NCBI GenBank assembly: GCA_965112155.1
Contig: OZ218105.1
DNA: 64,000 nucleotides
Reading direction: 5' to 3' (one strand)
DNA from: Podarcis liolepis
Taxonomy: Eukaryota
The notes beneath the pieces were generated by a model. It was not told where the DNA came from. It searched no databases and saw nothing but the letters and a program-made list of their open reading frames with translations. Made by a program: the position numbers and the translations under genes. This document shows positions 1-64,000 of the stretch, piece by piece (the stretch's first letter is position 1; every line of letters begins with the position of its first letter).

Positions 1-189
1 CGCTTATTGAGGGTTTAACTCAAGACCTCCAAAGTAGGTTTGATGTCTGGGGCACAGCCTACTTAGCTTTGAAGACACAGACCACTTAGGGTGAGGTCTG
101 AATCCCTTCTAAGCAGCTCACTCTTGGATTGGTTTCAGGCTTTATCCAAAGGAGACACACTCCCCTATGCTAAACCCAAGGGGCAGGGG

Positions 190-566
190 CAGGGCCGTCC
201 TTAGCATATGCGCCACCGGGGTGCAAAGATCTACCCAGCACCCCCAAATTTAGTTAATTTCGTGTACATGGCACCATTGAGAATGACAAGTGCTGCCATT
301 GTGAATGACAAGCACCGCCGCTAGTGTGGCGCATCTTTGGTAAATGGCCGCACAAAGTTGAAAGTCCTTTAGTGAAACAGTAGGTATACATTTTCGTAAT
401 ATCTAGGTATATATGTACTTTTTTTCTAGCTTGATCAAAATTATTATTTCATAACAGGTAGATAGTTAAGAGCTTAGGAGATTTCAGCGGTGGGCACCTG
501 GCGCCCCCCGGAATTTGGCACCCGGGTGCCCTGCACCCCTTGCACCCCTGGGTAAAGACGGCCCTG
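190..566. mobile_element. Non-autonomous hAT-type DNA transposon (MITE)
   Basis: TIRs cagggccgtcctta / taaagacggccctg; 8-bp TSD ggcagggg / gacagggt (6/8). Confidence 0.75.
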
Positions 567-2345
567 GACAGGGTTGCTATTTGGGAACCATTTGGAAGAC
601 AGAAATAGCAGGTGGTGAAAGGGTTAAGTTCATCTTTCCTCTCCAGCAGCTTTACCACTCTTACATCTGACCTTCCCAAAGCAGCTTTGCTTTCTAAACA
701 TATAATTTGTATTGACTCCCATATTCTAAGACACAGTAGAGCCATTCATTATAGTTGCCATCAGCCTGAACCTGTAACAGTAACCTTTGTTGTTTCCATT
801 ATTGTTTCCCTCTTAGCATCTGTCCCCAACAGAGAATGTGTAGTTCAAAGGCTTGCGTGCACAATATTTGGGATGATTAGTTGGCCCAATAAAAAGTTAT
901 GATTTCATTTGCTCAAGGTTATCTTTGATCCCACAGATATGTAAATGGGTGAGTCAGTTGAAAGCAAGGAGCAATATTTTCAGTCCACATGAACATTTTT
1001 TTAAACTGTCCTAGTTGCATTTCTTAATGAATATTTAGAATCTCATATAAGAGGATTAATGAGGTGCTGTTGAATTGATTAAATGGCAAACATTAAGAGC
1101 TATATTCAGCATGAGAGGTGTAATTTATGTCAGCAGTCTGACTGGTTAATTTCATTCCTGGAGTAGCTAGTTACTTCCATGTCTTTTTATTGACCCTTTT
1201 AATGCACTGTACACTGAAAATCTGCTGCATGTCTGGGCATCTGTTATTGTTTGGGTACCATTACAGGAAGAGTCTTCAACTAAAACTGCAGTAAGGGTCC
1301 CTGAGATAGGAAGGAATTTCCCCATATATTTCTGCAGTTGAGAATCATCATAGTATATAGGCTAATTGATAACAGCTGAAGATTCTGAATAGTTGGTTTG
1401 TGTAATGTAGGAAGCAGTGGATGCTTGGGTCTAATATAATAGATGGCACCTGTCTTGTCTTGGGAGACAGTGGAGGAGTGAGCCTTTGGAGGTGAAGTAA
1501 AACCATTGGAGAACCTGGCTGGCTGTTGTAGGAAACAGAATGCTGATCTAGATGTACTTTTTCTTGGAGCCAATTGGACTGTTCTTATGTTTACACGTAC
1601 CATAAAATAAACATGTGATTCTTTGCATCTCATATTAACAAACACAGCTGAAAGAAAATAGACACATAGTCACTTTAGAAACATCTTTCAGCAATGATAA
1701 ATAGAATATTTCTTCTAACATTGTGAAACTGTGCTGCATTCTTGTAAATATGCTTGTAAATATAATTTTGCTTGCACATTTATTTTAATACAGAAGATGG
1801 CAGCAAACAAATGAGACTTAGACAAGAACCAGTAACTTGTCTGATCTACATTTTACAAAACATGTTTGATCTGATACCGCCTGTATGTTTGCATTTTCCA
1901 TTGTGTACAGCAATGTGGCCCTCCACCTGCTGTTTAAATACAACTCCTTTCCTTCCTACCATTGGTCTTGCTTGCTGAGGAGGACAGTAGTTGTAATTCA
2001 GAAAAGTCTGGAGAGCCTTTCCCAGGTTTTCCACACCTGGTGTACAGTATACATGCTTTCTGTGATGTTTGCAGGATACTAGGTTACCTACCAGAAAATC
2101 ATTCTAGGAAAAGGTGAGACAATCCAAAGTTCTTTGTTGCTTGATTGTCAGTTATCCTAGGAATCGCATGGCGCGGCAAGATTGATTTTCTTTCTTATCC
2201 TTTGTAGAATGAAATGACAATGAGTTCTGCTCACAATATTCATTTCAATGTGGTGCAGAGAAATGGACTACTCTATTGTTTTGTTGAACCGAGTACTGAG
2301 AAACATGGTGAAAATGAAAGTGGCAAAGCAAAGGCAATACCATGG

Positions 2346-2999
2346 TGTTATGAGTTTGGTGTGTATGGATTAAACTGGGTGCCAGACCTTTCTAATCCCT
2401 GGATCCAGCAAATATTAAAATCTAATCAAGGCTTCGCAAGTGTTTAAATCCAATCAGGCCTTCTGATCCTTGGATCCAGCAATTGTTAAAAGCTAATCAA
2501 GCCAGGCTAGCTTCCTGATGAAGAAATTGTTCAGGTGATGAGCCATGAACGGGGATTAAGGGGCTCTGTGAGAGATGAGAAATGGGTGGGGGCCCTCCCA
2601 CAACTCACTGATAGTGAGGACAAAAACCAGAATTTAGAGTTCAGGTGAGCTAGAATCTGGAAGAAAAGCTGTAGGCTGGAAAGGCAGAGACAGAGAGAGA
2701 GAGCACACCATGGCTGATTTCTGTTGGGATCCAAGGCTGTGGATATGGGAGAAACTAGACTTTCTTGGAGTGCTGATGCTGGGAACTCCTCCATCATAGG
2801 CTCCAGCATGAAAGAATCCTTTGCCACTTTAACTCCCACAAGTAGGGTGAAGAATTTCAGAATGCCATCTTTGCATAGCCTATATAGCTCTGAGCATTAT
2901 AAGCTAGAAAAATATTTGTTCTGAATCAACTTCAGGAATATCACTCATTTTGATATTTTGGGATCTGCATGTGAATATTCATTTTATTTTGATAAAACA
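2346..2999 (+). mobile_element. Possible solo LTR (Gypsy-like), degenerate
   Basis: Starts TGTTATG and ends ATAAAACA; internal direct repeat around 2387-2503. No convincing TSD. Confidence 0.3.
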
Positions 3000-3718
3000 C
3001 TCCTGATAGGATACTATGTTTCACCAGGTGCTTCATCAGCTGAGATGTAGGAGAGTGTTGCTAAAGGGTGAGCAGATGTGCCAGGGCATCTTGACTGGCT
3101 TGCCCATGCCAGTCTCCTTGGGCATCTTAACAGGAAGCATAATAAAAGTGTTTTCCATACAACTGGCCCTTAAAGCATGCATATGCTAGCCGTGTTCCTT
3201 TAATAAAATTGTGGCCTGCTCTGATTGCTGTTTCTAGTATCCAGTTACTCTTCCTTCTCTCTGAAATTATTTATGATATCTAATTTTCTAATAGTGCCAT
3301 TTCTTTAAGCTATTAAGTACTATTGATACGAGAGCTTGAGAAATGGTTTCACAGCTAGTATAATAGGCACCATATAATTTGTAGACAGCTCAGTGAAACA
3401 TTTTACATGGTGGAAACATGCTACTGGGGTGCAATTAAACTCCATGGTTGTAAGATGCTTTGAGACAATTGGAAATATGAAATGAAGTACACTTTGAAAT
3501 ACATTATTGGAATAAAATGAAAACAGCAAGGAACAAGTGCTGCACTGTTGCAGGTATATCTACAAAATTAATTATTCCACTAATGTAAGCTGAGGTCAGT
3601 CAACCCTGGATATTTGATGGGCTACAGTTTCCATCAATTCTATTTTTTCATGATATACTTCAAATAAAACTACTGAAGAAATGCTACACTGGAAATCCAC
3701 CTCATTGTGTGGCAAGCC

Positions 3719-4016
3719 GTTGTTGTTGTTGTTGTTTAGTTGTGTCCGTCTCTTCATGACCCCATGGACCAGAGCACGCCAGGCACTTCTGTCTTCCACT
3801 GCCTCCCGCAGTTTGGTCAAACTCATGCTGGTAGCTTCGAGAACACTGTCCAACCATCTCGTCCTCTGTCGTCCCCTTCTCCTTGTGCCCTCCATCTTTC
3901 CCAACATCAGGGTCTTTTCCAGAGAGTCTTCTCTTCTCATGAGGTATCCAAAGCATTGGAGCCTCAGCTTCAGGATCTGTCCTTCCAGTGAGCACTCAGG
4001 GCTGATTTCCTTAAGA
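3719..4016 (-). mobile_element. 5'-truncated RTE-BovB LINE (3' end)
   Basis: ORF LKEISPECSLEGQILKLRLQCFG...EKTLMLGKMEGTRRRGRQRTRWLD is the BovB ORF C-terminus; (CAA)n tail; 10-bp TSD gtggcaagcc at 3709-3718 and 4017-4026. Confidence 0.93.
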
Positions 4017-4269
4017 GTGGCAAGCCCTACTTGCTTACAAATAGCCATGCATCCTAAAGCAGCTAACAGTGGCCCACACAACAGGGATATGAATGCAGAG
4101 ATCAGATTTGTTGCAGAGCTGGATGCCAATTCTATTCTCATATATATTCTGGCAACACTATGACCGGGCCTGATAATGTCATCTATAATAGGAGTTTGTC
4201 TACCAACTCATCTTCCTATGCCTTTCTGAACTATACATAGGACAAAGAGGCCAATCCTTGTGCAAAATC

Positions 4270-4730
4270 AGAAATGGCAATGTAGAAAATACAGTGAGGG
4301 GACATTTCAGCCTTGTTGGACACACTAACTGATCTTAAGGTGGCTATACTTGATCAAAGGAATTGCAAAGGGAGAGTGCAATTTGAAACTCCTGAGTTAC
4401 GATACACTAAGGGGTTCAGTGCTATCACTTGTGGGTGGAATCAGTGTAATGGATTTTATTACACTGATTGGCTTACCATTGTCAGGATGTTTGCATTATG
4501 AACTACTGTTTTGGGGTGATTAGCCAGTGTTAAGAAAGTAATTATCACACTGTAGTTTTCTGTATTTCATCTCCTTCTGTGACCTCATTGTTTATAATTC
4601 CTCCACCTCCAACCATATATATCTGATATATATACAGTGCCTGCAAAACTTCATGCATCCGTGGACTGTAGTCCACAAAATTTTCTTTCATTACATATCT
4701 GCTAGCTTTGAAAGGGCTGCAAGACTCGCC
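4270..4730 (+). mobile_element. Penelope-like retroelement remnant (GIY-YIG C-terminus and 3' region)
   Basis: ORF DLKVAILDQRNCKGRVQFETPELRYTKGF...GWNQCNGF resembles reptile Penelope C-termini; downstream gtggactgtagtccac hairpin typical of these elements. Confidence 0.7.
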
Positions 4731-5059
4731 ATTGTTTTTACTTCAAGTGTGTAGGCAGGCCATAAGTACGGTAGTTCAGCAAATCTTGGTGCATATTAAT
4801 CTCATGTAGAGGGAACATTTTGCCTCTGTTTCTGTGGATGATATTAAAGTAATTGATTTCAACAAATCATAAAACAATTGCAATAATGAATCAATGCTGG
4901 TATAACATAAATTACCGATTATGAAACAACCAAATAAAAACACCAATAAATAGGCCAACCTTGCCCTCAAGCCATAGCCATGCATTTAGAATTAACCATA
5001 TATGTAACCTAGAAAGTCAAATCTAGTTTTAGCAGCAAAAACAAAATGCTACCTTAAGT

Positions 5060-5473
5060 GAATGAATGGGGGAGAAATTCAGTTCAGTTTGCATTTTAAC
5101 ATACCTAATTTGCATTTCCTAAAACAATAGTCTATTGAAAAATAGCTGTACTTCAAAATTTGCACTTCTCTGAATGAAAAATGTGAATAATGTGTGTTTT
5201 AGGGATAAATGTGCAGTAATATACATATATATATTAATGAAACTAGAACATTGGGGAAATAATGAACAAAATGCATTATATTGTTTCTAAAATGTATATT
5301 AGGGAAGACTGCTTCCAAAATGTGTGTATTAGGAGAAATATGCATGTAAAATGCTGATTTTTTTTGCGAAGACTTGATTTTTTTTCTTTCACAAACTAAT
5401 ATAGAAATATGACACATTCAACTTGTTACTGGGACAAAATGAGAAACCCAGATGGAAGATTTGTTGATCCCTA
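5060..5473 (+). mobile_element. AT-rich non-autonomous DNA transposon (Ac-like TAGGGATG-type ends), degenerate
   Basis: Starts ...atgggggagaaattcagttc and ends gatcccta; a homologous inverted copy is at 17393-17776. Confidence 0.55.
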
Positions 5474-5545
5474 CTTAAGGGTAATTCAGAATGTCACCGT
5501 GGCCGGAATTTACATTAGCACCCCACTGTCACTCTTCAGAATAAT

Positions 5546-5653
5546 AGACTCATAAAATTATAGAGTTGGAATGCTGAAGTTCATCTAGTCCAACCCTCTG
5601 CAATGCAGGTATCTCAACTAAGTCATCCATGACAGATGACTATCCAACCTCTG
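5546..5653 (-). mobile_element. CR1-type LINE 3' end
   Basis: tagagttgga...catctagtccaaccc...catccatgacagatg...atccaacctctg; same motif as 18108-18285. Confidence 0.6.
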
Positions 5654-6457
5654 TCCAGAATGCTTTAGCCACAATAATAGAGCAGTATAACCACAATGTA
5701 AGAAACACACTGTGCCTTAAGAATGGGAGCCGGGACTGGCCCTAACAATTGCTTCATTTTTGGCTGTTGACAGTGTAAATACACTGTTTTCACTTAATTA
5801 AAAGTCATGAGATTTCTTTCCTCTGAAGAAAGTTACCCTAGAAAGACTTCCCCGTAACTGCAGAACTGTGTGCAAAACAACAGCAAAAGGAGTTGACTGG
5901 AGCAGAAGCATGTTTGAAGGAAACTGGAACTATTTTATCAAAGCAACTTGAAAAAGCTATAAGAATTGAGTTTTCACTTCACAGTGGGTTGAATTTTTAA
6001 TTATGCCAACCTTGTAGCTACACTTGGGTAGGTAATGATCTATGTAAGACAGTTGGGACAACTTGCCTCAAGTCCTCAGTATCTATTTTGGTTCCTGCAG
6101 ATAATTATATTGTTGTCTAGAATTAATAGAACATTTTCTCACTTAATTAAAACAGTGCAGAACTATTGCTATGTAGCACTAGTTTCATTAAACATAAGTT
6201 TGGACTCTGCCAGTTTGGTTTTGTAAGCTCAGCATGACTTGCTTTTTACTAAGAACCTTCATTAAGGTCACATCTGTTTCTCATTTCTTCTTTTTGTAAA
6301 ACATGACCTTGTTGTTTATCCTGGTTCACAGTTGCTGTTCTTGTAATTTTTTAATTAGTCTAGGTAACTTTATTAGGGAGAGTTGCTTTTATTACAAATG
6401 TAGGATGCATGGCGCTGTATCCCCAACCAAGTAAATTTAGTGTACTGTACATTTTGT

Positions 6458-6811
6458 GGGAGGGATGTGGGTGGTGCTGTGGTCTAAACCACAGAGCCTA
6501 GAGCTTGCCGATCAGAAGGTCGGCGGTTCGAATCCCTGCGACGGGGTGAGCTCCCGTTGCTTGGTCCCAGCTGTTGCCAACCTAGCAGTTCAAAAGCACA
6601 CAGTGCAAGTACTGTAGATAAATAGGTACTGCTCCGGCGGGAAGGTAAACGGCATTTCCGTGCGTTGCTCTGGTTCGCCAGAAGTCGCTTAGTCATTCTG
6701 ACTACATGACCCGGAAGCCTTCTGGCTCCCTCTGCCAGTAAAGTGAGATGAGCGCCGCAACCCCAGAGTCGTCCGCGACTGGACCTAATGGTCAGGGGTC
6801 CCTTTACCTTT
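6458..6811 (+). mobile_element. Sauria SINE (tRNA-derived, BovB partner), near full length
   Basis: Head with B box ggttcgaatccc, typical body, (accttt) tail; TSD tacattttgt at 6448-6457 and 6812-6821. Confidence 0.9.
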
Positions 6812-6939
6812 TACATTTTGTAGCAGTGGGAGCTTTCCATGTGCTAGAATAATTTAATATAGAAGATTTGCAAACAACCAATCACTTAGGGGTTTACAGA
6901 GGTAGCATAGTCTTGTGAGTGGGCTACACTATGTGCCTC

Positions 6940-7812
6940 TTTAACAAATACCTCACCAAAGACTTCTGAGTGAGCTTAGCACTTAGAATAAGAGGTGATG
7001 TCCTTTTGTGGATCAGAAACTGGTTGAGTAATAGAAAGCAAAGAGTAGCAATAAATGGACAGTTCTCTGAATGGAGAGATTGGTATTGGGACCTGTGTTT
7101 TTCAACTTGCTCATAAAGCATCTTGAGTTGGGGCTCATTAGTGCGGTGGCTAAGTTTCTTGACGATAATATATTGTTCAGGGTTGTTAAAGCAAACAAAC
7201 AAAAAAGAACTTGTAGAGAACTCCAAAAGGCATTCCAAAATTGTGAATCACCTGTAAAATGGCAAATGCAATTCAGTGATGCATGTTGAGGCAAAAACTC
7301 TTAATTTCACATATACACCTATGGGATTTGAATGAGACCTTGAGCATGTATGGGATAAGTCAGTGAAGATGTTTTCCCTTTTCACAGTTGTCACATAGTG
7401 AGCAAAATCCATGCTAGGAACTGAACGTAAAACTGCTAATATACAAATGCAATTGTACAAATCAATGGCGATACTGCACTTGGAATACTGTGTACAGTTC
7501 TGGTCACCTGACCTCAAAAAGAATATTGTGGAGCTGGAAAAGGCTCAGGGAATCGAACACCTCTCCTATAACGAGAGAAAGCATTTAGGGCTTCTTAGGT
7601 TAGAGAAAAGATGAGTAACAGCCAAGATGATAGAGGTTTATAAAATTATGCATGGCAAGGATAGAGTTAAGTTTCCTCCCCTCTAGCACAACACTAGAAT
7701 GTTTTAGGATTCCTGACGGACAAAAGAAAGGACCTCATCACATTGTGCATGGAACTTGCAGGAGACAGTGATGGCCACCAACTTGGATGGCTTTAGAAGA
7801 GGATTAAACATT
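6940..7812 (+). mobile_element. CR1 LINE reverse-transcriptase / 3' fragment, degenerate
   Basis: Fragments LGPVFFNLLI...KFLDD and LYKSMAILHLEYCVQFWSPDLKKNIVELEKAQ...LSYNER..LGL..LEKR are CR1 ORF2 motifs, with frameshifts. Confidence 0.88.
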
Positions 7813-9808
7813 GGAGCATTATAGCACCACATTTTTGGGGGGGAAGAAAGGTAGCCACCATAAAATAATATGGAAACCACCATGCATTTCTCAAAGAAAC
7901 AGCAATGGGAGAAGACTGCAAAACTGTCCGATTTTGCAGGACTGGGTGCTTTTTACGACAGAGACAGTGATTAGGTTAGCTGCCTGCCCATCAGTTTTCA
8001 TGAACAGGAAATGCAAGCTCTGATGGGTAAGCGGGCACTCAGTTTCTGCCACCTGTAAGTTTTTTTTGCATTTTGAATACTTATTGTAATTGGGGGGAAG
8101 TAGTGCAACAGGGAATGGCTATGAAAACAAATATTCAAGAATGAAAACGATTAGCACACTTATTGAACACATAATGATGTGATGTTGCAGTAAAGAGGGA
8201 AACATTCCACAAAGTTTTGGCAAAATAATGTTTTGTTCCTTTCTTTTCCCCAAGGACTCTGATCCTCATGAAAATATCCACTAATATCTAAGTCACATTT
8301 TTCAAACCATTCTCAACTGTGTATGAAAATAGGGTCATGGGAGTACCTGTAGTTAAGTGACCTTGAAAGGAAATGGAAAAGGAAAAGAAAGCAGTGGCCC
8401 AATAACAAAAATTATAACACAGGTATTAAGCTTTGTGTTGAACAAAAAAAAAGTAACGTGAATTAATAACACAAAGAAATCCTCAATATCCATCCACATA
8501 TTCAGGTCATTGCAGAATTATGTAATAGAAGTGAGTGACTTTATTAAAAAGGAGCATTTCTGTATATCTTCTGCCTAGATCATGTGCATACAGCCAGAGG
8601 GGAATGAAAGTAACCTGCACTACTGAATGGTACTGAATGTTGTTTGTGGTTTCATAATATTAACCACATTTCCTACATAAAAACCTTTGTAGAACTGAGG
8701 TGAGAAGGCTTATCTCATCATTTATCTCATCAATAAGAATGTGCTGAATTTTGATATTTGATATCCACATATATTTTCAGAACAAAAAGAGAACCATTGG
8801 AGAACTAGATGTTTCTCCATACTGAAACAGCTTGGCATTACCATTTTTTCATTGCTATATTTGTATTGTTTTACAATAATAATGCATAATTCTTGATTCT
8901 CCTCTGCTGGTGCTTCTGCACCATTCATTACCATGCTTGTTTATTCCTTGAGTGATCCTAGCCAAAACAGAGATATTATAGGGCCGGATTTCCAATCAGA
9001 TTCACCTATGGGACATCATCACAGAGGTCAAATGAAACTACTCTAAAATGGAATGGAACTTTTCCTATTTTTGCCAAGGCAAGTATGTGGCATTGTCAAG
9101 CATTGGCCTACTTGCTACAAAGTTATCACCTGTTTTTCAGCCCTCCTGAAAAATAACTGAAAGAATGATGCATTGCGGAGTCATATAAATATCCAGGGCC
9201 CCATTTCAGCTCCATTCTGTTAATCAACCATCAAATTGTAAGTGGCAAAGAAATAAGCACATAAAAAAATCAAAGAAAGAGGGAGGTGTTGAAATGCCTC
9301 AGGTCCTGAGAGATTATTTCTCTCTGTGAGAAGAAGAATCCAAATGTGTATTAAGTAGGGTTTTGCAAGCAGTGGAGAAATGCAGGGGGTTTTTTCCAGT
9401 CCTGAAGGAATATTGGTATAGATTATGATAATCAAGAGGGAAGAAATGTTAACTTGCACTGACAGTACTTAACATTAAAAGGAAAGTGTGGTTTGGGAAT
9501 TAGGGTGTTGACAGCAGCAAGCTTGTAGAATTGATCTATCGCAATTACAGTCTTTATATGCCAGCTGTTAAACACCTGGGACCAAGCTAATTTCTACCCA
9601 CTTTATGGTTATCAAGGTGGATGTTAATAAGTTGGCTAAAGTTTCTGCCTACCGAGGATGGCAACTGAAAGCTCCTACCTGACATGCATTGAAAGTATCA
9701 CCTTCACATGATCCTTTCTTCATCAGCATCTTTGTTCTACACTTTGTGGTCCTCATCCTGCAGTGCAGCTGGTGGCACACCACCTTCAGAGGTGAAGTGA
9801 GCCAGATC

Positions 9809-10221
9809 CAGGGTGGGTCCACCCATGAGGCAAGGTGAGGTGACCGCCTCGGGTGGCAAGTTCCACAGGGGCAGCACATCCAGCCTCCAAGGAATGCATT
9901 GTCCACCACAGCTGCCACACACTGTTGGTCTCCTTCCATCCTTAGGGAGGAAATGGCAGGGGCTGCCTTCTGGGGTCTCTTGGAGTCTGTACCTGTCTGA
10001 CATGATTCAGAGTGGGCCCCATTCCTGGCTTTGATTCCCACTTCATTTGTCATTTGATTCCCACCCCCTTTCCCCCAAATATAGATCTTCACTCCTCCCT
10101 CATTCCCAACGTAGATCTTCACTTACCCTGGCATATATCTTTACTCACCCCTTCTTCCCTGATGGGGGAGTTGCCATTTTGTCATTTGCCTCAGGTGCCA
10201 AAATGTCTCAGGCCAGCTCTG
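9809..10221. mobile_element. Non-autonomous hAT-type DNA transposon
   Basis: Degenerate TIRs cagggtgggtcc / ggccagctctg; 8-bp TSD gccagatc / gccatatc (7/8). Confidence 0.7.
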
Positions 10222-11053
10222 GCCATATCATTTAACATGTTCTTAAAGCAGGCAATAAGAATCAACAAGGCAGTCATATAGTATTTATTTTGCGAAATTG
10301 TATTTTGCCATTCCTCCTGAAGGAGCCCAGGGTGACAGAGTTACACGTGTACAAATTCACTACCGGTAGCTGGAATGCCACACACAAAAATGTGGCGATG
10401 AGCTTTACCTTAGAAGAACAACAAATTACTGTCTAATAGACCTATCTAAATGAACCACCCTTTACAGAAGCAATATACCCCTGAGTCCTGAATTTGTAGT
10501 GTGAACAATAGGGAATGGTCATTGACATTAAGTCTTGCATATGAGGCTCCAGAGATACCAGGCTGGTAGACAGTGAACAAGCTGAACTAAGTGGACATGT
10601 TACCTGCAGGTCAGGATATGGTACCAATGTCATCATCAGAGCTGATCTTCATAAAAAGTATGGTCCATAAAGTGGTTTACTAGCCATGGGTTTACATGCT
10701 ACTGGTTTTGCTTGGTTTTTTTCTGTGATGATTATTGCTAATTATTCTTTGTAGCTTTTAGCTCATGCAAAAAACACATCAACAGAAAAGTTGGGTAGAT
10801 GCTTGTCAAATCCTATGAATGTAACCACACAGGACTATAGAGTTGTTACTTACTTATTAAGAAAAGCACACAATATTCGGAATGTGTTTGAAATTCAGTA
10901 ACTCTCTGATTTTACATAAGATTCAATTTCTTAGATTTATCTTCTGGATTTAAGCACATTTGAGCAATTTGCAAGATCTGATACTCAGTAGAGCCTCAAA
11001 CGACACTGTACAGAACGGCTCAAATCCACAAACATATCACTTAAATTGAATTA

Positions 11054-11295
11054 CAGTGGTACCTCGGGTTACATACGCTTCAGGTTACATACGCTTCAGG
11101 TTACAGACTCTGCTAACCCAGAAATAGTGCTTCAGGTTAAGAACTTTGCTTCAGGATGAGAACAGAAATCGTGCTCCGGCGGCGTGGCAGCAGCAGGAGG
11201 CCCCATTAGCTAAAGTGGTGCTTCAGGTTAAGAACAGTTTCAGGTTAAGTACGGACCTCCGGAATGAATTAAGTACTTAACCCGAGGTACCACTG
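11054..11295. mobile_element. Tc1/mariner (Tigger-like) MITE, 242 bp
   Basis: TIR cagtggtacctcgggtta / taacccgaggtaccactg, TA TSDs, internal (cttcaggtta) repeats. Confidence 0.9.
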
Positions 11296-12796
11296 TACAC
11301 GTAAGGAAGCATAAACCATTTGTGGATCATACAGTGCATGTTATTTGCATTGATATTTGTTCCAGCTTGTTGGAAATTTATTGTATTATTATTTATTTAT
11401 AGACCTGGACTGCCCCTCATCAAAACAGATTCCTGGGCAGTTTAAAAACACAGTTAATGTTATGAAACCAAGAGCAAAACAAACACCATTTCTAAAAAAA
11501 ATCCCCATCATAAGCAATAAAGCAGAGGCAGCTCCGCAGACTTACCTCTGAGTAACATTGTTAGAAATTTACTGCAAGACAGTCATCCTATGTCAGCATT
11601 GCCTGCTACCTTTTGTCTTTGCCATGAGCATGTGGATTGTGATGGGTAATAAAGCATAATTTTAAGTGCTACATGCAGTCACAGTTAGAATTTCCTGTCA
11701 ATGCCTCTGAAATGCAAAGGAGCCTAGAGAAGCAAATATTGAACTGAAGGGACTTTGAACTGAATGAAAATGAAACAAAAGTTTAGAATAAAAGAAGCTG
11801 ATGGGGAAAACTGCTAAAGGTAAAGGTTTTAGGAAATTAAAATTTACAGCAAAAACAAAAACAACTTGACAACAACAAAGAAGCATAGAAGAAGCCACAA
11901 GAACAGAACTAGGGCTGGTGCAATCACAACATTGATCATGACACATAATCAGTCATTCAGGACTGTAGGTGCTACTAATATCAATTTACATAACAAGTAA
12001 CTTCTAACTACCAATGCAACATACGGGGCTTGTCATTATATTCTTCTCATTGCTCATAAATCTTCATGGGTGTAATAATGCAGCACACACAAACTCCAAG
12101 ATAATAATAGAGTATCTTAATCTACAAGCTTCTTTCTACCTTGGCATCCATACTCTGCTCATTTAATAACTGCATGGTGGGCATGAAATCAACAGGGGGT
12201 TTTTTTTCTGGCAAGACTATGCAGAACTATGAAAAACTGCACCAGTTGATTTCATGTGGCTGCTAAAGGCACAGAGCCTTTAAAGTGGCAGCAAACCCTG
12301 TTCACATTATTCTTCTGATCCTGTTATCTTTATAAATATCATTAAAATTAATCTCTTTGTGCAAAGGCAGTGGTGACTGGTTCCCATTAGGCCTGGAGGG
12401 GTGGAAGTCAGAAAAACCAATGGTAGGTGCCTCAGGAGCCAACTGGTTTTGTTCCCATTCTCCTGTCTGCCAAGTTCTACAAAGGAAGGAGGAAAAGGAA
12501 GCTGACAGCCAGTGCCACCTCTTAGTCTGGCCATAAGTTAGGAGGCAGGAAGGTGGGCACAGACTAAGCTTGGTGTGGTGATGCCTAACTTGCCTAACGG
12601 GCCATCCTCCACTTGGTGAACATTCTTTAAAAACTAAACATAATAAATTGAAAAAGTAGGTTTCTGGTCATAAACTTTCAGCAGTTAGGAGCGGGTGGGG
12701 AGATTGGCTATAATGCTCCCACAGTAAGGCAGGCTAGTTTCATTGGATTAAAGAGTTAAGAAGGGCAGAACCAGCTGTAATGGCATCACTGTAAGG

Positions 12797-12932
12797 CAGG
12801 CATCCCCAGCCTTCGGCCCTCCAGATGTTTTGGACTACAATTCCCTTCATCCCTGACTACTGGTCCTGTTAGCTAGGGATCATGGGAGTTGTAGGCCAAA
12901 ACATCTGGAGGGCCGCAGGTTGGGGATGCCTG
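12797..12932. mobile_element. Palindromic hAT MITE, 136 bp
   Basis: Near-complete hairpin caggcatcccc...ggggatgcctg; TSD ctgtaagg / ctgcaagg. Confidence 0.85.
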
Positions 12933-13286
12933 CTGCAAGGGGTGCATTTGAAATGAAACGCTCCAATAGTAAGAAGGGCAAGGTTACATAGCCAGGGTGA
13001 TGGAACTGTTTGTAGCACACACACTCTTATATGCTGCTTGATTGTGTGTGAGGGGACCCTCAAAGTGGTTTACAAAAATAATAAAACAATAAAAAATGTG
13101 TGGGAAGTGCCTGCCTGGATTGCTTAAGGTTAAAGTCTCCTCAAAAATGGTGGTGGTGGGGGAAGCAGGATTGACTGTAATGGCCAGGACTGGATGATGC
13201 AGGAGTGGCAAATGCCTTTGGTCTTGGTACAGTTATACTAGCAATCTGGATCAGGTGTGGCAAGAATAGGAGGCCGCTACACTGCA

Positions 13287-13367
13287 GTGGAAGACAGGAG
13301 TGCCTGGCGTGCTCTGGTCCATGGGGTCATGAAGAGTCAGACACAACTAAACAACTAAACAACAACA
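13287..13367 (+). mobile_element. Extremely 5'-truncated BovB 3' end (81 bp)
   Basis: Matches the tail of the 3719-4016 copy; (CAA)n tail; TSD acactgca at 13279-13286 and 13368-13375. Confidence 0.88.
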
Positions 13368-15598
13368 ACACTGCATAAAAGATAGTCGGCTGCTGAAGAA
13401 GGAGGCATTAGAGAAGGCTGTGCTGCTGTTTAATATTGCTGTGTTTTTAAAGTGTACCTTGAGAGAAAGAAAAAAGAGGTTAGCACGGAAGGAGGTTCGC
13501 ATGGATTCATTGCAGCCCTTAAGCTACTACATTTGCCAGGGATGTTTTCCATTAATCAAAAGGAAAGTCAAAGCCCAGATACAGTGATAATGAACTTTGA
13601 CACAGACTGAAGAAAATATATGAATAGATAAATAAAAGCAGCATCCATGTCCAGAGGCAGAGGATCCAAAACATTGGAGGTCTGTAAGAAAGTGTTATAA
13701 TTCTCATTACGTGTACAATTTTCTGACCTATTATTATTGCTTATGAATATACAGCCTCCCACTTTGTAAAAGGAGTGTGTGTTCACTTACAGCACCCACA
13801 GAGTATGTGCTATTCAGGGCATCCATTGAGACTGCTAGTCTGGCGAACCAAAACAATCAGATACTGATAAAGTTTCTCTAGCCAGCCACAAACATAACTT
13901 AAATGGGGAGGGGAACTGTATTGTTTTTTGGATTGGTATTAGTGCCCCAAAGATAAGGATATGGTGGCTTGACTTCAATGAGCCCTCAACTTGACTACTG
14001 AACCTGTAATCCTGAGCACAGGGCTTGCTTTTTATATAAACTGGCTGTGAAGGGGTGGAGAACAAATGTGACTGAAGGAAATTATGGGTATGTTATTGAA
14101 AGAAAGTCACCTTAGAAAGGGTGTTAGTGCAGGACATTTCTGAGGTGAGGCAGATTTCAATGTGGGAGAAGGCTTATTTACCTGTGAAACCCCAGCTACA
14201 GAATATCCTCCCCAAAGAGATGTTACCTACATTGTTGCTGTTCAGGTAAAAAGATTTCTTTGCATACAATTGTTTTAAATTTATGATGTTTTTACTTATT
14301 ACAGTGTTTTATCTGCTGATGTTACTCTGCATTATAATGTGTTGTACTGTCATTATAAACTGCCTTGAAATCTGATAACACATAATGGCTGTATTTATCA
14401 AAAACAAAAATTCTAGGTGGAGGAAAATACTGCATTTCTTTAAATATAAAAAATCAATATCTTTGAAACCAGATAGCAGAGAATATTAAGAGTAAACAAG
14501 ATAAAATACAGGTGGCTCCTGTATGCTTAATGGTTATGCAGAAGTTGCATTTTAAATAAGTGCAGGTTTTCCTACTCATACCTGATAAGCAGCAACTGCT
14601 GAAATTCCATCTTCCACACACAGCTACTAACAATATAATGGCTTCATTCTCCTTAGCATCTGATTACCTCAGAGACTGTCACAGTTACGTGTCTGACAGT
14701 TGAAGGCCTGCTTGTTATTGGACGTTCAAGATAGCCCTTTGCACCCTTAAAAGTAGCTCTCTTGTTGTGGGGCTGGGGGAAGAATAATAAAAGTGATTGT
14801 TTCATTATGTTTTACAGCCCATTTCTTCCTTAGTTGCTAGGAACACCTGCTAGGCTAAATTAATTAACATATAATTGGAATGAATGCCAATAATTAAGGG
14901 AGCCAAGTACCTCACTAGAAGTTTACATTTAGTTTTGATAAGACAATTATTCTGAGGTGAGAGGGATAACACAGCAAACATTTTGCTTGGACTAATTTGG
15001 AAATTTCCACTGTCCCAAACTTTAGAGAATATTAAGAACCTCTTTCTTCCTTCAAAGGCATTTGAGACATCTGAAGATAAGAAAAGCCAACTGAAAAAGA
15101 ATATCCTAGTACTGTGCAGCAGTCTTAGTACAAACTGAATCCTTTGGACCACATTCTGGCAAATGTTGTAGCTGTCTGAAAACAGAAAACCCCAAGTAGC
15201 ACAAATAGAGATATTTCTTTAAACTCTTTCTCAGACTACTGAATAAACTATTTTGTGGTCCTCCATGAGAAGAGGCCCAGACCAAGACACCAACACTTTG
15301 AAACACAAGAAGGAACGCTTGTAAAAGTTTAATGGCTCTGTTTAGACTCCAATTCCTGCCTTCAGCTGTCTGCCTATCCCCGTTGTGCAGTCTGAAATAG
15401 GAAAGTTCACCTTGCTGCAGGGTTTGGCTGGACCTGCATAAGAAATATCTAATTTATCACAGTTCCAATGTATAGGCTGAGGCTTGCCTTTGTTTTTTTT
15501 TTTTAATTAATTTAAACACTGTTCCTGTGCCTTCAATAAGCCTGACATTCAGATCTTTACCTAGTGAGAGATTCCCATCATTCTGGAACTGTTATATA

Positions 15599-15856
15599 CC
15601 GTATTTTTCGCTCTATAAGATGCACCAGACCACAAGACGCACCTAGTTTTTGGAGGAGGAAAACAAGAAAAAAAATATTCTGAATCTCAGAAGCCAGAAC
15701 AGCAAGAGGGATCGCTGCGCAGTGAAAGTAGCAATCCCTCTTGCTGTTCTGGCTTCTGTTATAGCTGCGCAGGCTGCATTCGCTCCATAAGACGCACACA
15801 CATTCCCCTTACTTTTTAGGAGGGAAAAAGTGAGTCTTATAGAGCAAAAAATACAG
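15599..15856. mobile_element. Tc2-like (CCGTATTTTT-TIR) MITE, 258 bp
   Basis: TIR ccgtatttttcgctctataaga / tcttatagagcaaaaaatacag, TA TSDs, central hairpin cagaagccagaacagcaagaggga...tccctcttgctgttctggcttctg. Confidence 0.85.
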
Positions 15857-17392
15857 TATTTGCTGTGTTTACATGACTATACTCCCATGCAAAAGGGGAG
15901 GGGAAATTTGGAGATAGCAGGACTGAGGAGCTGGGCACCAGAGATATTTCTCCAGAATAAAAACAGTGTGCTTGGTAGGAAATATTATTAACTATTTTCT
16001 TTATTGCCATGCTTAAATGTGAAATGCAACTGTAAATTGAACACGCCATAAAACTTACAAGGTGATTAAAGTATTGCCAGTTTTGGTGCCACTGCACATA
16101 ATAAAATGAAGCAAAATGCTAGCCCAGTTTACTACTTTCCATCATACACACACATACAAATTAGTTCCTCTACAGGAGAATCTGAACAGAAAGCAAGAAA
16201 TCAAGTAATGAAGTGAGACAAAGAAAAGAACGTCTCCAGGAAACTATTAGTTCAGCAGAGTGGCTTTAAGTGCTAGGGAAAGGAGCAATTTCAATAGGTG
16301 CTTAATATTCAGGCCTCCAAATATGTCCCGAGAATTGGGATTTGTCAGTTGAAAAAAACACATCTAGTGTTTATTCATTAAGAATTACTTTGGGTGGAAA
16401 ATTGCTTAAATTTGGTTCGCTTGAATTGGTATTCGAAGTTTTGGATGTCTTGTAAACTGAAGGTACAGATGCTCACCCCTGCATTACAATGTTCAGAGGC
16501 ACCAAGAACATATAATCTGAATGGTGCAGCAAGACTTTAAAATGTGATGGCCCTGTTAGCAAGATTACATAATATATATGCAGTCCAGAGAGAAAGAATA
16601 ATACTTTACTAAACAAAAATACCTTGTATAATCTTCCTTAGTTCAGTCCTTGTACATAGCAGGGAGACAGCCAACAAAACATACTGAGGAAAAGTTCTCT
16701 CAGAACTACATAGCCAGTCAGAACACATGCCACCTTAGTGATGATCATGGCTGAGCAGCACCTCTGCCCTCCCACCTTGGCTAGCTTACTAATGGAAGAA
16801 TTAATCCTTCTGTCACATACAGATGATCTCTGCTGTTTCACTTAAGCAGGCCAGTATCGTGAGGGTCAAATGTCCCCCATCCCTGGCAAAAAGCAAATAT
16901 AGTAGGAACATTTTGTTTTATCATTTTTTTAAAAAAATCCCCCGTAAGGGAATTTCTACATCCCAAAATGAAAATTAGATACTGGATAAAATGATTTCAT
17001 GTACATGTATTATTAAATAAAAGCACAATCTAATAAAAACTCTGGACTTGAGCCTTAAAATGTTGCTATAGCACTGACCTTCTCAGTCCTTGAAATAAAC
17101 TAAAACCACAATGACAGATTATTTCCAGAGAGATGTCTGCAGCATCTCCACAGAGTGAAGAATGGTGATAAACCAAATAACAGCAATCCTATTGATGGGT
17201 ATGGCTGCTGTGGCGGGTTCCCCTCACTGCAAGCAGGGTGGGAAGTGAGAAGGGGTGGCTTTTCCTTTTCCACTTTTAAAACATTTCACCCTTTTCCTTC
17301 CCATTGACTGTGGCAGCTCAAAGTGTGTGTCATTGTGTGTCATTGTTTAGATTGTTCAGCTTTGCATAGTTATTGGTTGTTGTTTTTTAAGC

Positions 17393-17776
17393 GAAGGATG
17401 AATCTGTCAATTTCAATTGCCCTCAGCTATTTTTCAAAACTCATGTTTAGCTCACTATATTTCTGCATCAGTTTACATGAGTCCTCACAAAATTCTTCAC
17501 ATTTTAGTATGCACCTTTGTATTCAGTGTTGCATAATATACATATTTTGGGAACAATTCTCCCTAGTATAATGTTTCGGTATGTTATTTTCAGAAAGATA
17601 TACCATTTGCCCTCATATACACCTTTTTTCACCATTTAATTCCTTTTAGTTGGAATCAGCACCACAAAATATGGAGACTTGTGATTTTCATAGGGTAGTA
17701 CTTTTTCCAGCTTGCATCATGTTCCAGAAAGTGCACCTAGTTTTGTGAGTAGAACTGAATTTCTCCCCCATGCCTA
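17393..17776 (-). mobile_element. Second copy of the AT-rich DNA element seen at 5060-5473
   Basis: Ends gaactgaatttctcccccatgccta, the reverse complement of the start of the 5060 copy. Confidence 0.55.
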
Positions 17777-17807
17777 GTGCAGAGTAGGGGCAAGCCAGCT
17801 CACACCC

Positions 17808-17947
17808 ATGTTGTGGAGGAATGGAGCTTTGATGATGCCAAGGTTGCAGGTTCAATCCCCATATGGGACAGCTGCATATTCCTGCACTGCAGGGGGTTGG
17901 ACTAGATGATCCTCAGGGTCCCTTCCAACTCTACAATTCTATTATGC
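17808..17947 (+). mobile_element. tRNA-derived SINE with CR1-type tail (POM-SINE-like)
   Basis: B-box-like ggttcaatcccc, followed by gggttggactagatgatcctcagggtcccttccaactctacaattcta (CR1-like 3' end). Confidence 0.65.
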
Positions 17948-18107
17948 TTTCTCTTTAAATTCATTTTGCACCAATGGGAACTTTTACTCATATTGCAAAC
18001 AGTAGACATGGGACCTTCTACTGTATATTCCCATCAGAACCATGGCAGGGACAAACATCACAGTCTCCAGAAGATGTTTAGAGTGTGCACAGGGGGAGGA
18101 GGGGCAT

Positions 18108-18285
18108 AAAGAATTGTCGAGTTGGAAGGGACCCCAAGGGTCATCTAGTCCAACTAAATCTCAACTAAAGCATCCATGAGAGATGGCCATCCAGCCTCTG
18201 CTGAAAAACCTCCAAAGAAAGAGAACCCACTGTTGAACATCTCTTACTGTCGGAAATTTCTTCCTGATGTTTTGTTGGAATCTTG
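18108..18285 (-). mobile_element. CR1-type LINE 3' end
   Basis: gagttggaagggaccccaagggtcatctagtccaac...gatggccatccagcctctgc; homologous to 5546-5653. Confidence 0.65.
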
Positions 18286-21200
18286 TGCTCATACATAACT
18301 GACTTAGCACTGCATTGAATTCAACCCTATAAATTTAAATTGGCAATCCTAGTTACCTGGGAGTAAGCCTCACTGAACATAGCAGAAAGACGTAGGGTTG
18401 CAAGGTTGCTATTCCTTTTTCTTGAATGCTGTGACCATTCAGAGTATCTGTTTGTGGGGAAGGAAGGTGGAGTGTAAATAGAATTGAATGGCTGATGCCT
18501 GTTTATTTATTGGTTTGTTGGTTTGTTGGTTTGATGGTTTGTTGGTTTGTTTGAATCAACATTCTGTTCCTGTAGGCTTTATAATGGCTTTCAGTCCTCC
18601 CATGTACAGTGTGATTCTAGAAGAGATATTTGTAGAGAGTGGAAAGGAGGGAGACTGTTTTGCTTTCTGTGTTGATTGGTTGCCTTTGTATCACTCCTGC
18701 TAGCTGAAAAGTAATAAATTATAGAACTATATATTTGGTGAGTAAAGTGCTGCAGTAAGTTGATGGAAGCTCTAACTGACTATTCAGCAACTCAAATGAA
18801 TTTTGTAGGAACATAAAGCAAATGTTCTGGCTATCATTACACAGATCACATTTTGGATGATTAAGTCCATGCGCCAAAACTTATATTTAATTTAATTCTA
18901 ACAAATGCAAACTATAACAGCAGTAATTGTATTTCTTTAAAAAAAGAAAAACCCACCACACACACCAATTAGCGGTTTTGCAACTGTTGCAATGTGATAG
19001 GCAGATGCTAAAATGCTGATGTGGCAAGAGTGAAGGTAGACTTTTATGAGCACTGTCAGTTATGGTAGTGAAAGACCAAACAACAGATTTAAAAAGACAG
19101 TTTGATCTCTCCAGGAAGATCCATGATTAGAAGGGCTTTATTGATGACAGATGTTAATGACACATGGCTGCTTTTAGATTTTGAAGCCCCAGCTGTTAAT
19201 TCAGATGGAGATTACCTAACACTGGTGTTTGCAAAATGTCAAGGTGTAACTTAGCACTCAATATGTCAAATGACACAGTTTTTCATTTCAGTTATTTCTA
19301 AATAAACCCTTGCACATAAAACTTAATTGATAGCTTCAATTTCTATTGTCAGCATTTTGATGCATGTCCCAGATCCAGCCCTATTTGTCGTGTCTTGTCA
19401 AACTCCAATTAGCTGTGTTTACAAGACTTGTAAAAGAGCAGTGAAATATTAGAAATGCACACTTAAGCCATAGAAATGGCAAGTGGGAAATATTTATTAG
19501 TAATTCTTAACAAACAGTTTTATTAAAACCATGAACTTGAATACCACAATCTAGCAAAGGCGACGTGCTCATAAAAGCACATATCTCCAGCTGAACTGGT
19601 AGCTGGGTGCATGAAAGGTTGCTGAGCACATCATTTCCGGGACCAGGGCTGCCTACATGGTTCACAACTATGGAGATATAGCACATGCAGCACCAAACAG
19701 GTGTTCATTAGCACTATCCGTTTTGACAGTGTGGTTATTTACTGGGTGCAGAGAATAACTCCACTATTATACTATGAAGAGGAAAGAAGGCTTGAATTCA
19801 GACCCTCATTTCTCTCCAGCCTGTGATCTGTGGGGTGGCTAGAAACATTGAGATACATGCAGTAGTGACCGGGTAGCCCATTGCTGAGGATGCATTTCTC
19901 GTTTTTGAGGTCAAAGTAGTTTCCACCATGAAATAATGCAATGCAGCACTATGACTGACAGCTGCAACAAAATGTTCCATTGGGTCCTCATGCACTAGTA
20001 GGCATTTGCCAGCCAGGCAACTATGTTGCTACCCAGGATATTAAAAATCTAAAGCAGGCCAGTTTATTTATTTATTTATTTATTTATTTTAAAAAGTACC
20101 TCTATAGCACTATATCACAATGTATACCAATGCTGTGTACACTATAAAATATGACTGAAAATGTAAATAAGTAATCATTCAGGTGACTGACTAATCAACT
20201 GCAAAGGTCTGTTGACACACAAAAAAGGCTTCAAGAAACACCTGAAAGTCTAAAGTGAGGGTGTCTTCAGATATCACAGTAGTATTTTCATTCTCATTAC
20301 TGCTTTTGCATTACTCAGCCCACAAAGAAAATGGCCTCTTGGTGATACAGCCCTACTGCTGTTAAACTTTCTAGGGCTGACACACCATTACCACCTCCAA
20401 GATGTTGGTATACTGAAGCAAAGATTCCGGAAACAGGTTGCCCTTAGACAGGGTGAGTGTTTTCTGTACATGCACAGCAGATTGTGGCATTAATCGTGAA
20501 GCTGCTCTAGGACCTAAACACAACTGTTACAGTGTTGTTGCATGCTAATGGCTGCAATCCAACTAACTTCTAAAAATGTCAAAGGATTATGGGGCCCAGC
20601 AACAGGCACAGAGAGGACAGAAGGCAGAAAATGGCAGGCAGGCAGCTGCCACTTGCATAATAAATGATTCCTTTTTAGCTAGCCAACTCTTTTTCATGTG
20701 AACTCTAATTTCATCTGGAGAATTTATCTCTTCCACTGCTGTGGACCATAAAATAGTTTTGCAATGTTGTTAGTATATACTGTGCACTGTGCTACGTCAG
20801 CACTCTCGAAGCAGTGCTTTTTCTCTAAAAACAAGCGAGCAAAACCAGTACCGTAAGTGCTATTTACAAAGCCCAAATGAGATCCACTCAATGGACTCTT
20901 GAAGTAACTCTGCTACTAGATAAAAATGACTAGAGAAGCTGAGAAATCATTTCCCTTAAATTCAACACAATAAATATTTGACCAGACTCATTGAAGATTA
21001 ATTGTTACTCTGTATGCTCAGATAGGGCATTTTTTATTCTTCTGTTAATGTATTTACATTTTTATGTTCTCCTATTCTGAAAATTCAGATTACTGTAGTG
21101 AGATGCAAGGAACAAGACCACATGTCAATTTAAATTCACATAAGCTCTGTTGTCTTAACCTCTCAGCACCAAATGGCAGAACAAACAGAGGAACATTGCA

Positions 21201-22739
21201 TACTTCATTAGGAAAACTGTACAGTCTTCAGACTGAGGAAAGATTTCTATGCTTGCGACTCAAGTGGACACCTTTCTGTGAGTCTTTGTTGTCTGATCAC
21301 AATTCACCTTCAGGGATAAATTGTCGATCTTGATTAATAACAGTTGCAATGGCAGCTGGAGAAGGGTACAGTCAGTTACATATGTAGCGGAGCTCTAGCT
21401 CATTATGGCTTTTTGTCAAAATCAAGCATGTTGAATTGATGGAAACCAACAGGAGGCCGGTGTGAAGAGCTGAGCCATTCTTGTTACATGTGGAGCTGCA
21501 TCATTTGTACAGACGCCTGCCAAAGGTAGCAAAGAAGCACAGTGTATTAAGATAATTCCACCAGATTCCGTGCTATTTGGTGCTTCCTAAAGAGACTTTT
21601 GCCCTGACCTTCTCAGGTGCTTTCCAGGCTTCAGGCTGCACCCAGGCCTCTTAGGAAGACTCTTACCCTTTATAAATACTCTGAATAGATTCAGATGCAG
21701 TGGAGAAGAGCCATTCCATGGTTGCAAGGAGGATGCCTCTATGGAAAGACTTCCCACTCCATCGGTAGACCTCCCTCTCTAACTGTGGAGTGGGAAATTC
21801 ATACTATCTTATATGCTCCAGGGACACCCTCCCAGAGATGGTAGAATCAGACATAATTGGCATAGACTCCAGCTGTGATCATACATTAGGTGATATAGCG
21901 CATTGCAATATTTTATATGAAAGTTTGGTTTAAATTGTTTAAACAAATGAATGGCTCATATTAGGCTAACTGAATTTTAGTCATTGTTCATTCTGCACTG
22001 GGTCCCTCTTCCCAAAGTGCACCTGGGTCCCCATGCCACAAGGCTTCTGACTACAGGCCTAGGTGCTGGGAGATTGTAGGAGAGAGCTGCAAGACTTTTG
22101 TTTCCTTTAGCAAATATGTATTACTGTGATAAAGGGGGGGCACTTTAAGTGGAAGGTTTAATCATTTATTTTAAATTGGGTGGGGGACTTTTCCACATTA
22201 TGCTTGTCAGTGAAATTCTTCCCACTGAGTTTTATATGCGCATCTACTTCTAGAGCAATGACAATATATATATATTTCTTTTCGTTTAGAAAAGTATTCA
22301 TTTAAAGTAGTATATTTTAAATTATAACTTCTTGCTGCCCTGGGCTCCTTTGGGAAGAATGGCAGGATATAAATGTAATAATTAATAAAATAAAAAGCAT
22401 TTCTCATATAAAAATGTTTTAAGTGTGTTATAATTGTCTTGGTATTTTATTTTTATACAATTGGTAATTGCCCTGGATAACAATAACATAATCTGTAAAT
22501 ACTGCAGCTGTTTCCCTTCATATACTATTAAAGATTTTCTTCTTCTCCTTTAAATTCCATGGAAAGTAGGAGACTTTCCATCAAATTAAGTCAGCTGCTG
22601 GGATGTTTGTCAGCATCCAAAGTTGTTGTCAACTGAAGTGCATTGATTTCCCCAAAACATTCTCCAACCTCTAAATCAGAGAGCCACTGGAGCTGGCAAA
22701 AGTTTGCCAAGTGTGATTGTGTATGTACATTTCTTAATA

Positions 22740-22981
22740 CAGTGGTACCTTGGGTTACAAACGCTTTGGGTTACAAATGCTTCAGGTTACAGAGTCCACT
22801 AACCTGGAAGTAGTACCTCGGGTTAAGAACTTTACTTCAGGATGCGAACAGAAATCGTGTGGCAGCGGCGTGGCAGCAGCGGGAGGCCCCATTAGCTAAA
22901 GTGGTACCTCAGGTTAAGAACAGTTTCAGGTTAAAAACAGACCTCCAGAACGAAATAAGTTCTTAACCAGAGGTACCACTG
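22740..22981. mobile_element. Tc1/mariner (Tigger-like) MITE, same family as 11054-11295
   Basis: TIR cagtggtacct / aggtaccactg, TA TSDs, colinear with the 11054 copy. Confidence 0.9.
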
Positions 22982-23975
22982 TACAATTAAATGCCTGTGT
23001 CAAGCATTTTTTTAAAAATATAATGAATTATTAGTTAGAATAAATAGCCCCCAGTAACAATTCTGGCTACAAAGATATTTTGCTCAATGATCAGTCTCAG
23101 TCAAATGGCCTGCATCTCACAATTATTTGTTAATTAGAAAGTGAACTAGTGAAGCCAAAATAAAACATTACAACAAGCCCTCCTTTCAAAAAGTGAAGCC
23201 TGCTGTTGTTAAAAGATATCCAATCTCAGGTATTAGATTTGCTCACTTTTACATATAGCTTGAAAAATGAAGTGTATTTTTTACATTGGAGCAGCTTCAA
23301 AATTATGGTTTGTTTAGTTCACAGATTGCATCTCCAAGAACATTCATTTCTTTAACAAAGTGCTTCCAATAGAAGCATTTTTGTTCTGATCTGATCTTAA
23401 AGCCCTCTGACATAATTCCAGGAGCATGAATGTGGTTAGGATTGATAGAATAGTTTCATCAAGTGTGCCAAGGATATACAGCACATTGCAATTAGTCTCT
23501 GAAGAGTGGCAATTTTACATTTGCCATCTTCCCCCAAGAGCCATGACAAATGTCATTTTTGTCCCCCCTTTCCCTTCACAGCTGAGAAGCCGCAGCCAGT
23601 CAAGCGCACCATCATTTCCATTTCCTATGTTCTGAGGTTGTGAGGAGAGGAGCACAAAAACAATACTTGTAGTCTCCCACGGAATCTGAGCTTGCTGGCC
23701 ACAGCCATTGCAATGGCTTAGCTAATTTGGGTGTTTGCTTATGCCACCAATTCTAGCTCTAGAGATTAGTGACACATGTAAGGAGATATTCCTAGCTTGT
23801 CCTGTAGGACTGAGTCTGATAAGATGTATGCATATGTCTGCTCGTAAAACATTCATATGACATCTAGAATGGGGAGTTACACAAAGCCTTTTAATTTCAG
23901 CATTATGACCATGGTGGATGCTAGAGAAGAGCTACCCAGTATGTTACTGCATGTATTCCAATGTTCAGTTTGAAA

Positions 23976-24191
23976 GATGATGATGATTTATTACTTATAC
24001 CCCGCCCATCTGGCTGGGTTTCCCCAGCCACTCTGGGCAGCTTCCAACAAGAGATTAAAAATACATTAAACCATCAGTCATTAAAAACTTCCCTAAAAGG
24101 GCTGCCTTCAGATGTCTTCTAAACATCAGGTAGTTGTTTATTTCTTTGACATCTGATGGGAGGGCGTTCCACAGGGCGGGCACCATTACTG
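23976..24191 (-). mobile_element. L2-type LINE 3' end
   Basis: Reverse complement of the 3' part of 54250-54600 (ataccccgcccatctggctggg...ccagccactctgggcagctt); short (GAT)n tail on the + strand. Confidence 0.75.
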
Positions 24192-26753
24192 TGATGTTTT
24201 TGAAAGTGATGCTTTTGGAAGACAGAAACATTTTTTGGGGGGGACCCTAAACTTGAGAGTATTCTCCTATTTCAATTACATTTCTGCCATTTTTTCTCTT
24301 CTCTGCTGCTGCTTTTCATTATAGAACCCTCTTCCTCAGTTAGTCACATGGTCAATCCCGACCACTAAGGAATTACATAGGGAGCAGGATGACATCATAA
24401 CATGATGTGGCTAATCAGATTTGATTATGTGTTGATGTCACTGGTGGATAACTAAGCCAATGCATTGTCCTCATTCTAAACAGAATCCCTTTTCTCCCTT
24501 TCAACACCATCTTCAAAGACTGCCAAAAAAGGGAGTGCTTTTCAACACTGCCCGAAATCTTCACAAAAGGAACCCCCTCTTTGGCTCTTCCCTGTTCTAG
24601 AGTATTTACTACTGCTCATTGTGTTTGGATACAGTTATTTTTTTACTGAAATGGCGGTCAAAAACTCAAAGCACGGTGCCAAGCAGTGCTTAAATGCTTT
24701 TTGTTGTTGTTGGTATCTTGCCCTGCTTTGGACAGGAGCACAACAATGGCTACCCTGCTGAGAAATGTTGTGTTCTTTTGAGCTTTGTTCTTCTTCTCTT
24801 CACAGACCTACTTGAAGTTCAATGGATAAGCTTTAACAAAAAGAGCAAGAGGATTGCTGCGTTGTTTGCGATAGGATTTTTTTTTTAATCAAGAACTGAT
24901 GTCTTCATTTCCTCCCCATCAATTACTTACCCCACCATAAAGCTCCACTGTTTAAATGGAGAGGGTTTTCTGCTTCCTCAAAACTCTGCAGGGTATGCTT
25001 TCCTCTTTGTTTATTTCTCTTGGAGAAAAGCCTGTTTTCCTGTCTTTTTGTGTGATTAAAATTGTCTTTTCAATGCCGCCCTATGGGCCACTTTCAGCAC
25101 AGAACAATGCAATGAATAAAATTAATCAAAGTGGTAACAAAGGATCAGAGTTCTTTTCACGAAGTGTCATTTCTACAAACATTGTTATGAATTCTTCTAA
25201 TATAAATGGAAGCATGTTATCCAAGGGAAACATATAAACATTTTTGAGAGAGAGAAATAGTTTAAGGGCTTTTTATTATTAAGCTGCCTTTTAAATTTCA
25301 AGCTAAATTTAGCACTGAAGAGATGAGTCGCCCAGCATTTAAAAAGGGAACATTTTTATGCCACCCCAAATCTGACAGCTCAGTGCTTTTGTTGCTGTAA
25401 GAGAACATAGCTTCTATATTTATCACTTTTATAAAGGTAAACATTCCCTCAACAGCAGTTATAAGTAATTCCTTAGCAGCAGTGTAGTGGGGTGACTTTA
25501 TTCTGCTTTAGTTTGTGAGTCTGTTCACATATGATACTTGCCAGACCAAAATAAAGAAATCATAGAATTAAAATCCAGTGCCCCAATCTAGCTAGGAAAC
25601 TCTGCACATTTCAAAGCAAACTTCTGGATACACATTCTTAGGTGGGTGGAAAACTTTGTGCGCAACTAATGCTGAGCAAATGGTTCCTGTATGTGTTTGG
25701 AAAGCTCATTTTTTTAAAAGGACTTACTCTACTTTGGGTTCATTCTGTCTGAAAAGGAACTAGTCGTAGTTTGTCCTTTTACAAAGTGAGCTAATCCAGT
25801 TCAGGTTCACCCAAGCCCCTGTGCTGGCATGGAGAAGATATTCCATTCTGAGTCTCTGGAGGAAGTCAGCACAGACAGGGAAATAGATCTCATTTCAGTG
25901 AACTTGCTCGCTTCAGCCCCAACAGAGCTGAAAAAGCAGGAAGCTCCTGTAACGGAACTACATTATTCTCTCCCTCCCTCCCCTCCCCTTTCATGCATAT
26001 GCTAGAAAAGGCTGTTATAGTTGACAGAGAAAGAACTGCCTGGCTTTAGTAAGGACTTAATAAAGCAAGAAGTATGCTTAATGTTTACAGAAGTGTCCTT
26101 CAGCTGGATCACAGGGTGGCTGGTGATGCACTATGTAGATACTTAGATGTTTTAAATCTGTTGTTATTTTATTTTTAATTGTATTGTTTGCCACACTGGG
26201 CTCCTTTGGGAGGAAAGGCAGGATATAAGTTTAGTAAGTAAATAAGTAAAACCCTAATCAAAAGAAGCTGCTTTAACTTTCACTGACATTGGCTCGGGGT
26301 ATTCCGAGTGTGGTCTGATAACTAATGCCTAATAAAAGCTGTGAGGTGAGCAATTCCTCCTGACTATGTCCATGTATATAAAGGAAGAGGAGGGTTGTAG
26401 AAAGGAAAGCACCCCCTTTGACATGCCCCTGCCTACAGAAGTCCAAGAGGCACCATGTTGGCTTCCCCTGCCATATAGACACAGGCTGTGATAGAGGCAG
26501 ACAAACGTTTCTTGTGTTTTGCCTTGAGCTCCACATGGCATGCCTCAGAAAGCAAACAGCCTACATAAACCATCCTGTTTTTGTGAAAAATAGGCAAACA
26601 GCTTAAAAAGGTGGAACACTTTCAGCTTCCTAACAAAACTGAAGAAAACACCCAACCCAGAATTGTTGTGAGATGAAGGGAAGAGGAAGTAGGAAGCAGG
26701 TGCTGATTATAGCTAGAACAATATTGGTGGCATCTCATGAAGGCTTATGCAGA

Positions 26754-26828
<75 letters not shown>

Positions 26829-26843
26829 TATCATTATCATTAT
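26754..26843. repeat. Compound microsatellite (ATT)n(ATC)n
   Basis: Directly visible trinucleotide runs. Confidence 0.97.
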
Positions 26844-28433
26844 TTCCTTAAATTTCTATACCACCCATCACCCAAAGACTACAGAATAGTTCACAGAATT
26901 ACAATGTGGTCTCTTAGGAGACAACTCTTAAAGCTTGGGATTCCTAAGAAGACAGCAACCTACGATAATTTGACTTTCCCACCACGGGACTGAGTGGAAA
27001 GGTGTGGAGGGAGTGCTCCATGTGCAAACTGAAAAGAGAACTTTCAGCACTGGAACTGTCCCTCTGCATTACCACTAGTTTCAAATGCAATGGCCAAAGT
27101 GAGGCACATATATTTCGTAGTTGTGTTCCCTCCCCCCCCCCAAAAAAACAGATGTAGAATAAGGGGGTCTGCATGTATCTTTATACCTCCATGCACACAA
27201 AGGGTAAGTGACATCCTATTGAATAGGATAGCTAGTGAACGCCATGGTTCACTTGTTCTACTGGACTTATAGAAGAAGGCTATGCTTTGCACAGTCACAT
27301 AAGTGAAAATTTAAGATAGCTGAGTCAGAACACATTGGTGACACCTTGGGGGCAATTTGATGTACAAAGAACTACACTGTGTTCTGGACAACTCTTCAAA
27401 AAGCAATTTAAGTCAGGATTTAGAGGATAATAATCTAGATATATCTTGAAAATTTCACAAAACTTCCCAAATCAACTTTATATGTTGCTGAGTTGTTTGG
27501 CCAGAACAAATTCAATAAACACCAGAGATGATTTCTCTTCAGTCATTATAATGAATACAGTGTACCAAATTATTCCTACAGCAAAATAAGAGAGTAGCAA
27601 TTTGGAAACTGAAGAGCAGTTTGTTTTATCTGTATAACTATTTTAGGTATTTTCTTTCTTTTTAATAAAAAAGAAGCCTTGTTTGTTTTGAGTAAAAAGC
27701 CTTTTAAAGACCCATACATTCAATATTAGCTGTTACTATAATTTGCTTTTATGTCTGTTTTAGAATGATTGAGTTGGTATGTTTGTGAATGTTGCTAGTT
27801 TCCATTAGAGATCAGATTGGAATACTTCAGTCTGTTGTGGTTATATATCAATAATTCCTTTTCATAAAATGTTTGCGTTTCTTTGTAATTACTGGTGAAT
27901 CACATATTGTGTGATTTTTTTCAGTAGCACTTGCTATTTAAACTTAATAAAGTATGTGTGTGCGCACACACACTTTTTTTTTTACTATTTCCAATTTAAT
28001 TCAGAAAATGAATGCTAGTAATGTAACTTTTAAAACGTACTCTTGAGGGCATTTTTACTACATTATTCAAAGTAAGTTCTTACTATTATGAGAGTAAATA
28101 CACATTTTTAAAAGGATTACAATAAATGCATAAACCTGGAAAAATATATTATTCCTGCACAATATTTAAACCAAGTAATTATTCTTTAACTAAGAGGGGA
28201 TCATACCACTGCACTTGTGATTTCCAGAAGGTTTCATTCTTCCTTATCCTATTTTATGTTTAGTTTCCATCTTGGTAATTTAGGTTGCAGTTCTGCACAT
28301 ATATCTGGGTGTAAATCCCATTGAACTCAGTGGGACTTACATATCTGAGTATGGGATTACATTGTGAAGGGACTACAGTATTATATTCACTAACAAGTGG
28401 GCTCAGTAGCTGACAGTTCTGAAATGCCCAAAG

Positions 28434-28571
28434 CAGGATATTTTTTTCCAATAGGAACTTGCTGGATCTCAGTTCCAGCACCTCTCAGGTGGGCGCCATT
28501 GCCATTATAAGAGAACAGTGGAGGCATTCATGGTGAGTTTCAGCACCTCTTTTTCTAGAAAAATAGCAATG
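28434..28571. mobile_element. Short hAT-type MITE
   Basis: Degenerate TIR caggatattttttt / aaaaatagcaatg; near-TSD gcccaaag / gccaaagg. Confidence 0.5.
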
Positions 28572-29097
28572 GCCAAAGGATACTCCTGTCTCTCAGGACT
28601 GCTACCCCGAGAGACTGATTTAAGGTGGGGGGCACCCTCTATTTGATTCCTTAATCCCTTAATTCACCCTCTATTTGATTCCTTAGGATTCTAACTAGTA
28701 TATTTTCTTTTCGATTTTCTTTTTAACCTGTACTATCCCACCCTGCCAGTTCTGATCTACGTTAGAAAAGAATAGACTACTAAAGGCTACAGCTGAAAAG
28801 AAAATCAGTGCAGAACACATGAAAAAAAAAAAGCTTACTTCAAAGCCAAAGCAGGCATTTTTTTGGGGGGGGGTGAGGGGGAAACCCACTTGTCCCCATA
28901 TTGACCACGAATCCTGCACTGAAACTAGAAAAGGGTGGGCAGCTAAAACCCACCTTACAAATGTAACTGTGAGGAAAGCCTTTTAGTTTCAAGTAGCTGG
29001 CTTGTGGCGCCCCGCCCCCGGCAACACTGCATGTGGCTAGGGCTGCCATACGTCTAGCATTTCCCAGACATAGACAGGATTTGGCCGTCTGAAACAG

Positions 29098-29212
29098 CAT
29101 GTTAGCCGCTTTGCGACTCCTGAAGGGGAGTGAAAGGCGGGGTATCAAATCCAAACTACTCCTCCTCCTCCTCTTCTTCTTCTTCTTCTTCTTCTTCTTC
29201 TTCTTCTTCTTC
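29098..29212 (+). mobile_element. LINE/SINE 3' end with (CCT)n(CTT)n tail
   Basis: gttagccgctttgcgactcc...gcggggtatcaaatccaaact followed by a trinucleotide tail. Confidence 0.6.
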
Positions 29213-32200
29213 GGCAAATTTCCTTAAAAATAGCTCAGAAACTTTTCTTTGAGATTGCCACCAGCAATGCTTCACCACCCCATCTGCTGCTTGTGGTGTG
29301 GGTTGCACAGCATCCTTATGGTCAGCTTGAAAATTTGGTTTTAAATAATAAGAAAATCAATAAAGGCATAGTAAAGTGTTACAGGCAGAACTGGAGAAGG
29401 CAGAACTGGCTAGAAAGGACCTCTGCTGCAAAGGGGCCTTGGGGCAGCTGCTCTAATTGATCTCAAATTAAATTTGAGCTAGAATGTGATGCTACTGCCC
29501 AAAGTCAAATCCCACTGCAGATTATCCTTGATTTTTTTAAAAAAACCTGAAATCTTTGCAAAACGCTATTGCCAAGAATCGTGCTCTGATTCTGTTTAGC
29601 TCTTCATGTAATGAAAGTGTCCTAGAGGTCTGAAAATGAAACTCAAGGACCTTCTGTCATTGAGTCATACTTTTGTGATACAGCTGCAGTTTAAGTAACT
29701 GAATTGTGATCCAAAACTGCATGACTGAGGCAAGCAGGAAACATGAAAGTATTCTCATGCTGAAGTGAACAAGGAACATGAAATGGGGGGGGGGGGAGGA
29801 ATGAAACTACAAAAAGTATAAATCTTTGTTGTAGTTACTCTTGTGTATCTTATAACCACCAAAGTCTTTGGTGCCCCTTTTGAATAATAAACCCACTTTC
29901 TGAAGATTGGGGAGGAGGGTGGAGAATGCCTCAGCCCTGTCCCTGAATGCAACTTCTGGTTTTACCAGTGTATAATAGTATGCATTTTTATTCACTTTCC
30001 AATAATGCCTATTCCCTAAAATAGGTACTGTACTTTTTAATGCATGGATATTTCAACTACAGGATTTTAATAGAGAAATTGAGAACTTGGGTTTTTCTTT
30101 GGCTTGAAAAATCCTTCATCTATGGGACATAAGTTGATTCCAAATCCTTCCTATCCTTTAAATGTTGGTAAATAAATGAAATGCAAAGATAATATCAGAA
30201 CTGATTGCTGCTTTTTTTTTAATCTACTGAAGAGGCTCAGAACGTTTTTCTGTAATAGCCCAAGAATAAATATCATTAAACTTATTATAATTAACATCCT
30301 AAACTTCTAGACTAATAGACCATGAAAATGTATTTCCAAAACATCATGCTCCAATTGCATCTACTGCTAGACCACGTCATATATATTATTGCTTCATGGC
30401 CCTAGCTAGAGTTGGAAACCTCAAAGCCCTGAGTCTAAACTACTTGATTGATTGAAGGCCAGTTTAAAGCAACATTACAGACACATACAAAGGTGACTGT
30501 AAATCTCTCTTTCTGTTCTTCATGATCACACTGTTCATTATTCATGAAAGCTCATGCTAATCATGTAACCACAAACCTTGCATGATGTTTATATAAATTA
30601 AAAAGATGACACAACAGATTTAAATGCCATTCATTTAGACTTAATAGACCGCTGTCTAATACACACTTCACTACATATGAGCAAATTCCCCTTTCCCAGT
30701 GTTACAGAACCAACCGTTCCCATTTCTTGTTGTGCATATCTTATCTATTTATCATGAGTCAAATATCATAGTGTGTCACTGCTGGTTACCTATATTGGCC
30801 TGAGGTTGGGGGCATGTGAGGGCAGTGGCAGAATCCAATATGCCGTCTAGTATATCCACATGGCTTTGACCATGCTGCTATCCTGTTGAGCACTGCCCCA
30901 TCCAGGTTTCTAGACAGTGGCTCCTTCTCACCATGCATGCTGCTATTGGATTTGAAAATGATGATGGAATGAGGCTTGACACAATCAGGATAGGAGTAAG
31001 AGTTGGAAGCGCTCAGATCTCACACTTCCCAAACCAGCCTCTAGGCCAACAGGTTTATGGGATGATCATTTATTTAGAACACAGGAGCAGAACAGGTTGG
31101 CTTTATAGAACAAGATTCTTGCATTATTCCTTATTATTCACTTTCCTATCACTCCTTATTGCTATGGACTCTTTTTTTGGTGTCTGCTTACAACATTTTT
31201 TGTTTCAGCCAGCCTATCCAGACACGCAGAATGTTGTCATATGTGTTAATCTCATTTTGGTTTACTGTTAATTTTAACAATCCCTAAAAGGTTTGTAACA
31301 ACCTGTTTTTGTCTTTTGTTGACAATTTTAACATGGTTTGTATTTTGTTATCCTCTTAGAGGTTTTGTTACCAACAAGCAGTATATCCGTTTTGTTAAAT
31401 AACAATAAAATGAATATTTTTGCATGAGGGTGCATATAAAACATGGTTGCAGGAGAAAGTCGATGGCAGGAGAAAGTGAAGGAATGCATTGACCTCATGG
31501 AATTGGCAACATTTATTATTAGTAGTATTAGTATTAGTATTTTACTAAAGTTTCAGTGGGACTGGATAACAGCTGGATTTGTCATGAAAGTAGAAGTTGC
31601 TTCAGGTGGCCAGGCCATTACCCATCTGTTGGTATCTGGCTTGTGTCATTATTATTAGTGAAAGCATGAAGCAGGTTGTCCTCCATACTTGGCATTACAC
31701 GCTAACTCTCCATCTTTTAAACTATCCTGACCAGAGACCCTTGTTACATAGAAGCTGCTGGCATAGCATCAGTTTTTGAAACAGAGTGGGGTGGGGGGAA
31801 GCCAGCCAGCTGCTTCCCAAGACTCAGTCTGTGTGCCGTCACTGCTGATGCTGTCCCAAAGATGTGTTGGGAAGGAAAGAGAAGAACTTTTCCCTCCCGT
31901 GAGTTACTCTGCTTCCTAAAGTTTGTGCTGTTAGTAGGGCTAAGATTAATTTCGAGAAACAGGAAAAGCTGTTGAGTGTTTCACCTGTATATACCAGCCG
32001 CTCCAAATACCAAATACTTACTTTTTGGCCTGTATCTTACATTTTCTCCAAAATGTTCCTTCTTCAAAGAGGACTTTGTGATCAAAGCAGACATGTTTCT
32101 CCTTGCAATAGGAATTTGTTTGCTTGCTTTCCCCAGTAAGCTGATATATGTGAAATACAGGAAGATGATCTGCATCATAACTGTTTTGCTGAGAAAGGTT

Positions 32201-33559
32201 AATAGCATGCTTATTAAAGTAGAGATGGTTTTCTGCATTCTGTTTCAATGTGGCATTCAGCTGCCATAAGTTGCCCCATTAGATATTTTGGAGAAGCACT
32301 GCTAAATTATTTTAGCTCCTTTAAGTTCCTTAACTAGCAAAAGGTTATACCAGAGTTCACAATTATGGCTTTAATTTTACTGGAAATGATGCAAGATCAC
32401 TTTGGAAATATATGAAGAGTTTTGTTTAATATCTCTTCTTCTGTGGCCTGGGAATTAAAAATAATATGCTTAGATGGAAATATAGTGTAGACTATTAGGA
32501 GCTATGCATTAACACTGTTTTAGTAGAAGAGCATCATATTCTAATAGTGTCATTGCACTTTTTTATTGAATTAAATCACATGGATCAAATAGCCATTCAT
32601 CTGGTCAGAAGGGAATTACTTGGCACACAATGAAATGAAGAATTGCAAAAAGAGGAACAATTCCTCCCAAATAATATTCACCTGAGCCATGGTTGGAAGC
32701 CCGAGTGATTCATATGCTATCACCTTTGCAGCTGCTGCTCTTTCAACAAACTATCATGAAAAGGAAGTGACTGCCTTAAAGATATTCAGATGATACAATT
32801 TCACAGTTATTGTTGTATTACTACACACATATATTTCATACAGGACACACACACAAAGGGGCTCCAGGCAGATTGATGGAAGCAAGACCATTCTGCTGAC
32901 TCCATGTTTGATGTCATGAGCGCTTACACACACACACACATTTTCAATGTCTCCCTACTTCCCTGCACCCCCATATCAAACGGGGGTACAGGGAAGTAGG
33001 GAAGTGCATGGCATCTTGGGTGAAGCCAGGATGGAATGTAGGCTCCTATTGAGAACAAATCTGGGTCATAGACCACAGTACCACTATTTTTTTTCCCAAT
33101 AAAAGAACACCGTGTTTGACACTGACTTCACTGTTTATTTTCAAAAGTATGTAAGGCATCCTACACAGTGATCCTTTAAAGTTTTCTTTTCTTTTCTTTT
33201 AGCCCTGTGATAATGCAGCCTGAAGATACATTTCAGTAAATTTGATAACAAACTGTTATTGTAAAGTGTTCATGATCGTGGATATCTAGTAGCTATTAGC
33301 TATTATACATTACCATGGTGACATTTATATGGTGTTATGGGGTTCTCATCCAATAAGATTGCCTTTCTTGAGAAAGGTTCAGCTTGAGCACAGTTCTGCT
33401 CCTTGTTGCATGACTTCCCTAATATATTGGATAGATATATACTGAGAAAAGTGGGACTCGGTGGCAACAGAGTGTTGCAGCATGGAGTGCTCCTGGTTAG
33501 TGTGCCATTCAGTCATCTGTACTCTCCCCCAGTATATTTATTTGATTCTTTCTGTTATT

Positions 33560-33790
33560 GTGCACCACCCCTAACATGGCCACAGGGTATGCTCTTTGGG
33601 CTGTTTTGGAGTTCCCCTCTTAGGGTTTCCCACCTCCTCGGCCATATATTTAAAATTGTGAAAACCTTTGCCACCCCTTATGGATTTTTCGAAAGCTTGT
33701 GTTATATACTTCCAAGAAATTTTGGGTTCTCCACGAGTCTCCTCTTGACCCCTGAATGGTGATGTTTTGTCCAATGTAAAAAGTCAGGCT
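33560..33790 (-). mobile_element. L1/Tx1-type ORF2 fragment, degenerate
   Basis: GEPKISWKYITQAFEKSIRGGKGFHNFKY resembles the post-RT KPRI.W..L...K..GG.G.PN...Y motif. Confidence 0.5.
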
Positions 33791-33920
33791 AGCTGACTTT
33801 TGTCACCAGCCTGAGAAGCCTTGAGTATGTGTAGGCTTCCTTGATGTGATCTTATGGGCTCTTCTTATGTGCTATCAATAGAACATCTATATAATCATAT
33901 AGCAAAAGAAGAGCTGTAGA

Positions 33921-34100
33921 GGGGAGGACAGTGGCTCTGTGGTAGAGGTTGAACACAGAAGGTCCCAGGTTCAGGCCTGGGTTTGGCTGGCAGAATCTCC
34001 TACCTGAAATCCAGGAGAGCCATGACCACAGTCTTTTGACAATGCTGAGCTAGATGGGCCCATGCTCTGACTCAGGGCGAGCCAGCTTCCTATGTTCCTA
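33921..34100 (+). mobile_element. tRNA-derived squamate SINE with ...cttcctatgttccta tail
   Basis: A/B-box-like gtggctctgtggtagag...aggtcccaggttca; body cctgaaatccaggagagcc...ctgagctagatgggccc. Confidence 0.7.
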
Positions 34101-35389
34101 AAGAGAGATATAACAATATATAAAAGATACACTAAGAGAAGAATCCAATGGTGCTTGGGATGGTGGCTGAGAGGCCACTAGATGCTGAAGGCTTCCTTCT
34201 CTGCTCCCTGAGAGAAAGATTTAGTTCCAGAAGGCAGTGGTGGAAAGCTCTGCCATGTCACTATTCTGCTCCAGCTCTATATTCACTTGTTATATTTGTC
34301 TATATTAGTGTATTCTCAGGCAGGGGTAGCCCAAAAGCTATTTACACAGGGGAAAATAATATATTGAATGAGGCCCTTATAGGTTTTCAGTGATTTCAGT
34401 TCTGTGGCCTTAAAAATGTATGAAAAAGAATCAATTACTAAAGAAAGAAAACCGTAGTACTCAGTAAATATTTTGGAGTACACAGACACAAACAAATAAC
34501 TTCAGAGCAAAAGAATAATCAACAGAAGTGTCTGTGATACATGAAGATTTGATGAGGGGTGTATGAGGAGAAAGCTGGTCTAAATGCTGAAATCTAATAT
34601 GTGATGTGAGGGGAGATATTCTGTATTCTTCAGCTGTTCCACTTTGTAAGCAAGAGAGCTAGCAAAGAAAGCTGGCTGATATGCACCAAAGAAGCAAACT
34701 TGTTTGCCAGGTCCTTTGATACTTCCTAAAGAATTATTCACCCTCTACAAATCCAGCCGTACAGATTGTATCAAAACACTAAACAGATTAAGGGAAACAT
34801 TTATCCCTAATCTAACGAAACAGCATATTCAGCTTTAATGACAAGCATGAAACATTCACCAAAATGCAACAAAACAATGTACCTACACTCTACACACAGT
34901 TTAGTTTGAGATATCCTTTATTAGACCAATGTGTTCATGTATGCTGTTTCTAACTAACTGAAAGTGAGCAGATTAATATCTTGGTATATGCATGGATGTA
35001 GAATGACAGTTTTATGAGACTCCCCCCCCCCCCGCATACAAAGTAGGTATTATTCATACAGACTAGGTCCCTGATTAGTTGTGGTAATGAAGTAAATATA
35101 ATGGCCAGGAGCTATATACACTGGTTTGGATTCAAAAAAGCGTGAGGTTCTTCTGACACAATCGACACAACCAAGTTAGTAAAAACCTTCAATCTTTTAA
35201 TTTTTCTCTGAGTAGTCCAGCAAAAGCATACAAGGATGTGGGAGAAGCATTGGTTATGGGCTATATATGATGGATATATCACAAAAATGGGCACTGTATT
35301 ACATCAGATGATTTAGGTTTTGTATGGCCTTTAACAAACTTATGATGGATAAGCTTATTTATCAATAACTGGTTCTAAAGCCTCCCAAA

Positions 35390-35692
35390 CAGGGGTGGGC
35401 CTTGGTAATATACTCCCCTGTGCAAGGCCATTTGGTGCCCTCCCCCACAACCCTCGCAGTGCCGGCTTAAGCTGGGCTTTGTGAAGGAGGCAAAAGGCTC
35501 TCGAAGGGTCGTAGAGCCCTCCTACCTCTATTCCAAAGCCTGGTAAGGAGGTGGGAGGACTCTAGGACCCTGTCAGAGCAATCATGGCTCCACCCTGAAG
35601 CCTGGCAAGTACTTACCAGGCTTTACAAAGGCATGCTTCTTGGCTGCGCACCTGATGCAACCTCACTGCACACTGCCCAAAACCCACCCCTG
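35390..35692. mobile_element. Non-autonomous hAT-type element
   Basis: Perfect 10-bp TIR caggggtggg / cccacccctg; TSD ctcccaaa / ccccaaaa (6/8). Confidence 0.65.
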
Positions 35693-36299
35693 CCCCAAAA
35701 CCACAGTTTGAGAGAATCCTTGCAATGGATTGTAATTACTGCTCTTTCTGCTGCTAAAGGATATAAAAGAAAGGGTTGTATCCAATGTGTTAGCCTGCTA
35801 GAACCATTGCACAAGAGCTTGCCATACTGGAACTGTTGTGGCTAGGTATTTTATTTTTCTGTGCTCTACAAACTGTGCATATAAATACCAACTACTTGCT
35901 TGTGGAACCTCTTGCCCAGTAGCATAAGACAACCTGGTAACAGAACAGGTTCAGTGCTAACTCTGCAATGCTGTGTTGTATACCACTCAAAATCTTTATG
36001 CTTTGTAGACAGTAAATCCTTTGGGAAAGTGCCCATAACTGCTTTGTATGGTCATAATGTCTATTTCTGTGAGGATCTTGTCCCAAATATATCTCTCAGA
36101 GGACATGAGTGACCACCACATGCTGACAAATGTACCATCCCTTGACATCTCTTCCAACTAGTCCTTTGAGACCATCTCAGAATTCCATCCAGCATTTATT
36201 TGAAGCTGTTTGAAATATCTTGAAGTGCCAGCAAGAAAGGCCATTGGAAGTCTCTTTCCTTGCCCTTGCCCTTATAGCCCTCTTTGAGCGAGAAATAAA

Positions 36300-36890
36300 A
36301 CCCTGTTCTCAAAGGAGATTCTCTATCTGCATACCTATAATGCTGATTTTTTTATAATTACCTTTAAAGCCTGAAACTTTACTGTACCTGTCTACTTGTC
36401 TTTGACTTTCCTGCAGTGACATTTCAGGTTTGCTTGTGACAATTGCCACATCATCTGCAAACAGATGTATTGTGTGTTCTCCACTATTGATACTGACATC
36501 ATTAATTTTGCTATTGCTCCTTATTGAAATTGCCAGAGCTGTAATAAACAGGGCAAAGAGCAGGAGCCATAAAGGACAACCCTGTCCTGTTCTTTGCAGA
36601 GTAACAGGGGAATGAATCCTATCTATTTGTCCTGACAACTTCTCCCAACTCTTTGCAAAGCTGCTCAAGTGTGCACCAAAACCTTTGTCTCATACCTTGT
36701 TCTGTATAACATCAATTTCATAATTGAGCCATCCAAATTTTGCAAAGTTTTTTGACCATTGGAAGAAATAATGGGCATAAGCATCTTTTTAGTTTTTCAA
36801 AAATTATAGTATTTATTCAACACTTGTCTAGTGTTTTCTGAGATTTGTCTCTTGGGCATGAAACCCATTTTATCTCTGTGAACATACGCC
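36300..36890 (-). mobile_element. L1-clade LINE reverse-transcriptase fragment
   Basis: GQGCPLWLLLFAL, LFADD and YSKVSGFKGNYKK motifs in ORF 36309-36668; upstream GFMPKRQISENTR segment near 36830-36870. Confidence 0.85.
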
Positions 36891-39559
36891 CCAATTCAGC
36901 TATAACTGAAATAAACGTTATTAGAATTACACTGTATGGCATACGTGCACATTCATATAATTACATTGTAAGCATACCTAGGAACTCATGTTAAATTTAG
37001 TAGAATTCACTTCTGCGTAGACAGGTTTATTATTGGGCCATAGGTAAATTTAGTTTTGAACGAGTACCCCAAAATCATGAGCTACTGCCTGCTCCCGTTA
37101 AAATCTAAATTTTATTTAAATAATGTTTTTTTAAAAAACAGGATAGGAAATTTCTGAAGGCATTTCTTTTGCTATTTCTAGCTCTTGCTTCACTTTTACT
37201 ACTCAAGCCCATATCAGCAATTCTATGAAGTATGATTCATGTGATAAGCACTGGGCATTAAGGCATTAGGTTCTGCACAAGCAGTGAATGTTCAGGTTGT
37301 TGGAGGCAGACATGTAGTGTTGTCACTAGCAGGACACACATTCATTTTGTGTGCCTTATCATGGTCTCCGACCAAATTTTTTCTTACTTAATAGCACTTA
37401 TAGCTTTTTGGAGGAAAAGCTGGAACTGTTCCCCAGAAACACGTGCAGCACTTCTGCAGTAAGTTTATTTTGACAGAACGTCTCTTGCAAAGACGCCATG
37501 ATGAATAATATACTTCACCATTCCAATGCCTGGGACAGTTGGGATTTTTTCCAAGGCTGGATTCATTTGTTTGTTTGTTTCCATGTATTAAGGGATATGT
37601 GATGTACACAATCCATGTGCTCAACTTGTCCTTTAAAAAGTGAGGAAAGCACAAGCATGAAGCTATTTTGCCTTTTCAGTAAACAATGTTCTGCCATTCA
37701 AGCCCTCTTAAATGTGAAATTGATTGAATCCAATTACAAGCATTCTGTGGTCTAATCAATTTCATCATTCCCAACTTGGGTGAAACAATGCATGTGAGTG
37801 GGTGTAAATTAGACGAAGGAACAAAAATGTTTTCCCCATTCAACTATATCTATAGGTTCCCCCAATTATATAATTATGAATCTAGCAATTCTGGGTTAAA
37901 AGTTGTTATCACATTAGTGATAAATTGTTCCCATTGTCCCTTAGAAATAAAAATCTGTACACAGCTGCAGAGGGATGTAATGTATACGTGTAAGATTATG
38001 GTTTGTAGAGTTAAATTTTCCACAATGTATTATTGCTAGCATGTATGCTCTCAGTATAATTCAGCATGTATAATTCAGCATTTTTTTCTTTGATCACCTT
38101 GGAAAGAGTTCTTTTTCAGAAGAGTCATGCCAGCTCTATAGCTGTATGCTAAATGAAATGTTAAATATCAGCTATCATACAGACAAAATGATGAAACTAT
38201 TTGCCAAGTTTTAAGGAGAGTGATATGGCAATGAAATCTTTCAACAATATGCTAAAAATATGATAAAGCAGAAACTCAGAGATAATTCATTTTCAACCCC
38301 TGCATTATCACAATTATTCAGGCTGGAAGAATAAGATATTATGACAGACACTGGGGTATTGCTGAAAACAGGAAGACTATGTCTTGTTATTTCCCTATTG
38401 TCAGTGGCATTTCATGATGTAAAATGAGTGATCTGAAGTCATCACACTGCAAGTTCTCCCATCCCTAGTAGCAAATAAAGTAGAGAAGAGCCAAAGAAAC
38501 ACACAAAGCATCAGATATAATATCCTGTATCACTAGATGAGGCTGATTAGCCTTCAGCAGTGTGGTTCTCTTCAGATGTTTTGGATGATGAGCCTGATTA
38601 CCCAAGCCAGCACAAGGCCCTCAATTTGCATGGCTTTTCTCTTTCTCTTTCAATAATAATTTACCACACTGAGCATTCAGTCCTAGTTGGCTAGTTTTTA
38701 TTCCTACCAGATTTGCTTGTACTTCTGCAAACCTTGGGGTTTCCCCTAAGCTCATTCATATCTCCCCTCTTGTGGATGAATGGTGTCGATTTGGCTAGCA
38801 CTTGGCAAACTGAGATGGTGATGGATATATAGGCTTCTTCCGTCTGTTCTGTGCTAGTTACCTCACTTACAATATTGTTTTCCTCAGGAAGGGACACGCC
38901 AGATGAAGACTTTGGTCCTAGGAGGTCCTCTGACATTTCCTTCGGTTTGAGGAAGAGGCCATTGGAAGGTAGGGCATTCCATGCACTTCAGAGCTTAATA
39001 CATACTACAGAGTAAGAGGACCAAAGAGTCCTCTCTTTGGTCCTCTTACTCTGAGTCTACTCTTACAGAGTAATGAGCTGTGTACTTAAATACATAGCAG
39101 GCGGCTAGGTTTTTTGCTTTTCCTTAGGTAGGTAGAGTGTTGGGGAGCCCACTTCTCAGACTGAAGGCATTATATGTGAAGCAGAGGCTCACTTTTCCCC
39201 CAGCCAAGAACCCCTGATTTAGAAAAATGCCCCGTCAGCACCAAAGGAGACTCTTCCACCACCAAGCCCTTTTTTTGGCTTGGTGGTGGGGAGATCACTA
39301 TTCTAATCCTGGTGGGGGGTTGAAAAGAGATAAGCTTCTCCCACCTTCACTCTGCTGTTACAGTGAGAATTCAGCTTCCCCACTTCTGTATTTACTTAAG
39401 GGAACACATGGTACTTAGCTGCCTGATACATATTTAGGTGCATACCTAGTCTGGATGAGAATCTTACAAACTGAGCCTGAGAAAGATGTATGTGAGAGGC
39501 TCCTGAGTCCAGATAATTGGTCAATTGCCTGCTTCAGATAGGGTTGTATTCTCCCTGTA

Positions 39560-40140
39560 GGAGCAGGTTTGAAGTCTAGGGATGCTTCTGGCGTCACCTC
39601 TGCCACTAGAGGCACAGGTGCCCTCTACCAGCTTGGGCTGATAAGGCAGCAATTTCTATTCCTGGACCAGGATAACCTGACTATTGTCACCCTGTGCTGG
39701 ATACCTCAAGATTTGACTACTGTTGCAATGTGCTTGATACGTGGCTTTACTGACCTAGAAGGTGCAGCTAGCACAAAATGCAGCGGCTCAGCTGCTTACT
39801 GGGGCAGAATATCAGCATCATGTTGCACTGTTGTTGAAAGAATTGCACTGCCCGCCACTCTGTTGCTGGGCTAAATTCAATGAGCTGCTTTTTAAAGGCT
39901 TTGTACACTATAAGCAGGAGGTCCTCTTCTGCTTATCGTGTACAACGCCATATACCAACAAGGATACCTTTAAAAAAATCATCTCACACTGATATACCAA
40001 CTTGGAAACTGCATTGTACAGAAGAGGACCTCCTGTTGATACCGTCTCATCTGTACAGTGCAAGGATTGGACCTTTAATGGCATCCACCCCTTGGAATGC
40101 CTGTTATGTATCACTTCTCAGCCTTTTGTCTAAGGTCAAG
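39560..40140 (+). mobile_element. Old L2 LINE fragment
   Basis: YQLGLIRQ..FLDQDNL and QLAQNAAAQLLTG....H...LLKELHC are L2 ORF2 motifs, frameshifted. Confidence 0.75.
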
Positions 40141-40145
40141 TGTGT

Positions 40146-40146
<1 letters not shown>

Positions 40147-40183
<37 letters not shown>
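40147..40183. repeat. (GT)n microsatellite
   Basis: Visible dinucleotide run. Confidence 0.97.
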
Positions 40184-40188
<5 letters not shown>

Positions 40189-42673
40189 AATTGTTTCATT
40201 TATTTCATTCATGAATTTTGTCCCATGAAACATATTAGCAATAAAAATCCCAGCAATAAAAACATCTGTAAATGCAGTTTCTAGTCTGATGCAGATAGCC
40301 ACACATCATATGCTCAAAACAAGTTGTTAAAAAAGTATTTTATTTTTTCTTTTCATGATTACAAATCAATGAAACAAAACCAAACAGAAGGAAATGTTTT
40401 ATTAGTAGTTCATTTATGAGTTTAAACAACTAGATGTCTTTGAGTCACAAAACACTACAAAGAGCCACAAACATAATTGAAAATGAAATAAATATTTAGA
40501 TTGTTTGATCTGGTATTTTAAACCTCAGTATTTATAAAATATATAATACTTTATATTACATTTGCTCTGTCATTTCCCCCAACCACAAATTAAAACTCAT
40601 GAAATATTATCAATGTACAAAGCAATGAGAATAAGCCAAAATCAGATAATTTTAAGGCCTGGGGAAAAATAGCTGATACGATTTTATTACTCTATGTCAA
40701 GATTGTGCATCTGCTGCAAAAATAGTCATTTCCCCAACCAATATATACATATTTTACTTAGAATTATATCTTAAAGCAAGTGTAGAATATACCATAAAAT
40801 ATAGAAATAAAGTTGATCTGCATTTTGTTCTGAGGGATTGTTACTCACTTGAAGTTAGGTTTGGAACATTTAGAGTGGCTCAAAGTTTCAAATCCTATTT
40901 CTAAAAAGGTCATAGATTATTACTGTAAACCAGGCATCGATTGTTCAAATTGTTTTGAGCCACACTTTGGCTGAAATCCTGTGCTCAGTTACATTCATGC
41001 AAGTCCAATTTAATTCAAGAGGAGTTATGCACAGGCAAACCTGCTCAGTATTTTAGTCTGGGGCTCTCAAGATCACCACATGTTCTATGATGGCCTCCAT
41101 GCCAAAACGAAGAAAGCAGATAGATACATGTACACTGTTATCTGGGAATACAAATTTAATGCTTGAAATGAATTTGGCAACTCCAGTGGATATTGGAGCT
41201 CATGCATCAGTTAGTATTACACAGCTGGGGTGCCTGTTTGCAGAATCAAAATGATAAAAAAAACAAAAAAACATTTTCCGCAATTTCAATAAATGGGTTT
41301 TGGCCATAATGAAATCTCTGGTCACTTCCACAAGGATTTCATTTCCTAAGACTGGCCAGTTTCTTTCTCCATGAAGACTAAATACTTTTTGTTATCTAGA
41401 ACATGATTCATGGAAGCCTTTAAAAGCATGCACAATATTATTCCTATTGATGGAAGTCATTACAACACATGCATGGAGTTACACATGTATTCAAATGCTT
41501 TGCCAGCATAGGAATGAGGCCCCCCTCCCCCAGACATTTTTAAAACCACCTTCATGTGCCCTGTGCTCCATTAATGTCTTTTATGGATGCATACCAAAAA
41601 AAGAATAAGTTCTAAAGTGGAACATATGCATGCAGATAATTTATTCAAATCTACCTATCTTGATTTCCTTTGCAATTTTCAGTTAGGGACTTCAAAATCT
41701 TTAGGCACCGATTCCTTTCACTCCTCTAAGTAAAACAATACAGCTTGAGATGTAATCATGAAGATTGCTGGTTATGAGTGATTCTGAAAAGTTCAAGAGA
41801 GGCTACAATTCCCATCATTACCTATACTAAAGCACACTGAGTTATCTGATCAATACTTGATGGAACACGGTTTATTAGAACAATGCCTTGACTCTTCAGA
41901 GGATAATATTCAATTTGTGTTTTGTGAGTTGTTCTTGAAGCAGAATAATGTGTGGCATTTGCATTTTACAAATTGTACATATCAATTTAGATTGATATGG
42001 CAAAACAACCCCCAGGTTTCAAGTTAAGCTATTATCATTGAGATAGCTCTATCTAAATAGACTTGGATCCAAAGGCTGCATATGCACCATGGCTTTCCAG
42101 TCCATTTCCCACTGGACCCTTTCCAGCCCCTTCCCCTTTCTGCTTCCCCACAAAAGCTGTCTTGAGAACTGGGGAACCCTCTAGAGCAATATATGATGCT
42201 TCAGGGGGAAGGGGTGGGGGAGGAAAAACAGGCAGTCAACCTCCCCTGCCCCCATGCAGGAGTCTGCTTTGAGCTCATGCATACTGCTTATTGGATCCTA
42301 GCCTAGTTTTTACACAGAGTTTCTGCTGGCAATGACAACCCCAAAATACGGCTGTGAAACTTATAAAGAACCGTGCCCCATTATATGGAAAAGGATGTTA
42401 ATCTTTCCAGTGCAATATTATCTGCAGGATATTCATAGTCCATATTTTAATTACACACAACTCACAGAGCTTTCATGCAAGTTATTGCATATTCCTGTGG
42501 TCCCAATGTCCTTGGGGCAATAGCTGTCAGATTTTAAGGTTCACAACCCAGCTTTAGCTACATCCAGCAACAGGGGACTCACTTCAATATTTCTAAACCA
42601 TATATGTCTAGCTTCCTGCAATCAGATATAAGGAGAGAAAGCAGGGGACTAATGTACATTTATGTTCGCGCCA

Positions 42674-42803
42674 GGGAAGCTGTGATTCTCCAGATGTTGT
42701 TCAACTCCAGATTCTATCAGCCCCAGACACCATGGCCAATGATAATGAAAGATGGCAGTTGGAGTCTGACAACATCTGCAGGGCCACAGGGTTCCCTGCC
42801 CTG
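42674..42803. mobile_element. Degenerate palindromic hAT MITE related to 12797-12932
   Basis: ctccagatgttgttcaactcca...tggagtctgacaacatctgcagggccacagg. Confidence 0.55.
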
Positions 42804-42943
42804 ATTTAAGTGTTGAACAACAAGATGAAATTTTTGTAGATGTAGTTTCCTCATGTAGTGATGAAAATAGATGCTCTTGATGAAGTTCCCCATTCTATAA
42901 AAGGGGTCATTTGTTGTAACCAAATACACTATTTTTTTCTCCT

Positions 42944-42946
<3 letters not shown>

Positions 42947-42987
<41 letters not shown>
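42947..42987. repeat. (CA)n microsatellite
   Basis: Visible dinucleotide run. Confidence 0.97.
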
Positions 42988-42989
<2 letters not shown>

Positions 42990-45281
42990 TGGTGGTGTCA
43001 CTGCTGTGACCCACATTTGGTCAGGATATGACTCATCAGTTGTAGACCAAAGTTCTCAGGAATGCGCATACTCAGGGCGTTCTTTATCATATTCCCTGGC
43101 AACAGGTGGTGTTAACTTAAAAATCACCCAACAGATTTTAACCCTTTTCTAAGTTGTTGAGGGTTTTTTTTAATAATCACAGGGCATGAGCCAATACACT
43201 GGGAGCTACTGCCTGGAAAAGCTAAAAAGACACAACAAGCAATGGCACAGCTCTGGCCCATATGGACCTCAGGATTGCAGTTAGATTCACATATCATATT
43301 ATATATAATGTTGAACTGCTATATTTAGAGGTGCCACCAGAATTTAGTCCAGTTGACAATCTCTTACTGGAATTAGCTTAAAAAATTATGTATTAAGCAT
43401 CACCAAACTGTAAACTGAATTACCACATGCATAGTATCTTCAGGATATTCTGGGCCACACGATTGCAAACAATATGTAAAAAGCAGACTCTCTCATGATT
43501 CTGCCATGGCACTTTGCATTATATGAATGGATGCTTTCACAAAATGAGTGCAATCACCCCCCTTAACTCACTTACACCAGTCAGAGCTATAGCTTGAGAA
43601 TAGAACACATTTTTCATACAAAAGGTCTAAGGAGCCATCCCTGCCATCTCCAGCTAAATAGATCTCTGGTAGCAAGGCCTTGAAGCTACCTGACTCAACA
43701 TAAGTCACATTCTTACTTCATATGAGTGACCACATGTATTTAAAAATAAGAATCTTGAGTTCTACTTTTCTGTGTTAGAAGCTTTTCTTGAAGATGCATT
43801 TGTTATGGTACCAAAAATAGTTTTAATGAATACCTTGAGTTCAGCAGCTTCCTCATTTTTTTAGTAGTTTCTAAAGAAAACCACAGCATTTAAAATAATA
43901 ATAATCAAAGGGTGAACTTATCACATCCATACTTGCCTCCCAAAGACAGGTACAAATAAATAAGGCAGCCCTAATGATGCCAGATATCTAAGCTGCCACA
44001 AAGTAGCCATTATTGTTTGAAAAATACAACTACATGATTCATCTCCTAATGATATAGCAGACCCATTTGTAATCTGTGTTATCTTTTGGTCTGTTATAGT
44101 TTCAAGAATTTTGCTTTTGGCTTCAGAAAGTAGGCAGTTTAGTTGCCATTATGAGAAGCTATTAGTATGAGGATTACTGTAATAGTGTAGCAAGACTGAT
44201 ACTTTTAAGGCACAATCATGATCATTCCCATTAATGAGTGCTAATCCCCACATCAGCTTCAAAGTGAGCAAGTGACTTGACTATTCTTAAGTGCATGAGA
44301 AGTAAAAGCAACCATGTACTTTGCTTGCCATCGATTCTACTGAAGTCAGCAGGCAAAATTTTGCTATTGACTTCAGGCTCTAATGCCAACCGTTCAGATC
44401 TCTCCAGTGTCACATTTTCACAACAGAGCCTTTAGATTACATGGAGTACTTGGAATACCTTGGTTCCTAGCTTAGTGAATTCAAATATGCCACCTTGTAC
44501 AAGATTCATCTTGTATCACTATACTCTCACACATATTACTTTGAATTTGTAACTGGAAACAATATTGAATAGATTTATGAATTGGATTTGATGCACAAAT
44601 TGGCAATGTGATATGTGTGTGTGGTCTTTTGAGATGCTTAGGTCACATCCTGGCTGAAACTCTGGATTTTAAAATATTACTGACTCTATTGCATGATTCT
44701 CAACATGCTGCATGCTAATGAAGGATCCACAGAACCATGATACTAGTTATGTGAATTCAATACATATTATCATATTCATTTAAACATCCTGCCTTTCCTT
44801 CAAAGCCCAAGTTGATGAGTTGAAACATTTGAGCCTGGGATTGGCTCCAAGAGCCTGTTTGGTGGGCAGGGGAATGATATATCTTATGTGAGCAGGGAAA
44901 ACTGTGTGTGTGTTGCATGCTTGATTCACTGGTATGAGCTAGCACAGTGTTAATTGGATCCCACCATGATTTATTAAATATTACCCCCCAGACAAGCTTC
45001 CTATGAAGTTCTAATATAATGCTTGCAATTAGTGACTCATTCTTAAGGATAGTTTGGACCAAGTAACATCAAATGTAGTCACCGTTTCCTTCTTAACCTT
45101 AGTTATTTCCTTCAAAGCTAATTTCAGCAAGAACGACAAATTATTGAGTGATTAGTTCATAAAAATATTGCACAGGGATAGTTAAGTAGCAGCAGATTAC
45201 CATCCTGGTATAAAATGTATATGTGCTACATGTATATGCGAAATGAAAACTGTCAGTTACAAGCTTCAGTTTAAGATAGTA

Positions 45282-45510
45282 CAGTGGAACCTTGGTTCCC
45301 AAACTTAAGTCTGTTCAATTCCTGAAACAGTTCAGGAATCAAGGTGCGGTTTCTGATTGCCCGCAGCAGCTTCCTGCAGCCAATCAGAAGCCGCACCGGG
45401 TGTTTGCCTTCCAAATAATGTTTGAAAACCAGAACAGTTACTTCCGGTTTTCATTTGTTCAGGAGCCGGAATGTTAGCTCCCTGGGTGTTCGGGAGCCAA
45501 GATTCCATTG
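45282..45510. mobile_element. Tc1/mariner (Tigger-like) MITE, related family
   Basis: TIR cagtggaaccttggttccc / gggagccaagattccattg, TA TSDs, internal hairpin gcggtttctgattg...caatcagaagccgc. Confidence 0.8.
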
Positions 45511-48033
45511 TATAGCATTGGCCCATCTCATTTTATCCCCTGAACACATGGGCAATGGGACTTTTAAAATTCATGCCCCAAAGAAAACTCCAGCAAAGCA
45601 ACTTACAGTAAGAGGGACAGAGATGAGGCAACTTTTCTGGAAAGTAAATATAAAAAGGACTCTCTGCATGTATAGATCTCAAATCTCCCTGAACAGTTCT
45701 GCAGAAAAGGCAGAGATGGACAACCCTTATTTCTGTTGAGGGCCATTTTGTCTCAGGGGTAATATATTGGAGACTGCATGCTGGTAGTGGATGGGACTGC
45801 AGCCACCAATGGGGAAACTGGAGCCAAGAGTGGGTGGAGCCAACTCCCCTTCCCTCCCTTTTGGCCACTATTTTCTCTCTCTCTCCTTCTGTTACCTCAT
45901 TTCCCACTGGATTGTTCCCCTTTCCCCAACTTGTATGAAATTATCCATGATGCCTATCCTTGGTGTAAGGGCAATGGGGAACAATCTGCATGGTTGAAAA
46001 TACTTATTTGCATTGATTTGAATCTGGCTTATACACATAATTGTGATCTGGATTGTACTCGATGCAAAACTAAACTCATTTCAGAGAGAGAGAGAGAGAG
46101 AATGAGAGAATATTTCCTAATAGCTCTTTGGAACCTTATCAGTGTTATATACACTGTACATATATAGTAGATCAAATTTTACACTTTCTCTAGATTCATC
46201 ATTAAAATACAATTCTTAAAAATACAGGTAAAGCATATTACCCTTTTCAGACATTTTACAGATGAAATCAGTGCATGTGGGAGGGGTTATATCTCAGCGG
46301 AAGGCTCTGCTTTCCAATGTATGAGTGTTTCTTATACTATCTGAAAAGACCCCAGTGCATACAAAGAGGGCTCTCTTATAATATTAGGGCATGCTGCTTT
46401 TCCAGAGTTGCTGAACAGATGAAGAATCCTCTGCTTTTACAACTGTATGTATGGAGGTCTTTGCAAATGGTACAATGAATACATGAACAATGGAGGCAGA
46501 GCCTGCTGGCCTCATACATAAAATATCTCAAAAGGGCTTATTGTCTTACCCTGTGGGCTAGTTTTACATGACACAACACTGAATGCCATTTTAAGAGTTT
46601 GCTAAAACTTTCCAAGTTCCACTTCAAAAATTGGGATGTTCCATTTAACCTACAAGAAAGCTTGCTTTTTCGTAAGGTCATTTTTAACAGCTGTTAATTA
46701 AAATACCAAAGAGTAAATGAATTCTATTTCTTGGTTTCCTGTTGGTAATATGAAAATCAAATTTAAAAGTGAAGCCTTGTGCGACCTTTATTGTGCCTGT
46801 AACAAAATATAATACTTGGGATTTGAGAACAAAGCCTGGCAGATTAAAAGACACTTCCCTATAAAACTGAATAATAAAAGACATAATTAAACAGGTTTAA
46901 CATTGGTTTTGTAATTCATTCATAATTAAAACAATTCTGAATGTTAACAGATTTTTACTAACAACGGAGAATCTGTATGTAGAAAGAAAGCAAAGGGAAA
47001 AGGGGAAAAGGTTTTGTTGGCTTAAGACCATGATCCTCAAACAACAATTTCTGGGTAGTTCTAATAAGGTCAATGGAATTACTCCAGAATTGAGGCCTAG
47101 GTCTCACAAAAACAGGTGAACCTGTGTTTAGTCTCTACCACTTTAGGCTCTGAGGTGAAGGCTCATCAAGATATGATGATTCTCCATGAAAAATATTCAC
47201 ACAGAAAGAAAATTAGCATGTCATGTTGAAGGCTATGCTGCCACCATTCATGATCACATTGAGTTCGCTACATGCCGTGATTCCTCCCTCCCCATGTGCA
47301 GTAGTGGCTGGTGCAGCAGCATGTGGTGGCTGTGTGCGCTGTATTTCTGACTTGGTTTCCCTAAGTCATGCATCTCTACTGGTTACTGGGTAGGGAGTGG
47401 CAAGGCAGCAAGGAGCAGGGGTGGTGTAAGAGCAGCAGCGAAGGCAATCCAACATACCCAGCACTATGCCTGCACCACCCTGAGCTCTCTGCTGCCTTGC
47501 CCCCCCCCCCTCTGCTGGCTGCTACTGCCTGTATCACAGAACACTGAATTTTGTGAGCCCCAAACTGCAATTTGAGAATTACAGAATTTCCACCTCATTT
47601 GCTGTTCATGAGAGCAAGAGCTAAGTGGCTTAAGTACTATAGGCTTCAATAGCAGATGGCTTCATTATGCTTATATTTCCTTTTTAAAAACATGTTGACC
47701 TAATATGGCTATACTATTATCATTATGATAATGGGATGGAACCAAAATTAAGAATGAAGATGATTCTATGTCAAAAGGGCACAAATATGAATTTGCAACA
47801 GTACTTAAGGTGCTTTCTTTTCTAAGGAGATACAGTAGCATCTTTTTGCATTCACTTCCTTGTTGCTACACACTGATCCCTCTTTGCTTGACATTTATAG
47901 TCTAGCAAGAGGAAATTAGTTCTGATCCAGAACTTGGTAGGTTGTCATATAAAAACATCTGGAAAGAAAATGTCTATTATTATGGAGATTTGAAAATTGT
48001 ATTAAATACTTAAGTGCAGCACTGTGTCATTCG

Positions 48034-48039
48034 TTTATT
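48034..48039 (-). terminator. Candidate proximal polyadenylation signal AATAAA of SNTG1
   Basis: tttatt on the + strand, about 285 nt downstream of the stop codon. A more distal AATAAA is at 46787-46792. Confidence 0.5.
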
Positions 48040-48323
48040 TCTGTTTCTTTTGTTTCCAGTGTCATTCAAAACACAATCAGATTATACTAGAAAAGCATCT
48101 TCATCCACCTCAGAGATTTCTGCTTGGATTATGTACTGATGCCTTGTAAAATTGAGACTTAATTCATGATCCCATGTGACCATACTCTGCTGACAACTGC
48201 CACTTGTCTCTTGAGTCAGATCTCTTGCTTGCTGTTTGTTCTCCGAGAGACCTGTCTGATGAATGTTTCGTATACGTAGTCTCATGTACTCCTGGAAAGT
48301 GGCAAGTGCAGAAATAGGAGCCA

Positions 48324-48518
48324 TCAAGTCGTATACTTCAATTTGCTAGTGCCAGAAGATGTAGCAACAGCAGCACCAGTAGCAGCAGCAGCAGTAACAG
48401 CAGTAGCAGCAGCTGTGGCCTGACTGCCAACATAGAGTGGGTCCAAACAAGCCACTTTGGCCGCAAAGAAGGAGTGGATACAATGCAGGACTGCAAACAG
48501 GTTGGAAAATTCCAACTC
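48324..48518 (-). CDS. SNTG1: Gamma-1-syntrophin, terminal coding exon (ELEFSNLFAVLHCIHSFFAAKVACLDPLYVGSQATAAATAVTAAAATGAAVATSSGTSKLKYTT*)
   Basis: Acceptor ...ttctttgctttcactttcAG|GAG at 48519-48520, in phase with the previous exon. Peptide matches the recalled SNTG1 C-terminus (ELEFSNLFAVLHCIHSFFAAKVACLDPL...KYTT). TGA at 48324-48326. Confidence 0.95.
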   Translation of the reverse strand, partial: ELEFSNLFAVLHCIHSFFAAKVACLDPLYVGSQATAAATAVTAAAATGAAVATSSGTSKLKYTT

Positions 48519-51256
48519 CTGAAAGTGAAAGCAAAGAAGTCAAAGGTAAGATTAGGCCACTTTTTCATCTTCCACAGCACACCCAGCACTCTGTTGTAGA
48601 GACAATCTAACAGAGGTTTAACCAAGTCAAGGATGGTCATCCATCACTGCGGAAAGCTGCAGCGTTTGTTGGCCAATGAAGAAACACCTTCTTTGGATAA
48701 CATGCACTCAAATATTTGAGTGGAATGCTACAGCAATTTTATATTGGACGTCTGTGACAATGAATGCTAGAAACTAAGCCATGACTTAGCATGGAAAAGA
48801 AAATTTGTTGAAGAACTAGAAAGAAGAAAGTTAAATTCACGGTTTCTTTATTTCTACAATCCATGGGCTAACTCATCCCCCTGCCCCTCTGGTAAGTAGA
48901 GAAGGATAAAAGGAAGTGGAAACCACTCAATGGGCTTGAACTGGCCACAACATTATTGAAAGAACATGAAAAATGGGCATGTGGGGTGGGAATTAAGCTA
49001 TTATGAGGAAAATTAGGCATAAGAAGGTTCCTGAGCTGAGCTACTTGTACCCGTCTGCTCCTTGTACACTGCTCCTTGTATCCCACCTTTATCCTGAATC
49101 ATAGCCCATTCACAAGCTGCTCCATTCTTGTGACCATTCTGCTTTTTCCCATTGCAGTCAACATTAACTTTTTGCTCTCCCAACACAGGTGACATTTTCC
49201 AGTTCTACACTGGTCCTTGTGCCATCTGGAGTGATCAACCTACCTTGGATCCTTTCCTCTTTACACAGGTAAGCATAAGGTCTTAATATTTCTTACCACA
49301 TTCCCATGATAAAGCTTGCAGCCTCCTTCCACTAACTAAGCAAATCCCATTTTCCCTAAAGAGGTGGGACCTTCCTTTTGCAATGCTGAGTTTCCTGATA
49401 ACCATGCCGAGCCACAGTCTTGCTCACAGCTGTTATCCTTCCTTCTGGTTCTGTCTGTCCCAGCGGGGATCAAAGCCCCTGACCAAACCCTCCTGGGCAG
49501 CATTTGCAGCCATGTTACTTCAACCCTCGGGAAGAATTGCCTAATGGTGCCCATTCCATTTGTGACCTTGATGGTCAAAAAGCTTGTAGAGGACATTCTG
49601 AATAAGGAGGATTACTAGAACCTGGGGATGCTGCTTATCTCTTCCCATAGAGATGGAAAGCCACATTCAGTGGATGGCATCTAAGTCATACACAGAGTTG
49701 GAACCACTTCAATGGAACTGACTAACCTAAGCTTATTGATTTAAATCAGTTTAAGTTTAATATGACTTAGTTGGATACAAACCAGTGTTTTGAGATTTCT
49801 ACCATCCTAGTGCAAAATGTTCTAACTGTTAAGCCATGTTTTATGACACGGTAGGCTACTATTTTCAGAATAAAAATATCCTGCTGCATGTACACTACAG
49901 CCACTAACTACAATTTAGCATGTACCAGGTCCATGATGATTTCCTGCAAATTAAGTTAACTTCATGTTACAAGTTAGGAAAATTAAAGTGGTTAGACGCT
50001 TTTTATGAAGTTCCCTGTTGAGTTATGTAAGAACGAGCGAGTTCATCCATTTTCTTGGATAGGCAAGCACTAGGATTGAAACAAAAGAGAAAGGGAGGTT
50101 TCTTCCCGCTCTGAGCAGAGCCAATAGAATCTAGAATATTGCTGTACCTACATTTCCCAATCTGCCTTGACGTCTAAAAAGGGGGAAAGGCATTATCTTT
50201 TCTTAAAGGGGCAGAATTATTCCTTCTACATAATACTAATACACAAATTTGCTATCACTAAATAACTGACCCCTATGGGGGCAGAACAATGCTAATACTT
50301 AGGCTTACAACATACTTTGGTTGTTAATCTAGTATAGTCTGGTACCTTTTCACAAATTATGACACTGAATATTATTACTACAACAACTATCAGCAATGTA
50401 TGATTTGGATTGCATCTGACTGAAGTCATATTGAATACTGGAAGCATTAAAATCAATGGATAGTACTATTATCCCCACATAGCACTGGAGACACAGACAC
50501 CAGCCTACGTAAAGGCCATCTAACCATGGCTGGTCAAGAATTGAGCCAGAAACTCACACATGACACTGTCAGTCATTGCAGCACACTGGATTTCAGCATT
50601 AATAGCTACTAGAATCCTTTAGGAAATTGTGATCATGTCACAATTCTATTACTTTCCCCATATTTTCCAACATTGGCAAGAGATCACTGTGGGATGAGGT
50701 GAGGATATCATCAATATGCTGATGACATAAAACAGGTCAAGGTGAACCATTTTTCAAAACTTGCTTTTGACTATGACTGTTATTGATAATGGTATTGTAT
50801 ATTTTATGGGGTGGGGTTGTAAACCCCTTAGAGCAGGGGTAGTCAACCTTTTTATACCTACCACCCACTAATGCATCTTTCTTGATGGTAAAATTTCCTT
50901 ATGGCCCACCAGTGCAGTGAAGCATAGTGTCCCCAAAACAAATACAATTTTAAAAGGCTGATTTTGAGCTTTCAAAAACAGCATTATAGAAAGCTATCTT
51001 TTTTCAAAAAAATCTTTACAATGAAAGGGCGAGGAATACAAACTAAGCAATGAAGCATGATGCTGCTGTATTTCTATAATGCACTTGGTAATTCGTAATT
51101 AAGGCTGCATTGTAAACAATGCCAAAATTTGGCTAGCTTTCTTGCTTTTCACCATAAATAGTACACTAATGAGTGTGACATTCTCAAGGAGCATTTCACA
51201 TTTCTTCCTGATTTTTACTAATGTGTGCTTTTAATATACAGTGGTACCTCAGGTTA

Positions 51257-52010
51257 CCGTATTTTTCGCCCTATAGGACGCACTTCCCCCCCTCCAAAAA
51301 TGAAGGGGAAATGTGTGTGCGTCCTATGGGGCGAATGCAGGCTTTCGCTGAAGCCTGGAGAGCGAGAGGGGTTGGTGCGCACCGACCCCTCTCCCTCTCC
51401 AGGCTTCAGGAAGCTATCCGCAAGCCGTGGGAGCCCGCAGGAGTTCCCCCGGGCTCCCACGGCTTGGGCAGAGCTGCCTGCACCCCGAAGCCCCGGCTCG
51501 CTGAGCAGTCGCACCGGGGCTTCGGGTAGCTCTGCGCAAGCCGCGGGAGGGCTCCCCCGGCTTGCGCAGAGCTGCCTCTTATCCCGACGCCCCGGCGCGC
51601 TAAGCAGTCACGCCGGGGGTTTGGGTACCTCTGCGCAAGCCGCGGAAGGGCTCCCCCAGCTTGTGCAGAGCTGCCTCTTATCCTGAAGCTACCCGAAGCA
51701 ACTGCTGAGCGCGCCGGGGCTTCAGGATAAGAGGCAGCACTGTGCAAGCCGGGGGAGCCCTCCCGTGGCTTGCGCAGCGCTGCCTCTTATCCCGATGCCC
51801 CGGCGCGCTGAGCAGTCATGCCAGGGCTTCGGGTAGCTCTGCGCAAGCCGCAGGAGGGCTCCCACGGCTTGCAGAGAGCAGCCTGTTCTGGGGGCTGGGG
51901 CAGCCTCGCACCTTGGGGGGGAAATATATATTTTTTTCCTTTATTCCCCCCCCCAAAAAAACCTAGGTGCGCCTTATGGGCCGGTGCGCCCTATGGGGCA
52001 AAAAATACGG
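51257..52010 (+). mobile_element. Tc2-like MITE (guest 1, 754 bp) with GC-rich internal hairpin minisatellite
   Basis: TIR ccgtatttttcgccctatagg / cctatggggcaaaaaatacgg; TA TSD at 51255-51256 and 52011-52012. Confidence 0.9.
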
Positions 52011-52166
52011 TACATACGCTTCAGGTTACAGACTCCACTAACCCAGAAATAGTGCTTCAGGTTAAGAACTTTGCTTCAGGATGGGCACAGAAATCGTGCT
52101 CCAGTGGCATTAGCTAAAGTGGTGGTTCAGGTTAAGAACGGACCTCCGGAACAAATTAAGTACTTA

Positions 52167-52683
52167 CCGTATTTTTCGCCCTATGGGACGCACTGGCCCA
52201 TAGGACGCACCTCGGTTTTTTGTGGGGGGGAATGAATGAAAAAAAATATCCCCCCCCCAGCCGCGGGCTTCCCCTGACCCCAGCCCCCAGAACAGGCTGC
52301 TATCCGCAAGCCTCGCGGACACGGCGCCCCGCGCTCCGGGAAGCAAGCTGCTATCCGCAGCCTAAAGAGCCCTGCGGGAACTTCCGCAGGGCTGCCTAGG
52401 CTGCGGATGTCTTCCCAAGCACTGGGTGCTCTGCTTTCAGCGTGCCCCGTGCTCCAGGAAGCAGGCTGCTATCCACACTAGAGAGCCCTGCGGGAACTCC
52501 CGTGGGCGCCCCAGGCTTGCTGATAGCTTCCTGAAGCCTGGAGAGCGAGAGGGGTCGGTGCGTACTGACCCCTCTCGCTCTCCAAGCTTCAACAAAAGCC
52601 TGCATTCGCCCCATAGGACGCACCCAGATTTCCCCTTCATTTTTGGAGGGAGAAAAGTGCGTCCTATAGGGCGAAAAATACGG
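52167..52683 (-). mobile_element. Tc2-like MITE (guest 2, 517 bp), opposite orientation to guest 1
   Basis: TIR ccgtatttttcgccctatggg / cctatagggcgaaaaatacgg; TA TSD at 52165-52166 and 52684-52685. Confidence 0.9.
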
Positions 52684-54249
52684 TAACCCGAGGTACCACT
52701 GTATTGGATTGTAGCACTAAGTTAAAGTCACTTAATGGTACAATTGATCTGCTGGGGCAGTGGCAGGAGAAGCTGTGCCCATTCCACCTTTAGCTTATTT
52801 AAGAGGGTGGCCAGGTGCAGGCTGCCCTATTTGCTGACCATCACAGGACTTTTCACCCACCCCAGATGTTAGTGGTCTGCCCAGGGGGGAAGCAGACATG
52901 TGGCATACGGTCTTTGCTATGCTTTGCTTGGTCATCATGTTCGGGGGCAGGGAGGAATTATCTTCTGCAAGCAATTTGGCATGTTTCCACCTACCTCACA
53001 GTAACTGTTACAACTTTGGGGGATAAGGCATTGGGCTGGAGCATACACTGCTAAAGGGGTCTGGGAGGGGTGACTCTGTCCAGGAATCCACACAGGGACT
53101 GTTGGGCCAATACACTCTCCAAATGGCAGCCTGTGCAGGGTTGTGGCACAGTACAGTGTCAAACCCACTAGGTTCCTGTCAGATAGTAGGTGTGTTGCAT
53201 GATGCTGGATACATGCCCAATGCCTAAGCCAAACCTACCCTTTCCTGTAATAAAGTTGTGGCCTAATTCAACCCAATACCAGTCTCCTGCGCTCATTCTT
53301 TCAGCCTTCCCTGTACCAGCTGAGGACATCATGTGCCTATGGCGGCAATCCTCTATTGTGCAGCAGTAAATCTCACATTTCCAAAAACCTGCATGAGAAC
53401 CAAACACATGGAATTTAATCTGGAATAAACTCCTCTCTGAATTCTTTTATGAAATGTATCACAACAAAACAAGTTTATTATTGTCTGGCAATTCCCAATG
53501 AGCCAAGATTTTTTCCTTAGAACTGTACCTGAGCAAGACTTCCTCTATCACTGAAGATTATAAAACTAGATTTAGTGTTATTTTATGTTCAGTTTGTAAC
53601 TAAAGTTTTATGTCCAAGCGGGCAAACATGACTGACTGGTCAAATGTGCAGGCGGCTGCTTTAATAGCATGGGCTTCTCACTTGTCAGGATCTATATATA
53701 TTTCCCCCCTGTCAGAACTTACCTCACAATGGAGAAAGATTGCTAGACATACCCAGGTTAATGTTAAAGCTACTGGCCAATAAAATATTCTGTCAGTGAC
53801 TGCACATCAACCCGCATTTGAATTCTCTGTTCTTGATTAAACATATAGGTATAAGTGCAGGTGAACGGGAATTTGCTTTTTTATGAAGTAAAGTCTGACA
53901 GAAAATGTAAAATGCTCTGGCATGCTGCTCTATGCAATCTTGAGACACATACTCAAACACTTTTACAGAGAACAGGCTTTCACAGCAGTACTTATGCAGG
54001 AACAAGATACCACATGTAGTAATTTATCCTCTACTCACATGCTAAAAAAGGAGGAGGCACTAAAAAAGAACATATGGTCACTGTCCCTTGCCCCATTTTC
54101 TTCCCTGTAGATAAGCTGTCCTGGCATCAGATGTCTCTCACTTTGAGGGTTTGCAAGTTATAACAGAAGCATAAAACAGGAAGCTGCTTCTTCATAACAT
54201 GCAAACGTCTAGGACTCAGACCAGTGCCAAACAATTCAAAGGGTTGGTG

Positions 54250-54600
54250 CTGATCTTCAAAGGCCTTGTATACCTGAAGGAGTGCTGCCATCCCCATCGT
54301 TCAGCCCGGACACTGAGGTCCAGCGCTGAGGGCCTTCTGGTGGTTCCCTCATTGTGAGAAGTGAGGTTACAGGGAACCAGGCAGAGGGCCTTCTCAGAAG
54401 TGCCGTCCTCCCTGTGGAACGCCGTCCCATCAGATATCAAGAAGAAAAATAACTATACAACTTTTAGAAGACCTCTGAAGGCAGACCTGTATCGAGAAGT
54501 TTTAAATGTTTGATATTTTTATATGTGTTGCAAGCTGCCCAGAGTGGCTGGAGCAGCCCAGCCAGATGGGTGGTGTATAAATAATAAAATTATTATTATT
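54250..54600 (+). mobile_element. L2-type LINE 3' end with (ATT)n tail
   Basis: tacctgaaggag...ggacactgaggtccagc...accaggcagagggccttctc...ctgtggaacgcc...gcccagagtggctgg; homologous to 23976-24191. Confidence 0.8.
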
Positions 54601-55625
54601 AAAGTAAATAGTCTTCATTCCTTCTGTTGTATATAACTCTATAATGCAGATCTACAACACATAGACAAATCCACTAGCATTCTTCCCCACACACCATAAC
54701 TGTTGTTACAGTAACGCTTTCTGACAAACATTAGGAATCAGAGGGAAGAAAGGTGTACAAATTCTGTCTCAGCACAGTCTGCTGTTACAAGGTGGCTGAG
54801 AAGCAGGAATGGCATCAGCTACCTGAAGTAAGTATGTGGCATAATTTCACCTGGGTAGTTTAGTATTCATAGCATATGCTACGCTCTGCCAAACCACAAA
54901 GTTGAAATGCATACCTAATAAATATCTGTAGCACCCTTCATCACAATGTATTGTTATGCGTTTGGGGGAGGGGCAGACTCTCCATAATCTCTAGACCCAG
55001 TAAAGAGCTGGAATTTGAGCAAGCTCATGAATTCATGAGGTAAGAAAAGTTTGGTTAATTAAAAGCCAAATGCTGTTGTATTCAGTTTAAGATCACAAGA
55101 CAAGGCAGCTTCACATAGCTAGCCAGAGATAAGCCAAGCCATTAACATGTTGATGGCCCATGATGGCATCCATCTCTCTCAAGAGACAATGGAACACACC
55201 CCATGGGGCTGCTATGTTAGGAGCACTCAAGTGACTTCCCCAGAGTACAAGTAGTGTGTATAGTTACAGCAACTGCCTTTTCGTATTTGTATTAAAACAT
55301 AGATAATACCTTAAATAACTGGACTAGCTACTGAGGGGCAGACTTCTACACTGAAGGACCTGTCCTCTCAATGTCCAATTCCCTACTGAATGAAGACTAC
55401 AATGCATCAACCTAGTTATCGGCTTGGCTTGGCTTTGCATGCAGCTCAGCCTGATTTTTAGTTTACTTTTTTCTAGTTCTCAGACAAATAGCAACAGAAA
55501 TGAGTGTTCATCTTGTTATTTAAACATCAGTACATGAGCCTCAAATTTTGTTGTCTTCCCTGCCCCTGATTACTTGATCTAATATACTTTAGACAAGGGA
55601 AACATATTGGAGTTCTTGCTTTTAC

Positions 55626-55736
55626 CTTTGCTTCAATCTGTTTAGTATCTGGATTTTGGAACAAGAATTTGATTTTGCTCTTGCCATCATCTGAAGACCC
55701 TTTAAGCTGGGAAAACTTGTACCGCCATAGTACAGC
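55626..55736 (-). CDS. SNTG1: Gamma-1-syntrophin, penultimate coding exon (111 bp, phase 0/0; AVLWRYKFSQLKGSSDDGKSKIKFLFQNPDTKQIEAK, syntrophin-unique domain)
   Basis: Hand translation of the minus strand matches the recalled human SNTG1 peptide. AG acceptor at 55737-55738 after a long pyrimidine tract; GT donor (AAG|GTAAA) at 55624-55625. Confidence 0.95.
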
Positions 55737-58700
55737 CTAAAAGGGGGGGGGGGGAGAGAGAGAGAGAAGAAGAAGAAGGGGAAAAAACATACACAGGAAC
55801 ATCAGCACACAAAATATAAGCAGAGAAAAAGTCCTTCTAGAGAACTTTATAACGTACCAATGATAATAAAATTAAACAAGAGCATTGTTCTCTGCTCCGA
55901 AGTCTCTTTGATCATAAAACTGCACCACATTTTGACAGTGTCTGGTTCAGAGCAGTCAGGCTGCATTTGTGAAATGTTCGTTGAAATCCTTTTAGCTTAG
56001 CCTGACCCTGGTTAACAGCAAAAGATAGAAGTAAAGTGAAGACCCCAATTTACACTATGTCAAAGACGTGTTAAATAAGCCAGACTTCATCTCCTGTCCT
56101 GAGCACCTATTTATTGCAGATTAACTCATTTTCTTAGTGCAAAGTTAGTGTTCTGATAACTTCCATTTCAATAACATTGGCCAAATGGGCTGATGAATGT
56201 TATGTAATGGAGCAGGGTTTCCAAATGGCTTCCTACCTGAGGGGAAAAACATAGGACTATCATCTTGTGCTCTAGAACTTACTTCTACCCATCATGATCA
56301 AACTATATCTGTATGTCCATTTCTAGGTGAGACAAATACACCAATCAGATTGCTAGACATGGGACTTTGGCTTCATTCAGCTCTTGTGAAAGCAAAGAAA
56401 CCATCTGTAATTCCAAAATTGTAACCTGGAGCAATGGATCCAACTGCCTTTAGAGAAATTGTTCCCCAAAGAATGATGAAATATTACAAACTCTACCTAT
56501 CAAGTAAATGCTTTGAAGCATCCTCTACAAATCCCAACACCAAAAATTACAGCCTATTATTATTATTACTGCTACTTATTTAAGGTCCCAGGGCTGGTTA
56601 CAACAATCTGAAATACAATATTAAAAACCATTTAAAAACTTACAATTTACAAAAAATACAGACATAAAAAATAGGGTGGGCTTTAAAAATATACATATCA
56701 CGTGTCAAAGGCCAGGGAAAAGAGGTAGCCCGTCAGCATTCACTGAATACGGGATGTGAATAAATGGTCTTCTTTAAGTTTCTGAGATGTAAACAGGTTA
56801 AGCACATTCAGTTCAAGGTGTCTATGGAGTCTGGTTGCATTTAGGCTTTCTTAGTGCTCCTTAAGTCAGGATGGCGCCTACCACCATGATCCTGCTCCAC
56901 ACTCCATTGTACATAGTTTGAATATTTGCATGGGGCTACTGTTAACTGGCCATTAGCCAAAATGTACTCTTATTTGCTTGAACTGTTTGGAATTAGTAAG
57001 ACCAAGATACTGTCCCAAACTCTGCCCATTTTGAGGGTTGTGATGGAGTCACACAACATAGTGGAGCTATGGGTCAACAGTCAACGGTGCTTGTTTTTCT
57101 GGCAAAGTGGCAGGTCTGTGGCAGTACTTATTCAGGTGCATGCCTCAGTATCATGTACACTTGGTACAATAGTGTAGCATCCAAGCTTTTTACAGTAGTC
57201 TAGCATTCCATTCTGGATTCCCTCACACAGGTTCACTCAGTTCTTAAAACAAAAGTTTAATACTAAATGTTAGAACATATTATAATGTAATATACAATGA
57301 GTGCATTGGGATCTCTGGGCTGGGGAGCTCAAGTTCATAAATGCACATTTATAGCCAAAAATTATAAAGTTTCCAATAGCCAGTATAAGTTTGGCTTTCC
57401 AAAAGTAACAGGTATTGCTGCTCAGCATCAGATAAACACAAGTTTTAGGGTTTTTAAGCCCTCAATGTATTTTTTTTTTTTTGTATTTTCACTTGCTGGT
57501 TTTATAATGGTGGACAATTTTATAATTGTTTGTATTGTACACTCTTTTTTTGTTTGTATTGTACACTCTTGTACACAGTTCTTTTTTCAGTTTAATTGAA
57601 GCCTCCCTGAAAATACAGTTGTATTTAAGCTGCATGGTTTACATTTAGCAAACAAATTAGAAGATTCCTCCCCCCCACACACACACATTAATGTGGAAAA
57701 TACTAATAGAGATAATGCTGTGTAATCCTTATTTCCTCCAGGTCACTATTAACCCCAAAGTGAAGAAGCAGATACTGAGGGTGAGATATTTAACTTGGGT
57801 ATAAAATTGCTATGCTGAGACAGGCCATCTGGTTCATCATTCTGCTCTAGCTATGGACAAATGCCTAAGGGAAGCTTACAAGAAGGGCAAGATGGTGACA
57901 ACCGTGTTAATCTGAAGAAATAAACATCCACTGATTGATCTTTGCAAACTAATCTAGCATTCTGGGCCATAACTGCAATCAATTTCAGTGGGTTAAATTA
58001 AGCATTTTCATTTCTCCAGCCTTTCATTTGTTTTACCCCTGCCTCTAGACTACCGATAAACTTCATTTCAGCAATGACACATTGTGCAACTCCCCATTCT
58101 CAGATTTTAACAAAAGAACAAAAATGGTTCCAACTAAATGCCTGGGATATAGAGCAAAGTCTTGAAAAGATTGTAATGTTGGCACTAGGTGTGGCTCCTT
58201 AGAGAGGGATTCCAAAGTCAAAGAGCCACAACAGCTTCTTTGCAGCTGTGTATTATATCTCCGTTCAAGAAATTTCTTGGATATGGATCTCTACAGAAGA
58301 TTTTTAGACACAATAAGATTGCTATAAGAAGACTAAGCTTATTAATCAGGGCTGGGTGGGAAATCTCTGTCCTGTGGGCCTAATTAGGCTCAGAGTGAAT
58401 CCCAATTTAGACTGCAATGCTGCTTTCTCTAAACCTGACCACTTGCCCCACACCTGATAGTCTCATTTGTTGATGCACTTTCATTACCCTTCGAAGGGAC
58501 TTGCTGCAAGATCCTAATTGTCCGTTTGCAGATGCTGTTTGGGCACAGGACACCTGTACAACATTGTAGCAAGGATCATGGACTTAGAAGGACTACAGTG
58601 ATGGGGGGGGGGAGCTAAAGCAAGGGAAAGGGTTTGCCTGGTGCCTGCCTTCACATCTTCACATCCAGCAGAGACCTTTTTGTTTTCCTAGACCAGCTTT

Positions 58701-59419
58701 AGCTTCTCAGTTGGCCTTCATTTCTATCAAATGATTTCTTGCTGCTTTTATCTAGCTATCATTATGATTTCTGCTATTGCCTGCTGGTTTTTTAAAACAA
58801 GTTTTTTTCCTGTATACTGTTTACATAAGCTGCCCTGGAAGCTTTGCTGAAAGGAGGGTTACAAATGCACATGTTCAGAAGGTCAAAAGTGAGCAGGAAA
58901 AAAACCAAAGCACAAAACCGCTACAAAGCATGCAATGCCGGCCATCCAGGCACCAGCAAACAAAATGTACAGTAGTTGCAAGAAAAATTTAATAAGCACC
59001 CTCCCTCTCTAACTTTTCTGTGGTCTTTTGATCATCACAAAACTTCACATTTTCTACTCCAAATTCCAGGATAATGCAGTATTTCAAGAACTGCTTCTCA
59101 GCAAAATGAAAATAATGGGAACTATCAATGTGCACTTGCTAGGAAACATTATTAATTTGACATTTCATACTACAACTGGCTGAACATATTTTACCCTATG
59201 TCAGGAAACCTGACCTTCCTACCTAATTTGTTGATTCTCACAGGCCTGGTGTGAAATGGTTTAGCATTAACTGCTTGAGCTCTGGACTTGTGTGCTCCTC
59301 ATTTCCTTTTCTCGTATGGCTGCAAGGAGGAAATTGGAAACTTTGGTTTCCATTCTGATTTACCCACAGTGTACTGTTGCATCCAAACTTTAAAGAGGTT
59401 CATCTGAACTGTAATGTAG

Positions 59420-59545
59420 AGTTGGGGTGGCCAACCTGTAGCTCTGCAGTTGTTGCTGCACTACAACTCCCACCAGATCCAGACACCACGGACAAGGCTG
59501 ATGGGAGTTGTAGTTCAACAGCATCTGGGGGGGCTGCAGGCTTAG
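59420..59545. mobile_element. Degenerate palindromic hAT MITE related to 12797-12932
   Basis: actacaactccca...tgggagttgtagt stem and catctggggggg end. Confidence 0.55.
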
Positions 59546-60224
59546 GAAAACAAACCAACTTCCTAAACCATGGTTTTGTTGGGATTTGGTTAGTTAAACT
59601 CTGGTTAGTTAAAAATGGAAGTGAAAACTACTGCTCTCCTTGTGCCTGCACTAGAGGAAAACAGAGGGCAGGGTGGCTAATGAAGCCCAGGCTCATTCCT
59701 GCAACACTCAATTATAGTTTTGCATTACATCCAAATGAAGCCGACATAGCTCTTGTTAGAAACATCTGTTCCTCTTGATTTTATTAGAGGATAAATCTAA
59801 TTGGGAAAGAAAACCCTCTAAAAGCATCACATTCTTATTGCTCTTGACATTGTATCATGCAAACACACTGTTCCAAGATGGGCTTAATACATCCTTCCTT
59901 GAATTCACTTTTGTTACAAAGCTTTGCTACTTAGCAGAGCTTGGAATTGGCACTCTGGGAAATAGGCAGTGTATCAGCCATCCCATCATGCCAGCTTGTT
60001 CCGACCAAAATGAAAGCTACCCTCTAGTGTGCCAGGTGCTGGGTTTGGAGTGGTGAAGAATCCTGATTACTTCTTAGGCACTAGCTTTTTTCCTTGTTTG
60101 GCACAAGTGATTTAATTTTAATTGGAAGCTGCAGGGTTAGCTTCATTGCCAGCTAATAATGACCCGATTTCAGAAAACATGGAAGCTGCTAAAGCCATCT
60201 GGCTTTGTGGGTTGAGGAATTTCA

Positions 60225-60975
60225 AAACCAAGAATATCCCTGTTGGATAACACCAAGGATCCATCGAGTCCAGCATCCTGCTTCTAGAAGTGATCAGCCG
60301 GATGCTTTCGGGAATTCTACAAATATGTCAAGAAGGCATCTGTCTTCTTGTTTGCCCCACAACAAATAATATTCTGAGACAAGCTGCCTCTGAATTTGAA
60401 GGTACAATTTAGCTGCCATGGTTAATAGTCATTCACAGGCATATCCTCTGTGGATTAATTTTTATTATCCTCTGAAGCCCCCTGTCTTACATCTAGTGGC
60501 AGCAACTTCCATTCAGTTAACTATGTGATATGAAAAGGACTTTCTTTTGTTTGTCTTTTGTGGTAGAGAATCAAGTTTGCCTGCAGAAGGTCATGAGTTC
60601 AATCTCTGGCAACTCCAGGTAGGGGCTGGAGAAGATTGCCTGCCTGAAACCCTGGACAGCCACTGCCAATCAGTGTCAAGATTACTAAGCAAAATGGACC
60701 AATCATCTGACTTGATATAAGGTAGCCTTTTATGTTTATGGGGAAGGGCTACAACTCAGTGGTACAGAATCTGGTTTGCATGAAGGTGGTCCAAGGTTTA
60801 ATTGGCTGCATCTCCAGTTAGGAATGAAAATATCCCCCATCAGAAAGCATGGAAATCTGCTGCTTTATCAGTGCAGTGGTCTGATTTGAAATAAGGCAGC
60901 TTCTAGTGTTTCTATTAATGACCACAAGTTCCAGTGTTTCAGTCACCTTTTTCATACCAAGCATAATTTATGCAT
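60225..60975 (-). mobile_element. Old CR1 LINE 3' fragment, interrupted by two SINEs
   Basis: caccaaggatccatcgagtccagcatcctg...gtggcagcaacttccat...aaaaggactttcttttgtttgtc; resumes after about 60915. Confidence 0.55.
60560..60914 (+). mobile_element. Two head-to-tail tRNA-derived SINEs (about 60560-60739 and 60740-60914), same family as 33921-34100
   Basis: Each has a gtggta(g/c)ag A-box-like segment, a degenerate B box, ctccag..agg, and ends ...ataagg(t/c)agc..t.tgttt. Confidence 0.65.
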
Positions 60976-61299
60976 AGTTATACTCAGGCTAAAGGGGTGG
61001 GGAGCGTTACATAAATATTTCCTAGTTTGGTGAAAGTGCTAATGAAACCCTAACAATACATGCTATACTGCAAAGCCATGATACTGGATTCCAATAAAGA
61101 ATGTAGGGAGTTGATTGCTCTTTTGGACAGAAAATTACAATATGGGAACTGAAACAACGACTGAACTACCATCAGTATAATGAGAATGACACATTTCCAT
61201 TTTCTGAACACAAAGTGGTAGGTGACAGTCTTGAACTGGCATATGGTACCAGGAAAGAATTGGTGGGGGGGGGGGTGAACAACTTGATACTTCATCCAG

Positions 61300-61490
61300 A
61301 TAAGATGGAAATGCTGTTAAAGGCTCTATGAATTTGAAGATGAGTATCCAGTCTCTTCTGGATGAAGATGCTTCCAAGGTATGTACAGCTGGATATGCTC
61401 CTGGATTCAGCCTGCACTTTTTAACCAGCTTTGGCTTGTTTGCCTGCCTGAGCCACAGGAATTGATCCTGGCCTCTGTATTCAATCCATA
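61300..61490 (-). mobile_element. Old L2-like remnant
   Basis: Degenerate similarity to the L2 post-RT region (ORF ...VHTLEASSSRRDWILI). Confidence 0.35.
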
Positions 61491-64000
61491 ACAAATCTAA
61501 AGGATGTTTAGTAAAGAATAATTAATTTGTGCTTCGTGTAATTTTAATATTACACTTCTTGCTAGCTACTTTAGACGTTGTTTGCTATAGAAAAGTGAAG
61601 TAATAATAATCAAGAACTACAAAGGCTTTGAAACCCAAAGGCCATCACTCATCATCCCAACCCCCCAGTTTTTGATGAGTGGCAGGAGAGATAAAAGGGT
61701 AAGGATCTCAAGTTTGAATTATTCAGCTTTTCTGGCATCAGAAAAGGAAAAGCAGCAGTAGGATTTTGTCTTCACTCATGAATTTCAAAGATAACGAAAA
61801 GGCTTTTTGAGTTTCTCAAAAAAATAAAAATACCAGGCTAGATTATGATATGCTGTTATGAGTGTTGCTGTCAAAAGTAATAAATTGTAAAGATCAATAA
61901 TATTGGGTAGCACTAGCTTTCTACTGAAAAATACCATTGTTGTGAGGTAGGAACCTTCATAGTACAAGCTCCCATGTGATCTGGAACCCTGAGCAATCAG
62001 TTCCTCCTCTTGTATTATTGTTAGCAGGGAATAGAATGTCAGAATAAAGCTGTTGAATTCCTATGCTTGTGTCACCAACCTCAAGGAAGCTTCCTAATTC
62101 GACCAAAATCTTGGGCTTAGTCCCTTTATCTGCTTTCTGTGGGCAAGCCTTCTCCTACAATTCATGTGACTGGTGACAGCCCCCACCTCACCATGCCTCA
62201 AGAAATGGATTCACTCACTTGAGTCAGAGGCTCTCTCAAAGTTTGGTGAGAAAAGCTCAGAGATCTCAAAACCCTTCTGGCATTTTCTTGTGGGCCAGAT
62301 CAGGGACCTTTCAACACCGCTGAGCAGTGATTTGTGTACTGATATGTATGATACATGCAGAAACTCTCACAATTTTCCTGCACATTGCTTAGCTGATCAG
62401 TAAAGGCCCTGATTGACCAGAAGTGCAATTTTTGACATGAAAATTGAAGCTGTCAGAAATTTGGTCCAGCTCTTAATAATAAAAACACAGTAATGTGAAC
62501 AAAGAGAATATCGATGGGGGTATGTGATAGGTTCCAAACCAAATTTATTCTTCTGGTCAAGTAAACACCTTGGGAAAATAATCTGCAGTGTTCTTTGAGG
62601 AGGCTTAGGGTATATTTTGGCAGTGGGGTGGGGGGAGAAATCAATGGAAAGGCACCCACTGACTTCAGTGAAGTATAGATCAGGCTTGTGGTAATCATGA
62701 TAATGTAAAAGCTGATAGTATGTCAGTGGCCTGTCAAAGCAAATTACTTGCTTCAGGTGAATGAGCAAAGTAGGATTTTATAAGGCTAGAGAAAATATTA
62801 CAAGGACTGAGGCTGATTCTAATGGTTTCTGTCTGGAAGGCAGCTGACATTTCTCTTATTCTGACACTGTTGCCAGCTGGATATGTTGATTAAGATATCT
62901 GTGTGTGGTTTCTTCTGTTCTGAAAATATAAATCCAAAGCCATAACTATGTTAATAGTTTTGTTAGTGCAGTTTCCTATCTGATGGATTCTATCAGAGGA
63001 AACGGTGTTGAAAGAGATTTTAGAGGAAAGTAGCACCATGGAAGAAGAAAAACAAACTGTGCTTTGTTTTTCATGACTCTCATAGAGAAAGTACAATCTT
63101 GACATTTGACCAATGTGGATTGTGATTTTTCTATTAACATCTAGATAATAAAACAATCACCCTGATCCAGAGAAAACAATCTGCAAGTAGAAACCTATTT
63201 CACTCCATATCATTTGTTGTGAGCGGGAGTAGGAAACAGAAGCTGGCACAGGCACTTTTTTTTTTTGAATGCATTATAGGTTATCAGCACTGTCAGAGCT
63301 CTTACTATGGCGGGGGAAACGTCAGGAACACAACCAAAACCCCATTCTCTGCTTCTGGCTCCCTCAATCAGGACCACGGAATGAAGGGCTATGATTCAAA
63401 AGCATATTGTCTGCATGCTAAAAGCTTCAGTCCCTTTTCTCGTTTGTTTAAGAAATTTGTAGCAATGGGCAAGTTTGCACGGATTACATTTATAATTAGG
63501 CTTGTCAAAATGAGTTTCTCCCCTTCCTCCTTGAGACTGGAAAACTGGCTGAGTTTATTCTGAACCAGTTAAAAGCAAGAATGGACTCAGTCATTCTCCC
63601 AATGGCATCACTGTGAGTGCAGTGCTTAATGCTCCCCCCTCCCTACTTCTCATAAGCACCCAAATCCCCTTGCCCAGTGGCAGCACTTTCTGCTCTTGTG
63701 GTAACAGTATGAAGGGTTTATGTTTCCCTAAGCTCCTGGCATCAGGATTGTAGCTGTTTGAAGGAATGTGAGGCAAGGAAAGATGTCTTCACACATTCTC
63801 TGCCACCAGAGCAGCAGCACCTGCTACCAGGTAAGAGAGATTAGGTAAAGAAGGAGTTCATCTCTGAACTGAATTAGAAAAAAACTAAACTGGAAAAGAA
63901 TTCCAGAGATGCAATGCTTCTCTTCAAATGGAAAGCCATACTGAATGCCAAACTTCATGTGAACTTTGGCCATATCTCTAGAAGTTTGTCCCTTTAGAGC

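Follow-up and report, generated by a model that had tools for sequence, protein, structure and literature searches.

Two guest elements at matching TA sites in the two terminal repeats of one host MITE in a lizard: a nested insertion whose symmetry is likely a coincidence

A Tigger-like host MITE within a 64,000-nucleotide stretch of Podarcis liolepis DNA (the window) carries two Tc2-like guest elements, one at the equivalent TA of each of its terminal inverted repeats. We consider it probable (about 0.72) that this arrangement arose by two ordinary cut-and-paste insertions, guest 2 likely first, and that chance likely explains their mirror placement. The locus as a whole is best read as an ordinary nested insertion, its symmetry likely coincidental, with a weak hint that mirror-placed pairs are in excess.

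Results

Structure of the nested locus

In the letters of the window, the host MITE occupies 51239–52701 and is flanked by TA at 51237–38 and 52702–03 (Table 1). Guest 1 (754 bp) has its own TA duplication at 51255–56 and 52011–12, and guest 2 (517 bp, on the opposite strand) has its own at 52165–66 and 52684–85. Each guest lies 16 bp plus the TA from the nearer host end, with its 5′ end outward. The initial annotation had described just this: double nesting at the equivalent TA of both host terminal repeats, with separate TA duplications and the same guest end outward, and all of its coordinates hold. Without both guests the host is a TA-flanked element of 188 bp that aligns, with gaps, to two unnested copies in the window (78% and 71%; the copies lie at 11054–11295 and 22740–22981). 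Every TA duplication is exact, as is the host interior, and the two host ends differ by A/G at position 13. Between them, the outer arms make up a 218-nt inverted repeat with 90% complementarity. Guest interiors are unlike, with a 99-bp unit repeated 4.3 times in guest 1 and a unit of ~116–118 bp in guest 2.

Table 1. Coordinates of the nested locus within the window
Feature	Position	Strand	Evidence
Left TA target-site duplication of host MITE	51237..51238	+	Window sequence
Left 18-bp terminal inverted repeat of host, closing with the TA that guest 1 duplicated	51239..51256	+	
Guest 1, non-autonomous, 754 bp, subfamily A, 5′ end outward; likely later arrival	51257..52010	+	94% to best relatives; junction contigs in organism A only
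99-bp GC-rich minisatellite ×4.3 in guest 1	51451..51884	+	Interior relatives up to 95%
Guest 1 target-site duplication, second TA	52011..52012	+	
Host interior, 154 bp, closing with the TA that guest 2 duplicated	52013..52166	+	Alignment to unnested hosts
Host subterminal palindrome with TAs at offset 24 (52157–58) and offset 20 (52161–62); guest-family hotspot, empty here	52156..52166	.	
Guest 2, non-autonomous, 517 bp, subfamily B, 5′ end outward; likely earlier arrival	52167..52683	-	~90% to best relatives; junction contigs in organisms H and D
Right 18-bp terminal inverted repeat of host, opening with the second TA of the guest 2 duplication	52684..52701	-	
Right TA target-site duplication of host MITE	52702..52703	+	Window sequence

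By their sequence features, the host and both guests are Tc1/mariner-type MITEs: all three have a TA target-site duplication and belong to short, high-copy elements with terminal inverted repeats (18 bp in the host, about 28 bp in the guests). Guest ends begin CCGTA/CYGTAT, as in the Tc2 clade, and we also take them to fall within the wider Tc2/Kanga end motif; the host end begins CAGT, a Tigger-like motif. "Tc2-like" and "Tigger-like" are labels for end motifs only, and the elements appear to encode no transposase. The longest stop-free frames at the locus (117–154 codons, in GC-rich repeat) are too short for one, and no autonomous partner was recognised by eye among frames of at least 220 codons in nine extra regions and the examined loci.

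Genome-wide use of the occupied TA

The initial annotation had further proposed that the guest family specifically targets this TA of the host terminal repeat with fixed polarity and thereby disables the host. Both ends are hit in the same polarity here and guests accumulate near one host end, yet we give this reading almost no credence. The 18-bp host end class has 80,207 exact copies in the genome, and a genome-wide count found guest junctions at offset 16 of only six of them, two at the present locus. This is fewer than the 15.7 expected under uniform use (ratio 0.38), so the TA is under-used and not enriched; 13 further guests sit at the host's flanking TA and two at offset 6. Nor is polarity fixed, with three of the four other offset-16 guests in the opposite orientation to those at the present locus. 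As for disablement, the full 18-bp terminal repeat is kept at both host ends owing to the TA duplication, and by extrapolation only about 0.3% of host ends have a guest at offsets 16–24. Most guest copies do not lie inside the host either: of the roughly 37,000 guest-type ends in the genome, 569, many counted from both sides, are no more than 240 bp away from a host end.

A composite family moved as a unit was also considered and rejected. The four other offset-16 loci have single, different guests. An exact-motif search, which misses decayed cases, returned no host besides the present one with a right-end guest (offsets 16–24) plus an upstream guest.

A guest hotspot explained by target preference

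The suggestion that guests concentrate near the host end was correct insofar as a hotspot exists, but it lies 4 and 8 bp inward of offset 16 (offsets 20 and 24), at the right host end only. These two sites hold 46 of the first 100 of the 569 nested matches, a ~20-fold enrichment. Unlike the two occupied sites, they form a nested-element hotspot set by target sequence, matching the guest target motif obtained at unrelated sites. The 47 guests at offsets 19–24 come from several families, range from 152 to 1,411 bp and are of mixed orientation (21 versus 25, with one unclear), which rejects amplified composites as the source of the hotspot and also runs against a targeting parasite. Host sequence resumes past the guest in 40 of the 41 resolved cases among these 47.

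The hotspot is accounted for by the guests' general target preference. Their target consensus is A-N-N-TA-N-N-T, with A at −3 in 245 of 322 distinct flanks against a background of 32%, and GGT in none of the 322. In a profile built on this preference, offset 20 scores 23 and offset 24 scores 8.7, against 2.0 and 1.0 for the occupied pair, and host sites rank nearly as they do in the observed counts. The three internal CAGGTTA sites of the host are empty, as the initial annotation had noted; their emptiness says nothing, because they score only 0.07–0.14. Two other hosts were hit twice without symmetry, one at offsets 20 and 24 (L086) and one just outside its left end and at offset 24 (L217).

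Independence and order of the two insertions

The two guests belong to different subfamilies and likely arrived separately. A tree of 75 elements places guest 1 in subfamily A and guest 2 outside it. Over the ends they share, the two guests are 85.8% alike; of guest 1's 74 neighbours, guest 2 ranks only 32nd. Four non-majority columns are common to both guests, each also present in 7–27 other copies, and the 75-element comparison found no variants private to the pair. The first 28 bp are identical in both guests; these bases are the family consensus, and the genome contains 2,204 exact 29-mer guest ends.

Contigs of related organisms point in the same direction. Only organism A has contigs that enter guest 1 (reaching 51265 and 51268), and organisms H (to 52674) and D (to 52661) have contigs that enter guest 2. 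The left contigs of H and D depart from the window sequence at 51257, with 1–2 unlike letters. In H and D, guest 2 appears to be present and guest 1 absent, which suggests that guest 2 inserted earlier than guest 1, on overlaps of 9–23 letters that fall under a 31-letter bridging standard and on those 1–2 unlike letters. On the right side, four of eight runs (X1, X15, X18 and X3) are uninformative, their contigs breaking before the junction, and two more (X19 and X2) are ambiguous, with contigs that stop precisely at the left and the right junction. Contig joints derived from other host copies were left out of the analysis. Together, the separate subfamilies and the relatives' contigs support the earlier proposal of two independent insertions rather than one copy event.

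These data also bear on a single insertion into an extruded host hairpin, which would leave two inverted copies, one of whose interiors was later swapped by ectopic conversion. The geometry would fit, with the same offset, inverted orientation and the same end outward, but the guests differ throughout, including at 7 of their last 45 bases, and belong to separate subfamilies, and H and D appear to have one guest without the other. We therefore regard this route as very improbable. Somewhat less improbable, though still unlikely, is that a guest-1-only and a guest-2-only haplotype were joined, through either recombination within the 154-bp host interior or an assembly merge. None of the contigs listed spans the whole structure, although short ones enter each outer junction, and both organism-A runs break at 52685, short of the right junction, and therefore do not show guest 2; this break precedes the point at which the alleles would differ and is uninformative rather than negative. 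Joined haplotypes would nevertheless have to leave every TA duplication and the host interior exact, and both insertions at one locus would still be required, so the coincidence is not lowered.

Frequency of mirror pairs

If insertions are independent, a double at offset 16 is expected about 2e-4 times per genome (40,100 hosts × (6/80,207)^2). Because of this low expectation, coincidence needs a large look-elsewhere factor, spanning many family pairs and windows. We counted 79 close guest pairs (≤300 bp), of which 76 are distinct; 15 were dropped because their outer flank was unresolved. One dropped pair (L084) has a symmetric 2-bp spacer within a TA run. Against a rough estimate of about 50 expected, 79 pairs amount to mild clustering only, and mutual local attraction of guests was rejected as an explanation.

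Two of the 61 resolved pairs are mirror pairs, against 0.03–0.09 expected under a target-weighted null (P = 4e-4 to 4e-3 with the present locus, 0.03–0.085 without it). The mirror cut-off was chosen after both cases were known, and the null derives from 390 kb without low-complexity flanks; it replaced an earlier version swamped by (TA)n repeats. The second mirror pair (L083) consists of guests of different families, whose ends diverge from about base 11. Target preference helps explain this pair, since its left site is the sole full consensus match among 13 TAs listed and its right site is one of four half matches.

The excess bears on a symmetry-guided second event, in which a transposon occupying one inverted-repeat arm would steer a later insertion to the mirror spot of the other arm through fold-back pairing. 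Fold-back of the 18-bp host ends would put guest 2's end opposite the left TA, where either a bound transposase, or repair begun on guest 2's end and then switching to a family member, could place the second guest. Its appeal lies in the very low chance expectation of the present double, the second mirror pair, the 28 bp identical in both guests and a predicted fold, computed without a shuffle control at this length, in which pairing of the outer arms extends past both insertion TAs. Each of several findings weakens it: the shared 28 bp are a consensus with 2,204 exact copies; the A/G difference is kept at host-end position 13, so no conversion tract covers that position; the guests share no private variants; the guests of the second pair differ in family, and target preference helps explain them; and the cut-off was set post hoc on a null from 390 kb. 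We regard a guided event as unlikely, though it is the most credible of the alternatives to coincidence.

Discussion

Under the preferred reading of two ordinary insertions, guests of different subfamilies would have inserted separately at the equivalent TA of the two ends of an abundant host MITE, moved by an unseen Tc2/pogo-type transposase. Guest 2 would have come first and guest 1 second, with nothing steering the second insertion. A terminal inverted repeat presents the same TA at both ends, and each occupied TA has one good half-site inside and one poor half-site outside, so either end would be usable at a low rate.

Three observations count against coincidence. The best host sites, 4 and 8 bp from guest 2, are empty where a poor site is occupied. 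The others are the second mirror pair and the ~2e-4 expectation of the present double.

As it stands, the locus is a tidy example of nested MITEs. Its study yielded as by-products a measured guest target consensus, A-N-N-TA-N-N-T, and, in a host MITE of very high copy number, a ~20-fold hotspot at the right subterminal palindrome, potentially useful for the relative dating of the two bursts and as a source of presence/absence markers. Enrichment of mirror pairs, if established, would point to DNA structure as a guide of target choice or repair between inverted repeats, with a bearing on the origin of long palindromes in genomes. Were steering real, mirror double nests would be a recurrent, undescribed outcome, accounting for two of the 61 resolved close pairs here. 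Among the papers listed by a literature search, which covered sources other than subscription journals and Repbase/Dfam, none dealt with mirror double nesting or with these families.

Several features of the locus have parallels in known systems. In the parts of Levy et al. (PMC2836564) available to us, nested insertions in the human genome pile up at individual positions of the element they enter, target motifs are derived from nested-insertion data, and MER1 insertions into MIR3 use hotspots at positions 154 and 160 in both orientations. The hotspots at offsets 20 and 24 are likewise used in both orientations; that study concerns the human genome and other families, and those parts do not describe mirror double occupancy of terminal repeats. 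The pogo family, according to the portion of PMC7325037 consulted, includes the TC2 and Tigger clades with a TA target and has TC2-like elements in gecko and snake; its classification rests on transposase phylogeny, and Tigger is polyphyletic. The present elements share the TA target, but unlike those clades they appear to encode no transposase.

A further comparison is with non-autonomous Tc1/mariner families of the lizard Anolis, as given in the sections of PMC3014272 that we drew on. There, TcMar-N4, N6 and N13 ends start with CYGTAT and TcMar-N9, N11 and N16 ends with CAGTG, N4 being linked to a Tc2-related element and N11 to Tigger3. Like those families, the elements described here combine a TA duplication, short terminal repeats and thousands of copies; as there, no autonomous partner was found, here among the loci inspected by eye. 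Guest ends agree with N4, N6 and N13 in their first six bases and the host end with N11 in its first five; beyond these bases, none of the Anolis terminal repeats listed there matches guest or host. Because the terminal repeats match only in their first bases, guests and host are families distinct from those listed for Anolis, and their copy numbers (80,207 host ends and about 37,000 guest-type ends) are far above those given for the Anolis families.

Structure of the nested locus

The locus consists of an abundant 188-bp Tigger-like MITE (the host) that carries two nested Tc2-like MITEs, with guest 1 (subfamily A) on the left and guest 2 (subfamily B) on the right and on the opposite strand. 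Both guests lie at 16 bp plus TA, counted inward from the respective host end (offset 16, where the offset is the number of base pairs between host end and target TA). The double nesting described in the initial annotation is borne out in its coordinates, TA duplications, offset and inverted orientation. Excision of the guests in silico yields a 188-bp element resembling the two unnested host copies of the window, and host and guests alike have the characteristics of Tc1/mariner-type MITEs. Because the target TA is duplicated, a complete 18-bp terminal repeat is kept at both host ends; the guests leave these repeats uncut and only part them from the host interior. The locus is odd in appearance, real and built of ordinary parts.

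Features of the nested locus and related elements in the window
Feature	Coordinates	Length	Description
Host MITE	51239-52701		TA duplication on either side
Guest 1	51257-52010	754 bp	own TA duplication; 5' end outward
Guest 2	52167-52683	517 bp	own TA duplication; inverted relative to guest 1; 5' end outward
Host right subterminal palindrome	52156-52166		insertion hotspot
Unnested host copy	11054-11295
Unnested host copy	22740-22981
Guest-type element	15599-15856		259-bp family; unnested

Elsewhere in the genome, members of the guest family (L007-L036, L124-L162) keep ~150 bp of the 5' end and 60-110 bp of the 3' end around highly varied GC-rich minisatellites, for total lengths of 255-1,517 bp. 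At ~48.015 Mb of G000:C3 (L049-L051), a 169-bp guest-type element forms part of a 273-bp unit that occurs several times in tandem. One nested arrangement occurs twice on G000:C6 (L180 and L181; 22.61 and 22.79 Mb), 179 kb apart, and is likely a segmental duplication. At L268 (G000:C1:683300-690600), two host ends 6.8 kb apart enclose long open frames, one spanning 1,351 codons, with a duplicated stretch near both host ends; on inspection only, this resembles a host MITE into which an LTR element has inserted.

The guests probably represent separate insertions

The view that the guests arose from two insertions is supported: they fall in separate subfamilies, similarity across their shared ends is 85.8%, and comparison of these ends across 75 elements revealed no private variant common to both. 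A tree of terminal segments from 75 elements nests guest 1 among the subfamily members recovered with its interior; guest 2 falls outside that subfamily. Interior relatives are up to 95% alike for guest 1 and 88-89% for guest 2 (40 candidates scored in each search), and the best full-length relatives reach 94% and about 90%, respectively.

Contigs from eight public runs of six coded organisms (H being represented by two runs of one sample) bear on the order of insertion. The left-flank contig enters guest 1 by 9 and 12 letters in the two organism-A runs, diverges from the window sequence from 51257 on, by 1-2 differing letters, in H, C and D, and ends at 51257 in I and B. The right-flank contig enters guest 2 by 10 letters in one H run and by 23 in D; those of the remaining six runs end at or before the guest 2 junction. 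These overlaps (9-23 letters) fall under the 31-letter standard for bridging, and one run (X15) is possibly the source of the assembly itself. Such short overlaps suggest that relatives carry guest 2 alone, and guest 2 therefore likely inserted before guest 1. This order speaks against one insertion into a host hairpin, an event that would have created both copies at once.

The offset-16 TA is not a preferred target

The genome searched (1.574 Gb) contains 80,207 exact copies of the host end and 30,488 pattern matches to guest-type ends (control, 1,313), or ~37,000 once the pattern's first letter is corrected for. Six offset-16 junctions were found, two of them at the studied locus, versus 15.7 expected under uniform use of TA sites, a value that is an upper bound because guests predating the host could not enter it. 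Comparison among host sites is independent of this age problem: 24 further matches comprise 13 guests at the flanking TA, 2 at offset 6 and 9 internal look-alike sites. The four other offset-16 loci each hold a single guest, with the 3' end outward in three (L001, L002 and L006) and the 5' end in L005, and orientation at offsets 19-24 is mixed (21 vs 25, 1 unclear; n=47). The initial annotation had proposed specific targeting of the host terminal-repeat TA with fixed polarity; the junction count and polarity that it had itself put forward as a test refute this model, and the guests do not behave as a target-specific parasite of the host.

Mirror symmetry among close guest pairs

Hosts struck twice are not strange: one carries adjacent guests of 518 and 786 bp at offsets 20 and 24 (L086), and another was hit just outside its left end and at offset 24 (L217). 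An exact offset-16 double is expected only ~2e-4 times per genome, by arithmetic from junction and host-end counts, and this improbability led us to survey close guest pairs for mirror symmetry. At 79 places (76 distinct), two guest ends lie no more than 300 bp apart and point toward each other; 2 of the 61 with both outer flanks resolved are mirror pairs, one of them the studied locus. At the second, L083:1789-2432 (G000:C7, ~44.786 Mb), an old inverted repeat with ~200-bp arms holds guests of 169 and 265 bp, from two different families, at equivalent TAs; one site matches the target consensus fully and the other by half. No further copy of this inverted repeat was seen among the loci examined.

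A null from 390 kb of sampled genome predicts 0.008-0.05 mirror pairs unweighted and 0.03-0.09 with target-preference weighting. The probability of at least two is 4e-4 to 4e-3, and that of at least one among the other 60 pairs, with the studied locus left out, is 0.03-0.085; this null is noisy, the mirror cut-off was set after both cases were known, and the studied locus was selected for oddity. The excess is a hint rather than an established result, and a recurrent structure-guided process behind mirror nesting seems improbable.

The best rival at the locus itself is a symmetry-guided second insertion, in which fold-back pairing would bring the left TA face to face with the end of guest 2. 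The outer arms are able to pair in a predicted fold (run without a control), but the host ends retain a one-base difference and the guests have only consensus bases in common, so positive sequence support is lacking and we consider such an event unlikely. We favor two ordinary independent transpositions in coincidental mirror position (probability roughly 0.7). Each guest would have arrived separately, presumably with a transposase involved, and nothing would have steered the second one.

Relation to known families and insertion hotspots

The Tc2 and Tigger labels of guests and host rest on end motifs. Pogo classification depends on the transposase, as outlined in PMC7325037; none was found in the loci examined, and pogo-clade labels thus stay end-motif based. 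For Anolis families, as presented in Table 2 of PMC3014272, agreement with the guest and host ends does not extend past the first five or six bases. A literature search, within the library covered, returned no paper on mirror double nesting.

Genome-wide, 569 guest ends are found no more than 240 bp from a host end. Among the first 100 matches listed, all on contigs C1 and C2, offset 20 accounts for 17 and offset 24 for 29, while offset 16 does not occur. Extrapolation gives ~97 and ~165 events at offsets 20 and 24, where ~5 and ~7 would be expected; this excess of 20-25-fold uses assumed site numbers, and the two sites are present in 9 and 12 of 27 sampled host ends. In sequences retrieved for all 46 of these cases and one offset-19 case, the guests belong to several families (152-1,411 bp) and the host resumes downstream in 40 of 41 resolved cases. 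The hotspot coincides with the host right subterminal palindrome (genome-wide cases L052-L081, L085-L118).

Several Tc2-like MITE families use the hotspot in both orientations, and its sites match an A-N-N-TA-N-N-T preference. Among 322 distinct guest flanks from loci not selected for nesting (321 used for scoring), 245 have A at the third base before TA, against a background of 32%, and GGT is absent from all of them. On this profile offsets 20 and 24 reach scores of 23 and 8.7, compared with 2.0 and 1.0 for the two occupied sites and 0.07-0.14 for the host's internal CAGGTTA sites. The hotspot is thus explained by the guests' own target profile and is of the same kind as the nested-insertion hotspots described for human elements in PMC2836564.
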